A DNA stretch of 64,000 nt from the NCBI GenBank assembly GCA_040255465.1, contig JBDZVA010000003.1:621174-685173 (forward strand). The letters are read 5' to 3'. The notes beneath the pieces were generated by a model. It made no database searches. It saw nothing but the letters and a program-made list of their open reading frames with translations, and was not told the DNA's origin. A program made the position numbers and the translations under genes. Position 1 is the stretch's first letter. Each line of letters opens with the position of its first letter. This document shows positions 1 to 64,000 of this stretch, piece after piece. The stretch is from Planctomycetaceae bacterium (GTDB lineage: Bacteria > Planctomycetota > Phycisphaerae > Phycisphaerales > UBA5793).

Positions 1-441
1 TTGGACGCTCTTGATCTCCTGCAGACCGGAGTCGAGGACGGGGCCGACGGCTTCAAACTCGTTGAGGCCGTGCCGCGTGGCCAGCGTCGGGCCGGCATCC
101 ATCGCCAACGGCGGCGGCCAGGGCTTGGGATTGCCCTTCGCATCGGCCCACGCGCTTTGCGGGCTGACCCAGGAGAACATGCCGCCGTAGTAGGTGTATT
201 CATCGCTCGGGGCGGCGGGCTCATCGAGATCCTTCACCCACAGCAGGTTGTACCTGCCGCGCGGCCCGAACCGGATGAGTCGATCGTGCGTGGTGTCATA
301 CTCCGCGACGAGTCCAGAACCGATGATCCGCTGGTGCAACCGCGGCTTGTAGGGGCCATAGCACCCTGCCACACAAAGAGCCAGCAGACCCGCCACGGCG
401 AGTCTCGATAGGTCGCGCCACGAACTTGAAGACCGGTTCAC
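1..441 (-). CDS. Putative lipoprotein (C-terminus lies beyond window start)
   Basis: Minus-strand frame is open from the window edge up to GTG at 441-439, with GGGAGGAG 5 nt upstream. N-terminus VNRSSSSWRDLSRLAVAGLLALCVAGC has a signal peptide plus lipobox. Missing from the ORF track because it runs off the window. The overlapping + ORF 1..411 is an Arg/Gly-rich shadow. Confidence 0.5.
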   Translation of the reverse strand, partial: MNRSSSSWRDLSRLAVAGLLALCVAGCYGPYKPRLHQRIIGSGLVAEYDTTHDRLIRFGPRGRYNLLWVKDLDEPAAPSDEYTYYGGMFSWVSPQSAWADAKGNPKPWPPPLAMDAGPTLATRHGLNEFEAVGPVLDSGLQEIKSVQ

Positions 442-545
442 GCTGACTCCTCCCGATGGTCGCCCGGGTTCCGGCGCAGCGGCCCGTCGGCCGGGGCTGC
501 ACCTGCGGGTCAGTTTAGCGCGGCGAGACGGCGATCGAAACCGGG

Positions 546-905
546 TCATTCGGCATCACCTGCCGGAGCCTTGGCTTCTTCGGGATCCAGCGAAGGGGCG
601 CGACCCTCGTCCACGTCGGCGTCGGGAGAATCAGCGGCCCGACCCGAGATCGCGTCGATCCGTTCGCGGAGATCGCCCACGTAGGAGATGCGGATGCCGA
701 AGTTCTCGGTGATCTTGACCGCCGAGCCGACGCCGATGGCAACGTTGTTGACCAGCAGCTCGAGTTCCTCATCCGCGTTCTTGGCCATCTCGATGATCAT
801 GCCGGGCACCCACTGGACGACCTCATCCACGTGCATGGCCCGCTCGGCGATGCGAACGATCAGCGGGACCTCGAGTTTGAGTATGGACCTGATATCGGAC
901 TTCAT
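546..905 (-). CDS. fliN: Flagellar motor switch protein FliN (SpoA domain)
   Basis: 119 aa. FliN/SpoA-type sequence LKLEVPLIVRIAERAMHVDEVVQWVPGMIIEM...LELLVNNVAIGVGSAVKITENFGIRI. GAGGAAAG lies upstream of the ATG at 905. Confidence 0.85.
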   Translation of the reverse strand: MKSDIRSILKLEVPLIVRIAERAMHVDEVVQWVPGMIIEMAKNADEELELLVNNVAIGVGSAVKITENFGIRISYVGDLRERIDAISGRAADSPDADVDEGRAPSLDPEEAKAPAGDAE

Positions 906-953
906 CGTCTTTCCTCTATCGGATAAGTCGGGGCGGGAGTCGAAGAAAAGGTG

Positions 954-1030
954 GGGGCAGTTGGGGCAGGTGAGGGGGTGTCGGGGTGAAGGGGTGAAGG
1001 GGTGATGGGGTGAAGGGGTGATGGGGTGAT
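954..1030 (+). repeat. G-tract array: 7 tandem octamers GGGGTGAW (975-1030) preceded by three more G4-5 runs
   Basis: Direct reading gives ggggtgtc ggggtgaa ggggtgaa ggggtgat ggggtgaa ggggtgat ggggtgat. It fits the G4-N4-G4-N4 quadruplex pattern and sits 70 nt upstream of the fliN start, on the opposite strand. Confidence 0.9.
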
Positions 1031-1600
1031 GTCCTTCGGCGGGGACTCAGGATCTGCGAGGGTGATTGGGGGTACCAGACTGACGCGCGAGCGAAGAGTT
1101 TGAGTTCGGAGAGGCGTTCGTCCTCGCTGGCGCTTCGGTCTGGTTGAGTCGTCCATGACGATGCGGGTTGTCGGCGATTGAAAAGCATGTCTACCTATGG
1201 GGATTCGCGTGCGCGGGCGTGCGCGGCGGGGCTGGATGGCGCTGCAGGAGACGGGGTGGCGAGGATCGAGTCGCGCGAGGTCGAGCGACTTTTTTCGCGG
1301 GCGGCGCAGCGCCAGGCGCGATTGCGAAAAATGTGCAACGCAAAATGCGTGCCAACACGGAGATGCACCATGTCGGGAACTTTTCATGCGCGCCGGAGCG
1401 CTCCTGTGCGCGATTTTTGAGCGCGGGCGCGCGCTGCGGCGCGCGTTTGTGTAAATGAGCGCCTCTGTGCGGGCCGAATCAGGAATTTTCGCCGATTTTC
1501 ATTTTTCTGAGGGGGGTGATTTCGAGTTTTGCTCAACTTTTTTGCGTTTTCGAGAAAGCCGCGCACGGGATGCGATTGAGGTGGTGCGCTTGCGCGTGAG

Positions 1601-1632
1601 GGGGTGAATGGGTGACGAGGTGAAGGGGAGTG
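1601..1632 (+). repeat. Degenerate second copy of the GGGGTGAW octamer array
   Basis: ggggtgaa tgggtgac gaggtgaa ggggagtg, in the same orientation as the 975-1030 array. The two arrays bracket ~570 bp with no convincing ORF. Confidence 0.7.
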
Positions 1633-1649
1633 GTGTCGCGCGGGCCGCG

Positions 1650-2435
1650 TCAGGGTGTCACGCGTGGCAAGATCGCCGCGCCGCATTCGGGGCAGGTGCC
1701 GGTGGTGCTGGCTCGGAGATCGTAGTTGCAGTTGGGGCAGTGGCCGGCGCGGCGGCGGAGGTGGCGGCGCGTTGCTCGGAGCAACCGGAAGCACACCACC
1801 AGCATCGACAGCGCTGCCGCATAGAGCAGCGTGTTGCTGATGGCGCCGTGCCAGTGGATCCTGAGCGGGATGACGCGTGGCGTGATCCATGGGCCAGGTT
1901 GGGTATTGGCGAGCACGGCGCCATCATGCACGTCAAACCCGCCGGAGACGTTGCGCCACCGGGCGACGTAGGAGGCGCTGGTCATCGGCCAGCCACAGCC
2001 CACCTCGACAAACCAATCCCAGAGATAGATGGTCGGGTAGCAGTTCGGATCTCGATTCGCCGCGAGGCGCGTGAAGCGCGACCATGCGGGCGGCTCGCCT
2101 GCGCCGTCGACGAGTTCAAACTCATCCTCCCAGACGACCGTGTTCCAGTCGATCGGCGGCGGCGCCGCCAGGGTTCGAGGGCCGACCGGCGCGGCTGAAT
2201 ACGCGCCGAAGAGGACCTCGCGGCCGGGGGACGGGTACCTGGCCAATTGGAGACGGGCGGACCACCGGCCTTGAGATCCCTGGAGGTTCCAGCCGGTGCC
2301 ATTGCTGTAGGGGTACGTCCCCACCAGGCCGAATCCCGCGGCCACGACGTACTGAGCGAAGGCGCCGAGCAGGAGGCAGCCGATGAGTTGTTTGACGAGT
2401 CGGCCGAGCGCGGAGGATGGGCGGGTGCGCGGCAT
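1650..2435 (-). CDS. Membrane protein with C-terminal double-CxxC zinc ribbon (TM / Arg-rich / ZnR family)
   Basis: 261 aa. N-terminal TM (LIGCLLLGAFAQYVVAAGFGLV), central non-hydrophobic domain, second TM (LLYAAALSMLVVCF), then RLLRATRRHLRRRAGHCPNCNYDLRASTTGTCPECG. Confidence 0.6.
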   Translation of the reverse strand: MPRTRPSSALGRLVKQLIGCLLLGAFAQYVVAAGFGLVGTYPYSNGTGWNLQGSQGRWSARLQLARYPSPGREVLFGAYSAAPVGPRTLAAPPPIDWNTVVWEDEFELVDGAGEPPAWSRFTRLAANRDPNCYPTIYLWDWFVEVGCGWPMTSASYVARWRNVSGGFDVHDGAVLANTQPGPWITPRVIPLRIHWHGAISNTLLYAAALSMLVVCFRLLRATRRHLRRRAGHCPNCNYDLRASTTGTCPECGAAILPRVTP

Positions 2436-2444
2436 CGGGGGATG

Positions 2445-2531
2445 TTACGTCGTTGTGTTTGGACTGATCGCCGCGCCGCATTCGGGGCAGGTGCCGGTGG
2501 CTCGGGGGTCGTGGTTGATGCGTTTCTCGCG
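2445..2531 (-). pseudogene. Remnant of a zinc-ribbon family gene (distal half of the ribbon only)
   Basis: Frame ends ...INHDPRATGTCPECGAAISPNTTT*. Positions 2466-2500 (35 nt) are identical to 1671-1705 in the intact neighbour. No TM or N-terminal part is present; the upstream frame is low-complexity. Confidence 0.4.
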
Positions 2532-2611
2532 GGCCTGGATCACAGCCTGTCTCGGCGTGCACGCTACTTGCTCACTTGCACTCATAACGCAATGCGTAGG
2601 ATTGAAGTGGA

Positions 2612-3607
2612 ATGAATGGTGCCCAGGCGATTCTGCTTTTCGCGATTCTGGCTTGGTGCATCTACTTTGGTATTCTCGGCTATGCGATTTGTGCCTTGTG
2701 GAGGCGCAGATGCCGATTGCGCCAACGTCAGTGCATAGGTTGCGCCTATGACCTAGAGGCTCAAATCGATTCCCCTGTCTTACGATGCCCTGAGTGTGGA
2801 GCCGTACAGCCGGGACGGATGGAATGCGTGCTGCTGCAAAGGCGGATGAGGATTCTGGCCGTGTTGACCGCAGCGTCAACGATCGTCGCGATAGCCTTGG
2901 TCGCGCGAGACTGGGCGTATTCGGGCGGCCCGAGCCTCGCGGACTTGCATTCTCGGTCGGCGACAGGGTCCGGCCGGCGGGCAGCCGCAATGCCGCGGGG
3001 AGCTTCGCTCGCGATCGATCAGATTGACACATTGTGGCTGAGTCGCTGGGAGTGGATCCACTTCGACTCACAACGTCGGTATCCCTCTGACGTGGCGCCA
3101 ACGGGGCAGGGAAACTTCGACTGGGACTCTATTCGCACGGATATCATGGCAGAGGAGCAAGATGTGCGCGTTCGGTTCCAGAGCGACCGAACTTACGCCA
3201 TGGAGTTTCTTCGGGAATACCTGTTGCCGTGCATTCAAGTTGGCGAGGCGCTCCGACTGAAAGACGGGGGCATCGCGATCAACCTGTTCATAATCCCGCC
3301 GGCCACCATAAATGCCGGGTTTGAAGTCCATCTGGTCAAGGTGTCTCATCTCGCGCATACGGTTTTTGTGTCTGATGACTCAACGCCCACGTGCGCGGTC
3401 ACAGGGGTAGCGGACGCCGAACGCACCACCACTGGGGCATACGTTGATCGTCCTGCGGAACTGACAGTTGTTCTTGATTCGCTGTCGTGGGGATCCGACT
3501 CCCAGTACGAGGTGAAGTGCGAGTGGGAGGCCTGGATCGTGCTCGAAGGAGCGCGCCTGGGTCCTTTGCACTGTGAGACTTTGCGTGTCATAAGTCTCAG
3601 CAAGTAG
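2612..3607 (+). CDS. Membrane protein of the TM / Arg-rich / zinc-ribbon family (ZnR near N-terminus)
   Basis: 331 aa. TM (AILLFAILAWCIYFGILGYAICAL), then WRRRCRLRQRQCIGCAYDLEAQIDSPVLRCPECG, a second TM (ILAVLTAASTIVAIALV), then a ~230-aa domain. GC is visibly lower than the surroundings (30/60 and 36/60 in two lines I counted), with rare codons such as tta and ata. Confidence 0.55.
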   Translation: MNGAQAILLFAILAWCIYFGILGYAICALWRRRCRLRQRQCIGCAYDLEAQIDSPVLRCPECGAVQPGRMECVLLQRRMRILAVLTAASTIVAIALVARDWAYSGGPSLADLHSRSATGSGRRAAAMPRGASLAIDQIDTLWLSRWEWIHFDSQRRYPSDVAPTGQGNFDWDSIRTDIMAEEQDVRVRFQSDRTYAMEFLREYLLPCIQVGEALRLKDGGIAINLFIIPPATINAGFEVHLVKVSHLAHTVFVSDDSTPTCAVTGVADAERTTTGAYVDRPAELTVVLDSLSWGSDSQYEVKCEWEAWIVLEGARLGPLHCETLRVISLSK

Positions 3608-3608
3608 C

Positions 3609-3746
3609 CGGGTGCCGTGGTCTAGAGGGCCGGCGTGCGACCGGAAGGCCACGCGGGCGCGCGGCGGGTGGGCTGTTCACTTTGAGAGTCAATCGCGCGA
3701 ACGCGTGGCCTTCTCTCTCCGAGCTTCGGTCAGACCACGGCACCCG
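3609..3746. other. Nested inverted-repeat element (15-bp outer stem, 12-bp inner stem)
   Basis: Outer stem cgggtgccgtggtct (3609-3623) pairs with agaccacggcacccg (3732-3746). Inner stem gaaggccacgcg (3644-3655) pairs with cgcgtggccttc (3702-3713). Small CCGG...CCGG and CCGA...TCGG hairpins lie between them. It starts 2 nt after the stop of the 2612..3607 gene. Confidence 0.6.
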
Positions 3747-3816
3747 AACCCACTTCCGCGCCGCAATCGGGGCAGGCGCCGGTGGTGGTGGCACGGAGGT
3801 CGTAGTCGCGCGGACT
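3730..3816 (-). pseudogene. Second remnant of a zinc-ribbon family gene
   Basis: Frame ends ...SPRDYDLRATTTGACPDCGAEVGSGAVV*. Positions 3756-3810 resemble 1674-1730 with a few mismatches. It abuts the REP-like repeats and has no upstream coding partner. Confidence 0.4.
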
Positions 3817-3876
3817 CTGCGACGCGTGCGTCGCCGCTAGTCTGTTGAGATTCTGCGACGCATGCGTCGCCGCTAA
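3817..3876 (+). repeat. Composite REP-like element: two palindromic units separated by 12 nt
   Basis: ctgcgacgcgtgcgtcgccgctag (3817-3840), spacer tctgttgagatt, then ctgcgacgcatgcgtcgccgctaa (3853-3876). The core GCGACGCATGCGTCGC is a perfect 16-nt palindrome. Confidence 0.85.
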
Positions 3877-3910
3877 AATTTGGTGGGTTGTTGCTGCTTT
3901 GGAGGCGACT

Positions 3911-5071
3911 GTGAATCGACACTTCGATGTCATTGTCATCGGCGTGGGCAGTATGGGGGCGGCGGCGTGTTGGGAACTGCTGCGGCGCGAGCCTTCGCTG
4001 CGCGTGCTTGGGGTGGAGCAGTTTGACATTCCCAATGCGATGGGGAGTCATCACGGGCATTGCCGGGCGTTTCGCACTGCTTACTTCGAGCATCCTGACT
4101 ATGTCGCGCTGCTGCAGCGTTCGCTGGATCTGTGGCGCGAGATCGAAGCGGAGAGCGGCACGGCGCTGCTGCACCTGACCGGTGGGTTGTACCTGGGGCG
4201 GCCGGACTCGGCGCTGGTGCGCGATTCGATCGGCGCGGCGGAGTTGCACGGGCTGGGGCATGCGATCGTGCAGCGCGATGAACTGGCAGCGCGGTATCCG
4301 CAGTTTCGCGTCGGCGCCGATTGGATCGGATTCTTCGAGGAGCAGGCGGGGTATGTGCTGGCCGAGCAGACCGTGGCGGCGTATGCGCAGGCGGCGCGGA
4401 AGCGCGGGGCCGAACTGCACGAGCGCGAGGCGGTGCGGTCGTGGCGGGCGGGGCCCTCGAGCGTGACGGTAACGACGGATCGGGCGACGTATGAGGCGGA
4501 TCAACTCATCATCGCGGCCGGGGCGTGGGCGGGGCGCGCGATCGCGGATCTGGGCGTGGAGTTGAGCGTGACGCGGCAGGTGGTCGGGTGGTTTGAGCCG
4601 GGCGCGGCGGAGCTGTTCGGCGCGGATCGGTTTCCGATGTGGGGGATCGAGTCGGCGGCGGACGGGCCGGGGATCTGGTACGGCTTTCCGTTGATGGCGG
4701 AGAGCCCGGGTTTGAAGATCGGGCACCACTGGCCGGGCGAGGCGTGCGATGTGGAGTCGGTTGATCGCGAGGTGCGGCGTGAAGATGAGGATGTGCTGCG
4801 CAGCGCGATGCGGCGGTTTGTGCCGAATGGGGCCGGCGCGATGGTGGCGGCGCAGACGTGTTTGTACGCGAACAGTCCGGACGGGCATTTCATCGTGGAT
4901 CGGCATCCAAATCCGGCGCGGCATGATCGCGTGACGATTGCATGCGGCTTCAGTGGGCACGGGTTCAAGTTTGTGCCGGTGATCGGAAGGGCGCTGGCGG
5001 AGCTGGCGATTGATGGGGTGTCGAGCGAGGCGATCGGGTTTCTGGGGCTGGGGCGGTTGGGGTTGAAGTAA
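3911..5071 (+). CDS. FAD-dependent amine oxidase, monomeric sarcosine / N-methyltryptophan oxidase-like
   Basis: Dinucleotide-binding motif FDVIVIGVGSMGAAACWELL at the N-terminus and ACGFSGHGFKFVPVIG near the C-terminus, typical of the MSOX/SolA family. Start set at GTG 3911, 5 nt after GGAGG, in frame with ORF 3845..5071. Confidence 0.8.
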   Translation: MNRHFDVIVIGVGSMGAAACWELLRREPSLRVLGVEQFDIPNAMGSHHGHCRAFRTAYFEHPDYVALLQRSLDLWREIEAESGTALLHLTGGLYLGRPDSALVRDSIGAAELHGLGHAIVQRDELAARYPQFRVGADWIGFFEEQAGYVLAEQTVAAYAQAARKRGAELHEREAVRSWRAGPSSVTVTTDRATYEADQLIIAAGAWAGRAIADLGVELSVTRQVVGWFEPGAAELFGADRFPMWGIESAADGPGIWYGFPLMAESPGLKIGHHWPGEACDVESVDREVRREDEDVLRSAMRRFVPNGAGAMVAAQTCLYANSPDGHFIVDRHPNPARHDRVTIACGFSGHGFKFVPVIGRALAELAIDGVSSEAIGFLGLGRLGLK

Positions 5072-5189
5072 GAGGTGCGCTGCGCGGGCTGAGCGGAACT
5101 GGATTCCGGCCTTCGCCGGAATGACGGAGGACGGGGAGTGCGGCGTGTGGTGTTGAGTTGCGAGGCATGCGTTGCTGCTGAACGCATGT

Positions 5190-5270
5190 GGCGACGCATG
5201 TGTCGCCGCTAAGCTCGTGAGACTCTGCGACGCATGTGTCGCCGCTAAACGTGTTTGGCGTCGCCGCTAA
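5190..5270 (+). repeat. Composite REP-like element (two full units plus one half unit)
   Basis: ggcgacgcatgtgtcgccgctaa (5190-5212), spacer gctcgtgagact, ctgcgacgcatgtgtcgccgctaa (5225-5248), and half unit ggcgtcgccgctaa (5257-5270). Orientation and 12-nt spacing match 3817-3876. A separate 8-bp hairpin attccggc/gccggaat lies at 5103-5122. Confidence 0.85.
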
Positions 5271-5298
5271 TCGTCCGGTGCGTTGATACACTCTGCCG

Positions 5299-7317
5299 GT
5301 GTCGCTGCTTAATCCATTCAGTGCGTTGATCCTGGCGGGCGTGGTCGTTCCGGCCCTGCTGCTGCTGTATTTTCTGAAACTGCGGCGCAAGGAGGTGTGG
5401 ATCGGTTCGACGATGCTGTGGAGCAAGGTCGTCGAGGACCTGCAGGCGAACACGCCGTTCCAGCGGTTGCGGGCGTCGTGGCTGCTGTTTCTGCAGTTGT
5501 TTCTGCTGCTCGCCCTGCTGCTGGCGCTGGCGCGGCCGATCTTCGGGCTCAAGCAGGGTGAGGGCGGGCAGCGACTCATCCTGCTCGTTGATGTGAGCGC
5601 TTCGATGGGAGCGGAAGAAGCGAAGACGGATGGAGAAGATCCGAAGACGCAAGCGGTGACGCGGCTGGCGCGTGCGAAGGCAGCGGCGGACGAGATGCTC
5701 GATCGCCTTCGACGCGGCGGCGATGAGGTGCAGGTGATGGTGGTCGCGTTCGCCACGCGGGCGCGGATTGCGCAGACGTTCACTTCCGACCTGCGGTTTG
5801 CCAGGGCGGCGATTGATTCGCTCGACGTGCTCGAAGAGCCCGGGTTGCTGGGGCCGGCGCTGCGGCTGGCGGAGACGTACGCCGGGCCCGAGCAATCGGG
5901 CAACGGGGAAGCGCCAGTGCGGACGGTGCTGCTGAGCGACGGACGGTTTGGTGATGATCAGACGCCGAGTTATGCGGGGGGTGAAGTTGAGTTTGTGTCG
6001 GTGAGTCAGCGAAGCGATGGCGCCGACGGGGGCGCGGCTGATGTCGACAATGTGGGCATTACGTTCCTGGCAGCACGGCGGGACATTGTCGATGTGTCGC
6101 AGGTTGATGTGCTCTGCGGGCTGGCGAGCACGGCGGCGGATCTGAAGACGGTGCGCGTCGAGTTTGCGATTGACGGAAACGTGCTCGAATCGCAGGCGGT
6201 GTCATTGGAGGCGCGCGAGGCGGGACAGCCGAGTGAAGGACTGGCGCGATTGCGGTTTGTGAACCTGGCTGGCGGCGTGCTGCGGGTGACGATCGCACGG
6301 GGTGATGCGCTGGCGACGGACAACACGGTGGGACTGTTGCTCTCGCCGCCGCGCAAGGCGACGCTGCTGGTGGTGTATCCGAGCGGCGAGAGTGCTGCGG
6401 ACGAGTACCTGATGAGCGTGGTGAATGAGTTGCCGCTGTATGAGGTGGAGACGTGGCCGGCGGACCGGTTCGAGACGCTGCTCAAGAGTGGTGAGGCGCT
6501 GCAGTCGAGCGATGGGCAGGCGTTCAGTGCTATCATCTTTGATCGAGTGTCGCCGAGCGCGGTGCCTGATGCGCCGACGCTGTCATTTGGCGCGCGGCCA
6601 CCGGTGCCGGGCCTGAGTCTGACGCCATCGGATGTTCCAAATCCGAGCCGGCGGATCCTGAGCTGGAGTCGGCAGAATCCGATCATGGCGAGCGTGGGTC
6701 TGGACACGATTGCGGTCGCTGACGAGCGGCGGCTGTCGCTGCCGGATAATGACAGCGAGGCGCTGGCGATCGCCGAGGGCGGGCCGATCATCGGCGTGGT
6801 CGAGCCGCGCCGGGGGCGGCGGCACATCTTGGTGAGCTTTGATCTGCGACAGAGCAACTGGCCGCTGCACGTGAGCTTTGCCATCTTCATGCAGAACGCG
6901 GTGGACTATCTCACGCAGCGCGGCAGCGCGGATGCCGGGCAGATGATCCAGACCGGCCAGACGATGACGCTGCGCGCATCGCCGGGCGCGACGAGTGTGA
7001 CACTGACGGGGCCGGATGAGCGGACGATGCCGGTGCGGGAAGATGGGTCGGTGACCATCGGGCCGCTGGATCGCGTGGGGGTGTATGACGCAGAGGGGCT
7101 GCCGGCGGAGAACGTGCCGATCATTGCGAACCTGCTCAGCGAGGTGGAGTCGAATCTGCTGCCGGTTGAATCGGTGCGGATCGGGCACGAAGCGGCGGCG
7201 GCGCAGACGGTGGATCGATCGACGCCGCGCGAATTGTGGCCGTGGCTGGTGGCGCTGGCGCTGGGCGTGCTTGGCGTGGAGTGGGTGGTTTTTCTTTTGC
7301 GGGCGCGGTGGCGGTGA
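5299..7317 (+). CDS. BatA-like membrane protein with von Willebrand factor A domain
   Basis: 672 aa. N-terminal double-TM segment LILAGVVVPALLLLYFLKLRRKEV...LFLQLFLLLALLLALARP resembles the aerotolerance BatA N-terminal domain. MIDAS-like LILLVDVSASMG. C-terminal TM WPWLVALALGVLGVEWVVFLL. Confidence 0.7.
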   Translation: MSLLNPFSALILAGVVVPALLLLYFLKLRRKEVWIGSTMLWSKVVEDLQANTPFQRLRASWLLFLQLFLLLALLLALARPIFGLKQGEGGQRLILLVDVSASMGAEEAKTDGEDPKTQAVTRLARAKAAADEMLDRLRRGGDEVQVMVVAFATRARIAQTFTSDLRFARAAIDSLDVLEEPGLLGPALRLAETYAGPEQSGNGEAPVRTVLLSDGRFGDDQTPSYAGGEVEFVSVSQRSDGADGGAADVDNVGITFLAARRDIVDVSQVDVLCGLASTAADLKTVRVEFAIDGNVLESQAVSLEAREAGQPSEGLARLRFVNLAGGVLRVTIARGDALATDNTVGLLLSPPRKATLLVVYPSGESAADEYLMSVVNELPLYEVETWPADRFETLLKSGEALQSSDGQAFSAIIFDRVSPSAVPDAPTLSFGARPPVPGLSLTPSDVPNPSRRILSWSRQNPIMASVGLDTIAVADERRLSLPDNDSEALAIAEGGPIIGVVEPRRGRRHILVSFDLRQSNWPLHVSFAIFMQNAVDYLTQRGSADAGQMIQTGQTMTLRASPGATSVTLTGPDERTMPVREDGSVTIGPLDRVGVYDAEGLPAENVPIIANLLSEVESNLLPVESVRIGHEAAAAQTVDRSTPRELWPWLVALALGVLGVEWVVFLLRARWR

Positions 7318-7350
7318 TTCGCGACGCTTCGCAGAGCCTGCGCATCGCGG

Positions 7351-8160
7351 CTAAACACGCCCCAGGCGCTGCTGCCACTCGCGGAGGCGCGCGTGGTCGG
7401 TGAGATCGAAGTGAAGCGGGGTGATGGTGATGTTGCCGGCGAGCATGGCTTGCACGTCGCTGCCGGTGGTGGTGTGCTGGAAGGCCATGCCGTCGCCGAC
7501 GCACCAGTAGTAGATCTGACCATTGGGACTGACGCGGCGTTCGTAGCGGTCGGTCATGCCGGCGAGGTTCATCGGGACGATCTTGATCGGCGGCAACTGG
7601 CCATCGCTGGTGGTCGAGGGGATGTTGATGTTGAGCACTGAACCGGGCTGGAGCGGGCCGTGCTCGAGGCAGCGCTGTATTGCCTCGCGCGCGTGGCGGG
7701 CGGCGACATCCCAGCGGACCTTTTCAAACGCGCGGCGGTTGAGTTCGCTCTCGACATAGAGGCTCACGGCGATTGAGGGCAGGCCGAGGAATGCGGCTTC
7801 GATCGCGGCCCCCACTGTTCCCGAGTAGATCACGTGGATGCCGACGTTGCAGCCCATGTTCATGCCCGAGACGACGAGGTCGGGGCGCGGATGCTCCGGA
7901 TGATGTTCGGGCCAGACGTTTTCGATGGCGAGTTTGACGCAGTCGGCGGGCCGGCCGTCGATGGCGAAGCCGGTCATGCGTTCGTTGATGCGCATCTGGC
8001 GGGCCATGAGCGGGACGTTAAAGGTCACGCTGTGGCTGGTGGCGGACTGCACTTCGAGCGGGGCGACGGTGAAGACTTCGCCGAGGTTGAGCAGTTCGCT
8101 GTGGAGGGCTTCGATACCCGGGGCGCGAAGGCCGTCGTCGTTGGTGAGGAGAATGCGCAT
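7351..8160 (-). CDS. surE: 5'/3'-nucleotidase SurE
   Basis: 269 aa. N-terminus MRILLTNDDGLRAPGIEAL and the later GTVGAAIEAAFLGLPSIAVS are characteristic of SurE. Confidence 0.9.
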   Translation of the reverse strand: MRILLTNDDGLRAPGIEALHSELLNLGEVFTVAPLEVQSATSHSVTFNVPLMARQMRINERMTGFAIDGRPADCVKLAIENVWPEHHPEHPRPDLVVSGMNMGCNVGIHVIYSGTVGAAIEAAFLGLPSIAVSLYVESELNRRAFEKVRWDVAARHAREAIQRCLEHGPLQPGSVLNINIPSTTSDGQLPPIKIVPMNLAGMTDRYERRVSPNGQIYYWCVGDGMAFQHTTTGSDVQAMLAGNITITPLHFDLTDHARLREWQQRLGRV

Positions 8161-8285
8161 GAGCAGTGATTCTAGCGCGATGCGAACTTGGCCCTGTTTG
8201 ATTCCGATGTGGCGGCAGCGCGGCTTGGCGCGCTATCGTGTCGCGCGACTTGACACCCACTTTCGGCCCTGCAATGGAGGACCGC

Positions 8286-8750
8286 ATGTCTGTCTACAAA
8301 CGTCTGGCTGAACTCGGCCTTGAACTGCCGCCGGCGCCCAAGCCCGTGGCGGCGTACATCCCGTGGGTTCGCACGGGGAATCTGGTGTACACCAGCGGGC
8401 AGGTGCCCCTCGTGAACGGCAAGGCGCTGTGCGTGGGTGTCGTGCCAACCGAGGTGCCGCCGGACAAGGCGCAGGCGGCGGCGAGGCTGTGTGCGCTGAA
8501 CATGCTGGCGGTGCTGCACGCGGCGACGGATGAGGATCTGGACCGGGTGACCCGGGTTGTTCGGCTGGGGGTCTTTGTCGCGTCGAGCCCGGAGTTTGGC
8601 GGGCAGCCCCAGGTGGCCAACGGGGCGAGCGAGCTGATGGTGGCGGTGTTCGGCGAGGCAATCGGGCGGCATGCCCGGTCGGCGGTGGGGTGCAGCAGTC
8701 TGCCGCTGAATGTGCCCGTGGAACTGGAAGGCGTTTTTGAGATTCGGTGA
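8286..8750 (+). CDS. RidA/YjgF-family protein
   Basis: MSVYKRLAELGLELPPAPKPVAAYIPWVRTGNLVYTSGQVP... and C-terminal SAVGCSSLPLNVPVELEGVFEI fit the YjgF/RidA fold family. Start at ATG 8286 sits after GGAGGA. Confidence 0.75.
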   Translation: MSVYKRLAELGLELPPAPKPVAAYIPWVRTGNLVYTSGQVPLVNGKALCVGVVPTEVPPDKAQAAARLCALNMLAVLHAATDEDLDRVTRVVRLGVFVASSPEFGGQPQVANGASELMVAVFGEAIGRHARSAVGCSSLPLNVPVELEGVFEIR

Positions 8751-8898
8751 GGCCGCCAAGGGGCTTTGCTGAATTGCCCGAATCGACGTTGCCAGCGCCG
8801 CACAGGCGTTTACAATGGCGCGACCCTGAACGAACCGGCCGCGGCTCAGTCTGTCCGAGGCCACTCCCAGAGCCCATGAACCGCGGAGAGAGCATCCC

Positions 8899-9234
8899 AT
8901 GACTCATATCGTCGCCGAGCCCTGCATCAAGTGCAAGTACACCGACTGCGTCGACGTCTGCCCCGTTGACTGCTTCCACGAAGGGGCGAACTTCCTCGTG
9001 ATCGATCCGGATGTGTGCATCGACTGCGGCCTGTGCGTGCCTGAGTGTCCGACGCAGGCGATCTTCCCGGAAGAAGACCTGCCCGAGAAGTGGGCGGAGT
9101 ACGTGGAGATCAACGCGCGGCTGACGCCGGACTGGCCGGAGATCACCGCCAAGAAGGATCCGCTGCCCGAGGCGGAAGAGTACAAGAACGTCGAGAGCAA
9201 GCGCAGCATGCTCGATGAGAGCGCCGGCGGCTGA
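8899..9234 (+). CDS. fdxA: 7Fe ferredoxin (Azotobacter FdxA type)
   Basis: [17 protein letters not shown]... and [12 protein letters not shown] cluster motifs; 111 aa. Confidence 0.9.
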
Positions 9235-9266
9235 GTCGGGCGAGATTGATTGAGGCATATCAAGCA

Positions 9267-9306
9267 CGAAGCCCATGTTCAATGAACATGGGCTTCGGAC
9301 GTTTTC
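9267..9306. terminator. Bidirectional hairpin terminator between convergent fdxA and gap
   Basis: Perfect 14-bp stem cgaagcccatgttc / gaacatgggcttcg with a 3-nt loop (9267-9297), followed by gacgttttcg. Confidence 0.65.
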
Positions 9307-9336
9307 GCTGTCGTGTCAATCGAAGACCATCGGCGC

Positions 9337-10566
<1,230 letters not shown>

Positions 10567-10573
10567 TCAGGCC

Positions 10574-11794
10574 ATGCAACTTTCCGCGCGAGTCAACCGG
10601 CTCAAGCCCTCGAGCACCCTGGCCGTCAGCGCCCTGGCCAAGGAGATGACCCAGCGCGGCATCGACGTGATCGGCTTCGGGGCCGGCGAGCCGGATTTCA
10701 CCACCCCTGCTCACATCCGCGACACAGCCAAACACGCTCTGGACCAGGGTTTGACGCACTATTCGCCCGTGCCCGGCGAGCCGGCGGCCCGAGCGGCGGT
10801 GGCGCGCAAACTCATCCGCGACAACCACCTCGGGCATATGACGGCTGAGAACGTCATTATCTCGGCGGGGGGAAAGCACTCGTTTTACCTGCTTACCCAT
10901 GCGCTCTTTGACCCCGCGTGCGGTCTGGAGATGATCCTGCCCACGCCCGCCTGGGTCAGTTACCGGCCGATTGCTGAGATGGCCGGAGCGACGGTGGTCG
11001 AAGTTCGCACGGGCGTCGAGGACGACTTCAAGATGACGCCGGCCCAGCTCAAGGCCGCGCTCACGCCGCGCACGCGTCTGCTGCTCATCAACTCGCCGAG
11101 CAATCCGTGCGGCACGATGTACTCGCCTGAGGAACTCAAGGCGCTGGCGGCGGTGATTACCGAGCACAACGCGGCGGGCGGACAGGTCGTCGTCGCCGGG
11201 GACGACATCTACGAGAAGATCGTCTACGCCGAGCCGGCCTTCGCCACGATCGGGCAGTTTCTCGATCCGAAGTGGTCCGTGACGCTCAACGGGTTGAGCA
11301 AGGCGTACGCCATGACGGGGTGGCGCATCGGCTACGCGGCGGGCCCGGTCGACCTGGTGAAGGCGATGACCAAACTGCAGGGACAGATGATCACGTGCAT
11401 CGCCGCGTTCTGCTTTCCGGCGATCGTCGAAGCGCTGGAAAACGGGGAGACGGATGTCGCCGAGATGAAAGAGCATTACCGGCGACGGGCGGCGCTCATG
11501 CATCAGCACGTGAGCAGCTGGCCCGGCGTGCGCTGCCCGAAGCCGACGGGCGCGTTCTACCTCTTCCCGGATATTTCAGCGTGGTTCGGCCGGACAACGA
11601 CTGCGGGAACGACACTGCGGACGAGCCTCGACGTCGCGACGGCATTGATCAACGAAGCCCATGTTGCGGTCGTGCCCGGCGACGAGTTCGGCGGCTGCGG
11701 GCCGAATCACATCCGGCTGAGTTTCGCGTGCTCGACGCAGCAGATCGAAGAAGGCATGAAGCGGATGGGCGCGTTCGTCGGCGCGTTGAGTTGA
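10574..11794 (+). CDS. Class I/II pyridoxal-phosphate aminotransferase (aspartate aminotransferase-like)
   Basis: MQLSARVNRLKPSSTLAVSALAKEM...GEPDFTTP...NSPSNPCG...LNGLSKAYAMTGWRIGY, with the PLP lysine in the SKAY motif. Confidence 0.85.
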   Translation: MQLSARVNRLKPSSTLAVSALAKEMTQRGIDVIGFGAGEPDFTTPAHIRDTAKHALDQGLTHYSPVPGEPAARAAVARKLIRDNHLGHMTAENVIISAGGKHSFYLLTHALFDPACGLEMILPTPAWVSYRPIAEMAGATVVEVRTGVEDDFKMTPAQLKAALTPRTRLLLINSPSNPCGTMYSPEELKALAAVITEHNAAGGQVVVAGDDIYEKIVYAEPAFATIGQFLDPKWSVTLNGLSKAYAMTGWRIGYAAGPVDLVKAMTKLQGQMITCIAAFCFPAIVEALENGETDVAEMKEHYRRRAALMHQHVSSWPGVRCPKPTGAFYLFPDISAWFGRTTTAGTTLRTSLDVATALINEAHVAVVPGDEFGGCGPNHIRLSFACSTQQIEEGMKRMGAFVGALS

Positions 11795-11929
11795 GAACCG
11801 CACGACCTGCCGGCCATTTGTTGCGCCCCTCGACGCCATGCCTGCGTCCTGTCTTGTAGACTGTGCTCGTTGGACCTCGCTCCTGCCGGGGCCGACCTGT
11901 TGCGTCTGGTTGGCGGAAAGGAGGAATCC

Positions 11930-12520
11930 GTGAAGAAGTGGCTGCTGCTCAGTGTCGGCATCGTGATTCTGATGGCGATCGCGGTGGTGCTGGTCGTGCG
12001 GGCGTTCATCCCCACACCGATTCCCGAAGTCCCCACCATCGCCGACTGCCCGCTGGCGATCCACATCAACGAAATCGACCTGTCGACATCGGGGCTGATT
12101 CTGGTGAGCCTCGACAACCTGACGCGCGAGGACATCTCGATTGATGTCTCAGCGTTCGGCGCCGCGGTTTCGAAGTCGCTGCGTTTGTTTGACCCGACGG
12201 GCAATGAATGGAAATGGGTCGACTCGAAAGGCCGCACCGGCGACCCGGTGAGCGCGGACAATGCGTGGCAATGGTCCGGCCGCTGGGGACAGGCTGGGCG
12301 GATCACCATCGAGGCAGGCCGCACGGAAAACTTCACCCTCATGGTCAACCCGGATTACGGCCTGACCGCAGTCGAATGGATGGCGCGGATGCGCGGCGCT
12401 CCGGACCGGCTGCTGTACGTGATCGACTGCCGCGTCTCGACCGGCGCCTCCTCTGCCGACTCGCCTGACGCGATCCGCGTCACCGCCAGCGGCGAGGCTG
12501 CGTACAAGCCGCGACCGTAG
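11930..12520 (+). CDS. Hypothetical single-pass membrane protein
   Basis: GTG at 11930 follows AAAGGAGGAATCC. N-terminal TM is KKWLLLSVGIVILMAIAVVLVV. I recognise no family. Confidence 0.5.
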   Translation: MKKWLLLSVGIVILMAIAVVLVVRAFIPTPIPEVPTIADCPLAIHINEIDLSTSGLILVSLDNLTREDISIDVSAFGAAVSKSLRLFDPTGNEWKWVDSKGRTGDPVSADNAWQWSGRWGQAGRITIEAGRTENFTLMVNPDYGLTAVEWMARMRGAPDRLLYVIDCRVSTGASSADSPDAIRVTASGEAAYKPRP

Positions 12521-12586
12521 GTCGGCGGGACTGGATTCTCCGATGCCGCGATCTCTGCCGTTGCCCGGCACCGCCTATGATGGGGC

Positions 12587-13694
12587 ATGCATTTTGACTC
12601 GCACCAATCCATCATCGACGACCTCGAGGCGCGGATTTTAACGATCCGCGACTCTCTTTGACGTCGACTCCAAACTCAAGCGCATCGGTGAACTCGAAGC
12701 CATCATGGGCGGCGGGGACTTCTGGTCCAGCCAGACGGCGGCGCAGAAAACCGTAGCCGAACTCAAGGTTCTCAAAGCCCAGATTGACCCGATGCTCCGG
12801 GTCCAGCACGACTTCGACGAAGCCCGTGTCACCTATGAGCTGGCCCGCGAAGCCGAGGACAAGGAACTGCTCGCGGAGGCGGACGAGTCGCTGTTCAGCC
12901 TCCAGCAGCGGATGGACAAGGTCGAGTTGCAGTCGCTCCTGTCGGGGCCGCACGACCACCGCAACTGCTTTTTCACGATCCACGCCGGCGACGGAGGCAC
13001 GGAGGCCAACGACTGGTCCGAAATGCTCATGCGTATGTACATCTACTACTTTGAGCAGATGGGCTGGAAGGTGGAAGAACTCGAGAAGAGCTACGGCACG
13101 GAAGTCGGCATTGACTCGGTCACGTTCCACGTCAAGGGCCCGTTCGCCTTCGGCTATCTCAAGTGCGAGCGGGGAGCCCACCGGCTGGCGCGGGTCTCGC
13201 CCTTCAACGCCCAGGGTAAGCGGCAGACGAGTTTCGCCACCGTGGATGTGACACCCGAGATCGAGGAAGTCGATCTGCACATCCCCGACAATGAACTGGA
13301 GATCACCACCTTTGCCCGGTCGAGCGGCCCGGGCGGGCAGAACGTCAACAAGGTGGCGTCAGCGGTGCGGATTGTCCATAAGCCGACCGGGATCATGGTC
13401 GTGGCGTCGTCGTACCGCGAGCAGCCGCAGAACCGGCGCCAGGCGATGGAGCAGCTCACGGCCAAGCTCCAGCAGATCGCCGACGAGAAGCGGGAGCAGG
13501 AACTGGCGGCCGCATCGGGCGGCAAGGTCGACCGCGGCTGGGGCACGCAGATCCGCTCGTACGTGATCTACGACAACCGGGTGAAGGACCATCGCACGGG
13601 CTACGAGGTGATGAACCCGCAGCGGGTGCTCGACGGCGACCTGCAGGGGTTCATTGACGCGGAACTCCAGCGGCGGCGTGCCGCGCAGAATTGA
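12587..13694 (+). CDS. prfB: Peptide chain release factor 2, with programmed +1 frameshift
   Basis: Frame 0 reads MHFDSHQSIIDDLEARILTIRDSL then TGA at 12659-12661. The slippery context is CTT TGA C. The +1 frame from 12660 continues DVDSKLKRIGELEAIMGGGDFW... into ORF 12705..13694, which carries the SPF and GGQ motifs (RVSPFNAQ, SGPGGQNVNK). Confidence 0.9.
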
Positions 13695-13867
13695 GCGGGA
13701 CGAGAGACGCGATCACGCGCTTTCTGACCCGCGCCCCGGGAGTCCGCAGGTCGGCTGAAACCCGAGCGGACCACTCGCACAGAGCGCCTCGACCGACGTT
13801 TTGTGACCACGATCCGGAATCATTTCAACAGAAATTCCAGAAAACCGGAAATAAAGCCAAAAACAAC

Positions 13868-13895
13868 TTGCAAGTTACGCTGCATCCAGTAATAT
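13868..13895 (+). promoter_or_regulatory. Sigma70-like promoter TTGCAA-N16-TAATAT with A-rich upstream tract
   Basis: ttgcaa (13868-13873), 16-nt spacer, taatat (13890-13895). It is preceded by aaataaagccaaaaacaac and lies ~290 nt upstream of the 14183 start, so a long leader is implied. Confidence 0.4.
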
Positions 13896-14182
13896 AAGGC
13901 GCATGGACGTAGCGAACTCACGCTCGCTGCGCCGCCATCGAAGGGGGTCTTTGCTGGTCTTCTGAGCCACGATTTTCTGCGTCGCATTCTGATTCAGAAT
14001 CGATGAACCGCGGAGGCTTTGCTTCGCGCCTGGTGTGGTTTCGGTTTAGACATCCCCCTGTCGTTCTCTTGGCGCCTTCGTCGAAAGACCAAGGTCTGCC
14101 GTTGCCTCGATCCGGATCAATCCTCAGTCACGGTGTTCGTGCCTGATCCGGCAAGTCGCCTGGCAGAAAAAGGAGAATGACG

Positions 14183-15184
14183 ATGAAGAAGCAGAGACTG
14201 ATCGGAGCCGCACTCGTGCTGGCCGCGGCCCCCGCGTTTGGACAAACGTACGACAATGGAGGCATGGGAGAGCTGCCCGGCGGGTGCGGCGGCGGAATGT
14301 ACAGCGCGATCGAAGCGCCGAGCTCGATCTACGGCAACAACACGATCGTGACCTCTTTCCACCAGGCCGACGACTTCAACGTTCCCAACGGCCAGGTGTG
14401 GACTCCCGTTGAACTGACCTGGTACCTCTACCAGACCAACGCGCCCACGAATGACCCGATCGTCAATGTCTACATCCAGATCTGGCGCGGTTCGCAGGCC
14501 GACATGATCGCCGGCACCGCCACGCTGCTCGGCGGCGACATGACGACCAATCGTCTCACGTCATCCACGTTCTCCAACATCTACCGGACCACCGCAGCCG
14601 ACATCACGAACTGCGCCCGGGCGGTCAAGGAAAACAAGATCGACATGAGCTGGGTCGGCGCACTTCCCACCGGTCAGTACTGGATCGAAGTCGGCAGCAC
14701 CGGCAACCCGGGCTTCAGCGGCCCCTGGGCCAACCACAAGGTGCCTCGTGACGGCACCGAGAACTCCATCTTCTTCACCGTTGGTGGCGCGTGGGCTGAA
14801 AACGTCAACACCGATCTCGTGACGAAGTGGGACTATCCCTTCAAGCTTCGTTACACCTCCGGTGGCGGCGGCTACACGCTCAACATCACCGGCACCTGCC
14901 CCGGCCAGATCCGTCTGACCTGGAGCGGCGCTCAGCCCAACAAGCAGCAGGCGGTCGTCTTCGCCCGCAACACCGGTTCCTTCGTGATCCCGGGCGGCCC
15001 GTGCGCGGGTACTCAGCTCGGCCTCGGAACGAACCAACTCCAGCTGTACACGACCATCGGCACCGGCAGCGGTTCCGGCGGCGTGAACGCGACGGTCAAC
15101 AGCGGCGCCTGCCGCGGTTACGTCCAGCTCGTGACGGTCGCTGGCTCTCCCTGCGCGACGAGCAACGTCAAGCAGGTTCCGTAA
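14183..15184 (+). CDS. Secreted protein with conserved Cys-containing C-terminal domain
   Basis: Signal peptide MKKQRLIGAALVLAAAPAFGQ. The C-terminal ~105 aa are homologous to the next gene (TGTCPGQIRLTWSGAQPNKQQAVVFA...GPCAGTQLGLG...GACRGYVQLVT...CATSNVKQVP). ATG 14183 is preferred over 14177 because of AGGAG spacing. Confidence 0.7.
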   Translation: MKKQRLIGAALVLAAAPAFGQTYDNGGMGELPGGCGGGMYSAIEAPSSIYGNNTIVTSFHQADDFNVPNGQVWTPVELTWYLYQTNAPTNDPIVNVYIQIWRGSQADMIAGTATLLGGDMTTNRLTSSTFSNIYRTTAADITNCARAVKENKIDMSWVGALPTGQYWIEVGSTGNPGFSGPWANHKVPRDGTENSIFFTVGGAWAENVNTDLVTKWDYPFKLRYTSGGGGYTLNITGTCPGQIRLTWSGAQPNKQQAVVFARNTGSFVIPGGPCAGTQLGLGTNQLQLYTTIGTGSGSGGVNATVNSGACRGYVQLVTVAGSPCATSNVKQVP

Positions 15185-15226
15185 TCGGATCTGTCTCGAT
15201 CTGATCGATCTCAACTGAGATCCTGG

Positions 15227-15257
15227 CCTCGCCCCCGAATGGGGGCGAGGTTTTTTT
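15227..15257 (+). terminator. Rho-independent terminator
   Basis: cctcgccccc gaat gggggcgagg followed by ttttttt. Confidence 0.85.
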
Positions 15258-15355
15258 CTCTCGGGAGAAAGAACAATCCAACAGCACGCGGGAAAAGATG
15301 CCTCAAACAAGCGCCCCCCGCGAAAAGAAACCTGTCGATTCCTCGGGGTTTTCCG

Positions 15356-15383
15356 TTGCGAGTGCCGTGAGTTCCGGTATATT
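15356..15383 (+). promoter_or_regulatory. Sigma70-like promoter TTGCGA-N16-TATATT
   Basis: ttgcga (15356-15361), 16-nt spacer, tatatt (15378-15383), ~150 nt upstream of the 15533 start. Confidence 0.4.
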
Positions 15384-15532
15384 GAGAACGTGGTCTGAAG
15401 GCGGGTGGGCGGTGGTGACCCCAGGTGTGCAAGCGGTCTCAGCGCGGATCGCCTTCAGAGCGTGTGGCGGAACTCCGGAAGCGTTCCGGACCGTCGTGGG
15501 CTTCGAAAAACGCAAGGAAAGGAAGAAACGTG

Positions 15533-16414
15533 ATGAGAAAGACACTTGGACTGGCTGCGGCACTGGGATTGTGCGTGGCGGCGACCGGCGCCTCAGGCGA
15601 TGTCCTGGACGCCAACCCCACCGCCAACAACGGCGGATCGTCGGGATGGGGGCTCTACTTTGACCTCACTTCCAACGGGCCGGGGCTGGCTGTCACCCAC
15701 ATGACCACGGCGAACAACGGCACCGCCTTCTCCTCATTCTCCGTCGAGATCTTCGTCCGATCCGGCAGTGGGCTGGGCAACCCGGGACCCGGCCAGTCGA
15801 TGGACGGGTGGACGTCGCTGGGTACGGCGCCGGCCACGCAGGGCCCGGAGAACAGCGGCATCTCGGACCTGATCGACATTCCTGACATCGCCGTCGGCCC
15901 GGGCGAAACCGTTGGCGTTGCCGTGCTCTTCTCCACCAATGGTCCGCGCTATTTCGGCACGGGTTCACCGCCGCTGCAGGTGTTCGAGGATGCCAACCTG
16001 AAGTTGACCACCGGGGATTCGCGCTCGGCTCCGTTCACGAGCGGCGGCAGTTTCTTCTCGTCGCGCGGCCTGGTGGGATCACTCACCTACGAAGCCGGCG
16101 GGTATCGCTGCTCGGTCACCGGCGAGTGCCCGGGTACCCTGAACGTCGCATGGGCCGGCGCGCAGCCCAACCGGCAGCAGGCGATCGTCTTCGCCGCCAG
16201 CCGGGGCAGCCTGATCGTTCCCAGCGGCCCGTGCCAGGGAACGCAACTGGGTCTGAGTGCCCAGGGCATTCGCATCGTCAGCACCATCGGAACCGGCGGC
16301 AACGGCACGGGCAATGTCAACGGCAGAGCCGGCACCGGCGCCTGCGGAGGATTCATCCAGCTCGTCACGATCAGCAACCCGTGCGAAGCCAGCAACGTGG
16401 GTCAAATCCCGTAA
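15533..16414 (+). CDS. Secreted protein, paralogous C-terminal domain to 14183..15184
   Basis: Signal peptide MRKTLGLAAALGLCVAATGASG after AAGGAAAGGAAG. C-terminus TGECPGTLNVAWAGAQPNRQQAIVFA...GPCQGTQLGLS...GACGGFIQLVT...CEASNVGQIP. The N-terminal domain is unrelated to the neighbour. Confidence 0.7.
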   Translation: MRKTLGLAAALGLCVAATGASGDVLDANPTANNGGSSGWGLYFDLTSNGPGLAVTHMTTANNGTAFSSFSVEIFVRSGSGLGNPGPGQSMDGWTSLGTAPATQGPENSGISDLIDIPDIAVGPGETVGVAVLFSTNGPRYFGTGSPPLQVFEDANLKLTTGDSRSAPFTSGGSFFSSRGLVGSLTYEAGGYRCSVTGECPGTLNVAWAGAQPNRQQAIVFAASRGSLIVPSGPCQGTQLGLSAQGIRIVSTIGTGGNGTGNVNGRAGTGACGGFIQLVTISNPCEASNVGQIP

Positions 16415-16460
16415 CGCGGCTCTGCAAGTTCGATTGATCGATCTCCAGTGAGATCAAGCG

Positions 16461-16490
16461 CCTCGCCCTCGAATGGGGGCGAGGTTTTTT
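16461..16490 (+). terminator. Rho-independent terminator (near-identical copy of 15227-15257)
   Basis: cctcgccctc gaat gggggcgagg followed by tttttt. The preceding gatcgatctccagtgagatc mirrors gatcgatctcaactgagatc at 15203-15222. Confidence 0.85.
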
Positions 16491-16688
16491 CATGCGTGAG
16501 CGGCGGGGCGCGGGTCCGCAGGTTTTGCGCTGCAAGAACCCGAACAAAATCGGGGTCAAAGACGCGAATTCACTTGGCGTGGGCCCGTTCGTCGGTATGC
16601 TTTGGCAAAGGTGCGATGGGCTTGCGGGCTGGTGGGAACATGCTCGCGGGCCACGTCAACGGTGCAAAGGGGCAGGAGGTCCCGAACT

Positions 16689-16910
16689 ATGCTGGTCATC
16701 ACTCGACGCGAGGGCGAAGAGGTCGTCATTGGCGATCCTCGTAATCCGCAGGGAATTGTGCGAATTGCCGGCATCAAGGGCGACCGCGTGCGGATCGCTT
16801 TTGAGTTTCCGCGCGAGGTGCAGGTGCACCGCCGCGAGGTCGCCGACCAGATCAAGGCCGAGGACGATCCGGCCGTGGTGGGCAAGATCGGCCGCGCCGC
16901 CGGCTCCTGA
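16689..16910 (+). CDS. csrA: Carbon storage regulator CsrA
   Basis: MLVITRREGEEVVIGDPRNPQGIVRIAGIKGDRVRIAFEFPREVQVHRREV matches the CsrA fold pattern. AGGAGG lies 8 nt upstream of ATG 16689. Confidence 0.85.
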   Translation: MLVITRREGEEVVIGDPRNPQGIVRIAGIKGDRVRIAFEFPREVQVHRREVADQIKAEDDPAVVGKIGRAAGS

Positions 16911-17124
16911 TCGAGCCGTATCGCCACCCACTTATCCACATTTCCACCGGCCATCCCCTGATTGCAACGGGGAAGGCACTCCGTTTTTTTGCGGTCTGCG
17001 GTGATTTTGGGCCGGACCGACAATTTACCAAACAAAATTCAGAAATCCGCTGGACGCATGCCGAAAATCGGTCATGATTAGATACCGAACAGACACCAAC
17101 TACTGTTCGGCAGGAGTGTCCAGC

Positions 17125-17676
17125 ATGATTACCCTCTCTCGAATCGAACGCACCGCACTGGCCCAAGGCTGGCATCGGCTGCTCGATGATGTGCTCAGCA
17201 ATGGTCGGCCCGTCGATCTGCCCATCCGGCTGCGACTGACGAACGCGGACACGCTGCACGTCGTCTCGGCGGGCTTCGCGTTGCAGCGCGTGTGCGAGTT
17301 GTCGTATGCCGTGTGCCCGCTGGCGCAGGCGCTGTGTGATGATCTCCTGCACGCCCAGTGTGACGATGGATCGTTCGGCTCGGTCGCCGCCACGGCGGTC
17401 GTCACGCGAGCCCTGCTCGACCTGCGGCACATGCCCGGCAGCGAATCGATGGCTCAACGACTCGACTTTGCGATCGACCATGCACTGCATGCGCTGGCGA
17501 TGAGCCAGGATGATGACGGCCTGCTGGGAGGCTGCGAGATCGACTCGGCGATTGCGCTGTGGCAACTGGCCGGCCGCGCGGAGTTTGATGCGGCTTTGCG
17601 CGTTGAAGAACTGGAGGACGTGTTGAACGTGTCGCGCTGGCAGTGCCTCGCGGCGCGGGCGGCTGTGGCGGCGTGA
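17125..17676 (+). CDS. Hypothetical protein
   Basis: ATG 17125 follows AGGAG. 183 aa with DGSFG / DDGLLGG motifs loosely reminiscent of alpha-alpha toroid (prenyltransferase-like) repeats. No confident family call. Confidence 0.45.
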   Translation: MITLSRIERTALAQGWHRLLDDVLSNGRPVDLPIRLRLTNADTLHVVSAGFALQRVCELSYAVCPLAQALCDDLLHAQCDDGSFGSVAATAVVTRALLDLRHMPGSESMAQRLDFAIDHALHALAMSQDDDGLLGGCEIDSAIALWQLAGRAEFDAALRVEELEDVLNVSRWQCLAARAAVAA

Positions 17677-18248
17677 AGGAAGACTTGAACTCGCGGCGCG
17701 AGTCCCCCACCACCGATAACTCACCATCCACGGAAGGACGGACAGAAATGCGACGGATCGAACCACAACGACCGATGACGGGTTGGCGACGAATGGACGG
17801 CCGGACCTGGAGAGGCACAAGGCGCGCGGAGGGATCGATGAGCAGGGATGAGAGAGCCGGAGAAGATCGACGACCATTCGCGCGTCACGAGACGGCCGGA
17901 CCCGGCGGAGCAACCGGCCGCGACCAGCGCGACGACCAGCCGCAGCGCAAGCACGCCCAGATGGTGTTCATCACGCCCATGGGCATCCCGATCGGCCCGT
18001 CGATCCAGGAAGAACTGAACGTCCCCGACGATCTCGACGACACACTGCCGCCGGGCGATTTTCCGGGGCAGTTGCTGCTGGATCTGGGGTTGAGGTGAGG
18101 CGAAGCGGCTCGCGCTGCAGGCAGCGGCGCATCGGGTGATTTGGGTCTGATCAGTTCGCCCGGTGCACCGATTCTTCGCAACCAGCTAATCAAACGGCAC
18201 GAATACGCCTGCGGGTGGCGATAGGGTTCCTCGTGTTGGAGGATCGCG

Positions 18249-19835
18249 ATGCCGCAGGTTCGAGGGATTGTGTGGTTGGTCGTTGTGATGCTGGTTGCCT
18301 GCACAACCACGGCGCGCGGCGATGGCATGTATTTCCCCTCCAAACTCGCCGCTCGTGATCCGTCGATCCCCCATCAAACGGCGCTCATCTCCTATCGCAA
18401 TGGCGTGGAGACGATGGTTGTGCAGTCGACGGTGAACGCCGACGGCGATGAAGTCGGCTGGGTGTTGCCGCTTCCTGCGCCGCCTACGTCGATCGAGACT
18501 GCGACGCCGGGAACACTGGTGACGCTCGAGCAACTGGTGCAGCCGCGAGTGATCGAGGCGAGAGAGTTGACCGACTCGCTGGCGTTTGCGATCTTCACGC
18601 TGTTGGCGCTCGCATTCATGTTCGCCGTCAGTTGCGTGTTGCACGGCCGGCGTTCTGCCACAGTGAAGGTGGCTGGATACGTTGCAGCGCTTCCGGTGAT
18701 GCTCGTGCTGGCAGCAGCGGTACTCCTTCCCAGCCTCGGTCGGGCGCGGCAACAAGCGGCCGCGGAAGGTTCGACCCTTGAACACGGCGTGACGATGCTC
18801 ATGCGGGCAGACGTCGGCTCATACGACGTGACGGTGATCGCCGCTGAATCCGGCGAAGACGTGCGTATCTGGCTGGATGCAAACAATTTCACGTGCAGCG
18901 CCAAGGCGGGAAGCGCGATCGATGCCTACGTCGCAGAGGGCTGGTGTTTTGCCGCCGCGAGGATTCGCTGGTCAGCCGACGGCGAGCTGTCGCCGCATCC
19001 GTTGAAGGTCACTTTCCCGGCAGATGAGGTGGTGTATCCAATGAGGCTCACCGGCGCGAGCGCGACCGAGCCCCTGGCGCTCGATCTATTCGTGGTGGGA
19101 GATCTGATGGCGGACTCGCGCGATCTCGATCTGTGGCGATGCGAGGCACTCCAACTCGATCCCAAGGATCCGCATACACCTGCGGACGAACCGCCCATCT
19201 TCAGCGGCGGATCATCGCGTCTTCAAATTGGTCACCCGGGAATCACTTCGCTGATGTGGGACGGCGCGACGCTGACCCATCTACGCGGCTCACTCACTCC
19301 CGCACAAATGACGAGTGATGACGTGCACTTCATATGGGGCACGCCACAGCCCTATCGGCGAACCGTCTACTCGGAGTCTGCAGCGACGAAACACGGTGCG
19401 ATGGTTTCCATGTACCTGGCGGCGCTGACGCTTTTCATCGCGTCGCTGGCGGCGCTGCCATCGCGCTGGCCACTGAGGCAAACGCGCAAGAGAGTGCTGT
19501 GGCCGGGACTGGCAATCGCCATCCTCGCCACGCCCGGGTTCGTTGCCTTTGCTCCGTCGGCCAGAACAGTCGTCGATGAGCATTTGTTCGATCGTCGCGA
19601 CGCACTAACGCGGATGCAATTGAAGCTGTGGGACATGCAATTCGATGCATCGTCGGCCTCCGCTTCCGAGAAATTCATCACCGATCTGCGCGCCGGTTTG
19701 CCCGACCATCTCGTCTGGGGCGATGTGCCCTGCGGCGTGGTCATCGACGAGACCGAGACCGGCTGGGACGTTTCCGTCTATGACACCAATGCCCTGCCGA
19801 TGAGGGTGCATCTGGAGCGCCTTAAGGACAAATAG
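18249..19835 (+). CDS. Hypothetical exported/membrane protein, DUF2330-like (tentative)
   Basis: 528 aa. Signal peptide IVWLVVVMLVACTTTARG, then GMYFP...IPHQTALISYRNGVETMVVQSTVNADGDEVGWVLPLPAPP, which resembles the DUF2330 N-terminal pattern. Internal TM helices are present. Confidence 0.55.
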   Translation: MPQVRGIVWLVVVMLVACTTTARGDGMYFPSKLAARDPSIPHQTALISYRNGVETMVVQSTVNADGDEVGWVLPLPAPPTSIETATPGTLVTLEQLVQPRVIEARELTDSLAFAIFTLLALAFMFAVSCVLHGRRSATVKVAGYVAALPVMLVLAAAVLLPSLGRARQQAAAEGSTLEHGVTMLMRADVGSYDVTVIAAESGEDVRIWLDANNFTCSAKAGSAIDAYVAEGWCFAAARIRWSADGELSPHPLKVTFPADEVVYPMRLTGASATEPLALDLFVVGDLMADSRDLDLWRCEALQLDPKDPHTPADEPPIFSGGSSRLQIGHPGITSLMWDGATLTHLRGSLTPAQMTSDDVHFIWGTPQPYRRTVYSESAATKHGAMVSMYLAALTLFIASLAALPSRWPLRQTRKRVLWPGLAIAILATPGFVAFAPSARTVVDEHLFDRRDALTRMQLKLWDMQFDASSASASEKFITDLRAGLPDHLVWGDVPCGVVIDETETGWDVSVYDTNALPMRVHLERLKDK

Positions 19836-19933
19836 CTGGGAAGACCAGCTGAATCTGAAACAGTCGACCCCCCCGCCCGTCATAGGTACGTAGAGCGAAT
19901 CGCGCTGCGGCGCTCGGTGATAAGGGGTTTCAC

Positions 19934-21607
19934 ATGGGGCGATCATTCAGGTGCGTGCCGGCTGTGTTGGTGGTCGTTGCGATGATGGCGTCCGACCCGG
20001 CTGCGGCTCAGTACCGCAGCAATCCCGTCGCCGTCCCGGTCGACGCGCAGCCGGCGACGCTGGTGCAGTCGGCCATCGTGCGGCACGACGAAGTTGAGTC
20101 GGCGGAGATTCGGGAAGTCGTGTCTGTTTCGCCCGACGGTCATCGCGCCCTGCTCATTGCCGGCGACGAAGGCCTGGATGTCTGGGCGGCGGCGTTTTCG
20201 TTCTGGCCCGAAGCGGCGGTGCTCATACTGATCATCATCGGCGCCTTGCTCGTGCGGCGGACGAGCCGGCTGCGGCGACTGCCGCGAGGCGTTCCCTGCT
20301 GCGCGGTTTGCGGCTACCTCATTCACGACATGACGCCGCGCTGTCCGGAATGCGGCATCGCGCTCACGGCGCGAGCGCTGCGCTACGGCGGCCCGGCGCG
20401 TGTGCATGTGGCGCTGACGGTTCTCATCTTCGTGCTCGTGGTCGGGGCTTACCCTCTCTTTCAGCGCGCCCTGCCGCGCGAATCCGAATGGGTCGCCGAA
20501 CACGCGCGATGGTATTCGCCGGCGCTGGCTGAGAAGTTGCGCGACCATTTTCCGGAGTGGAGCGGGAACTACATCCGCTGGCCCGAATCCATTGTCGAGT
20601 TCGACGTGGAAACGGGCAAGGTGTCGCGAACGCTGCACACCGCGCAGTGGGATCTGAGCGGCGCCATGGCGGCGCCGGGCAGGGGCGGACGACTGGCGAT
20701 GGTTTCGGATGGCGAGCGGGTCATCGTGCTGGACACCGAGAGTCAGCCTTGGCCGAAGGTTGTCTACCGTGCGGCAGAGTCGACGCGACCTGAACTGATC
20801 GGATTCTCGGCTGACGCCCGACGGCTGTACTACTACGAGCTGGAGTCCGGCATTCAAAGTGTGTGCTCGCTCGATCTGGCGACGTCGAAGGTCACTCGGC
20901 TGAAAGCCATACCCGCCAGCGGCGGCGGGTGCTTTGGTCCGTCGGGGCCCTATGTGAAGGTCGACCCGAGGCTCGATCTGGCGATCGTCCAGGACTACGG
21001 CGCCATGAGTCGCGGTGAAGCGCCACTGCGTCTGCTCGATCTGAAGAGCGGGCAATGGGCAGAGGCGCTGGATCGCACGGGTGATTGCTGGCGAGCGCGG
21101 TTCACATCTGACGGTTCGGCGGCGATCGCGATCGACTGGCAGGCGGAACTTCCCGTCCCCACTGCTCCGGGCGCGCGCAACCTGCTCGTCTACTGGCCGC
21201 TGGATGATCCGCAGTCTCCGGTGCATGTGATCGTGCCGTTCGACGGCCTCGACGAACTGGTGGCTATCGATGCCGCCGGGCCGCGCGCGTGGCGGCTTGT
21301 CGCCAGCCACACGCTGGAGAGCGGCGAGTGCCTGCTGCTGGCGCGGTACGTTGAAGTTGGTGAAGACGGTTCGCTGGAGGTCGCGGATCATCATCGGCTG
21401 GTTTCGTGGCCGGCCGAGTGCAGCGCGAGTTCGTGGTCGGATGCTGAATTGGAGTTGCGCGGCGCGGTGCTGGAGTGCCGCAGGACCGATCGAGATGGTG
21501 TTGCGGCGGCGCTGCTCGTGTATGACCTCGACCTGCCGCCGCTTGATGCGGGGCGGCGCGCGCGACAATCGCCGGACGCACCCGCCACGGCGATTGCCTC
21601 AAACTGA
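19934..21607 (+). CDS. Membrane protein: TM / Arg-rich / zinc ribbon / TM / large C-terminal (beta-propeller-like) domain
   Basis: 557 aa. AAVLILIIIGALLVRRTSRLRRLPRGVPCCAVCGYLIHDMTPRCPECG, then TM VHVALTVLIFVLVVGAYPLF, then ~370 aa of strand-rich sequence. Confidence 0.6.
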   Translation: MGRSFRCVPAVLVVVAMMASDPAAAQYRSNPVAVPVDAQPATLVQSAIVRHDEVESAEIREVVSVSPDGHRALLIAGDEGLDVWAAAFSFWPEAAVLILIIIGALLVRRTSRLRRLPRGVPCCAVCGYLIHDMTPRCPECGIALTARALRYGGPARVHVALTVLIFVLVVGAYPLFQRALPRESEWVAEHARWYSPALAEKLRDHFPEWSGNYIRWPESIVEFDVETGKVSRTLHTAQWDLSGAMAAPGRGGRLAMVSDGERVIVLDTESQPWPKVVYRAAESTRPELIGFSADARRLYYYELESGIQSVCSLDLATSKVTRLKAIPASGGGCFGPSGPYVKVDPRLDLAIVQDYGAMSRGEAPLRLLDLKSGQWAEALDRTGDCWRARFTSDGSAAIAIDWQAELPVPTAPGARNLLVYWPLDDPQSPVHVIVPFDGLDELVAIDAAGPRAWRLVASHTLESGECLLLARYVEVGEDGSLEVADHHRLVSWPAECSASSWSDAELELRGAVLECRRTDRDGVAAALLVYDLDLPPLDAGRRARQSPDAPATAIASN

Positions 21608-21614
21608 CGCCCCA

Positions 21615-21641
21615 CCTCATGCACCCCTTGGTTTTTGGCCG
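21615..21641 (+). repeat. 27-bp direct repeat, left copy
   Basis: cctcatgcaccccttggtttttggccg, identical to 22394-22420. It starts 8 nt after the stop of the 19934..21607 gene. Confidence 0.95.
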
Positions 21642-21710
21642 GTTGCCGGAATGCCTACGCGGGGGACAGCCGATATCCTTTCGGAGAGGCTGTGGCGATC
21701 GGAGCAGGCA

Positions 21711-21950
21711 ATGAACTGGCGCGACCATATCGATCGAAATCCTGATGTGCTGGGTGGCAAACCCAAGATCCGGGGGACGCGCATCAGCGTCGAGTTGATC
21801 GTGGGCCGACTCGGAGAAGGTTGGACCGTCGAACAATTACTCGAGGCCTATCCGCATATCAACGAGACGCAGATTCGAGCCTGCCTGGCCTGCGCGGCCG
21901 CAGCGCTCGCGACGGATGACGTGCTCGACATCCCGCTTTCCGCGGCTTGA
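21711..21950 (+). CDS. DUF433-family antitoxin-like protein
   Basis: MNWRDHIDRNPDVLGGKPKIRGTRISVELIVGRLGEGWTVEQLLEAYPHI... is the typical DUF433 pattern. GGAGCAGG lies upstream. The stop overlaps the next start (ATGA). Confidence 0.75.
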   Translation: MNWRDHIDRNPDVLGGKPKIRGTRISVELIVGRLGEGWTVEQLLEAYPHINETQIRACLACAAAALATDDVLDIPLSAA

Positions 21951-22318
21951 GCATGCGAATTCTCGCTGACGAAAACGTTGATCGGCCGATCGTGGCGTGG
22001 CTTCGATCACAGGGGCACGACGTGATCGAAACAGCGACGACGACCCCCGGCGATGCTGACGAAGCGATCATTGCCCGAAGTCGCGAAGAAGGTCGAATCC
22101 TGCTGACATTCGATCGTGACATCGGCCGCATTCTCCAATCAGATCGTCGACCGCATCCTGGCGTGGTGTTTCTGCGACTCGGTGGAACCGGCGAGGAACT
22201 CTGGGATACGTTCAAGCGTGTCTGGCCACGCGTCGAACCAATCGCCACCAACCACTTTGTCACTGTTCGCAATCGGCAGGTCCGAAGCCGTCCCCTCCCG
22301 ATGCAATTGGAAACGTGA
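21947..22318 (+). CDS. DUF5615 / Mut7-C PIN-like toxin-like protein
   Basis: MRILADENVDRPIVAWLRSQGHDV...DEAIIARSREEGRILLTFDRD is typical of the DUF5615 partner of DUF433. It has a 4-nt overlap with the upstream gene. Confidence 0.75.
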   Translation: MSMRILADENVDRPIVAWLRSQGHDVIETATTTPGDADEAIIARSREEGRILLTFDRDIGRILQSDRRPHPGVVFLRLGGTGEELWDTFKRVWPRVEPIATNHFVTVRNRQVRSRPLPMQLET

Positions 22319-22393
22319 GAGGCATCCGCAAACGAAGCGGTCGAATCGGGCTGACTCAATAACCAGGTCCTGACCGCGTTCTGCGGTGTCGTC

Positions 22394-22420
22394 CCTCATG
22401 CACCCCTTGGTTTTTGGCCG
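22394..22420 (+). repeat. 27-bp direct repeat, right copy
   Basis: Identical to 21615-21641. It lies ~95 nt upstream of the clpP1 start. Confidence 0.95.
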
Positions 22421-22514
22421 ACAATCCACGGGCGCCGTATCATCTGTTCCTGCGTCCGATACCTTTGTCGGCGCAGCGAGACTGACACACCCACCTCGGG
22501 GAGGATGGCCTGAG

Positions 22515-23219
22515 ATGACGTTCAATCCGTTTTCTGGTTCTTTTGATCCCGCACACCCGGCTTCGAGCGACCCGCAGGTCGCCGCGGCGGCGATGCAGGC
22601 GTTGCCTCATCTGACCAATTCGGTCAACTACCAGCGCACGCGCGAGATGACGATCGACGAACTGCTGCTCGAGAACCGCGTCGTGTTTCTCATCGGCGAG
22701 ATCAACTACGGCAGCGCGGCGCGGGTGATGATGCAGATGCTCTACCTGGATAACCAGAAAAAGGGCCAGGACATCAACCTCTACGTCAACAGCCACGGCG
22801 GCACCGTGGACGACACGCTGGCGATTTACGACACCATGCAGTTCCTCTCGGCCGACGTGGCGACGTACTGCATCGGCCGGGCGTATTCGGGCGGATCGCT
22901 GATTCTCACGGCGGGGACGAAGGGCAAGCGGTTCATGCTGCCGCACGCCAAGGTGATGATCCACCAGCCGCTGGGCGGCGTGGGAGGCCAGGCCGAGGAC
23001 ATCAAGATCCAGGCCGAGCAGATCATCAAGAGCAAGCGAGCGCTGGCGGAGATCCTCGCCAAGCACACGGGCCAGACGGTCGAGACGGTGCTGGCCGACT
23101 CGGAGCGGGACAAGTACTTCACCGCCGACGAAGCGAAGAGCTACGGGCTGGTCGATGAGGTGCTTGCCGTCGATCCGGCCGCCAAAGAGAAGATCAAGAA
23201 GGCCGCGTCGAATTCGTAG
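22515..23219 (+). CDS. clpP: ATP-dependent Clp protease proteolytic subunit (ClpP paralog 1, N-terminally extended)
   Basis: ENRVVFLIGEINYGSAARVMMQMLYLDNQ...YVNSHGG...CIGRAYSGGSLIL...MIHQPLGG...SERDKYFTADEAKSYGLVDEVL, with Ser/His/Asp positions present. ATG 22515 is in frame with ORF 22386. Confidence 0.85.
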   Translation: MTFNPFSGSFDPAHPASSDPQVAAAAMQALPHLTNSVNYQRTREMTIDELLLENRVVFLIGEINYGSAARVMMQMLYLDNQKKGQDINLYVNSHGGTVDDTLAIYDTMQFLSADVATYCIGRAYSGGSLILTAGTKGKRFMLPHAKVMIHQPLGGVGGQAEDIKIQAEQIIKSKRALAEILAKHTGQTVETVLADSERDKYFTADEAKSYGLVDEVLAVDPAAKEKIKKAASNS

Positions 23220-23316
23220 GGTTTGATCGATCGACACCGGTCCTTCGCGGACAATTACAGCATCATCTGCGCGGCCCAAGCCTGATCGTGCGTCGCGCTC
23301 AATCAAGGATTTCATC

Positions 23317-23940
23317 ATGCCGAATCTCATTCCGATCGTCGTCGAACAATCCGGCCGCGGCGAGCGCGCTTACGACATCTATTCGCGTCTGCTCAAGGAT
23401 CGCATCATCTTCCTCGGCGGAGGCGTCGATGACGACGAGGCGAACCTCATCGTCGCGCAGTTGCTCTTCCTGGCCAATGACGACCCCAAGTCGGACATCC
23501 AGTTCTACATCAACTCGCCGGGCGGCAGCGTCACGGCGGGTCTGGGCATTCTCGACACGATGAACTACATCCCCTGCGACGTGGCGACCTACTGCGTCGG
23601 GCAGGCGGCATCGATGGGCGCGGTCTTGCTGGCCGGCGGCGAGCCGGGCAAGCGCTACTGCCTGCCGTCGAGTCGCATCCTGCTCCATCAGCCGCTCATC
23701 GGCGGCGTGATGGAAGGACAGGCGACGGACCTCGAGATCGAGGCGCGCGAGATGCTGCGTCTGCGGGAGATGCTCTACAAGGGCCTGGCCAAGGCGACGG
23801 GCAAGAGTTTCGAGCAGATCGAAGCGGACTGCGATCGCAACAAGTGGCTCAGCGCTGAAGAAGGCAAGCAGTACGGCCTGATCGACGCGGTGCTGAGTCG
23901 CGCGGAGATGATCGGAGCGGGGAAGAAGAAGGAAGACTGA
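23317..23940 (+). CDS. clpP: ATP-dependent Clp protease proteolytic subunit (ClpP paralog 2)
   Basis: [20 protein letters not shown]...[19 protein letters not shown]...[16 protein letters not shown]...LLHQPL; canonical ClpP. Confidence 0.92.
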
Positions 23941-23979
23941 GCGACTCCACGTCTCATCCCATATAAGGCTGAATCCACG

Positions 23980-24014
23980 GCCCCACGTCAGATGGCGTGG
24001 GGCTGTTGCTTTTG
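23980..24014 (+). terminator. Hairpin terminator after clpP2
   Basis: gccccacg (23980-23987), 8-nt loop, cgtggggc (23996-24003), then tgttgctttt. Confidence 0.5.
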
Positions 24015-24068
24015 GACACGCAAGACACGGGCTCAGACACGTAGAATGCGCCGGGGCAACTGAAGGGA

Positions 24069-24605
24069 GTGGAGCGCATGCGGCCCGGCCGGCTGGCATT
24101 GATCTACCGATCAGGTGCACTGTCACTCATGGCGGGCATCGTGTTCGGCTACTTGACGTTCTTCGTATCGCTCTTCGGCACATCCGTGCTGTGGTTTCTG
24201 TACGGTCCATCGAAACCCCCGGCGGCTGCATCAACACCAACACTGGCACTGACTTCGCTCCTCCTCGGTTTTGGCGTGTTCGGCGTGTTCCTGTGGCGGT
24301 GCCGCCGCCAGCGGCAGTTGCTTTTCCGCGAACTCTGGCCGCATCGGCTGGCAGTCTGTCCGACCTGTATCTATCCCCTCATGCGCCACAGGGAGCGCTG
24401 CAGCGAGTGCGGCCGGGAGATCAAGTGCTGCGAAGCGCAACAGTTCTGGGTTGGCGTGTTTTGGATGCCGATCGACGTCATGTGGCCGGAAGGGTGGGTC
24501 ATTCGAAGGGCAGCACAGCGCCGGCGCAATCGCGGCTGGTCGAGACGACACTTCGGCCGTTGGTTCAAGTGGTATCGCCCGCGATCCCTGCTGCCGCTGC
24601 GCTGA
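24069..24605 (+). CDS. Membrane protein of the TM / Arg-rich / zinc-ribbon family
   Basis: 178 aa. Two TM helices, then WRCRRQRQLLFRELWPHRLAVCPTCIYPLMRHRERCSECG, followed by an Arg/Trp-rich tail. Confidence 0.55.
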   Translation: MERMRPGRLALIYRSGALSLMAGIVFGYLTFFVSLFGTSVLWFLYGPSKPPAAASTPTLALTSLLLGFGVFGVFLWRCRRQRQLLFRELWPHRLAVCPTCIYPLMRHRERCSECGREIKCCEAQQFWVGVFWMPIDVMWPEGWVIRRAAQRRRNRGWSRRHFGRWFKWYRPRSLLPLR

Positions 24606-24656
24606 GCCCCGCGAGCCGGCTCGACCGACTCGCCCCATCCACGATATACTCTTCAC

Positions 24657-24911
24657 ATGGGACGGATGGCTCACGGCACTCAGACGGAGCGGAGCGGGCA
24701 GCGCAAGGCTGCGGCGATCTGTTCGGTCGTTGTGTGTGTCGCGATAACTTCGGCGCTGGGCGGCTGCACGAAACCCCTGTTTCCCGATAACACATACAGG
24801 ACGCAATACGACCAGTACGACCGGCTGCGCGGGTCGTTTGTCGAGCCGCATCAGACGGACCTGTACGGCAAGCCGGTCCCCGCGCTGCGCCAGCGCCTGC
24901 GTCAGAACTGA
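24657..24911 (+). CDS. Small putative lipoprotein
   Basis: AAAICSVVVCVAITSALGGCTKP is a signal peptide plus lipobox. 84 aa. The start is uncertain. Confidence 0.45.
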   Translation: MGRMAHGTQTERSGQRKAAAICSVVVCVAITSALGGCTKPLFPDNTYRTQYDQYDRLRGSFVEPHQTDLYGKPVPALRQRLRQN

Positions 24912-25066
24912 TGCCTGACTGGTGAGCCGCGGTCCGCAACGCTGCGAACTCTTGCCCAGCCACCTAAAGCGGCATGACCTTGGGAGTTTTTCGGAAATTC
25001 ACAAAGATTTTTCGTCAACGTCGACGATAGTTCATTGGCAGACCGGAATGGTGGGGTACACTGATT

Positions 25067-25735
25067 GTGACCATGATCCCAACGACTCGTTTCGACTTCG
25101 CTTCCCAGCCGCACCGCCGCGCGGTGACGGTGTGGGGTGCGTTTGTAGCGACGATGACGGTTGTCGGGGGTCTGCTGCTGATCAGTGACCCGGCACCGGC
25201 GCCGCGGCTGAGTTCGAGCCGCCCCGCGCTGAGCGCCAATCTGGGTGTTCGGACGATCGGCACCGTGTTTGACACGGCGGTACCCGTCAAGAAAGAGCAG
25301 TGGCTTGAGATCATCATCCACGACTCGGGCAGCCAGCACGGCTCGGTGGAGAGCCTGGCCCGCGAGGCGCAGTCCGGCGGGCTCAAGGGGCTCGGTTACC
25401 ACTTTGTGATCGGCAACGGCAACGGGATGGGTGATGGCGAGTTGCACGTGGGCTATCGGTGGAACGAGCAGCTCGCGGGAGCACACATTGCCGGACCCAA
25501 CGCCGCGTGGCACAACGTGCACAGCGTGTCGATCTGCCTGGTGGGCAACGGTCAGGCGGCCGAGTTCACCCCGCGGCAGATCCAGCGCCTTGTGGATCTC
25601 GTCCGAGGTCTGCAGGAAGAGCTCGACATCGATATCGAACACGTCCTGCTCAACTCTGCCCTGACCGGGCGACCCAGCCCGGGACGAAACTTCCCCGAAC
25701 AGCGATTTCGGGACCAACTTCGTCTGAACGGCTGA
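25067..25735 (+). CDS. N-acetylmuramoyl-L-alanine amidase (Amidase_2 / PGRP-like) with N-terminal TM anchor
   Basis: TM VWGAFVATMTVVGGLLLI, then IIIHDSGS...GYHFVIGNGNGMGDGELHVGYRWNEQLAGAH...SICLVGNG...FTPRQIQRLVDLV. Confidence 0.8.
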   Translation: MTMIPTTRFDFASQPHRRAVTVWGAFVATMTVVGGLLLISDPAPAPRLSSSRPALSANLGVRTIGTVFDTAVPVKKEQWLEIIIHDSGSQHGSVESLAREAQSGGLKGLGYHFVIGNGNGMGDGELHVGYRWNEQLAGAHIAGPNAAWHNVHSVSICLVGNGQAAEFTPRQIQRLVDLVRGLQEELDIDIEHVLLNSALTGRPSPGRNFPEQRFRDQLRLNG

Positions 25736-25936
25736 GATTCGGGCCGCGCATCCCCGTATAATCGATTTCCTGGTGAGAAAGGCGGTCGCCCCGGCACAGG
25801 GTTCACGCCTCCGACATGTTTGTATCAAGTTGTGCCCAGATGGGGCCGATCCCAAGGGATAGGCGTCGAAGTGACAGTGCCGGTATGCTTGACCGGGAAA
25901 GCAGAACGGCGTTAATGCCCCCAGCAGGGTTGAGAC

Positions 25937-26839
25937 GTGAACCAATCAGCGGTACAGCGAGAGTACACTGTGGCGCCCGGTACAGAGATAGCAGGTTTTC
26001 GCGTCCTCAAGGAACTTGGCACCGGTGCCGCGTCCTTCCTCTACCTCGTGCAGGACCCGCGCTCGAAGCAGATCTGGGCCCTCAAGCACGTCCGCAAAGA
26101 GACTGAAAAAGACCAGCGCTTCCTCGATCAGACCGAGATCGAGTACTCTGTCGGCACGCAACTGAACCACCCGCACATCCGCCATGTCGAGCGACTCATC
26201 AAGAACCGCCGCGTCCTTCGCGTGACGGAGATGTTCCTGCTGCTCGAACTGGTCGACGGCATTCCGCTGGACAAGCAGCCCCCCACCACGTTCCTCGAAG
26301 CCGCCGATGTCTTCACTCAGGTCGCCGACGGCCTGCTGTACATGCACGGCCGCGGCTTTGTCCATGCGGACATGAAGCCCAACAACGTGATCGTGACCGA
26401 AGCGGGCAAGGCCAAGGTAATCGACCTCGGCCAGTCGTGCGCGGTGGGCACGATCAAAGAGCGCATCCAGGGCACGATGGACTACATCGCGCCCGAGCAG
26501 GTGCATCGCCGGGCTATCACGCCGTCGACGGACGTCTATAACCTCGGCGCCACGATGTACTGGTGCGTGACGGGCCAGCACATCCCCACCGCGATGACCG
26601 ACCGCACGGGCTTTGGCGTGGCCAAGGATGACCACCAGATCGACCGGCCGATTCCGCCCATCGAGATCAAGCCGAACATCACTCAGGAGTTCAGCGATCT
26701 CATTCTCGAATGCGTCGATCCTGATCCGGAGCGCCGGCCGAGCATGGAGACAGTCCGGAATCGACTTCAGGTGATTCACCTGCGACTCGAGAGCGCCGAG
26801 CGCCGGGCCAACGGACTGCCTCCCGAGACTGCGAGCTGA
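25937..26839 (+). CDS. Ser/Thr protein kinase
   Basis: GTGAAS glycine loop, WALKHV lysine, catalytic loop HADMKPNNVIV, DLGQS, and the activation segment ending APEQ. GTG start. Confidence 0.85.
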   Translation: MNQSAVQREYTVAPGTEIAGFRVLKELGTGAASFLYLVQDPRSKQIWALKHVRKETEKDQRFLDQTEIEYSVGTQLNHPHIRHVERLIKNRRVLRVTEMFLLLELVDGIPLDKQPPTTFLEAADVFTQVADGLLYMHGRGFVHADMKPNNVIVTEAGKAKVIDLGQSCAVGTIKERIQGTMDYIAPEQVHRRAITPSTDVYNLGATMYWCVTGQHIPTAMTDRTGFGVAKDDHQIDRPIPPIEIKPNITQEFSDLILECVDPDPERRPSMETVRNRLQVIHLRLESAERRANGLPPETAS

Positions 26840-26871
26840 GTCGGTTCCTCGCGGTTGGACACCGAATCATA

Positions 26872-26916
26872 CAAAAAAGAGAGCGACGCCTCTTCGGGCG
26901 CCGCTCGATGGGTTTT
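26872..26916 (-). terminator. Hairpin terminator for the PEP-CTERM gene (weakly bidirectional)
   Basis: gagcgacgcc / ggcgccgctc stem with one mismatch (26881-26906). On the minus strand it is followed by ctcttttttgt; on the plus strand by gatgggtttt. Confidence 0.55.
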
Positions 26917-26932
26917 CTGAACTGTTGGTCGC

Positions 26933-27679
26933 TCAACTCTGGCGACGACGGCGGCGCATCGCCAGTCCGCCGAGGCCGAGCAGGACCATCGATCCCGGCG
27001 CGGGGATAAGATCGCCCTTGAAGCGAATGCGGTCGATGTAGAGCGCTTCGGAACTGGAGTTGCTCTCGAGTTCGAAGTGGAGTTGAGCGGTGCTGTAGCC
27101 ATCGAGGCTGATCTGGCTGGTGATCCACGCGCCCTCGATGCCGAGGTCGTCGATATCCGAACCGGTCGTGTTGATGAGATCGAGTTCGGTGCTGCCGTCG
27201 ACGGTGACCCAGATGCGGAAGTAGTCGTCCTGCTCCCAGCCGGTTTCCTGGGCGAAGAAGTCGATGCAGACGGAGAGGTTCATGTAGCCGGCGAGGCTGA
27301 CGGTGTCGAAGGTGGTCGTCATCAGGCCGTCGGAGTCGGAGATCTGAAAGCCCTGCAGGCCGTCGGTGTAGGCGCCGACGACGCCGACAAAGTCGGTGGT
27401 GCCGACGAAGTCGCCATCGGTGAGGCCGACGTCGTTGCGTGTGTTCCTGTAGTAGGAGGTGAAGCCGAGTTCGCCGCCGCTGGAGGTCCAGTTGACGTAC
27501 GGCTCGCCGGGGTTGTCGAGCAGCGCGTGGTCAATGCCGGCGTCCAGCGTGTCGACGTATTGTACAGTGAAGACCGGCGGCTCTTCAAAACTGGTGTAGG
27601 CGATGACGTCGGCGGATGCGGCGGCAGCCACGACGCCGAGCCCGAGCAGAACGAGTGAAATGTTGATGGCGCGATTCAT
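26933..27679 (-). CDS. PEP-CTERM-anchored secreted protein
   Basis: Signal peptide MNRAINISLVLLGLGVVAAAASA after GGGAGGAAAGAG. C-terminus IPAPGSMVLLGLGGLAMRRRRRQS is a PEP-CTERM-type motif (PAP variant, TM, Arg cluster). Confidence 0.75.
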   Translation of the reverse strand: MNRAINISLVLLGLGVVAAAASADVIAYTSFEEPPVFTVQYVDTLDAGIDHALLDNPGEPYVNWTSSGGELGFTSYYRNTRNDVGLTDGDFVGTTDFVGVVGAYTDGLQGFQISDSDGLMTTTFDTVSLAGYMNLSVCIDFFAQETGWEQDDYFRIWVTVDGSTELDLINTTGSDIDDLGIEGAWITSQISLDGYSTAQLHFELESNSSSEALYIDRIRFKGDLIPAPGSMVLLGLGGLAMRRRRRQS

Positions 27680-27866
27680 GATCTTTCTCTTTCCTCCCTT
27701 TGGTTGAATGCGGAACGAAGCAGGGCCAGCCTTCCGGCCACGTCGGAAGCCGACTCTGACACTCTTGGCGCGCCGAGCGACGCTCGCCATTCAATCGTGC
27801 GTTTTTTGCGCGAATTGAGAACTTGCCCTGTTTCACAGGCGGGTGTGGAGATCGAGACGATCTCGA

Positions 27867-27890
27867 CGCGACGCATGCGTCGCCGCTCAA
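27867..27890 (+). repeat. Single REP-like palindromic unit
   Basis: cgcgacgcatgcgtcgccgctcaa has the same core as the 3817-3876 and 5190-5270 elements. A separate 7-bp inverted repeat gagatcg aga cgatctc lies at 27848-27864. Confidence 0.8.
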
Positions 27891-27915
27891 CGTTAGTTGT
27901 CGGCGCTGACGGTCA

Positions 27916-29286
27916 TCAATCGAATCGATGGACGACGAGTTGGCTGATGGCGCATTCGTTCTGCACCACGGCCTGGAAGAGGATGGTCTGGCCGCGTGCG
28001 ATGAGGGGGACGGGTCGGGTGATGGTCGCGACGCCTTGCTGGTTGGCGACCGCCGTGCCGATGATGGTGGGGTTATCGAGTTGCAGCGCGTTCTGCTGGA
28101 GGTCGCAGCCGGGGATGCGCGTCCCGCCGCCGTGGCGGGAGTAAAGGAAGGTGACGCGAGCGCCGGGGGTGACGCCGGTGACGCGCAGGCCGTTTGTGGT
28201 TCCAGCGCGGCCCGGTTGCGGACCCTGCAAGGTCATCGTGGGAAGTACGGGTGTGAGCAGAAGAGCCCAGTGGTCGTCGTTGTAGCTCGCCGTGACCGGG
28301 ATCTGGCCCGCGTCGTTGATACTCGTTGTTCGTTCCATGATCCAGTCGCGGAGCAGAAAGGGCGGCACGAGATCGTCGAGCAGGATCATCGGCTCGCCGG
28401 GATTGAGCACGAATGCATGCGAATCGAGAACGTTGCCGTTGTCGCCCACGATCTGGCCGACTTCGTTGATGGCGCGCGCGACGCTTCTGGGGCCGATCGT
28501 GAGAGTGTGGATGTCCTCGAGCTCCTCATTCACCCACCTTGTCGCGTGGAACTCGCCGCTGGATACTCTGGAGTACCCAACGATGACGCCTGAGTCGTTT
28601 ATGGCGTAGGCAGCGCTGTCCAAGTTGCTCAGCGCCCCCAGTTCGGTCACTTGGCCGCTCTGCCAGAGCAGCGCCTTCAGCACACCATCAACTCCGTATC
28701 CGTTTCCGACAATGTCCCCGACGTTGTTGATGCCGAACGCCGCGCGTCCATCCCAATCCGGATGAGGCGCCGGCAGCACCCGCATCTGACCGTTTTCCCA
28801 CAGGTACGCCTTCGGTCGACTGCTCTGCATCTCATACTCGGATTCGCCAACGACCTGTCCGGCGTCGTTCATCTCATATGCCACACTCGTCTCGCCGCCG
28901 AGGGTGCCAAGGTCGATGATCTGTCCACGGCGCCAGACGACAGCGCGTCGGTCAAGGATGCTTCCGTTCGGATCGAACCCGGCCCAGCCTGCGATATCGC
29001 CCACTTCATTGATGCACGCGGCGCCAGCGTAGTTTCCTCCGAGCGTGCCAAGATCGACGATTCCGCCGCTATGAGGCCAGAACGAGGCATGGAAGTACCG
29101 CGGGTCAAACCCGGCGCCGCCCACTACGTTACCTGCCGCGTCGATTCCACCCGGTGCGTCGAACTGGTAGGCGCCCCCGAAGTCCGGGAGTTCGAAGACC
29201 GCGTAGCGATACTCCTGTGCCCGCGACTCGTACCCGAGTAATGCGGCCGCCGCAATCACGATCAGGCTCAGGCTTCGACGCATCAT
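27916..29286 (-). CDS. Secreted HAF-repeat protein
   Basis: Signal peptide MMRRSLSLIVIAAAALLGYESRA after GAAGGAG. Repeats of the type LGTLGG..S.AY.(I/M)N..GQ(I/V)VG...HAF... (for example AYEMNDAGQVVG, AFGINNVGDIVG, AYAINDSGVIVG, ARAINEVGQIVG, SHAFVL). Confidence 0.75.
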   Translation of the reverse strand: MMRRSLSLIVIAAAALLGYESRAQEYRYAVFELPDFGGAYQFDAPGGIDAAGNVVGGAGFDPRYFHASFWPHSGGIVDLGTLGGNYAGAACINEVGDIAGWAGFDPNGSILDRRAVVWRRGQIIDLGTLGGETSVAYEMNDAGQVVGESEYEMQSSRPKAYLWENGQMRVLPAPHPDWDGRAAFGINNVGDIVGNGYGVDGVLKALLWQSGQVTELGALSNLDSAAYAINDSGVIVGYSRVSSGEFHATRWVNEELEDIHTLTIGPRSVARAINEVGQIVGDNGNVLDSHAFVLNPGEPMILLDDLVPPFLLRDWIMERTTSINDAGQIPVTASYNDDHWALLLTPVLPTMTLQGPQPGRAGTTNGLRVTGVTPGARVTFLYSRHGGGTRIPGCDLQQNALQLDNPTIIGTAVANQQGVATITRPVPLIARGQTILFQAVVQNECAISQLVVHRFD

Positions 29287-29309
29287 CACTCCTTCTTCCC
29301 CACCCCACC

Positions 29310-29338
29310 AACATACCAGACAACCCGCCGAAGTGCAA
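29310..29338 (-). promoter_or_regulatory. Sigma70-like promoter TTGCAC-N17-TATGTT for the HAF-repeat gene
   Basis: Minus strand reads ttgcac (29338-29333), 17-nt spacer, tatgtt (29315-29310). It lies ~24 nt upstream of ATG 29286, with GAAGGAG between. Confidence 0.4.
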
Positions 29339-29417
29339 GCGAATCTCGGGGAAACTTGCGGAATCCGCCGCGGGCTGAAGGCCATCGTCGCAATTGGCGA
29401 AACACCGGATACGACCA

Positions 29418-29439
29418 CCGCCGGCACTGAGGCCGGCGG
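29418..29439 (-). terminator. Hairpin after the last gene of the cytochrome operon
   Basis: ccgccggc / gccggcgg 8-bp stem with a 6-nt loop, 70 nt past the stop at 29509. The downstream U-tract is weak (gtgttt). Confidence 0.4.
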
Positions 29440-29508
29440 TTGCGGGAGGAAAGATGAACTGGTGCGACCCGACCCGACCGTCAGCGCGGCGGGCCCGTCG
29501 GTGCGGCG

Positions 29509-30510
29509 CTACGGGCGCTCGTCGAGGAGGCGCTGGAGCGCCTGGCGGTAGTGCTCCATGGCTTTGTCGGCCTGGCCCTTCTTCTCATACACGAGGCCAA
29601 GGTAATAGTGCGTGCGGGCGGGGTCGGTGTTGAGCACGAGCGATTCGCTCAGGGTTTTTTCGGCGTCGTCGAGTTTACCGTCGTGATAGAGCAGGATGCC
29701 GCGCTGCAACTTGGCGCGGCGGCTGGCGGGTTCGGCCTTTTGCACTTCTTCGACAAGTGCCTTCGCCTCGTCGAAGCGTTCCGCTGCAATGCACAGCGAG
29801 GCCAGATCGAGGCGCGCTTCCACGTCCGTCGGATCGACTTCCAGCGCCGAGCGCAGTTCGCGCTCGGCTTGCTCGCGCAGTCCCTTTTCGCGAAGCAGGC
29901 CGGCGGCGGCGCGGTGGCGCGCTGCGCGATCGGAGGGAGTGTCGTGGTGGAAGCCCCTGGCGGTGAGATGCTCTTCCAGTTGTTTGTCATCGAGCATGCC
30001 CAGCGCGTGGCGGGCGTAGGCGTCGAGCATGTGGACGTAGTCGGGCTTGTAGCCGGCAATGACATGAGCGAGGCGCCCCTTGGCGTCAACGACGATGGTG
30101 GTGGGCAGAACGATGATGCCGAGCTTGCCGTAGAGCACGCGCTCGAAGTCGAGCCCCATCGGGCCGTGAATGCCGGCGCCGTCGCGGAAGTCGCGGAACC
30201 AGCTCGTCTGCACGACGTCGGCGGTAACGTACTGCACTTCGAGATCATCGCGCTTGAGGTCGGCAAACATCTGCTGCGACTCGACCATGACCTTGGTCGA
30301 ACTGACCTGCTGGGCGGCGACGTAGACGAGCACGAGGGCGCGCTGGCGCGTCGACGGGTTGTCGACGGGCGTGTCGCCGATCGACTTGAGCGAGTAGGTG
30401 GGGATCGGCTGGCCGATTTTGACGACGCGAAGTTCATCACCCAGCGCCGCCGCCGTGAGCCCGAGCGCGAGCGTCGGAATCAGCAGAGTGGTCCAGCGTG
30501 TGGTTCTCAT
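29509..30510 (-). CDS. Periplasmic thioredoxin-fold (no CxxC) + TPR protein
   Basis: 333 aa from ATG 30510 (signal peptide MRTTRWTTLLIPTLALGLTAAALG). The redoxin-like N-terminal half has no cysteine where the CxxC would sit (ALVLVYVAAQQVSS). The C-terminal half has TPR repeats (THYYLGLVYEKKGQADKAMEHYRQAL). The 70 aa added by the longer ORF-track start 30717 are Arg/Ser-rich. Confidence 0.7.
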   Translation of the reverse strand: MRTTRWTTLLIPTLALGLTAAALGDELRVVKIGQPIPTYSLKSIGDTPVDNPSTRQRALVLVYVAAQQVSSTKVMVESQQMFADLKRDDLEVQYVTADVVQTSWFRDFRDGAGIHGPMGLDFERVLYGKLGIIVLPTTIVVDAKGRLAHVIAGYKPDYVHMLDAYARHALGMLDDKQLEEHLTARGFHHDTPSDRAARHRAAAGLLREKGLREQAERELRSALEVDPTDVEARLDLASLCIAAERFDEAKALVEEVQKAEPASRRAKLQRGILLYHDGKLDDAEKTLSESLVLNTDPARTHYYLGLVYEKKGQADKAMEHYRQALQRLLDERP

Positions 30511-30553
30511 GGCATGCCCCTTGTCCGCGGCGAGTGGTGCCGGCGCCGCGCTG

Positions 30554-31999
30554 CTATTTCTTCTTCTCTTCGACCGGCTTGGCTGCGCCCGTCTTGCCTT
30601 CGCCCGGCCAGATCGCCGGCTTGTCGGGCGGCGGATACACGACGGGCTTGTCGCGGTTGTATTCGTACGGCACGTGGCATCCGGGCGCACACTTGCCGCC
30701 GTCGTTGAGTTTTTCAAAGTTGATCGGCAGCATCCAGCCGCCCGTGCCGAATGGCACCGAGTCGCGGATGTGGTTTTCCTTGTTGCTCGCGTGCGTTTCG
30801 TGGCAGGCGCGGCAGGTGCGGCCCTTGGTCTCTTTGTTCACGTGCAGGTAGTGCAGGTTGAGATCGCCGTTGCGGAAGTTGGTCAGCGCGGTGGTCCGCT
30901 CGTCGTGCACGACGTCTTTGTCGTGGCAGGAGAAGCACAGGGCGTAGCTCTCTTCGCGGAACGGAGCGTAGAACTGCGGCGGATACTCCTTGATGAGCAG
31001 GCGGAAGTTGCCCCCGCCGTGGATCTCGTGGCACGCGGCGCAGTTGCCCTGCGCGACGGGACCGTGCAGGCTCTTACCCGTGGCGAAGACGGCTTTCATG
31101 TTCGAGAGGTCGCGGCCGTCGGGCATCTTGATCTTGCGGTCGTGGCACTTGAGGCACAGATCCACCATGTCGGTCTTGAGGATCGACGCGAAATCAGACG
31201 CGTGCGGCTCGTGGCAGTTGAGGCATTCCTGATCGGTCGTGACCGCGGCGTGCTGCGTGGTGGCCGTGTCGACGATGTGCTTGATCGACTCGTGGCACGA
31301 GAGGCACAGCGCCTTCTTCTCTTCGTGCAGCATCATCGGATGGTCGGAGGCGTGCGGATCGTGGCAGGCCGTGCAGTCGGTGTTGACCGGGCCGTGCACG
31401 TAGCGCATCGTGTCGAGCTGTTCCTTGGTGGAGGTGTGGCACTGGATACAGAGTTCGCGTCCCTCGGTCAGCAGCAGGTGCTGATTCTTCGAACTGTGCG
31501 GCGAGTGGCAAGCCGCGCAAGCCCCGGCGGCCACCGGACCGTGGACCGATGACTTGCCGGCAAAGACGTTTTCGTGGCACTGCGAACACAGCGCCGATGG
31601 GCTCTCGGCCTTGAGCAGCAGGCGACTGGTTCCGCCGTGCGGATTGTGGCACGAGAGGCAATCGCCGGTCTTGAGCGGCTCGTGGACCGTCGTCGCGTCC
31701 TTCATATCCATTTCGTGGCAGAAGAGGCACAGATCCTTGGCCTCGCGCACGAGCGCGAAGGTGTGGTCCTTGGCGCTGACGGTGCTGTGGCAGGCATCGC
31801 ACGCGCCGACGGCGACGGGGCCGTGCGTGACGGCGTGGTCCTTGACGGCGGCGTGACAGCCGGACGTCATGCAGGACCCGGGGGCGATCTCGATGGTCGG
31901 CCTGACGTCGGGCGGCTGAATCTGAAAACCCATTCCCAGGAGCGCCACTCCCACCGTCAACATCCCCGTTCCGGCAAGCAGTCTTCGACTGAGTCTCAT
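30554..31999 (-). CDS. Multihaem c-type cytochrome, 15 haem motifs (paralog C)
   Basis: 481 aa with a signal/TM N-terminus. 13 CxxCH, plus N-terminal CMTSGCH (Cx4CH) and C-terminal CAPGCH (Cx3CH). Recurrent HGPV..G.C..CH spacing (paired-CXXCH style). The start overlaps the upstream stop by 4 nt. Confidence 0.9.
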   Translation of the reverse strand: MRLSRRLLAGTGMLTVGVALLGMGFQIQPPDVRPTIEIAPGSCMTSGCHAAVKDHAVTHGPVAVGACDACHSTVSAKDHTFALVREAKDLCLFCHEMDMKDATTVHEPLKTGDCLSCHNPHGGTSRLLLKAESPSALCSQCHENVFAGKSSVHGPVAAGACAACHSPHSSKNQHLLLTEGRELCIQCHTSTKEQLDTMRYVHGPVNTDCTACHDPHASDHPMMLHEEKKALCLSCHESIKHIVDTATTQHAAVTTDQECLNCHEPHASDFASILKTDMVDLCLKCHDRKIKMPDGRDLSNMKAVFATGKSLHGPVAQGNCAACHEIHGGGNFRLLIKEYPPQFYAPFREESYALCFSCHDKDVVHDERTTALTNFRNGDLNLHYLHVNKETKGRTCRACHETHASNKENHIRDSVPFGTGGWMLPINFEKLNDGGKCAPGCHVPYEYNRDKPVVYPPPDKPAIWPGEGKTGAAKPVEEKKK

Positions 32000-33588
32000 G
32001 GCTGACCTCCCGATTCTTTTCCATCATCGCCCGTCGTCGGTTGTTCACCTAGCGCTGGGGTTGGCTCCGGACCATCGCCCGGCTTGCGGTGATACGTCAT
32101 CGCGACGTGGCAGCCCGGCGTGCACTTGCCGCCGTCTTCCATGCGTTCAAATCCGATGGGCATCAACCACTTCGAGTTTTCAAACGGCACCTGCGAAGCG
32201 AGATGTCGCTCCTGATCGGAGCCGTGAATGGCATGGCAGGTCTTGCAGGATCGTCCCTTTTCGTCGCGGTTCACGTGGAGGTAGTGGAGGTTGCGATCCC
32301 CATCGCGGAAGTCGGTCAGTGACGTCGTCTTTTCTGAGGTGACGAGATCCTTGGGATGGCAACTGAAGCACAGCGCGTAGTCCGCGAGATCGAACTTGGC
32401 GTAGAACCCGCTGGGGAACTCCTGCTTGAGCAGTCGATTATGCGTTGAGCCGTGCACGTTGTGGCAGGCGGAGCAATCGCCGGTCTCCACGGGGCCGTGC
32501 AGGAAGCGCTTGCCGCTCACGCTCGAGGTCATGTCGGGAATGGTGCGGCCGTCCGCCGCCTTGACCGGCTGGCTGTGGCATGAGAGGCACAGCGTCGTCT
32601 GGCGATCGCGAAGCAGCTTGGGGCGGCCCGCCGCGTGCGGATCGTGGCAGTTGGCGCAGGACTCGCCGGTGAAGACCGCAGCGTGCGGCGTGGTGGCGCC
32701 GTTGATTGCTTCGCCGAGTCCGGTGTGGCAGTCGAGGCAGAGTTGTTCGATCGGCTTCTTGAGGTGAAACTCGACATCGGACGTATGCGCGCTATGGCAG
32801 GTCGTGCAATCCTGCTTGGCGGGATCATGCACGAAGGGTGCGTTGGCGATGACGTACTTGGTGTCGGTGTGACAGGTGAAGCAGTGTTCGGCGGCGTCGC
32901 CGCCCCGCAGCAGGTGGGCGTTGTTCGATTCGTGGGGCTGGTGGCACGCGGAACACTCGCCGGCGGCGTATGGACCGTGCGGGTGTTTGCCTTGATCGAG
33001 CACGTGGCACTCGACACAGGTCTCCTGTACGGTGCTCTTCACGAGCAGGAACTTGCGGCCGGCGTGCGGATCATGGCAGCCGATGCAGCCGGGCTCCTCG
33101 AGGGCGGCGTGCTTGTGCAGTTGCGTGTTGCCGGTCTGGTGGCAGAAGGAGCACGTGCTGTTTCCCTCGCGGAGAAGCGGATAGACATGTCCACCCGTGT
33201 CGGCGGCGTGACATGAGAAGCAGTCGCCAGCCGCGAGCGGGCCGTGGAGCCGGTCCGCGAGGCCGAAGTTGGCGTGGCACTCGGGAGTGATGCAGGTGGT
33301 CCCCTCAGGAAGCGCCCCAGTGGGGCGCGAGGCGGGATGGTCGGCCGCGATGAACCGGGGCGTAGCGGGTTTGACCGACGAACTCGAAGGTGAGTCCATG
33401 TACCGCATGGCGGTGTCGGCGGATCGCGAGATCGTCGCCTCTTTGGGCGGCTGGGATTTCTTGTCTTTGCATCCGCCGAGGAGGAGCAATGAGATCAGCA
33501 GCGCACTGCCGACTTCCCACGCAGCCGCCCGCCCGCGGCGCACCGGCCGCAGGTCGAGTCGCTGGACGGTGGTCGGGCGCGGGTTCAT
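31996..33588 (-). CDS. Multihaem c-type cytochrome, 15 haem motifs (paralog B)
   Basis: 530 aa. TM SALLISLLLLGG, lipobox-like GGC. 13 CxxCH plus CITPECH and CTPGCH. The C-terminal block FRDGDRNLHYLHVNRDEKGRSCKTCH...GGKCTPGCH is shared with paralogs A and C. Confidence 0.9.
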   Translation of the reverse strand: MNPRPTTVQRLDLRPVRRGRAAAWEVGSALLISLLLLGGCKDKKSQPPKEATISRSADTAMRYMDSPSSSSVKPATPRFIAADHPASRPTGALPEGTTCITPECHANFGLADRLHGPLAAGDCFSCHAADTGGHVYPLLREGNSTCSFCHQTGNTQLHKHAALEEPGCIGCHDPHAGRKFLLVKSTVQETCVECHVLDQGKHPHGPYAAGECSACHQPHESNNAHLLRGGDAAEHCFTCHTDTKYVIANAPFVHDPAKQDCTTCHSAHTSDVEFHLKKPIEQLCLDCHTGLGEAINGATTPHAAVFTGESCANCHDPHAAGRPKLLRDRQTTLCLSCHSQPVKAADGRTIPDMTSSVSGKRFLHGPVETGDCSACHNVHGSTHNRLLKQEFPSGFYAKFDLADYALCFSCHPKDLVTSEKTTSLTDFRDGDRNLHYLHVNRDEKGRSCKTCHAIHGSDQERHLASQVPFENSKWLMPIGFERMEDGGKCTPGCHVAMTYHRKPGDGPEPTPALGEQPTTGDDGKESGGQP

Positions 33589-35111
33589 TACGGCTCTTTC
33601 TCCGGTTGCTGGGGCGCGAGGCGCTTGACGATCTCCTTGCTGTTGTCGATAGAGAGACTCAGCAGCGCCGTGGCGTAGGTGACGTTGTGTACGCCGTGCG
33701 AGGTCTTGACGAACTGAACGTTCTCGGCGGCATCGTTGAAGAGCCGCTGCAGTTCCAATCGCTCAGCATCGCTGGTGATGGATGCACTCGCCATCGCGAC
33801 TCGCGCGCCTTCGACAGCCACTTCCGCCTGGGTCAGCAGTTCGCTCACCGAGTTTTTCCAGATGTCGAGCACGCCGATGTAGCGGTTGCCGTGACAGGAG
33901 TCGCAGGCTTTCTGTGCGGCGAGGTAGGTGTATCCCGATACGCCGTGCGAGGCGCCGCTGGTTTCTTCGAGGTGGCAAGCGATGCAGTCGACCTGTGCGG
34001 TGAACATTGGGCTGGGCATGCTGGGCACGCCCTGGCCGCCCGTGCCGCTGTACATCTTGGCGGGGCCCGAGTGGGTCGACTCGTGGCACTGATTGCAGCC
34101 TTCGGCATCCTCGCCGGTCTGGTGGATCGTGCCTGCGAGGGTGAGAGCCCGATTGGTATTGGCGTTGAGGTGATGCTCAATCTGCACGTGGCAGTTGGAG
34201 CACTCGATCTTGTTGTCGGTGACGTGGGCGCGGTGCATGAGTTGCGTTTCGCCGTACTTGGCGAGTTGTTGCGGCTGGTTGTGACAGGTCCAGCAGAGTT
34301 GGCGAGGCACTTCGCCGTCGCCCTTGATTGCTTCCGAGTGGCAGTTTTCGCAGGCGACCTTGCGGTCGAGGTATTCCTGGTGGTTGAAGATGCCGGTGGC
34401 CAGTCGGATGTCGCCCTTGGGGGCGCCGTGGCATGATCCGCAGCCGCCTAGAACTTCCTCATCGCGTCCGTGCTTGACGCCTTTGAAGTGGCAGGTGAAG
34501 CAGGTATCGAGCGTGACGACGAGGTGCTGACCCTGGACGATTTGCGAGTGACAGGAGACGCAACGGAGTTGCTTGCCGCGGCGCAGTTCGCCCAGATGCG
34601 GGGTGTGGTTGAAGTGGATCTTGATCGTGTCGCCGCGCTGTGTCGGCACTTCCCATTCGACGAGGCCGTCGAGCAGGCGGTGCTCATGGCATCCATCGCG
34701 CAGACAGGAGTCGTCGCGGATTTCAGCGTGCGGCTTGGAGCCGTAGGTCCGAGTGAGGTACTTGGCGACCTGGCTGCTGGCCTGCCACTTTCCCTTGAGC
34801 GTGTTCTCGAAGCCGGGTTCGAAGTGGCAGTCAACGCAGGGGACATCCTTGTGGGACGACTCGTGCCAGGCCTGGTAGTAGGGCTCCATGATGTGGCAGC
34901 CGCGGCAGAAATCCGGCTCCATCGAATACTCGGCGAAGGCCAGACTGCCGCCGACGATGATCACGACGCCGTACGCCATTTTGGCCCAGATCGTCAATCC
35001 GTACGGAAGCCAGCTCCGGTTGACGCGCTTGAGACCGAGAACTCTCCCCCATGTGGGAATCGGGGGCTTGGAATCGGGGGCCGTTTTCTCATTTTCGGCA
35101 GCAATAGTCAT
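33588..35111 (-). CDS. Membrane-anchored NapC/NirT-like multihaem cytochrome (12 haem motifs)
   Basis: N-terminal TM WAKMAYGVVIIVGGSLAFAEY followed directly by CRGCH...CVDCH as in NapC/NirT/CymA. 11 CxxCH plus CLRDGCH. ATG 35111 is preferred; ORF-track start 35180 would overlap the upstream gene by 20 nt. The stop overlaps the next start (TAATG). Confidence 0.85.
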   Translation of the reverse strand: MTIAAENEKTAPDSKPPIPTWGRVLGLKRVNRSWLPYGLTIWAKMAYGVVIIVGGSLAFAEYSMEPDFCRGCHIMEPYYQAWHESSHKDVPCVDCHFEPGFENTLKGKWQASSQVAKYLTRTYGSKPHAEIRDDSCLRDGCHEHRLLDGLVEWEVPTQRGDTIKIHFNHTPHLGELRRGKQLRCVSCHSQIVQGQHLVVTLDTCFTCHFKGVKHGRDEEVLGGCGSCHGAPKGDIRLATGIFNHQEYLDRKVACENCHSEAIKGDGEVPRQLCWTCHNQPQQLAKYGETQLMHRAHVTDNKIECSNCHVQIEHHLNANTNRALTLAGTIHQTGEDAEGCNQCHESTHSGPAKMYSGTGGQGVPSMPSPMFTAQVDCIACHLEETSGASHGVSGYTYLAAQKACDSCHGNRYIGVLDIWKNSVSELLTQAEVAVEGARVAMASASITSDAERLELQRLFNDAAENVQFVKTSHGVHNVTYATALLSLSIDNSKEIVKRLAPQQPEKEP

Positions 35112-35160
35112 GTCAGGCTCCATTCCGGACATCAGGGTGCAATTCCCGTGCCGACTGAGG

Positions 35161-37413
35161 CTAAAGAGCGCGAAGTCCACCCAGAATAATGAGTACCACC
35201 ATGCCCGTACCGACGAGCATTGCCAGCACCCCGACCACGATCGCCGCGAGCCGCTGCCAGCGCGGCGCCGGAGTTGTGCGGAACTTGTCCAGCCGGTTGC
35301 GCTCGACGAGGTGGGCGTACTCGGCAGCCCGCTCGTGCTTCATTTCCTCCTCGGGCACCCGCCCGGTGAAGATGACGTCGTCGACGGGGAATTTCTCCAG
35401 CCGCAGGTGGGCGTTGAAGAAGTGGATGGTGAAGATGAAGCCGACCGCGAGCAGCGCTTCGTAGCCGTGGACGACCATGGCGATGTTGAAGACCCAGCCC
35501 GGCAGCCAGTTGGCGACGAGTTCGGGGAACCAGAGCAACAGGCCTGAGCCACCGATGATGAACGTGCCGATGATCTCGGCCCAGTAGTCAAATTTCTCCC
35601 AGTAGGTCCAGCGACCGAAGGACGGCTTGCCGCGGCCGGTGAAGAACCAGCGCCACATGCCAAAGCAGTCTTTGACGTCCTTCCAGCGCGGGAAGAGCGA
35701 GTGCGGGCCGAAGAGCCAGCCGAGCACCGTCCTGGTCGGCCCCAGCGGGGTCGAGCGGGCCTGCTCGGCAACTTCCCGCCCGGCGCGAATCGTTCCGATG
35801 ACGTGGAGGACGAAGTTGAACATCAACATGATGGCGAAGAACCGGTGCCAGTTGCCGGCGGCATCCACGCCGCCAAAGACATCCGCAATCGTGAGCGCCC
35901 AGGGGCGATCGGAGAAGAACAGCGGAATACCGGTGAAGGTCAGGCCAAAGAAGCTGATGATGACCAGGATGTGATTGACGCGGTTGATGCGCGTGAAGCG
36001 GCGAATCGCCACCCCACCGCGATGGTCCGGTCGCGGGCCGTTGCGCTTGCGCTCGATGGACATCCGGATAAACCACATGATCGAGTGGAGACCGAAGAAC
36101 CCGAACGCGGCGGAAATGACGATGAGGAAGTAGAGCCAGACGCCGTGCAGCAGCGGATAGCGGGCGCCGTCTCGATAGTCCGCGTGCGGATCGAAGAGAG
36201 CGAAACTGGGCGTCGCATTCTCGTGGCACTTGGCGCAGACCTGGACGCGATGTTCGCCGTGCAGGGTCGAGTCCGGATCGCTGATGGGCCGGATGTCGTG
36301 TGCCCCGTGGCAGTCGCTGCAGCGTGCGGCTCGCATGGAGCCCAGCCTGGTCACCTGGCCGTGGTAGCTGGCGCGATAGGTTTCGTAGAACGTGGCTCGC
36401 CGGGTGCCCGACATCGCCGGATCGTCGTGGCACTCGCCGCACTCATTGACGATGTCGAGCATGAACGACGGTACATTGGTGCGCGTAATGCCGTGCGCGG
36501 TGTGGCAGTCGGTGCAGACCGGCGCCTTGTGCGTTTTCTGATCGCCATTGGCGAGCACTTGCGCATGCACGCTTTTGGCGTACGTTTCGTTGATCCCGAC
36601 ATGGCAGCGGCCACATGTCGTCGGCACATTGACGCGATTGACCAGCGCGCGTTCGTCGGCGGCGGGATGAATCTCGTGCGCGCCGTGGCAATCGGCACAT
36701 GTGGCGGCGACAACCAGGCCGCCTCGTGTGACCAGTTGTCCGTGAACGCTGTCAAGATAGGCCCCGACCAGCGCTTCGCCGCCCCCCTCGACCGAGGGGT
36801 TTGTGGCATGCTGCTTGTGGCAGCCGGCGCAGGTCGCGACGATGTTGATCGGATAGGTCTTTGAATTGCGATCGCGTGGTGGGAGGATGTCGTGTCCGCC
36901 GTGACAGGTGGCGCACCGTGGCGCCGGCCCGTTTCCGACGCCGGGTTTTTCGGCGTGCACGCCCCGCACGAACGCCGCGCCCTCCGAAGTGTGACACCCA
37001 GAGGTCGTACAGGAAGCGGGCTGAAGCGTCTGGCCATGGGGTAACGCGGCAGCATCCACATGGCACTGCACGCACGAAAGAGTTGAGTGTTCGGGGAAAG
37101 GCATCTGTTCGGCTGAAAGGAAGAGCCCCGGCCGGGTCGGAGGCTCGTCCGGTCCCGGCAGGTTTTCGCGATCGGCCTGTCCGATCATCGACCGTCGCTC
37201 GAACGGATCGAGTGTGGCGATGTGGGCCTGCCCGTGGCAGTTCAGGCAGCGGCGGTTGTCGGCCGGCGTCGGGGCCGGTTGCGCACCAACGGATCCAACG
37301 GCCCACATCCAGGCGCTCAACCCAACCAGAAACACAATGGCGCGGGAAACCACACGAGACTTCGACCGCTCAGCGCGGCAGCGCTTTTCGATCTTGTTTC
37401 TCAACACCTTCAC
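35161..37413 (-). CDS. Fusion: periplasmic 11-haem c-type cytochrome + multi-TM b-type cytochrome domain (CbcL-like architecture)
   Basis: 750 aa with a GTG start and signal peptide. 10 CxxCH plus CTTSGCH in the first ~400 aa. Then come 5-6 hydrophobic helices with conserved His (LHSIMWFI, VNHILVIISFFG, NWHRFFAIMLMFNFVLHVIG, MVVHGYEALL, IHFFNAHL), resembling FdnI/HydC-type cytochrome b. Confidence 0.8.
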   Translation of the reverse strand: MKVLRNKIEKRCRAERSKSRVVSRAIVFLVGLSAWMWAVGSVGAQPAPTPADNRRCLNCHGQAHIATLDPFERRSMIGQADRENLPGPDEPPTRPGLFLSAEQMPFPEHSTLSCVQCHVDAAALPHGQTLQPASCTTSGCHTSEGAAFVRGVHAEKPGVGNGPAPRCATCHGGHDILPPRDRNSKTYPINIVATCAGCHKQHATNPSVEGGGEALVGAYLDSVHGQLVTRGGLVVAATCADCHGAHEIHPAADERALVNRVNVPTTCGRCHVGINETYAKSVHAQVLANGDQKTHKAPVCTDCHTAHGITRTNVPSFMLDIVNECGECHDDPAMSGTRRATFYETYRASYHGQVTRLGSMRAARCSDCHGAHDIRPISDPDSTLHGEHRVQVCAKCHENATPSFALFDPHADYRDGARYPLLHGVWLYFLIVISAAFGFFGLHSIMWFIRMSIERKRNGPRPDHRGGVAIRRFTRINRVNHILVIISFFGLTFTGIPLFFSDRPWALTIADVFGGVDAAGNWHRFFAIMLMFNFVLHVIGTIRAGREVAEQARSTPLGPTRTVLGWLFGPHSLFPRWKDVKDCFGMWRWFFTGRGKPSFGRWTYWEKFDYWAEIIGTFIIGGSGLLLWFPELVANWLPGWVFNIAMVVHGYEALLAVGFIFTIHFFNAHLRLEKFPVDDVIFTGRVPEEEMKHERAAEYAHLVERNRLDKFRTTPAPRWQRLAAIVVGVLAMLVGTGMVVLIILGGLRAL

Positions 37414-37425
37414 AATGCACCCGCC

Positions 37426-39084
37426 TCACGACCCGTGCTCCCGGTCGAGGAAAGAAGACTTGTAGTACACGAGTAACCCCGAGAAGATCAGCAGCAACGC
37501 GACCGCAGCCAAACCGACAACGGTCTGCTCGCGCTGCTGTCGCCGCAACCGCTCAATCAGTTCGTGCGTGGCCTGAATCCGATCCACGCCATCACGAATC
37601 TCGGTTGCAAAGTTATTGATCTCCCGCATATTGAAGCTGTGAAAGACCTGCCGCAGGCGTGAATTGACTTCCGCCGCGTTGTGCTGCGCCTGCTCGAGGG
37701 AGAGATTGCGATACCCCCACTCAGAGAGGTCGGTGCTCAGCTCGGTGGAGAGGTCGACCTGCTCTTCCGTCTTGATGAGGATGTCCTTGATCCGCTTGAC
37801 AGACTCCATGGTCGCGGCCCGGTGGCAGGGCGAGCAGCGACCGCCCTCCGATCGCGATCGGGTGTCGATAATGTCCGGCGAAGGTTGGGTGATCTTGTGA
37901 CTGCCCTGGCCGTGGCAATAAAGACAGGTCGGGTCGCCGAAGTCACCGTGCGGGCTGCCCAGGTGCTTTTCCTTGATGTCGGCGTGGCACTTGCCGCAGA
38001 AGTAAGATACGGCTCGACCTCGCGTCTCGCTCACAAACTCGCGATCGTTGAGGTAAGTCACCAGGAAGTCGGTTTGGCGCTCGAGATGCGCCGCTCGCTT
38101 GAATGCGTCGTCCGATTCGAACTGGTCGCGCCGCAGCATCGCGTTGCCGCCGTGGCAACCGTCACAGCCGACGTTGGCGGCGAAGTGCACGCTGTGCTTC
38201 CACTCGAGTTCGACGATCTCACTTGAACGCCCGGAGAGATTCATGTGGCACTGGACGCAGTTGTTCCTGGCGTATGGATCCTCGCCATAGCCTTCAGCCT
38301 GCTCGGGCGTCGCACCCGGTTCAGCCGGCGGACTGGCGTTTGCTCTCGTTGTCTGCACGACGATGGCGGTCAACCCCACCAGCAGCCACAGGCCGTGGTG
38401 TTTCATAGCGCCGCTCAGTGGTTTGGGAGCGGTCCCGGATGGATCCTGGGAGGGCGTCGGTGCGCCGCCGTTCTCGCGATAGAGAACCTTGCGGATCGCG
38501 CGCCGCTCGTGCGCCACGAGTACGTAGAAGACCAGAATCGCGATCCCCGTGAAGATGAAGAACATCGGATGATGCGCGAAGTATTCGCTGATCGGCGCGA
38601 GACGCTCGCCCTCGGCGGTCATCGTCTCGGGCCAGCCGCCCCAGAAGGTAAAGACGATCGCCAACGCGGCGACCAGTGTGACCGCGATGCGGTAGAACCA
38701 CGTCGGCCTGGTGCGGGCCCGCAGCCCTCGATACCAGAATGGAAGCAGCACGATCACGATGATCACGGGCCCCTGGCTCAACACGCCCCATGTCTTGCCG
38801 CTCAGGCCCAGCAGCGTGGTGGGCCACACACGCAAGTACTGGTATACCGCCAGGAAGTACCATTCAGGCTTGATCCCGACTGGCGTTGAGCCGTGCGGGT
38901 TGGCCGGCTGCTCCTCATGCGCCAGGCCGTGCAGCCCGAGCATGTCCAGCAGAACCGGCAGCGTGACCAGGAACATGATGATCGCCAGGCAGATGAGCAC
39001 TGACACGGTCATCTTGATGATCTCATTGGGCCAGAACGGCTCCAACTGATCCGGCTCGTATTGCTCGCGGTAGTCGACGCCCAT
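37426..39084 (-). CDS. Fusion: cytochrome b C-terminal / subunit IV-like domain + pentahaem c-type cytochrome
   Basis: Starts MGVDYREQYEPDQLEPFWPNEI...KPEWYFLAVYQYLR (PEWY quinol-site motif), with 3-4 TM helices. Then CVQCH, CDGCH, CGKCH, CLYCH, CSPCH and a C-terminal TM. The upstream 253 codons of track ORF 37426..39843 overlap cytochrome b out of frame and are rejected. Confidence 0.8.
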   Translation of the reverse strand: MGVDYREQYEPDQLEPFWPNEIIKMTVSVLICLAIIMFLVTLPVLLDMLGLHGLAHEEQPANPHGSTPVGIKPEWYFLAVYQYLRVWPTTLLGLSGKTWGVLSQGPVIIVIVLLPFWYRGLRARTRPTWFYRIAVTLVAALAIVFTFWGGWPETMTAEGERLAPISEYFAHHPMFFIFTGIAILVFYVLVAHERRAIRKVLYRENGGAPTPSQDPSGTAPKPLSGAMKHHGLWLLVGLTAIVVQTTRANASPPAEPGATPEQAEGYGEDPYARNNCVQCHMNLSGRSSEIVELEWKHSVHFAANVGCDGCHGGNAMLRRDQFESDDAFKRAAHLERQTDFLVTYLNDREFVSETRGRAVSYFCGKCHADIKEKHLGSPHGDFGDPTCLYCHGQGSHKITQPSPDIIDTRSRSEGGRCSPCHRAATMESVKRIKDILIKTEEQVDLSTELSTDLSEWGYRNLSLEQAQHNAAEVNSRLRQVFHSFNMREINNFATEIRDGVDRIQATHELIERLRRQQREQTVVGLAAVALLLIFSGLLVYYKSSFLDREHGS

Positions 39085-39128
39085 CGGCGTGTCCTTCCCT
39101 TGGCCGCCGAGTGTTCGGCGGTGGCCTC

Positions 39129-39800
39129 TTACAGAGGCTTTGAAATACCCGTCCGGCGGATCATGACAAAGTGCAGTCCCATGAACGAACTCATGATCGC
39201 CGGCAGAATCCAGATGTGCAACGAGAAGAAGAACCCCAACGTCTCGCCGCTGATTGCTTTGCCCCGCCGCACCCACTCCACGATGTCCTGGCCGAAGTAT
39301 GGAACCGCGCTGGGAATCTCCGTTCCGACTTTGGCGCCCCAGTAGCTCAGTTGGGTCCAGGGCAGGAGGTAGCCGGTGAAGGCCATCATCGTCGTGAGCA
39401 GGAGCAGAAACACGCCGCTGACCCAGTGCAGTTCGCGCGGCGTCCGGTAGATCTTGTAGTAGGCGATGCGGGCCATGTGCATGAGCACGAGGGTGATCAT
39501 CAGGTTCGCCGCGACGGCGTGGATGCGCTGCACGAGCCAGCCCATGGTCACGTTTGACTTGATAAACGTCACGCTGTCCCAGGCAGCGTCCGGGTGCGGC
39601 TTGTAGTACATGAGCAGCAGCATGCCGGTGAAGACCTGCACAAGGAAGGTAAAGAACGCCAGTCCGCCGAAGCAGCCCGCCCACGACAAGGTGCGCGGCA
39701 CCCACTTTTTGGTGACGTTCTTTTCCAACTCCGGCGTCACGTCGAAGCGTTCGTCGATCCAGCCGTAGATATAGCGAATCACCCGCATGTCCCGCCTCAC
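39129..39800 (-). CDS. Cytochrome b (b6-type, N-terminal four-helix domain)
   Basis: 223 aa. Haem ligand pairs RIHAVAANLMITLVLMH (H-x13-H) and LHIWILPAIMSSFMGLH (H-x14-H). ATGA overlap with the Rieske stop. Confidence 0.9.
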   Translation of the reverse strand: MRRDMRVIRYIYGWIDERFDVTPELEKNVTKKWVPRTLSWAGCFGGLAFFTFLVQVFTGMLLLMYYKPHPDAAWDSVTFIKSNVTMGWLVQRIHAVAANLMITLVLMHMARIAYYKIYRTPRELHWVSGVFLLLLTTMMAFTGYLLPWTQLSYWGAKVGTEIPSAVPYFGQDIVEWVRRGKAISGETLGFFFSLHIWILPAIMSSFMGLHFVMIRRTGISKPL

Positions 39801-40255
39801 GAAATGATGAGTATTCCGTCCTTGACTTCGAAGGGCACTTCACGCAGCGGCGCGCTCACCGGCCCACTCACGACCTTGCCTTCGCCGCTGAACACGGCTC
39901 CGTGGCAGGGGCAGTGGAAGTTGCCGTGGGCGATATCCCACACGACGTTGCAGCCCAAGTGCGTACAAGACGCGTCGAAGACGCGCGGGCCGTCCTCGGC
40001 CATGACCACGATGACCTGCTGCCCCTGGAAGTCGGCGTAGTACGCCTGGCCGACGGTCAGCCGCTCAAGTTCGAGCTCAACGGGTTTGGATTCTCCGACC
40101 CGCATCGGGAGCTTCAGGAACGCCACGATCGGATACACCACGGTTCCCACGGTAATGGCCGCAGCCGAGCCGATGCACACTTGGCAGAATCGACGCCGGC
40201 CGTTGCTGACCGGTTCGTGCGAATGATCATGTTCGTGTTCATGCGCCATCGTCAT
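39797..40255 (-). CDS. Rieske 2Fe-2S protein
   Basis: CTHLGCNVVW...HCPCHGAVF cluster-binding boxes. N-terminal RRRFCQVCIGSAAAI is Tat-like/TM. TAATG overlap with the upstream stop. Confidence 0.9.
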   Translation of the reverse strand: MTMAHEHEHDHSHEPVSNGRRRFCQVCIGSAAAITVGTVVYPIVAFLKLPMRVGESKPVELELERLTVGQAYYADFQGQQVIVVMAEDGPRVFDASCTHLGCNVVWDIAHGNFHCPCHGAVFSGEGKVVSGPVSAPLREVPFEVKDGILIIS

Positions 40256-41280
40256 TACTCCGCGCTCTGGCGTTCCAACAGCAATTCGGCCGCCCGTTTG
40301 AAACTCGCCGCCGCTTCGGGCATCTTCTCGCGCTGTTCGTAGATCAATCCGAGCAGGTAGTGCGCCCGGGGCTGAGATGGATCCCGATCGAGCACGTCAC
40401 GTACGAGCCGCTCGGCTTCCGTCAGTTCATCGCCGCCGCGCACGGCCTGCACGTAGGCGACGCCAAGTGTGGCTTCCACCATGTTGGGGTTGCTTGCCAG
40501 CACGGCACGGAACTGCTTTTCCGCGTCCGCGATGCGATGGCGTTTGAGATTGAGCCGGCCCAGACCGAGGCGAGCTTCAATGCTGTCTGGCCAGAGCGTC
40601 AGCGCCTCGTGGTACTTTTCATCGGCCATCTCGTCGAGGCCGCGTCGCCCCAGTTGGCGCGCCAGCTGGGTGATGCGATTGGCGCGAATCTGCTCTTCGG
40701 TCAACGAGCTCTCGTTGGACGGATGGAGCGATTCGTCAAATCGTTCCGGACTCAGCCGCCCGAGCCCGACGAGCAGCGCATCGGTGAGGACCTCGTCGAA
40801 GCGCGGCATCAGTCCCGCCATGCTGTAGATGATCTTGCCGTCCTTGCCCACGACCACGACCGTGGGCATGACGCTCACGCGGTACGCCTCGAACGCCTTG
40901 CGATCCGGGTCGTGCAGGATCAGTCCCGCGAGCCCCAGCGACTCAGCCTGTGTTTTCAGATCCAGTCGCGATGCATTCTGCGCGACGATGAGAATTGGCG
41001 TAATGGTGTCGCCCGCCAGCCGGGGGTCGTTGAGTACGCGATTGATTTCAGCGCAGCCCTGGCGCGTCGGCTGGTGGTAGAGTTCGCCGAAGATCAGCAC
41101 CGAGGGCCGATCCTTGACTCGAGCGGAATCAAAGGCGTTGCCATCCAGATCGGAGAGCGCCAGCACTGGCGCTTGTGAGCCGCGCGGCGGAATGGCGCCG
41201 AGCGAGTCCGACGCCACACCCATACTCGCCATCAGAACGGCACAGCCAACAACGCGTGACGCGGTCAGGCGGAGTCTCAT
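40255..41280 (-). CDS. Periplasmic thioredoxin-fold (degenerate active site) + TPR protein
   Basis: 341 aa from ATG 41280 (signal peptide MRLRLTASRVVGCAVLMASMGVASD). The TlpA/redoxin-like region has only a single Cys at the active-site position (LIFGELYHQPTRQGC). C-terminal TPRs (AHYLLGLIYEQREKMPEAAASFKRAAEL). ATGA overlap with the upstream cytochrome. Confidence 0.7.
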   Translation of the reverse strand: MRLRLTASRVVGCAVLMASMGVASDSLGAIPPRGSQAPVLALSDLDGNAFDSARVKDRPSVLIFGELYHQPTRQGCAEINRVLNDPRLAGDTITPILIVAQNASRLDLKTQAESLGLAGLILHDPDRKAFEAYRVSVMPTVVVVGKDGKIIYSMAGLMPRFDEVLTDALLVGLGRLSPERFDESLHPSNESSLTEEQIRANRITQLARQLGRRGLDEMADEKYHEALTLWPDSIEARLGLGRLNLKRHRIADAEKQFRAVLASNPNMVEATLGVAYVQAVRGGDELTEAERLVRDVLDRDPSQPRAHYLLGLIYEQREKMPEAAASFKRAAELLLERQSAE

Positions 41281-42695
41281 GGACCGCCTCCCTTCGACGG
41301 ATTCGCTTCCGATGGACTCTGCAATTCGCCGCGGGCGTAGGATCGCTCCACATGGCACCCCGGCGCGCAACGCCCGCCATCGGGCAGTGCTTCAAAGTTG
41401 ATCTCCAGCATCCATCCGCTCGATCCAAACGGCACGGCTTCGCGGATGTGGAACGGCCGCTTGGATGCATGCACTTCGTGGCAAGCCCGGCAGGTGCGCC
41501 CCTTTTCCTGATCCACGTGCAGGTTGTGGAGATTGGACCCGCCATCGCGGAATCGAGTGACGCCAACGCCCGACTTGCTCGTCACCATCTCGGGCAGATG
41601 GCAGGTGAAGCACAACGCGTAGCGATTGATCTCGAACGCAGCGTAGAACTCCGGTGGATACGGCTTCACAAGCAGATTTGCATTCGCACTCTCGTGCGGC
41701 TGATGGCAGGATGAACACGATCCCGCCCGGATCGGACCATGGTGGTCCGGCGAGTCGTGCAGCAGCAGCGCCATATTGGTCAGGGTCCGACCGCTGTCGG
41801 TCCTGATGGACTTGTCGTGGCACGACAGGCAGGTATCAGGCTCAGGCTTCTTCTGAAGATTCGGCAGCATCGAGGAGTGCGGCGAGTGGCATCCGGTGCA
41901 ACCGTTGGCCTGGTGAACGGCGCCGTGTACGACCGCCGCCGAACTGATAAGGTCCATCAGTTTTTCATGGCAGGTGGCGCAGAGTTCATCGGTCGGAGCG
42001 CGAAGCATGAACTGGTTCGGAGAAGCGTGCGGATTGTGACACGTCGTGCAACCCTGCTGCATCGCCTCGTGGACGTGCAGGCCCATGCCGCTTTGCTCGA
42101 CCTCCGCATGGCAGTCCGCACACAGTTCGTTCGTGTCCTTCACCAGCAGGTTCGGCTTCCACGACGAGTGCGGCTCATGACAGAGAATGCACGCTCCAGC
42201 GGCGACCGGGCCGTGCACGTGCTCGTCAGGTTTCTCTTCGTGCATATGGCAACTCAGACACAACCCCTTGGTGGGGTCGGCGACGAGCATCATGCGGTAC
42301 TCTGAGCCGTGCGGATCGTGACAACCCGTGCACTGGCCGTTGGCCACGGGTCCGTGCACAACGGTGCGGTGTTCCATCAGGTGGCAGGTGGAGCAAAGTT
42401 CGTCCTGCTTGATGGTCTTGAATCGATGGTCGCGTGGCTCTTCGTACTGGTGGCAGGCTTCGCACTTCTGCTGCGCCACCGGGCCGTGGACAAACTTGTG
42501 GTCGCGCTTAGCGGCGTGGCAGCCCTCGGCGGCACAGGTGTCCACCGCCGTGGTCGGCTTGGGCAGGGGCGGGACATCGCCGGCCAGACTTGTTCGAGTC
42601 ATGATCAGCCCGAAAAGTCCGATAGCCGCTGCCACTGATGACAAACGGCTCCATGAATACGGGTTTTCGCGGTGTCTCGACAATGCAGCCTCCAT
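41277..42695 (-). CDS. Multihaem c-type cytochrome, 15 haem motifs (paralog A; first gene of operon)
   Basis: 472 aa with signal/TM VAAAIGLFGLIM. 13 CxxCH plus CAAEGCH and CAPGCH. Same C-terminal block as paralogs B and C (FRDGGSNLHNLHVDQEKGRTCRACH...GGRCAPGCH). Confidence 0.9.
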   Translation of the reverse strand: MEAALSRHRENPYSWSRLSSVAAAIGLFGLIMTRTSLAGDVPPLPKPTTAVDTCAAEGCHAAKRDHKFVHGPVAQQKCEACHQYEEPRDHRFKTIKQDELCSTCHLMEHRTVVHGPVANGQCTGCHDPHGSEYRMMLVADPTKGLCLSCHMHEEKPDEHVHGPVAAGACILCHEPHSSWKPNLLVKDTNELCADCHAEVEQSGMGLHVHEAMQQGCTTCHNPHASPNQFMLRAPTDELCATCHEKLMDLISSAAVVHGAVHQANGCTGCHSPHSSMLPNLQKKPEPDTCLSCHDKSIRTDSGRTLTNMALLLHDSPDHHGPIRAGSCSSCHQPHESANANLLVKPYPPEFYAAFEINRYALCFTCHLPEMVTSKSGVGVTRFRDGGSNLHNLHVDQEKGRTCRACHEVHASKRPFHIREAVPFGSSGWMLEINFEALPDGGRCAPGCHVERSYARGELQSPSEANPSKGGGP

Positions 42696-42712
42696 GGCAC
42701 CCGTGCTCCTTC

Positions 42713-42729
42713 ATGCACGTTTCATGCCA
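42713..42729 (-). promoter_or_regulatory. Candidate sigma54 (-24/-12) promoter for the cytochrome operon
   Basis: Minus strand reads TGGCATGAAACGTGCAT against the consensus TGGCACG-N4-TTGCW, with 2 mismatches and correct GG-N10-GC spacing. Caveat: the predicted TSS (~42703) leaves only ~8 nt of leader and lies downstream of the GAAGGAG. Confidence 0.35.
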
Positions 42730-42825
42730 TGCAAACCAAGAAGACCACCCCGCTTTCCCGTCACGAAAACCCGCATTGCAACCCGCGAAAGCGCCACCGG
42801 GACTCGGGTGCAATGGTGCTTTCCT

Positions 42826-42838
42826 GTTTCTGAGAAAC
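42826..42838. promoter_or_regulatory. Palindrome GTTTCT-g-AGAAAC, candidate activator (UAS) site
   Basis: Perfect 6-bp arms, ~80-90 bp upstream of each of the two divergent sigma54-like promoters. Confidence 0.3.
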
Positions 42839-42917
42839 GTTCGCGGACGTGGTTCCCAATTACGGAATTCCAGAGCCTGAAATCTCGCCATGGTGAAGAC
42901 CACCTCTCAGTTCTTCG

Positions 42918-42933
42918 TGGTATGGAACTTGCA
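42918..42933 (+). promoter_or_regulatory. Candidate sigma54 (-24/-12) promoter
   Basis: TGGTATGGAACTTGCA against TGGCACG-N4-TTGCA, with 2 C-to-T mismatches and exact spacing. The predicted TSS is ~42944, giving a 21-nt leader with GGAGA before ATG 42965. Confidence 0.55.
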
Positions 42934-42964
42934 CTGGCTAACACAACCAAGAACGGAGACATAC

Positions 42965-43612
42965 ATGAAACAGCCTTTGCTTGTCCTGATGTTCGCGCTT
43001 CTCATCGCCGTTCCGAATCTCGGATCGGCTGTTCCACAAGTACCGGCAGGCCACCCCGGCACCACGAACACGCCACCTGGCCATCCCAACATACCGAGCA
43101 CACCTCCGGGCCATCCCGAGACGAATCCGATGGGCCCAGAGCTGGCGCCGGCCGGCGACCCAGCCGACTACCCCGAGTACGTCAAATCGATCGAGTCCAT
43201 CGTCAACGCAGCATTCGAGGCGATCTCCGGCCCGAGGGGTCAAGAACGAGACTGGGAAAAGTACCGCCAGCTTTTCTTCAAAGATGCACGCCTGTACAGC
43301 GTTCGGGTCGTGCACACAACTTCGATCGTCGGCGGCCTGACCGTCGAGGAGTTCATCAAAGCCGAGAGCAACTACCTCAAGGGCTCTGGGTACTTCGAAA
43401 AACCGCTCAACATGAAGATCGAACAGTTCAGCAACATCGCCAGCGTGCGGAGCGTGTACGAGGTGCGGCATCGCGCTGAAGAAGAAATGCCATACCTCCG
43501 GGGAATTTACAACATCCAACTGGTCAACGCCGGTGGGCGCTGGTGGATCCTCAACATGCTCTGGCAGACTGAAGATCCCAGAAACCCCATTCCGGAAGAA
43601 TACCTGAAGTAG
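42965..43612 (+). CDS. Exported NTF2/SnoaL-like protein with N-terminal P-x-G-H-P repeats
   Basis: Signal peptide MKQPLLVLMFALLIAVPNLGSA, then AGHPGTTNTPPGHPNIPSTPPGHPETNP. The C-terminus ...RGIYNIQLVNAGGRWWILNMLWQTE is typical of NTF2-like/DUF4440-type folds. Confidence 0.55.
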   Translation: MKQPLLVLMFALLIAVPNLGSAVPQVPAGHPGTTNTPPGHPNIPSTPPGHPETNPMGPELAPAGDPADYPEYVKSIESIVNAAFEAISGPRGQERDWEKYRQLFFKDARLYSVRVVHTTSIVGGLTVEEFIKAESNYLKGSGYFEKPLNMKIEQFSNIASVRSVYEVRHRAEEEMPYLRGIYNIQLVNAGGRWWILNMLWQTEDPRNPIPEEYLK

Positions 43613-43755
43613 CGACCACGCAACAGCTTGCCCAATCCATCTCCGCCTCGCACCTCGCACCGGCCCTCCCGACTTTTGGGTGGGCTGGTCGAGTACAATT
43701 CGCCGTCCCGTCCCGCCCGGATGCTGACCGGGCCTGGTTCAACGTGCGAGATTCG

Positions 43756-45126
43756 ATGCCCAAGTCCATACTTATTGCCGAAGACGAACAGGTGCTGCGC
43801 GAGTCGCTGGCCGAACTGTTGACCCAGGAGGGCTACGAAGTCGTCGCGACCGGCGATGGCAAAGAGGCTCAGGCCATGGCTCTCGAGCGGTCCTTTGACC
43901 TTGTCATTTCGGACATTCGCATGCCCGAGATGGACGGCATCACGCTGCTGCATCACCTCGCGCGACTGGCGCCACAAACCCCCGTGATCATGCTCACGGC
44001 CTTCGGCACTGTCGACAGCGCCGTCAAGGCCATGCAGACCGGGGCGGTCGACTACCTGCTCAAGCCCGTTCAATTCGACGATCTTCTTCTTCGCATCAAC
44101 CGGGCCATCGAGCACGGCGAGATGGTCCGCAGCCATCGGCGCATGACCGACCAACTTGCCGCCGAAGGCTCGTTTCACAATCTCGTGGGCGAATCACCCG
44201 GCATGAAGCGACTTTTTGGCCTGGTTCACAAACTTGCCACGGTCAAGAGCAGCGTGCTGCTGCTGGGCGAATCAGGTACGGGCAAAGAACTCTTCGCCCG
44301 CGCCATTCATTACAACGGCATCACGCGCGACAAGCCCTTCGTCGCCGTCAACTGCGGCGCCATTCCCGAGAGCCTGATTGCGTCAGAACTCTTTGGCCAC
44401 CGCAAGGGTTCATTCACGGGCGCGACGGCGGACCGGGCCGGCTACTTCGAGGCGGCCAACGGAGGCACGCTGTTTCTGGATGAAATCTCCACCCTGCCGC
44501 TCGCCACGCAAAGCATGCTGCTGCGGGTGCTCGAAGAGCGCGTCGTGGTTCCCGTCGGAGACACGAAGCCCCGGGCCGTTGATGTTCGCATCATCGCCGC
44601 GACCAATCGCGATCTGCGCACCATGGTCGCCGCGGGCGAGTTTCGGGAAGACGTGATGTATCGCCTCGACGTGGTGAAACTGGAACTCCCGCCGCTGCGC
44701 CATCGGCGCGAAGACATCCCGCTGCTCGTACACCATTTTCTGCAGAAGTACGCCACGCAGATGAGCAAGCGCGTGCCAGGCGTCACCAACGGCGCGATGC
44801 GGGCCCTGCTCAACCATGACTGGCCGGGCAACATCCGCGAACTCGAAAACGTGATTGAACGCGCCGTCATCTTCACCGATGGCGATGAACTCGGCGTGGA
44901 CGATCTCCCGTTCCAGAGTGTGGAAGATGACGAACCGGGCGAAGAGCTGCGCGAGGCGCTCCGTCAGTTCGAACGCCAGCACATTCTCTACTGCCTTCGG
45001 CGGCACGACTTCGACAAGAACAAGACGGCCGAGCAACTCGGCATCGGCCTGTCGAGCCTCTATCGAAAGATGGATGAACTCGGCATCGCCAAGCAGCCCG
45101 ACGAGTCGCCGGACAAAGCGACCTAA
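43756..45126 (+). CDS. Sigma54-dependent two-component response regulator (NtrC family)
   Basis: REC domain (ILIAEDE...[14 protein letters not shown]...LKP). AAA+ domain with Walker A GESGTGKE and the sigma54-contact motif GSFTGA (GAFTGA variant). C-terminal HTH ([21 protein letters not shown]). Confidence 0.9.
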
Positions 45127-45530
45127 AACAGCAACTTGAACAGGTAATCCAGCCGGCCGCGCAGCACAATGCGTTTGCCCGACTCGCGCATGACCTTGCG
45201 AATCTGCGCGCGGTAGGTTGGGTGATAGCAGTGGGTCGGGCAGTGCTTGCACGCGGGCTTTGGATTGAAGGGGCAGGTGGTCCGCTTGACCCACGCGTGG
45301 GCGAGCAGTTTTGAGCATTCGGGACAGAGGATCAGCGGCCGGCGCGTCACTCCGGCAAGCCCCTCCGCCACGAACTCGGACTTGTCGCTTTCTCGATTTT
45401 GGTGATTTGCCTTGCAGTACATCTCAATAAAGAGACCCAGCATGCGCAGGTCTTTGCGGAGTTTCCGGTCCTTCAGAACCTCTGACGCCAGTACGGGCAG
45501 CCGAAATGAGCGATTTGCCGTCGAGATCAT
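45123..45530 (-). CDS. YgbA_NO family protein (nitrous oxide-stimulated promoter family)
   Basis: LILCPECSKLLAHAWVKRTTCPFNPKPACKHCPTHCYHPTYRAQIRKVMRESGKRIV closely parallels the E. coli YgbA motif KPACKQCPVHCYQP. Convergent with the response regulator, overlapping it by 4 nt. The start (45530 or the downstream ATG encoding MLGLFIEMYC) is uncertain. Confidence 0.7.
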   Translation of the reverse strand: MISTANRSFRLPVLASEVLKDRKLRKDLRMLGLFIEMYCKANHQNRESDKSEFVAEGLAGVTRRPLILCPECSKLLAHAWVKRTTCPFNPKPACKHCPTHCYHPTYRAQIRKVMRESGKRIVLRGRLDYLFKLLF

Positions 45531-45604
45531 GCCGTTCCTCGGAAATCGCGTTTGCAAATCCCGTGCCGCCCTCCTCTGGCGCGCCGTTTGTAGGGCATTA
45601 CCCG

Positions 45605-46720
45605 ATGCTCCGCAAGCGACTCCTTCTTGGACTTGGCTCGATGATCGTCCTGTTCGCCGTTCTGGCAATCGGGGCGGTCCTGCTGCTCGACCGCATCGTC
45701 GGCGAAATCGACGAGATCAAGGCCACGAGCACTACCTATATCGCGCACCTGCATGATCTGGGCGGTCGCATCAGCGCGGTCGAGAGCGCCCTCTATGCGT
45801 CCGACTCCGACTCCCCGAGCCAGGAGGAACTCAAGCGGCTGGCGGGCGACCTGCGCTCATCTCTCGATCCGCTTCAAGCCGACGCACTGAACTGGCCTGA
45901 AGGATCCGAGGCTCCGGCGATCCTCACCCGTATTCTTGCCTCGCTGCCCGGCTTTGCCGATCGGATTGATGCGCTGGCGCTCACCAACCTGCCCGGCACG
46001 TACTACACCGCGCGGGATGAAGTGCTCCGCAGCCACATCGCCCTGCAGACGGACGTACTCGATCTCACCCGGCTCGCCCGCGCCTTCGCCTCCGACAGCC
46101 AGACCGCAATGACCAATCGCTTCCGCTGGGTCGTCCTCGGGGTGGCGATCGCCTCGATCCTCGTGGTCAACATCTCGATCCTCGTGGTGCTGCGCACGGT
46201 CGGCCTCGTGCTGCGTCCGATGGAGGAGATCGTGGACGCCACCACGGTGTGGAGCGGTGAGCGGTTCGATCATCGCATTGCCCTCGATCAGCCTGACGAG
46301 TTCGGGCAATTGGCCCGGGCACTCAACCAGATGGCCGACCGACTGGAAGTGAACGAAACGCGAAAGATCGAGACGCTCCAGCAGACGGCGAGGATGCTCA
46401 ATCATGAACTCAACAACGCCCTGGCGATTATCAGCCTGCAGGTGCAACTGCTCGATCGGTCCAGGAACGCCTCGCCGGAACTCAAAGATCGACTCGATCG
46501 CATCCGCGCGTGCCTGGCCCGCATGACCAACACGGTCGATTCGCTCAAGCAGGTTCGGCGCATTGTGCTGACGGATTACGTGCCGGGTGAGAAGATGCTC
46601 GATCTGCCGCGCTCAATCAGCGAAGCAGCGGACAGCGACGAGGGCCCGCGCGAGGCGGAGATTGCCGTAGTCTCCACACTCAGTTCCACCCCAACTCGAC
46701 AGGGCTCCGAGCACTCGTGA
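45605..46720 (+). CDS. Membrane sensor with HAMP and DHp (HisKA-like) domains but no ATPase domain
   Basis: TM MLRKRLLLGLGSMIVLFAVLAIGAVLLL, a periplasmic ~170-aa region, a second TM, HAMP (LRPMEEIVDATTVWSGERFDHRIALDQPDEFGQLARALNQMADRL), then LNHELNNALAIISLQVQLL. It ends without N/G1/G2 boxes. GTGA overlap with the next gene. Confidence 0.7.
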   Translation: MLRKRLLLGLGSMIVLFAVLAIGAVLLLDRIVGEIDEIKATSTTYIAHLHDLGGRISAVESALYASDSDSPSQEELKRLAGDLRSSLDPLQADALNWPEGSEAPAILTRILASLPGFADRIDALALTNLPGTYYTARDEVLRSHIALQTDVLDLTRLARAFASDSQTAMTNRFRWVVLGVAIASILVVNISILVVLRTVGLVLRPMEEIVDATTVWSGERFDHRIALDQPDEFGQLARALNQMADRLEVNETRKIETLQQTARMLNHELNNALAIISLQVQLLDRSRNASPELKDRLDRIRACLARMTNTVDSLKQVRRIVLTDYVPGEKMLDLPRSISEAADSDEGPREAEIAVVSTLSSTPTRQGSEHS

Positions 46721-48078
46721 ACAGCACGCCTTCGACTGCCAACCACCGTCTCCTGCTCAGCCAGATTCGCTGGCTGGTGGCGCTGCGCTGGGGCGCTGGA
46801 TTCGCCGTCGCGCTGGCGGCGCTTATCGACTGGCTCTGGCTTGAGTGGTTCCCCAACGCCACGGCGGCGCTAATGCTGGGCGTCACGATTCTGGGGTTCA
46901 ATGCCATGGTCGCCGCGTGGACCCGGCGCAGCATTCCGCTCATGCGGCATCCGCGCCGGCTGCTGCTGGCGGTGTGGATCCAGATCGGCGTCGATCTCAC
47001 GCTGTTGGCCATCCTCACCGTCTGGACCGGCGGGCTCACAAGCATCATCAGCGGCTTTTTTGTGTTTCACATGGTCTTTGCGAGTCTGCTGCTCGGCCAG
47101 ACGATGGCCTACCTCGCCGCCACCTACGCCGTGTGCGTCTTCTTCACTCTGCTGTGCAGCCTCGGCGATTCGCCGACGACGCGGGCCGACACGCTCGCCG
47201 CGACGGGTTTTATCCTCACACTCTACATCACGGTGTTTATCGCCAACCACCTCACCACGCGCCTGCGCCGCAATGAACAACGCCTCTACGAGCACTCGCG
47301 GCGGATACTGGACATGTCGCACCGCCTGCGCGATCAGCAGCAGGCGATGGTGCAGCATGAAAAGATGATCGGCCTGGGTCAGCTCGCTGCCGGGCTCGCG
47401 CACGAAATCGCCAATCCGCTCGCCTCCATGGACAGCGTTCTCCAACTCATGATGCGCCGACCCGATCGGCCAGCAGGCAACGCACTGCGGACGCTGCGGG
47501 AACAGATTGAGCGCATCAGCAACATCATCCGCCAGATGACTGCATTTGCGCGTCCTGACGATCCGACCGGACCGCCGGTTCCCATCGGCCAGCTCATCGA
47601 GCGCGTGACAAGAATCGTCCAGCTCGACACTCGAGCCAAGCGCCTGCAACTGGTTGAGGATCTTGATCCTCACCTGGTCAACGATTGGGCGGTGCCTTCG
47701 GCCACTCAGCAGGTGCTGGTCAATCTCGCGATCAATGCGCTCGACGCCATGGCGGACGCAGCCGCCCCGTGCCTGACGATCCGACTGATCCAGCGTCATG
47801 ACAAGAACGTGATTGAGGTTCAGGACAACGGAACGGGCATACCGCCGCAGAACCTCAATCGCATCTTCGAGCCCTTCTTCACCACCAAGCCTGTTGGCAA
47901 GGGAACCGGCCTGGGACTGTCGATCTCCTACCGCCTCGTCGAAAAGCACGGCGGCACGATGCGCGTGCAGAGCACGCCGGGTCAGGGGACGACCTTCACC
48001 ATGTCCTTCCCCTCGGCGCCCGAGGCTAAGCGGCCCTCGACCCCGTCAACTTCTTCGGCCGAGGTCATTCGCGTTTGA
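46717..48078 (+). CDS. Polytopic membrane histidine kinase
   Basis: ~6 TM helices, H-box [17 protein letters not shown]-box [13 protein letters not shown]-boxes QDNGTGIP and [11 protein letters not shown]. Confidence 0.85.
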
Positions 48079-48141
48079 CTGCCTGCCACTTCACGCGTAC
48101 CAATCGGCGATGAATGACACAGGAATTCAACTCCGGCTCTC

Positions 48142-48645
48142 ATGATGCGCACCCTACTGCTCCTTCGACACGCCAAGTCGGGTCATGCCGATGACTCGAT
48201 ACCGGATCACGACCGCCCGCTGAGTGAGCGGGGCCGCCGCGCGGCGCCGCGCATGGGCCAACTGCTCATCGACGCCGACCTCGTCCCCGACACCATCATC
48301 AGTTCGTCATCGCAGCGCACGCAGGAGACGGCCGAACTCGTTGCCGAGGCGGGCGATGTTCTCCAGGCGGTCGAGTACGACGAACGACTCTACCTGGCGT
48401 CCGCGAGAACGATTCTCCGCGTGCTGGCCCGCCTGCCATCGCGTGCTCAGCGCGTCATGGTTGTCGGTCACAATCCGGGCCTCGAAGATGCAGTCCGCAC
48501 CTTGACGGGCCGCAGCGAAGACCTGCCCACCGCCGCCCTGGCGCACATCGAGTTGCCCATCGAATCGTGGAACGAACTTGAGGGCAAAGTGAGAGGCACG
48601 CTGCAGAAGGTCTGGCGACCCCGCGATCTCGACTCGGACGACTAG
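48142..48645 (+). CDS. sixA: SixA-like phosphohistidine phosphatase
   Basis: LLLLRHAKSGH...RPLSERG...VVGHNPG, histidine-phosphatase branch 1; 167 aa. Confidence 0.75.
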   Translation: MMRTLLLLRHAKSGHADDSIPDHDRPLSERGRRAAPRMGQLLIDADLVPDTIISSSSQRTQETAELVAEAGDVLQAVEYDERLYLASARTILRVLARLPSRAQRVMVVGHNPGLEDAVRTLTGRSEDLPTAALAHIELPIESWNELEGKVRGTLQKVWRPRDLDSDD

Positions 48646-48738
48646 GTCGGTGGCGCGAAAGCGATCGCGGCAGAACATTGAGCGTGGCGAGGCGTCCTCT
48701 TGGCCCCGACGGGCGCGCCGATCCACGCATCGTTCAGG

Positions 48739-49836
48739 TCAAGGCGTCGACGGCCTGGCGCCGGCAAGACGCTGACCGAGTGCGGTGAGGGACGTGAACT
48801 CCCCTTCCACAAGAAGTTCATCACCATCTTCCAGCACCGTCTCAGGCCCCGGAAAGAGACGGCTGCCTTCCGCTGACTTGCGTCGCACCACACCGATGCC
48901 GAATTCCGTCATCACCTCTCCGACCTTGCGTCCGCACATTGGTCCCCCGTTGCACACGCGCCACCGCTGCATGACCACGAGCTGGTCGTCAATGGCAAAG
49001 CTGTACTCGATGGAACGATCGACCGCAGCCATCGTAAACGATGGCGCGGAGATGGCTGACTGTGACATCGCCAGGTGAATGTTGAATGCGTCGCCGATCT
49101 TGTCCGCCATGCGCTGGTCGAACATGCGCAGGATGACGGGCAGTTCGGGCACGATGTGGCGCGCATCAAGCGCGATCTCGAGGTTGGCGAGGTCATCGTC
49201 CGTCGCGAGGATGATGCTTTTGGCTTTCTGGATGTTGGCCTCTTCGAGGAGCGCCTCGCGCCGCGCATCGCCGATGAAGAGCGGCGAGCCGTCGCGACGC
49301 ACATCATCGAGGAACTGGTTGTTCGGGTCGCGCTCGAAGACGACGACGGCTTCCCCGAGCTTGCGCAGCAGTTTGAAGACTCGAAAGCCCAATCGGCCGA
49401 GCCCGACGAGCACCACGTGATCGGTCATTGACGTCGCCATCGTTTTGCACCAACTTCGTTCATAGCGCCGGCGGTCGCGCAGCATCAGCGAGAAATCCAC
49501 GATTCCTTCGATGATGATCGTCAGCCCGAACACCGGCATGAGAAAGAACAGGGGGCGGATCGCCCAGGACTCCGGGAACCGCTCGGGGGGCTCGCCGAAC
49601 ACCAGGCTCCACGAGTAGTACACCGACTGCCAGATCGACAGCGGTTCGGGATCGTTGAAGAACCGGAACACCAGGGCGCCGCTCGCCACGATCAGCACCA
49701 TGAGCAGCAGCCGCGTTCGGAAGTGGATCATCGCCGTCCGCGCAAAGCACCACTCCCGCCACCAGCGCGATCCGACGAATCGACCTCGCTGGTCCGCTCG
49801 ATTGATCTTGAGGTGGTCCAGTCGTCGCCCGGGCAT
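48739..49836 (-). CDS. Ion-channel protein with RCK (TrkA-N/TrkA-C) domains
   Basis: Two TM helices flank a pore-like loop (YYSWSLVFGEPP; no canonical TVGYG). Then HVVLVGLGRLGFRVFKLL Rossmann and a TrkA-C-like C-terminus. The start could be 49731 (MIHFRT...). Confidence 0.7.
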   Translation of the reverse strand: MPGRRLDHLKINRADQRGRFVGSRWWREWCFARTAMIHFRTRLLLMVLIVASGALVFRFFNDPEPLSIWQSVYYSWSLVFGEPPERFPESWAIRPLFFLMPVFGLTIIIEGIVDFSLMLRDRRRYERSWCKTMATSMTDHVVLVGLGRLGFRVFKLLRKLGEAVVVFERDPNNQFLDDVRRDGSPLFIGDARREALLEEANIQKAKSIILATDDDLANLEIALDARHIVPELPVILRMFDQRMADKIGDAFNIHLAMSQSAISAPSFTMAAVDRSIEYSFAIDDQLVVMQRWRVCNGGPMCGRKVGEVMTEFGIGVVRRKSAEGSRLFPGPETVLEDGDELLVEGEFTSLTALGQRLAGARPSTP

Positions 49837-49957
49837 GCAGTGAACTCCGTCTGAGCGGGGTATTCAATACCGCCGCAGAGCCCGGGTCACCCGGCGCCTG
49901 CCGGGCTATGGTCAGCTCCGGCGGCGCTGAGTTTGGCCATTGAATGCGGCTTTCTCA

Positions 49958-50017
49958 TTGCAGTCGGCGCTCAAATCCGTTAGAATGAAGGCCGCGGAGG
50001 CGTCGGCACGCCTCCGC
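49958..50017 (+). promoter_or_regulatory. Sigma70-like promoter TTGCAG-N17-TAGAAT plus 5'-terminal stem-loop
   Basis: ttgcag (49958-49963), 17-nt spacer, tagaat (49981-49986). A perfect 10-bp hairpin gcggaggcgt cggc acgcctccgc (49994-50017) begins at about the predicted TSS. Confidence 0.5.
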
Positions 50018-50053
50018 CGATCTTCAGTTCCAGGGAGAGAGAGGAAACCACAC

Positions 50054-51688
50054 ATGTTCGCGTCATATTCTGCTCGTCGGCTTGTTCTGACCCTGTGTGT
50101 TGCCGCGTGCAGCACTCCGGCCTTTGCTCAGGCCAACCGCATCGTCAGCGTCAATTCCGACGGCAATCCGGCCAATAACAACAGTTACTACTCCGCAATC
50201 TCCGCCGACGGCCGATTTGTCGCCTTCCAGAGCGAAGCGAGTAATCTCGTCAGCAACGACTTCAACGGGCAGTACGACATCTTTGTCCGTGATATCCGCA
50301 CGGGCCAGACCACGCTCGTCAGCGTGTCGACCTCAGGCTCTTCAGCCAACAGCCTGAGCCTTCAGCCCTCAATTTCGGGCAACGGCCGCTATGTGCTGTT
50401 CGAGAGCAACGCGAGCAACCTCGTCAGCGGCGACACGAATGGCACGTGGGATCTGTTCATGCGCGACCTGCAGACGCAGACCACCATTCGGTTCAGTCTC
50501 GATTCCAATGGCAATCAGGTCTTTAGCCGCAGCGATTCGCCGAACTTCGCCGCCGACAATCGCTACATCATCTTCCACAGCGACGCCGCACTGGTGCCCG
50601 AAGACACCAACGGGTTCACCGACATTTACCGCTACGACGTGCAGTCCCGCGCCGTCATCCGTGTCAGCACGACTTCAAGCGGTGCGCAGGCCAACGGCAC
50701 AAGCTACCATCCGTGGATCTCCGCGGACGGCAACATGGTCGCATTCATGAGCAGCGCCACCAACCTCGTCGCCAACGACACCAACAATCAGGCGGACGTC
50801 TTTACCAAGAACATCGGCACCGGCGAGGTCCGGCGCGTCAATGTCTCAACGCAGGGCACCCAGTGCAATGACGAGACCGTCTGGCCGAGCATCTCGGGCA
50901 ATGGACGGATCGTGTCGTTCTGCAGTCGCGGCAGCACGCTCGTCACCGGCGACACGAACAACAACTGGGATGCGTTCGTTCACGACCTTCAGACGTCGAC
51001 GACCACGCGCATCAACGTTCGACCCGATGGCTCACAGGCCGACAGTTACACCCGCTCGCCGACGACCATGACGCGCGACGGCCGCTACGTCACGTTCGCC
51101 AGCCTCTCAACCAACCTCGTTCCCAACGACACCAACGGGTTCCAGGACATCTTCGTGCGCGACCTGCAGACGAATACGACCATTCGCACCAGCTTTGCGT
51201 ACAACGGCGGGCAGTGCGGCGACGACTGTTTTGTACCCTTCATCGCTGCCGACGGTCGCTATATTACTTTTACCAGCGAGGCCAACGACCACACGCCCGG
51301 CAACAACTATGCCGGCCGCGACATCTTCTGGCAGGATCTCGACGCGGCGATTCTGCTCGATCAGCAACCGCTCCGCCGCGGCGAACGTACAGAGTTCCAT
51401 GCCTATGCCGCCAATCCCGGTGAAACCGTCTACTTCCTCTACGGCACGAGCGGTGTGGGTGGCGGCCCCTGCCCGCCCCAACTCGGAGGTCTGTGTCTCG
51501 ATATTCGCAACGCCGTGCAGATCCTCGGCTCCGCTCGGGCGGACAACTCCGGCCACGCCATGATCAACCCGCGCCTCCCGGCCAATGCGCCGCTGATCGA
51601 GGTTCACACGCAGGCGGCCGTTCGGCGCGGCAACAATGGAGTCGACTCCGTGAAGTCCAACACGCTTTCTGATACGATTAGGCCATAG
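50054..51688 (+). CDS. Secreted seven-bladed PD40/TolB-like beta-propeller protein
   Basis: Signal peptide MFASYSARRLVLTLCVAACSTPAFA. Seven repeats of the type PSIS(A/G)(D/N)GR(Y/F)V.F.S.ASNLV..DTNG..D(I/V)F(V/M)RD(L/I). A distinct ~110-aa C-terminal domain. Confidence 0.75.
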   Translation: MFASYSARRLVLTLCVAACSTPAFAQANRIVSVNSDGNPANNNSYYSAISADGRFVAFQSEASNLVSNDFNGQYDIFVRDIRTGQTTLVSVSTSGSSANSLSLQPSISGNGRYVLFESNASNLVSGDTNGTWDLFMRDLQTQTTIRFSLDSNGNQVFSRSDSPNFAADNRYIIFHSDAALVPEDTNGFTDIYRYDVQSRAVIRVSTTSSGAQANGTSYHPWISADGNMVAFMSSATNLVANDTNNQADVFTKNIGTGEVRRVNVSTQGTQCNDETVWPSISGNGRIVSFCSRGSTLVTGDTNNNWDAFVHDLQTSTTTRINVRPDGSQADSYTRSPTTMTRDGRYVTFASLSTNLVPNDTNGFQDIFVRDLQTNTTIRTSFAYNGGQCGDDCFVPFIAADGRYITFTSEANDHTPGNNYAGRDIFWQDLDAAILLDQQPLRRGERTEFHAYAANPGETVYFLYGTSGVGGGPCPPQLGGLCLDIRNAVQILGSARADNSGHAMINPRLPANAPLIEVHTQAAVRRGNNGVDSVKSNTLSDTIRP

Positions 51689-51718
51689 TCCGATCGACCA
51701 CATGACAGGAGAGCCACG

Positions 51719-53101
51719 ATGACCATCCAACTCGCACGCGGATCGGCCGCGCTGACGCTGCGCACCCGGTTCCTGCTGACGGTCACGGCCGTCGCCGCGC
51801 TGGCGTGCTCTCGCCTGGCCACACTCGCCCTGCCCCCGCTGCCTGACGATTTCATCAACGATGATGCCATCATGTTCGCCGTCTTTGATCTTGCGCAGGC
51901 CACTCCCTCGGCGATCGACGCAACGGGGCGCGGGGTCATCGAGTTCATTCCAGAGTTTGGCGAGCAGATCGCGACAATTCGCCGCGATCACGAGGCCTTT
52001 CTGAACGCGGGCGGTCGCTACATCGTCATCGCCGCAGCGGACACCCAGTCGAACGATCTCTATGCGTTCATGCCGGTCGCGGGCGTCTATGTTGACGCCG
52101 AGCATTGCGATGAAACGGCGCTGACTGAACTCATCAGGAAGCACTCGGCGGAGGTCGTCAGCGATCCCGTCATCGAGCGTCACGGCGACTGGGTCATGCT
52201 GTGGAAAGCCGATCGCATGCGCCTGATCAACCGCAAGGAGGATGGGCCACTGCTCGAGATCCCCAACTTTGATCCAGTTCGCGCCGATCGACTTCGCGCC
52301 GCCTTCGCCGCGCTCAACGGACGTTCGGTGGGCTTGATGATGGTCCCCACGGACGAGATGCACGAAGAGGCCCAGCGCGAGTTTGGCCAGCTCGATCCCG
52401 ACAACGATGAGTATCCGGCCGCGATCCCCATGCTGCTCGCCTCCGCAGTGCAGATCCACGGCTGGATCGACCTGGGGCACAACCCATCCGTAACCAGCGT
52501 CATTGAACTGCCCGAAGCGACCATGGCCACGCAACTCACCCGGCTCATCCAGGGGTTGCCCAAGGCCTTTAACGCCGAAATGGACGGACTCGACGAAATG
52601 CTGGACGAGGCCGAGATGCAGTTGCCACCCGAAGTGAAGCTGATGTACAAGGTGCTCCATTCCTACACCTGTATGCAACAGGGCAGCACGGTGACCGTCT
52701 CCATCGGTCAGGCCAAGTTGCGCCCGATCCTCGATCTCGCCGGGCCGATCCTCGAGAAGCAGCGCGAGCAGGCGAAGAAGTACCAGGCCATGAACCAGCA
52801 GCGGCAGATCGGGATGTCGCTCATCATGTACGCCACCGACCACGACAACCAGTGGCCCGCTTCCCTCGATGATCTTGTTGCGGGAGGACAGGTCACGCGT
52901 CAGCAACTCGACGAACTGCTCACGCATCCGATCACCGGCGAGAAGATCGCGTTCAAATACGTTAAGCCGGATCGACGCTTCGATGAACTCGAAGACCCTG
53001 GCTCGGTTGTCGTCCTTTATGAACTCAAGAACGGCCAGATCAACCGGGAAGGCTGCATCTGCTACGCCGACGGCCACGTTGAAATGGGGGAACGCCAGTA
53101 A
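51719..53101 (+). CDS. Exported protein with DUF1559/H-X9-DG-like C-terminus, no prepilin leader (paralog 1)
   Basis: 460 aa. Hydrophobic N-terminus LLTVTAVAALACSRLATLA. C-terminal module QAMNQQRQIGMSLIMYATDHDNQWPASLDDL...CYADGHVEM resembles the post-helix part of planctomycete pseudopilin-like DUF1559 proteins. Confidence 0.7.
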   Translation: MTIQLARGSAALTLRTRFLLTVTAVAALACSRLATLALPPLPDDFINDDAIMFAVFDLAQATPSAIDATGRGVIEFIPEFGEQIATIRRDHEAFLNAGGRYIVIAAADTQSNDLYAFMPVAGVYVDAEHCDETALTELIRKHSAEVVSDPVIERHGDWVMLWKADRMRLINRKEDGPLLEIPNFDPVRADRLRAAFAALNGRSVGLMMVPTDEMHEEAQREFGQLDPDNDEYPAAIPMLLASAVQIHGWIDLGHNPSVTSVIELPEATMATQLTRLIQGLPKAFNAEMDGLDEMLDEAEMQLPPEVKLMYKVLHSYTCMQQGSTVTVSIGQAKLRPILDLAGPILEKQREQAKKYQAMNQQRQIGMSLIMYATDHDNQWPASLDDLVAGGQVTRQQLDELLTHPITGEKIAFKYVKPDRRFDELEDPGSVVVLYELKNGQINREGCICYADGHVEMGERQ

Positions 53102-54483
53102 TGAATTCGGCTCTGAGGTGCTCAACCGGACATGCCGCACGCCGAACTCGCACGCGCCGGTGCTCGGCTCTGACATCAATCGCGTGCCTGCTGGGCTCCG
53201 GTCTGATGGCGCGCGCCTTGCCGCCGCTGCCCGATGACTTCATCAACGACGAGACGCGCATTCTCGTCTGCGTCGACCTCGCGCAGGCCACGCCTTCCAC
53301 CATCGACGCCACGGGTCGGGGCATCCTGGAGAACCTTCCGGAATTTGGAGAGATCTACGAGGAGCTCCGCACCGACTTCGATGCATGCACCAACGCAGGC
53401 GCTCGCTTCATGGTTCTCGCCGCCGCCGATACCCGATCGCAAGACGTCTACGCCTTCATGCCCGTGGTCGGTCTCTTTGTCGATGCGGAACAGTGCGACG
53501 AGGCAACGCTGACGGAGCTACTCAGGAAACACACCCGGCCGATTACCGACCATCCCGTGATCGAGCGACACGGCGACTGGCTGCTGCTGTGGGAATCGCA
53601 ACGCCTGATCCTCACCCATCCGCTCGAGGATGGGCCCGATCTTAACATCCCCGGCTTCGATCCTGAGCGCTGCAAGCGCGTCCGCGCCGCCTATCAGGCT
53701 CTCGACGGGCGCGCCATCGGCCTGGCGTGGATTCCAACCGATCACATGCATGAGCAGGCCCTTGAAGAGTGGAACGCGCTGCCAGATCAGATTCACCAGT
53801 CGCCGGTCGGCATCCGCCTGATCGCCCAGCTGGCGCAGGAGATCCACGGCTGGATCGATCTCGGCCACAACCCTTCTATCACCGCCGTCGCCGAATTGGC
53901 TGAGGTCGCGCAGGCAACGCAACTTTCCGAGCTCATCAGGTCGATGTCTGACCGCTTCAAGGCCGAAGTGGAGCGCCTGCAGGAGGAACCCGAAGCGGCC
54001 CGCGAGGAAATGGCGTCAGAGATGGCGCTGGCCGGTCGCATCATCGGGGCCATCAACTGCGTCCAGCAGGGCAGCACCGTCACGGTCTCCATCGGCCAGG
54101 CTGACCTGCGGCCGATCCTCGATATGGCCGGGCCGATGCTCGTGCAGCAGCGCAGGCAGGCGCAGGAGATGGTCCTCATGTCCAACGCGCGGCAGATCAG
54201 CATCAGTCTGATCATGTACGCCAACGATCACGACAACCAGTGGCCCGATTCGCTTGATGTGCTCGCGGAAACAAGGCTTATGACCCGCCAGCAACTCGAC
54301 GAACTGCTGACGCACCCGGTCACGGGGGCGAAGCTCGCCTTCGAGTACGTCAAGCCTGACAAGCCGATCGACAAACTTGAGCACGCCGAAGACGTCGTAG
54401 TCCTTCGCGAACTCGAAAACGGCGCCGTCAAGAAGGGCGGCATCACGTGCTATGCCGATGGCCATGTCGAAAGTGGTTCGTAG
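53101..54483 (+). CDS. Exported protein with DUF1559/H-X9-DG-like C-terminus (paralog 2)
   Basis: Also 460 aa, collinear with paralog 1 (ALPPLPDDFINDE..., HGWIDLGHNPS, QQGSTVTVSIGQA.LRPILD, SLIMYANDHDNQWPDSLD, CYADGHVES). TAATG overlap with paralog 1. Confidence 0.7.
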   Translation: MNSALRCSTGHAARRTRTRRCSALTSIACLLGSGLMARALPPLPDDFINDETRILVCVDLAQATPSTIDATGRGILENLPEFGEIYEELRTDFDACTNAGARFMVLAAADTRSQDVYAFMPVVGLFVDAEQCDEATLTELLRKHTRPITDHPVIERHGDWLLLWESQRLILTHPLEDGPDLNIPGFDPERCKRVRAAYQALDGRAIGLAWIPTDHMHEQALEEWNALPDQIHQSPVGIRLIAQLAQEIHGWIDLGHNPSITAVAELAEVAQATQLSELIRSMSDRFKAEVERLQEEPEAAREEMASEMALAGRIIGAINCVQQGSTVTVSIGQADLRPILDMAGPMLVQQRRQAQEMVLMSNARQISISLIMYANDHDNQWPDSLDVLAETRLMTRQQLDELLTHPVTGAKLAFEYVKPDKPIDKLEHAEDVVVLRELENGAVKKGGITCYADGHVESGS

Positions 54484-54652
54484 CCCTTCCCCGCTGCATT
54501 CGACTTCGCACTCTGTCGCACCGCCCTAGCATCCAGCCGTGCCATCCCGACCCGATCGCAGACCGTCGCATCCATCATCGAAACGTCGCCCACCCGGGCA
54601 GCGCCAGGCGCCACCGCGCCGCAGCCCAGCAGGCAAACCACCGCTGCGCCTG

Positions 54653-55366
54653 ATGACGACGACGCTCTGGGAGTACCCCAGCCAGCACTACGACTCACCC
54701 AACGTCGGCTCGATGCAGGGTGACAAGAACTACACCGGCGCCACCCCCTCGTGGGTCATCTGGCAACTGCTCCAGCGCTACACCCGCGACACCGACACCA
54801 TTCTCGATCCGATGTGCGGCAGCGGCACGACACTTGATGTTGCCCGCGATCTCGGCCGCGCGGCCGTCGGTTTCGACCTCGCCCCGACCCGTGCCGATAT
54901 CAGCAAGGCCGACGCGCGCAAGTTGCCGCTTGCGGCGCACAGCGTCGATTTTGTCTTCATTGACCCGCCCTACTCGACGCACATCGACTACTCGAATGAT
55001 CTCAACTGCATCGGCCGCCTCGACGCGGGCAGCGATGATGGCGGCAAGGCCTACTACGAGGCCATGCGCAACGTGATCGACGAGTCGGTGCGCGTGCTGC
55101 GCAATCGCCGGTACTTCGCGCTGTATGTGAGCGATTCATGGCGCAAGAAGAAGGGCCCAAGAGGCAGCGGCGCTGGCGTGTTCATGCCCATCGGCTTTGA
55201 ACTCTTCAACATCATGCGCCGCCGGCTGCAACCTGTTGACATCATCACGGTGGTGCGCCACAACCAGAAGCTCAAACGCGGCAACTGGCATAAGACCGCC
55301 GAAGAAGAGAACTTCTTCCTCCGCGGCTTCAACTATCTTTTCATCATGAAAAAGATGGGCGACTGA
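54653..55366 (+). CDS. SAM-dependent N4/N6-type methyltransferase (solitary)
   Basis: Motif I ILDPMCGSGTTLDVARDLGR is followed ~55 aa later by motif IV FIDPPY. ATG 54653 is in frame with ORF 54539. No adjacent restriction or specificity gene is recognised. Confidence 0.75.
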   Translation: MTTTLWEYPSQHYDSPNVGSMQGDKNYTGATPSWVIWQLLQRYTRDTDTILDPMCGSGTTLDVARDLGRAAVGFDLAPTRADISKADARKLPLAAHSVDFVFIDPPYSTHIDYSNDLNCIGRLDAGSDDGGKAYYEAMRNVIDESVRVLRNRRYFALYVSDSWRKKKGPRGSGAGVFMPIGFELFNIMRRRLQPVDIITVVRHNQKLKRGNWHKTAEEENFFLRGFNYLFIMKKMGD

Positions 55367-55374
55367 TCGTCGTA

Positions 55375-55680
55375 TCAGCCTGACCGGATATACACCGTGC
55401 GTTGCGAGCGGACTTTGCTTCCCCCGCCGCCGATAATGCCCAGGTCGATGAGCACGGCAATCACAATCACCGCCAGCCAGCCGCCGCTGATCGAGTGGTT
55501 GCTGGCATGCCACGCCCAGGCGTAGGCCAGCGTCGTGAAGGGCATGAAGAAGAAGCCGAGGAACGGCCAGAGATTGTTCTTACATGCTTCGCCGATGTAG
55601 TCGGAGAAGATGACCAGGAGCACGATGGCCACGCGCGGGGCAAAGATGGCGATGAGTCCAACGAGACAGGGCATGCACAA
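55375..55680 (-). CDS. Small hypothetical membrane protein (3 TM)
   Basis: 101 aa, three hydrophobic helices (LVGLIAIFAPRVAIVLLVIF, WPFLGFFFMPFTTLAYAWAW, WLAVIVIAVLIDLGIIGG). No family recognised. Confidence 0.5.
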   Translation of the reverse strand: MCMPCLVGLIAIFAPRVAIVLLVIFSDYIGEACKNNLWPFLGFFFMPFTTLAYAWAWHASNHSISGGWLAVIVIAVLIDLGIIGGGGSKVRSQRTVYIRSG

Positions 55681-55688
55681 CCCTACGG

Positions 55689-57080
55689 GTGATTCCCGAG
55701 CGCGGCAAGGGCTCTGCCGCGCCTACTGTGGGCGACGTGTTGCGCTCGTTCTGGCCATCCTCGATCCACCCCCTGGCGCGGCGGAACTACCGCCACGAGT
55801 TGTCCGCGGTTGCCACTTGGCCGATCGCCGTGGCGATGATCGAAGGCACGGTCACAGGCATTCTCGCCAAGAAGGCTTTCGCTGACACGCCGGACTGGAT
55901 CATCGCCACCCTCGCCGCCGCCCCGGCCTTCAGCAACATGTCCAGCCTGATCTGGGCACGGCTGGCCAACGGCAGTCGCACGCTGCGCCACCTGCTCATG
56001 CTGCAACTGGGTATCGTGGTGCTGGTGGGGTGCATCGCCCTGCTGCCGCGATCCACCACCGGTTTGTATCTCTTCACGTTGTGCGCCGTGCTGGCGCGTC
56101 TGCTCATGACCGGCGTCATCACGCTGCGCGCGGTGCTGTGGCGCGCCAACTACCGCCGGCATGAGCGTGGCACGATCACCGGCCGGCTCATCATTGTCCA
56201 GACGATTCTCGTGTCGTCTTCCACGCTGCTGCTTGGCGAATTGATGGACCGGGACCGCGACAGTTTTCACTACGTGTATGGCGCGGCGGTGCTCTTCGGT
56301 CTGGCCGGCGTGTGGTTCTTCTCGCGCCTGCGCCTGCGTCACCCGTTTCTCATTCGCCCGGGCATCGCGCCGCGACAGCAGCCCCAGGGCTGGTCGATAG
56401 GCGGCCTGCTTGCCGAGTGGGCCAGCACGCTGAGTGAGATGATCACGATCATGCGCGATGACGTCGCGTATCGCGGCTTCATGGTCTGCATGTTCATCCT
56501 CGGCATCTCGAATCTTGCCATGGACGGCCCGCTCATCAAGGTCGCCGACGAACAGTTCCACCTCAGCTACATGCACTCGATCCTGCTGCTCAACTCCCTG
56601 CCGCTGGCACTCATGCCCGTGTCGATTCCGTTCTGGTCGCGCCTCATGCGCAACAGCCACATCATTCGGTACCGCTCGATTCACTCGTGGACTTTTGTCA
56701 TCGCCCAGTTCTGTGTCTTCGCAGCGGTCGTCAACGGTTCGCTCGTTCTGCTCACCCTCGGCCTGGCGGTGCGCGGCATGGGGTTCGGCGGCGGTGAACT
56801 CGCGTGGAACCTTGGCCACAATGACTTTGCCACCAGCGACCGCGCCAGCACCTACATGACCATCCACGTGACCTTGACGGGCATTCGCGGCCTCATCGGC
56901 GGGTACATTGGCATGTGGCTCTACGCTGGTTTCCCGACGAGTCGCGGAGTCGTCCCGCTGCTGGGCGAATACTGTTTCTTGTTCTGGGCCATCATCTGCA
57001 CGTGCGGGGCGCTGGGCTTTGTCTACCTCAACTTCCGCCTGGCGCACCTGACGCGCAACGGCCCGGAGGAGCAGCGGTGA
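55689..57080 (+). CDS. Polytopic membrane transporter (MFS-like)
   Basis: 463 aa with ~12 hydrophobic segments and Arg-rich loops. The start is uncertain because it lies only 8 nt from the divergent 55680 start. Confidence 0.6.
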   Translation: MIPERGKGSAAPTVGDVLRSFWPSSIHPLARRNYRHELSAVATWPIAVAMIEGTVTGILAKKAFADTPDWIIATLAAAPAFSNMSSLIWARLANGSRTLRHLLMLQLGIVVLVGCIALLPRSTTGLYLFTLCAVLARLLMTGVITLRAVLWRANYRRHERGTITGRLIIVQTILVSSSTLLLGELMDRDRDSFHYVYGAAVLFGLAGVWFFSRLRLRHPFLIRPGIAPRQQPQGWSIGGLLAEWASTLSEMITIMRDDVAYRGFMVCMFILGISNLAMDGPLIKVADEQFHLSYMHSILLLNSLPLALMPVSIPFWSRLMRNSHIIRYRSIHSWTFVIAQFCVFAAVVNGSLVLLTLGLAVRGMGFGGGELAWNLGHNDFATSDRASTYMTIHVTLTGIRGLIGGYIGMWLYAGFPTSRGVVPLLGEYCFLFWAIICTCGALGFVYLNFRLAHLTRNGPEEQR

Positions 57081-58144
57081 TGCAACACATTCTCGGCCAC
57101 GATCGCGCCATTGATGTCCTGCAGAGCGCCCTGCAGGCAGGGCGTTTGCATCACGCGTGGATCTTCCACGGCCCGGCCGGCGTCGGCAAGCGCACCACGG
57201 CCGAGGCACTGGCGGCGATCCTGCTCGATCCGAATGCGGCGCCCAACCTTTCCGGCCTCATCGAAGCCGACCCCGAGGGCAAAACCGCCCGCCTCATCGC
57301 CGCAGGCACGCACCCGGACCTGCACTTCATCACCCGCAGCCTGGCGTCCTATGTGACAGACGCTCGAACGCGTCGCGGCAAGCAGACGAACATTCCCGCC
57401 GAGGTCGTGCGCGAGTTCATCGTCGAACCCGCCACGCGTTCCGGGCACAACGGCGCGTCACGCGCTTCCAAAGTGTTCATCATCGACGAGGCCGAACTGC
57501 TCGATGACAAGGGGCAGAACATCCTGCTCAAGACGCTCGAGGAGCCGCCGCCCGGCACGGTGCTGATCCTGATTACGGGCAACGAAGATGAACTCATCCC
57601 CACCGTGCGCAGTCGCTGCCAGCGCGTGGCGTTCGGGCCGCTGGATGATGAGGCGATGTCCCGGTGGATCAAGTCCGCGGGATTCGACATCAACGCCGCG
57701 CACAAGCGCTGGCTGGTGCAGTTCGCCCAGGGCTCGCCGGGACTGGCCACCCAGGCGATCGAACACGGCCTGTTCGACTGGTACCTCGCGCTGGAGCCGA
57801 TGATCCGCACGATCGAGTCCGGCGCGTACCCGGCTGAGATGGGGACGACCATGGCCAAGCTGATCGACGCCCACGCCGTCGCCCGCCAGAAGGCCAACCC
57901 CAACGCCAGCAAGGAATCGGGGAATCGCGAGGCGGCGGACTTCGTTTTTGTTCTGCTCTCCCGCGAGATACACGCTGCGATGACGCGCACCATCGCAGCC
58001 GGCGACGACGTTGAGCCGCACTTGGCGGCGTTCGATCTCATTCATGACGCCGAGCGGCAGCTCGACTCGCACCTGAACCTGTCGCAGGTGCTCGAAAACC
58101 TGGTCATCCAGTGGTCGAATCTCTTCGACACTGCTGCGGCGTGA
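57080..58144 (+). CDS. holB: DNA polymerase III delta-prime subunit
   Basis: MQHILGHDRAIDVLQSALQAGRLHHAWIFHGPAGVGKRTTAEALA...FIIDEAELL...TVRSRCQRV (SRC motif). ATG 57080 overlaps the upstream stop (TGATG). Confidence 0.85.
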   Translation: MQHILGHDRAIDVLQSALQAGRLHHAWIFHGPAGVGKRTTAEALAAILLDPNAAPNLSGLIEADPEGKTARLIAAGTHPDLHFITRSLASYVTDARTRRGKQTNIPAEVVREFIVEPATRSGHNGASRASKVFIIDEAELLDDKGQNILLKTLEEPPPGTVLILITGNEDELIPTVRSRCQRVAFGPLDDEAMSRWIKSAGFDINAAHKRWLVQFAQGSPGLATQAIEHGLFDWYLALEPMIRTIESGAYPAEMGTTMAKLIDAHAVARQKANPNASKESGNREAADFVFVLLSREIHAAMTRTIAAGDDVEPHLAAFDLIHDAERQLDSHLNLSQVLENLVIQWSNLFDTAAA

Positions 58145-58167
58145 ACTCGATTGGAGCGAAGGGAACG

Positions 58168-58668
58168 CTACCCCTGCACGCTGATCGAGAGCCCGGCGAT
58201 GCGATCCTCAGCGGATCCGGCCCGGCCGTTGGGCGGAGGCGGGCTGCCTGAGGGCTTGGACCCGTTGTGGCTCGCTCCGGCTCGCTCTTCGCGGAGTTTC
58301 TCCATCGCCATGAGCCATGTCTCGCGCTCGTATTCGAGCAGACTGATGACCTCATCGACGATGTCGGCGTCGCGTTGCGAGCTGGCTTCCATGAGCCGGC
58401 GATACATGTAGGTGTAGAGAGCCGCGAGGCGCTTGCAAAGATCCGGGGCAATCTCCGGTCGCAGGGCGCTGATCAGTTCCATCAAGATGTCCTGGCACTG
58501 ATGAATGCCCTGATAACTCTTCTCGAAATTGCGCTCGCGGAGCCCCTGCGCTCCCTGGCGGGCAAAGCCCAACGCTCCCTCAAGGAGCATGAGCCGCAAT
58601 TCCTCAGGTGATGCGGAAAAGACGCGCTGGCGGAGATAGGCGTTGGCCTGTTCGTTCATAGATCCCAT
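58168..58668 (-). CDS. fliS: Flagellar export chaperone FliS
   Basis: NAYLRQRVFSASPEELRLMLLEGALGFARQ...FEKSYQGIHQCQDILMELISAL...LAALYTYMYRRLMEA is the FliS four-helix pattern, with a Pro/Gly-rich C-terminal tail. Confidence 0.85.
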   Translation of the reverse strand: MGSMNEQANAYLRQRVFSASPEELRLMLLEGALGFARQGAQGLRERNFEKSYQGIHQCQDILMELISALRPEIAPDLCKRLAALYTYMYRRLMEASSQRDADIVDEVISLLEYERETWLMAMEKLREERAGASHNGSKPSGSPPPPNGRAGSAEDRIAGLSISVQG

Positions 58669-58736
58669 CTGATCGGTCGTTCAGGCAAAAGACATTCACG
58701 TTCGATCGAAGGTCCGCATACGGCGTCCGCCCGGGG

Positions 58737-61559
58737 TTATCCGAACCCTCGAATCGACCCAAGTGCGGTCTGCTGCTGCTGGAGCGAGGCGAGCGCGGTC
58801 TCCATTGCCGAGAACTGCCGCTGGAGAATCCCACGCCGCGACTCAAGCCGGACGTCAAACGCCGCGATGCGCTTCTTCTGGATCTCGATCAGCGTGTCGT
58901 AGTTCTTGTTGACGACCGACATCGAGCCGTCAATCGTGTCCGTCATGCTCTTGAGCACTTCATTGAGCCGCTCAACGACGCCCAGCGATTTGTAGATCGG
59001 TTCATTCGACTTGTAGGTCACCCCACCGCCGAGGTCGATGTTCTGGTCGTCGGCGAGCTTGCGTGCGGCAAAGACATTGGAGACGGCATCGGGATCGGCG
59101 ATCAGCGCCTGGCGCAACCGGTCCTCGTTGAGGACGAGTTTCCCGCCGGTCCCGACGGTGATTCCAACCTGGGCGAGATTCTGGTATTGCGTCTCGACAC
59201 CCAGCGCCGAACTCTGCACGGTGCGGTACAACTGAGATTCGATACTGGCAATTGTGGAATTGCCCAGCAGTATGCCCTTCTCTTCCGTATCGGCATTGTA
59301 CTTGCCGAGATCGTTGATGCGGCCGATGACCGCGTTGAACGCCGTGATCCACGACTTGACGCTTTCGATCTGCTTGCCGGTGTTCTCAGTCACCGTGAGC
59401 GTCACGGGGGATTCGCTGGCCGACTTGAGATCGATCTTCACGCCCGTGACCACGTTATCGAGCGTGTTCTTCCTGCTGGTGATGAGAATCGCCTTTGCGG
59501 GGTCGCTCGAGCCGAAAAAGACCACCGCATCCTGCGCTTTGCTCAACGTGCTCAGGCCCAGATCGACGTCGCCCGAATCGACGATCAGATCGCCCGCCAG
59601 ACCGGAAATCTTGCTCGTGAGCGACAGGAAGTAGGGCTTCTCGCCGGTGCCGTTGTTAATCAGTGACGCCGAGACGTTGAATCCCGCATTGTTGATCTTG
59701 CTGATCAGATCATCGAGCGTGTCGGTCGGATCGAGCGCGACAGTCTGCTCGTAGGAGCCATCGATGAAGTTGTTGTCCGTCGCATCCGCGGCGGTTCCGA
59801 TGATGTTGAGATCTTTGGCGGTGCTGCCGGTGAGGCTTTCGATCTTGATCGCGGCCACCGGATCCGTGGCGGTGCTCTCGATGAGCAGGCCGTCGCCGGT
59901 GTCATTGATGCGGGCGTTGACCTCCAGTGGCTTGGAGTTGATCTCGGCAATGATGTCCTGAAGCGTCTTGGCGTCGGAGCCAATGTCGATGGTTGCGTTG
60001 TTGCCCAGGCCATCGGTGATCTTGAACGTGCCTTTGCCAATTCCCCGGCCGTAGTTCATCTCGGTGAGCAGTTTGGCGCCCGAGACGTACTGCAACTGGA
60101 GGTTGGTGCCGCGCACCGAATCGGCCGCCACGCCGCCCGGGTCGGTCTCGATGCCGAGTACGGGAGCGGCATCGCCGCCGATGATGAGATTCCCGCCCCC
60201 ACCCACGGTGTCGGTGATGAGCAGGCCGTTTCCGGCTGAGTTGAGCGAAGCCGTCACGTTGAGCGTCGCCGAGGCGTTGATCGCCGCAATGATGTCGCTC
60301 ATCGACGAGTTCGAATCGAGGGTGATGCTGTCGGAGTTGCCGGCGCGGTCGGTGATGTCGAGGGTCGTGGCGCCGCCCAGGCCACTGCCGCCATTGAGAC
60401 TCTTCGTGAGCACCGAATTCAGCCCGGCTCGGATGCGATCGCCGCCGATCTTGGTTGGCGTGCCGGGGTCGGCCGCCTTGAAGATGCCCAGGTCGATGGC
60501 GCCTTGCGTGGCGCCCGCCGTTCCGGCCAGCACCTGGAACGTCGAGCCACCGGCCGTGTTGTCCGTGAGCTCGATGCTGACCCCGTCGGCGCTGATGGCC
60601 ATGGTCACCGAGCCGCCGGTCTGCGATTCGATACGGTCCTTGACGCCCTGGAGCGTCGTGACCGCTTCCAGCGTGTCGGAACCCGAGGTGATCTTGCCGA
60701 GTTTGATGTCGTGGACAGTTCCATCGGCGGTGCGGACCTGGAAGTCCGTGAGATCGAGACCAGCGTTGATCTGCACTCCATTGCCGCCGTTGAGGGCGGC
60801 CAGTCTGCTGTTGAGGCCAATGCTGTTGAGTTGGGTGCCGACGATTTCGCCCGACCCCGTTCCGGCGATACCCAGCGAGGTGGCCGTGGTGTAACCGGTG
60901 GCGTTGGCGATGGTCAGCGACCCGCCGCCCCCGGCCGTGTCTGTCACCGTCAGTCCGGTGCCGTTGTCGCTGACTCTGGCAGTCACGTTGACGGTCGTGT
61001 CAGAGTTGATCGCGTCCAGCACGTCGTTGATCGTGACGGCGCGGGAGAGGTCGATTGTGGAGATCGCGCCCGAAGAGTCCGTAATCTTGATCTTGCCGCG
61101 GACGACGCCGCTGCCGTTGTTCAATTGGGTCAGGGCGGTGTCTGTCTCGAGGCGACCCTTGCCGAATTCAAATGAGATGTTCGACAAACCCAGCGCGGTC
61201 GCATCCCGATCCGTAAACCCGTTGGAGAGATACTGACTCGTCGAGACGAGTCGATCGACCAGGAACGTGTACGCCCCCTGTTGAGCCGAGGGAGTGGCCG
61301 TGCCGCTGAGCACTGCTTCATTGCTGCTGGTGACGGTCTTGGACTGAAAGGTCTTGTCCGTGCCGAACTTGGCGGATGCCGACTTGAGCGCGAGCAGCAG
61401 GCTGTTGAGTCCGAGAAACGCGGACTGCTCCGATTGCAACTGGGCCTGTCGATTGAGCGCGAGCACCTTGGGGCGCGACTCGACCGCGAGCAACTGCTGG
61501 ATCAAGGCACCTGTGTCGATGCCGCTGATCAATCCGACGCTGGTGGAAATACCGGTCAT
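58737..61559 (-). CDS. fliD: Flagellar filament cap protein FliD (unusually long, internally repetitive)
   Basis: N-terminus MTGISTSVGLISGIDTGALIQQLLAVESRPK and C-terminus ...RLESRRGILQRQFSAMETALASLQQQQTAL are FliD hallmarks. 940 aa from ATG 61559 (GGGAGAG upstream). The central part holds at least 4 repeats of ~55 aa (I.ITD..G....IDL......L.D.I..IN......V.A.(L/I/V)(N/S)..G.GL.(I/V).(D/S)T..GG). Confidence 0.85.
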   Translation of the reverse strand: MTGISTSVGLISGIDTGALIQQLLAVESRPKVLALNRQAQLQSEQSAFLGLNSLLLALKSASAKFGTDKTFQSKTVTSSNEAVLSGTATPSAQQGAYTFLVDRLVSTSQYLSNGFTDRDATALGLSNISFEFGKGRLETDTALTQLNNGSGVVRGKIKITDSSGAISTIDLSRAVTINDVLDAINSDTTVNVTARVSDNGTGLTVTDTAGGGGSLTIANATGYTTATSLGIAGTGSGEIVGTQLNSIGLNSRLAALNGGNGVQINAGLDLTDFQVRTADGTVHDIKLGKITSGSDTLEAVTTLQGVKDRIESQTGGSVTMAISADGVSIELTDNTAGGSTFQVLAGTAGATQGAIDLGIFKAADPGTPTKIGGDRIRAGLNSVLTKSLNGGSGLGGATTLDITDRAGNSDSITLDSNSSMSDIIAAINASATLNVTASLNSAGNGLLITDTVGGGGNLIIGGDAAPVLGIETDPGGVAADSVRGTNLQLQYVSGAKLLTEMNYGRGIGKGTFKITDGLGNNATIDIGSDAKTLQDIIAEINSKPLEVNARINDTGDGLLIESTATDPVAAIKIESLTGSTAKDLNIIGTAADATDNNFIDGSYEQTVALDPTDTLDDLISKINNAGFNVSASLINNGTGEKPYFLSLTSKISGLAGDLIVDSGDVDLGLSTLSKAQDAVVFFGSSDPAKAILITSRKNTLDNVVTGVKIDLKSASESPVTLTVTENTGKQIESVKSWITAFNAVIGRINDLGKYNADTEEKGILLGNSTIASIESQLYRTVQSSALGVETQYQNLAQVGITVGTGGKLVLNEDRLRQALIADPDAVSNVFAARKLADDQNIDLGGGVTYKSNEPIYKSLGVVERLNEVLKSMTDTIDGSMSVVNKNYDTLIEIQKKRIAAFDVRLESRRGILQRQFSAMETALASLQQQQTALGSIRGFG

Positions 61560-61649
61560 GAAAACTCTCCCGAGAATCGCGTCCCCGCCACTGACCCGAT
61601 GATCCCGTCCCCGAGGCGCGCAGTGTGAGCGGGGTGGCCAACGCTCTTG

Positions 61650-61665
61650 AGCAAGGCGGATGCCT
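61650..61665 (-). promoter_or_regulatory. Candidate sigma54 promoter upstream of fliD
   Basis: Minus strand reads AGGCATCCGCCTTGCT, with GG-N10-GC spacing and a TTGCT -12 box, ~90 nt upstream of the fliD ATG. Confidence 0.4.
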
Positions 61666-61951
61666 GACTCCATGCCGAGCCGGGACATCCGGCACGCATC
61701 CCTGCCGCCGACCGATCCCCGGTTTCAGCTCCGTGGCGCCGGCTGCGGAGTCCCAAAGGGATTATCGACCGCGCCCGGGGCCATCCTTCAGCGGACCCGG
61801 GCCGCGCAGGGCTTGCGCCTTTCGGCAAGATCGACTCTCCGGCCGCCTACCTTGAAGGGCACGCTGCAATCCGCGACATAATCAGACCCGTTTGGCCGCT
61901 CCGCCCCTGATGCGACTTACCTGAGCCCGGCTGCGGGCCGATCTTCCACCT

Positions 61952-64000
61952 ATGAGTCTGGCTCAGCAGAGCACGCGATCCGACCGCGTTGAGGTGATCC
62001 TGCAGCAGTTGCACACGCTGCCAACCCTCTCCGCCATCGCCATGCGCCTGCTCTCCCTCACCTCCGACGATGAGAGTGAGATCACTGAGATCGTCAAGAT
62101 CATCGAGTCGGACCCGTCCATCACGGCCAAGGTGCTCAGCCTTTGCCGCCGCTCGGAAACTGGCCTTGGGACCAAGATCACCACCGTCGATCGGGCGGTG
62201 GTCATGCTCGGTTTTGAGGCCATCCGCAACGCCGTTCTTTCGATCGAGATCTACAACCTCTTCGAGAGCACCCGGCCCGGCCAGCAGCGCGGGTTGGACA
62301 TCGACGAGTCGTCGACGGGCAAGCCCTTTGACAGCGCGGGATTCTGGATGCACAGCGTCGCAGTCGCAGTCGCCGCCGAACTGCTTGCCAAGCGCCGCAC
62401 CCATGACCCGCGCATCGCGCCCGATGAGGCGTTTGTCTGCGGCCTGCTGCATGACCTGGGCAAACTCGCGCTCGAACGACTCCTGCCGCGCGGCTACGAG
62501 CGCGTCATCGAACTCGCCGAGCAGCGCCAGGGCAACATTGCCGAGATGGAGCGCCGCGTCATCGGCCTGGATCACCACACCACCGGCAAACGCCTGGCGG
62601 AACAGTGGAATCTGCCGCACATCATTCAGGACGTCCTGTGGCTGCACGGCCAGCCTGTTGAGTCGCTTCCCGTACTGCCTCACGAGGGCATGATCGCGCT
62701 GGTCACTCTGGCCGACCATCTCGTTCGCAAACAGCATCTCGGGTTCTCGGGCAATCACGTCTTTCCAGACGATCAGGCCACGCTGTGCAAGCACGTCGGC
62801 GTCACCGCCCAGGATGTCAGCGAAGTCGCCAGCCTCGTTCACGTCGAAACCGCGGCCCGATGCGAGATTCTCGGCCTCTCCGAGACGCCGCCGGAGGGCC
62901 TGTTCCTCGCTTCGATCGCCCGCGCCAACCACGCGCTGGGTCGCATCAACGAGACACTTGAACAACGCTCGCAATCGGCACATCGCAGCGATCAGGTCAT
63001 GCGCGGCATCATCGACTTCCACCAGCAGGCGACACCGGGACTTTCCATCGTCGCAGTGTGCGGCAACGTCGTCGCCTCAGCCGCAAAGGAATTCGGTCGC
63101 GGCTTCTACGCCATGCTGTACTCTTCCGCGCGCTCCGACGCCTGGCAGATCGGACAGTTCTCCTGCGACGGTCGCCTGCTCCGGGCCCAGACCGTCGAGG
63201 TTCCCGCGGCGGGGCTCGACGTCGATTCGCTCGCCGACGAACTCCAGGTTTCCGTCGGGATGATGGCGTTGCTCCCCGCGCTGACCGAGTCGATCGGCGA
63301 CGCTTCCGACATTCGCAACGTCCGCCTCCTGCCGCTGCGCACGGGCTGGGGGCTCTCGGCCGTGCTGCTGCACGATCGCCCGGTGCGCGAGATGGGCTTG
63401 TCGCGCACGCAGATGCTGGCGCTGTGCGAGACGTGGGCCACCGCCATCGCCGCCGCCCGTCAGCATGAAGGCGCGCGACAACTGGGTGAGCAACTCGCGG
63501 AATCGAACCGCATTCTCACCGAGACCCAGGCCAAGCTCGCCCGTTCCCAGGCGCTGGCCAGCCTCGGCGAAATGGCGGCCGGCGCCGCGCATGAGATGAA
63601 CAACCCCTTGTGCGTGATCTCGGGCCGCTCGCAGGTGCTCGCCAGCCAGCTGGCCAACCCGCGCGACCGGCGCATGGCCGAACAGATCGCCGAGCAGGCT
63701 CAGCGCCTCAGCGATCTGATCACCAGCCTGCACCTGTTCACCGAACCGCCGCGCCCCGAGGCCGGCCGGGTCGGACTGGGCGAACTCGTCAGCCGGGCCG
63801 TCAAGATGGCCAGCGAGCGGGTCGGCAAGAACGCGCCGATCTCCGTGCGCCTGTCAGCCGACCTCCCCGACGCCTGGCTCGACGCCGATCAGGTCAGCAG
63901 CGCGCTGGTCGAGTTAATCGTCAATGCAGCCGAGGCGCGTCCCAAGCACTTTGTCGATGTGCAGATTCAGGTTGACCCGCGCGAGAATCATCTGCTCATC
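61952..64000 (+). CDS. HDOD-domain sensor histidine kinase (C-terminus beyond window end)
   Basis: Open frame from ATG 61952 to the window edge; not in the ORF track because there is no stop. HDOD signature LPTLSAIAMRLLSLTSDDESEITEIVKIIESDPSITAKVLSLC...GLLHDLGKL. Later a coiled coil and H-box LGEMAAGAAHEMNNPL, with the N-box region starting LVELIVNAAEA. Confidence 0.8.
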   Translation, partial: MSLAQQSTRSDRVEVILQQLHTLPTLSAIAMRLLSLTSDDESEITEIVKIIESDPSITAKVLSLCRRSETGLGTKITTVDRAVVMLGFEAIRNAVLSIEIYNLFESTRPGQQRGLDIDESSTGKPFDSAGFWMHSVAVAVAAELLAKRRTHDPRIAPDEAFVCGLLHDLGKLALERLLPRGYERVIELAEQRQGNIAEMERRVIGLDHHTTGKRLAEQWNLPHIIQDVLWLHGQPVESLPVLPHEGMIALVTLADHLVRKQHLGFSGNHVFPDDQATLCKHVGVTAQDVSEVASLVHVETAARCEILGLSETPPEGLFLASIARANHALGRINETLEQRSQSAHRSDQVMRGIIDFHQQATPGLSIVAVCGNVVASAAKEFGRGFYAMLYSSARSDAWQIGQFSCDGRLLRAQTVEVPAAGLDVDSLADELQVSVGMMALLPALTESIGDASDIRNVRLLPLRTGWGLSAVLLHDRPVREMGLSRTQMLALCETWATAIAAARQHEGARQLGEQLAESNRILTETQAKLARSQALASLGEMAAGAAHEMNNPLCVISGRSQVLASQLANPRDRRMAEQIAEQAQRLSDLITSLHLFTEPPRPEAGRVGLGELVSRAVKMASERVGKNAPISVRLSADLPDAWLDADQVSSALVELIVNAAEARPKHFVDVQIQVDPRENHLLI

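Follow-up and report, generated by a model that had tools for sequence, protein, structure and literature searches.

Pilin polymerisation requires the hydrophobic N-terminal half of the alpha-1 helix and Glu5. The split pilin PilA-N/PilA-C of Geobacter shows that a pilin head can be encoded apart from the polymerising helix; there, PilA-C partners a separate short helix subunit encoded alongside. The PilA-N/PilA-C pair is discussed in PMC9207759. Proteins with DUF1559, which have no assigned function, form the largest planctomycete paralogue family; Planctopirus limnophila has 68 copies, of which two are essential (PMC10632474). The architecture treated below was not described in the literature searched on DUF1559, H-X9-DG and DUF3352. 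The locus compared here with these systems is a tandem gene pair of a Phycisphaerales bacterium, situated within the window, i.e., the whole stretch of 64,000 nucleotides that was analysed.

Paralogue A (51719..53101, +) and paralogue B (53101..54483, +) were ORFs of 460 aa each, and their junction read cagTAATGaat, the last base of the TAA stop (53099-53101) being also the first of the ATG (53101-53103); the two genes are translationally coupled. The products were identical at 243/436 positions (56%; 72% positives, no gaps, E = 0; BLASTP). The initial annotation had described two collinear 460-aa proteins, a TAATG overlap and roughly half identity by eye, all of which were confirmed, and the motifs that it had quoted (ALPPLPDDFINDE, HGWIDLGHNPS, QQGSTVTVSIGQA, QRQIGMSLIMYATDHDNQWPASLDDL and CYADGHVE) were all found in the products and were invariant or nearly so among 16 close homologues. 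The identical length is a coincidence: a 2-residue difference between the signal peptides is offset by an equal and opposite one between the C-terminal tails. Paralogue A was 85% identical in aa to its UBA5793 orthologue by codon alignment (87% by BLASTP), and dN/dS against Phycisphaerales UBA5793 orthologues was 0.12 for A and 0.21 for B, which indicates that both are real, functional genes. Support of that kind was absent for the long antisense ORF at 51107..53179. Speculatively, A and B may form a heterodimer or complex.

The signal peptide of paralogue A (residues 1-37; 51719..51829, +) had an Arg-rich n-region, the hydrophobic core FLLTVTAVAALA and T-L-A followed by LPPLP, and that of paralogue B (53101-53217, +) ended in A-R-A before LPPLP. 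The best 10-residue hydropathy value in A was 2.38, at residue 19, and a hydrophobic N-terminus was present in 115/123 family members. Close homologues had mostly Ala at -1 and a small residue (Ala, Thr or other) at -3, just before the conserved (A/L)PPLPDDF. A Sec-type signal with a signal-peptidase-I-like small-x-Ala site is predicted from these features, and with it export and cleavage. The orthologue of B at the L004 locus was likewise a full ORF, starting at a GTG that overlapped the stop of gene 1, with a normal signal peptide. Cys30 in A and Cys29 in B lie within the signal peptides and were not conserved in orthologues, and a lipoprotein reading of these residues was rejected. Among relatives, two had lipobox-like N-termini, and two others had a zinc-ribbon-like start (sub-threshold Pfam matches only) followed by a hydrophobic stretch.

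The gene before paralogue A was in the same frame and stopped at 51686-51688, with ATG 51719 as the first start thereafter and AGGAG upstream of it; an upstream start, and a prepilin leader with it, is impossible for gene 1 because of this in-frame stop 30 nt upstream. A G-F-T-L-x-E-like motif with a hydrophobic helix was found neither in the family nor in the six frames of the window, and the prepilin models PF07963 and TIGR02532 did not match the window proteins. The claims of the initial annotation that a prepilin leader is absent, subject to an alternative upstream start, and that a signal-like segment stands in place of the pilin helix, both held.

The C-domain comprised residues 331-460 of paralogue A (52709..53098, +) and positions 54097-54480 (+) in paralogue B. 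Its AF2 model in A (mde1988d9041a; pLDDT 93.7) had a helix at 7-50 and strands at 88-90, 107-113, 122-125 and 130-132, that is, one helix of 44 residues and then a small sheet made of three to four short strands with the YADGHVE hairpin last, and presented the topology of type IV pilins and pseudopilins, a long helix packed on an antiparallel sheet. Residues 346-458 of A aligned with all of P0113 beyond its helix (39% identity, 113 residues, E 3e-24). P0113 is a 134-aa protein that passed PF07963 and TIGR02532, and its relatives were overwhelmingly PF07963 plus PF07596 proteins named DUF1559 or H-X9-DG. The C-domain profile aligned with P0206 (PF07963 plus PF07596; hhalign) with a probability of 98.7 and E 3.8e-16, pairing 'KLRPILDLAGP' of the C-domain with 'IIAVLAALLLP', and Pro343 of A aligned with pilin Pro22. 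Judged by these alignments, the last ~130 aa are a leaderless pilin-type head homologous to the heads of DUF1559 proteins.

None of PF07596 (DUF1559, SBP_bac_10), TIGR04294 (H-X9-DG), PF07963 and PF08334 matched the window proteins to threshold (gathering 23.3 bits for PF07596; 19 bits for TIGR04294). The close homologue P0015 scored 11.8 bits with PF07596, which was matched (E ≤ 0.01) by 18/107 same-architecture relatives, a few of them above threshold; these matches covered only profile positions 2-36 of 268. Scores of relatives with TIGR04294 were 12.1-14.8 bits. The position of the H-X9-DG His, ten before D-G, was occupied by Ile441 in A and Val443 in B; in 112 members the residues there included W, I, P and V, and only one member had His. 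Residues D451 and G452 were invariant, likewise H453, and E435 was a further conserved residue of the head; in the model, D-G lay in the turn linking the final two strands. When the C-domain alone was compared with PDB by Foldseek, type IV pilins (TcpA, CofA) came top, at a non-significant E = 2-8, and PDB sequence searches with a single protein and two profiles returned nothing significant (GspG at E 0.65). The likeness of the C-terminus to DUF1559/H-X9-DG proposed in the initial annotation stood as homology of the head (P0113, P0206) and failed at the His and at the curated models. The HMM search that it had suggested with TIGR04294, DUF1559 and N-methylation models gave no match to the window proteins at E ≤ 1.

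The N-domain of paralogue A (residues 38-330; 51830..52708, +) was modelled as alpha/beta with about 10 strands (AF2 model m23935e1a6bb2; pLDDT 78.7, pTM 0.67) and had no Pfam or NCBIfam match; that of paralogue B lay at 53218-54096 (+). Across the wide family the N-domain was nearly invariant only at D57, G98 and A270, the head being the best conserved part. The N-domain is not equated with DUF3352 here, as hhalign of the family against a ~720-aa DUF3352-like group aligned the head only.

The family search returned 868 clusters at E ≤ 1e-10, and 110 of the best 150 representatives had the same build at 400-500 aa; on this sequence evidence, A and B are members of a large uncharacterised family and not a one-off. 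With an alignment of the C-domain alone, a word-indexed search found only 7 proteins, and a scan of genome contigs found only 4 loci, all in close Phycisphaerales/Planctomycetota MAGs. The initial annotation had called the architecture new, which was overstated in view of the 110 representatives, of relatives already labelled 'H-X9-DG protein' by JGI and of P0101 and P0102, in which Pfam matched DUF3352 plus DUF1559; it was accurate insofar as the literature searched did not describe it. The architecture is an undescribed variant of something known, and it is not rare. A Pfam or NCBIfam model is missing for the family, so its members are currently annotated as hypothetical.

Five of the best 150 representatives (P0044, P0098, P0108, P0138 and P0149; 114-127 bits) were M56 fusions, aligned from query residues ~170-240 to 450 (E 1e-23 to 1e-31) and only about 20-30% identical to the window proteins. 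The shared module, made up of the latter half of the N-domain and the head, was at the C-terminus of a BlaR1/M56 transducer, and the gene of P0044 immediately followed a blaI-type repressor gene (PF03965). This blaI-blaR1 pair was the only informative neighbourhood among the short contigs of distant members. A Peptidase_M56 domain was absent from the window proteins.

A PD40/TolB-like beta-propeller gene (50055..51688, +; PF07676 PD40, E 3.5e-13) with its own signal peptide ended 30 nt ahead of gene 1 and probably opens the operon; A and B are probably co-transcribed with it in the source genome. The ORF was listed from TTG 49940, ATG 50055 being the likelier start. A candidate sigma-70-type promoter of the operon (49958..49986, +; TTGCAG, 17 nt, TAGAAT) was read from the sequence and was not called by a consensus promoter scanner. 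The L016 locus also had the PD40 gene together with two paralogues, and the element 'aaatccgTTAGAAT' recurred there ahead of the syntenic PD40 gene; the PD40 gene was absent from the L001 and L004 loci. The gene neighbourhood was conserved, with a TrkA-like gene on one side and an N6/N4 methylase on the other, and gave no functional clue. Upstream, in conserved synteny, were genes for a histidine kinase of the PilS type and for an NtrC-type activator. Control of the operon by this kinase and the sigma-54 activator was rejected, as the intergenic region before the operon had no match to TGGCAC-N5-TTGCW; across the window this pattern had 34 matches against 30.8 expected, which is chance level.

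The preferred reading, with a probability of about 0.6, is that A and B are Sec-exported, soluble two-domain proteins that do not polymerise and that serve in extracytoplasmic binding or sensing. Signal-peptidase-I cleavage would probably yield a mature protein starting LPPLPDDF, in which the N-domain (~295 aa, tentatively TP0453-like) would be joined through one continuous 44-residue helix to the DUF1559-type pilin head. What the head retains of a pilin is the latter half of helix alpha-1, with the counterpart of Pro22 in it, and the D-G hairpin at the end. In place of the first ~11 pilin residues, which hold the prepilin-peptidase site together with Phe1 and Glu5, there is a beta-hairpin that belongs to the N-domain, and the remainder of the hydrophobic pilin helix has turned amphipathic. 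From the lost residues and the amphipathic helix, together with established knowledge of pilin assembly, it follows that such proteins can neither be anchored in the inner membrane nor processed by prepilin peptidase, nor built into a fibre by a T2SS or type IV pilus machine. A role as an extracytoplasmic binding or sensing module appears likely, mainly because the same module is the extracytoplasmic C-terminus of BlaR1/M56 transducers in relatives, from which it is extrapolated. The relatives with lipobox-like and zinc-ribbon-like N-termini also count in favour of such a role.

Homology with prepilin-type proteins extends over the entire head, which could be an accessory of pili: it would dock through pilin-pilin head contacts on fibres or assembly intermediates of the many DUF1559 prepilin-type proteins, as a cap, adaptor, chaperone or decoy, and the N-domain would contribute a different activity. 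The abundance of DUF1559 paralogues, with essential members, and the PilS-like kinase with its NtrC-type activator upstream are consistent with such a role, which is nonetheless improbable: pilin, T2SS and T4P genes were not found in the window, nor was a prepilin-like N-terminus in any frame, the sigma-54 pattern was at chance in the window and absent before the operon, and the BlaR1 fusions favour sensing over fibre binding. About equally improbable is that A and B are carriers of lipids or other hydrophobic ligands, or membrane-active proteins, in which the N-domain does the work and the head is a mere structural appendage. It draws on the best PDB match of the N-domain by Foldseek, TP0453 (3k8g; E 7.6e-5, probability 1.0), and on the lipobox-like N-termini of two relatives (LVGC and LVAC, read by eye). 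The TM of that match was only 0.41, with an rmsd of 10-10.5 A, and the modelled N-domain can only tentatively be called TP0453-like, resembling it weakly; moreover, the head and not the N-domain was best conserved across the wide family, and the window proteins lacked a conserved lipobox Cys.

Far less probable still is that A and B are true fibre subunits assembled by an unconventional route, or that their resemblance to pilins arose by convergence without homology. The silence of the curated pilin models on the window proteins and the lack of a significant Foldseek pilin match would fit either version, but A and B lack both the hydrophobic N-terminal half of alpha-1 and Glu5, and the identity to prepilin-type P0113 and the profile E value with P0206 make convergence unlikely.

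With A and B read as binding or sensing proteins, a widespread fibre-free branch carrying a DUF1559-type head implies an independent function for the head, and the BlaR1/BlaI-type wiring of some members is a tractable route to its ligand. A broader proposal, which is doubtful at present, is that DUF1559-class heads, stripped of their polymerising helix, were repeatedly recruited for recognition in the periplasm, either as soluble domains or linked to receptors, and that the heads of A and B, of BlaR1-linked proteins and of fibres recognise the same ligand class. If so, a blaI/blaR1-type reporter would be the first experimental handle on recognition by DUF1559 heads.

In comparison with known systems, A and B parallel PilA-C in having a head apart from the polymerising helix, and are unlike it in that no short helix subunit is encoded nearby. 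GspG, the major pseudopilin of the T2SS (PF08334; PDB 3g20), has the same predicted topology of a long helix and a small sheet and was the only PDB sequence-level match of the family profile, in the right region and far from significance, as was the weak match of P0009 to PF08334 (residues 345-417, E 0.13); A and B differ from it by the absent polymerisation helix and the absence of T2SS genes nearby. The Treponema pallidum protein TP0453, the best structural match of the N-domain at a TM of 0.41 and about 10% identity, is an exported alpha/beta sandwich protein, but it is a lipoprotein without a pilin head. Relative to the BlaR1/M56 transducers, in which the module is the C-terminal sensor, A and B are stand-alone proteins with a cleavable signal and without the M56 protease or membrane domain. 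The DUF3352 plus DUF1559 proteins (P0101, P0102 and the ~720-aa group around P0019) likewise combine a Sec signal, a large N-domain and a leaderless head, their N-domains being larger and of no detectable relation to that of A and B (HMMER, hhalign). The head of A and B is homologous to that of the DUF1559/H-X9-DG prepilin-type proteins (PF07963 plus PF07596, TIGR04294) of Planctomycetota and related phyla. Unlike these, A and B have a Sec signal and the ~295-aa N-domain instead of the leader, Phe1, Glu5 and hydrophobic helix, and their head is short (about 90 aa past the helix) and without the H-X9-DG His; common to both are the C-terminal half of alpha-1 with its ...AR..A.r..s.sN.rQi..a...Ya.d..g..P pattern, a counterpart of Pro22 and a ...aDG.v strand at the end.

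The genes of paralogue A (51719..53101, + strand) and paralogue B (53101..54483, + strand) were both ORFs of 460 codons for amino acids, and at their junction, cagTAATGaat, the stop codon of gene 1 and the ATG of gene 2 had one base in common. The proteins were identical at 243 of 436 positions (56%; 72% similar) with zero gaps, which bore out the initial annotation of two collinear 460-aa proteins, joined by a TAATG overlap and about half identical. The alignment was shifted by two residues at the signal peptides and by two residues the other way at the C-termini; the equal length of A and B is accidental. Compared with the orthologous pair of Phycisphaerales bacterium UBA5793 (L004/L006), dN/dS was 0.12 for A and 0.21 for B, and these values indicate that both are real genes. 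The G+C content of the window was about 62-64%; an antisense ORF (51107..53179, - strand, 690 aa) over gene 1 and part of the preceding PD40 gene was without homology support and was rejected as a high-G+C artefact.

The gene before A (49940/50055..51688) was in the same reading frame as A and had its stop at 51686-51688, and ATG 51719, preceded by AGGAG, was the first possible start after that stop, which on reading-frame grounds rules out a longer N-terminus for A. The N-termini of A and B had a basic stretch and then a hydrophobic core, followed by T-L-A in A and A-R-A in B, and then by LPPLP in both. Sixteen close homologues were variable before this junction and nearly invariant from (A/L)PPLPDDF on, usually with Ala at -1 and a small residue, Ala among them, at -3. 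The second paralogue of L004 had been shortened by the gene caller; its full ORF, from a GTG overlapping the stop of gene 1, encoded a normal signal peptide. A hydrophobic N-terminus was present in 115 of the 123 proteins of the 400-500-aa build, close clade included. The G-F-T-L-x-E-type motif was not found in A, B or other family members, with the homologue P0113 as the sole exception, nor anywhere in six frames of the window; with an upstream start also excluded, the claim that A and B lack a prepilin leader held. Their leader is concluded to be a Sec-type signal with a predicted signal-peptidase-I site.

The proposed scan of A and B with DUF1559 (PF07596), H-X9-DG (TIGR04294) and prepilin N_methyl (PF07963, TIGR02532) models gave zero matches at E ≤ 1, as did T2SSG (PF08334). 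Matches of homologues were scattered and sub-threshold, always to these pilin-like/DUF1559 families and always at the right place (P0018 to TIGR04294, E 0.1; P0009 to T2SSG, E 0.13; P0015 to PF07596, E 0.24). Among the best 150 of 868 representatives, P0113 was a prepilin-type protein of 134 aa with the N-terminus MKRHCFTLIELLVVIAIIAVLAALLLPALSKAR, which scored 29.1 bits with PF07963 (threshold 21.2) and 22.3 with TIGR02532 (threshold 16.3), and its gene adjoined another N_methyl gene. Residues 346-458 of A matched residues 30-134 of P0113, all that follows its helix, with 39% identity (E 3e-24). The great majority of P0113's relatives were PF07963+PF07596 proteins under the names 'DUF1559 domain-containing' or 'prepilin-type processing-associated H-X9-DG'. 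With one of them, P0206, the C-domain-only profile A6 gave a probability of 98.7 (E 3.8e-16) in an hhalign-type profile comparison; 'KLRPILDLAGP' faced the hydrophobic 'IIAVLAALLLP', an alignment that identifies the invariant Pro343 as the equivalent of pilin Pro22 (numbered from Phe6 of P0113).

For residues 325-460, AF2 predicted (pLDDT 93.7) a helix of 44 residues and then three or four short strands, and placed D-G in the turn of the last hairpin; this topology agrees with that of the pilin head. Of the 268 positions of the PF07596 profile, relatives covered only 2-36, and the His position of H-X9-DG was occupied by Ile441 and Val443 in the window proteins and by His in only 1 of 112 relatives; both results argue, at the sequence level, that the C-domain is a short, divergent sister of the DUF1559 head and by curated criteria not a member. 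The conserved trio in the head was D-G-H. Of the initially claimed DUF1559/H-X9-DG likeness, homology to the DUF1559 head (P0113, P0206) stood, and agreement with the curated models and the His did not.

Searches of Pfam, NCBIfam and PDB sequences found no match to the N-domain (residues ~38-330). In the full-length AF2 model (pLDDT 78.7, pTM 0.67) it was an alpha/beta domain with about ten strands; in the suggested Foldseek search, TP0453 of Treponema pallidum was the sole significant PDB structural match (E 7.6e-5, probability 1.0), at a TM of only 0.41. The predicted fold is tentatively TP0453-like. TP0453 itself is a lipoprotein that resides in the inner leaflet of the outer membrane (PMC7521688). 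Larger relatives (~720-1100 aa) had DUF3352 ahead of the same head (P0101, 29.8 bits, above threshold; also P0102), and HMMER and hhalign comparisons of the window family with DUF3352-type proteins aligned the heads only.

At E ≤ 1e-3 an exhaustive profile search found 8,623 cluster representatives, and 868 remained at E ≤ 1e-10; 110 of the best 150 of these 868 were of 400-500 aa, and 'H-X9-DG protein' was an existing JGI name for some relatives. The leaderless-head architecture is on these grounds widespread and partly auto-annotated already, and its presentation as new was not upheld, but no description of it was found in the literature search. Five of the best representatives (P0044, P0098, P0108, P0138, P0149; 114-127 bits) were BlaR1/M56 fusions in which the head together with the second N-domain half made up the C-terminal part, and the P0044 gene directly followed a PF03965 blaI-type repressor gene. 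An arrangement of this kind lay at L015 (5599-8466), where a blaI-type repressor gene (PF03965) was directly followed by a BlaR1/M56 gene with the N-domain-plus-pilin-head module as extracytoplasmic end; nearby genes encoded an ECF sigma factor and a beta-propeller-bearing Ser/Thr kinase. P0160 had a zinc-ribbon-like start (Pfam matches sub-threshold only) and then a hydrophobic stretch, as did P0166, judged from its N-terminal sequence; P0100 and P0127 had lipobox-like N-termini, read by eye. Two heads per polypeptide were present in P0139 (two PF07596 stretches) and, to judge from their two D-G-H motifs, in P0023 and P0045, which mirrors, at domain level, the tandem gene duplication of the window.

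Gene tables of three related MAGs (L001, L004, L016) showed a syntenic locus, in the order NtrC-type sigma-54 activator, HAMP-HisKA protein, PilS-like 6TM histidine kinase, His_Phos_1 gene, TrkA-like gene (minus strand), one or two family copies and N6/N4 DNA methylase. The first three were at 43744-48078 (+ strand), 5' of the pair in the window; no HATPase domain was detected in the HAMP-HisKA protein, and the PilS-like 6TM domain scored 27.6 bits (threshold 27). GCA_020852515.1 (L001) had one copy, and UBA5793 (L004), L016 and the window each had a tandem pair; the L016 pair fell inside one clade of the neighbour-joining tree, which points to repeated duplication or to gene conversion.

A gene (49940-51688, + strand) for a PD40/TolB-like beta-propeller protein that has a signal peptide of its own ended 30 nt 5' of the pair; it preceded the tandem pair in the window and in L016 (3899-5530) and was absent from the two other syntenic genomes. 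Its TTG 49940 start is probably wrong and ATG 50055 the probable start, given the purine-rich stretch before the latter and the normal signal peptide. A promoter-like element, TTGCAG-N17-TAGAAT with a conserved 'aaatccgTTAGAAT', preceded the PD40 gene in the window (49958-49986) and in L016 (~3790-3830) and was not called by the consensus scanner; the sigma-54 pattern TGGCAC-N5-TTGCW was absent from the intergenic stretch ahead of the operon. Downstream, the ORFs of an MFS transporter (55689-57080, + strand) and DNA polymerase III delta-prime (56915-58144, + strand) had a listed overlap of 166 nt; to judge from L004, where the product has 354 aa, the probable start of the delta-prime gene is ATG 57080, with a one-base overlap with the MFS stop codon, like the paralogue pair. 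The flagellar cap gene fliD (58737-61688, - strand; FliD_N, Flagellin_IN and FliD_C domains) was unusually long (983 aa); its UBA5793 orthologue encoded 940 aa and adjoined fliS.

As read from sequence, the head keeps the C-terminal half of alpha-1 and the sheet; the prepilin-peptidase site, Phe1 and Glu5 are missing, as is the hydrophobic half of alpha-1. By established pilin biology, a protein without these features cannot be a polymerising subunit. That A and B might be unconventional fibre subunits, or converged with pilins, is to be weighed against this and against the alignments with P0113 and P0206; a pilus accessory role would have a PilS-like kinase in the same locus, and no T2SS ATPase, T4P ATPase or other pilin-like gene was within the window. 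A TP0453-like lipid or membrane function would follow the tentative fold of the N-domain.

In the preferred reading, A and B would be exported by Sec, soluble in the periplasm or beyond, and would act as a binding or sensing module, a role suggested mainly by BlaR1-type transducers in which the module forms the extracytoplasmic end. Translational coupling of A and B, and PD40 linkage in two genomes, would, speculatively, fit a complex. Within the pilin-like DUF1559 class, A and B are a variant that is common yet undescribed, and the BlaR1-linked version is the most useful lead, as a route to the ligand.
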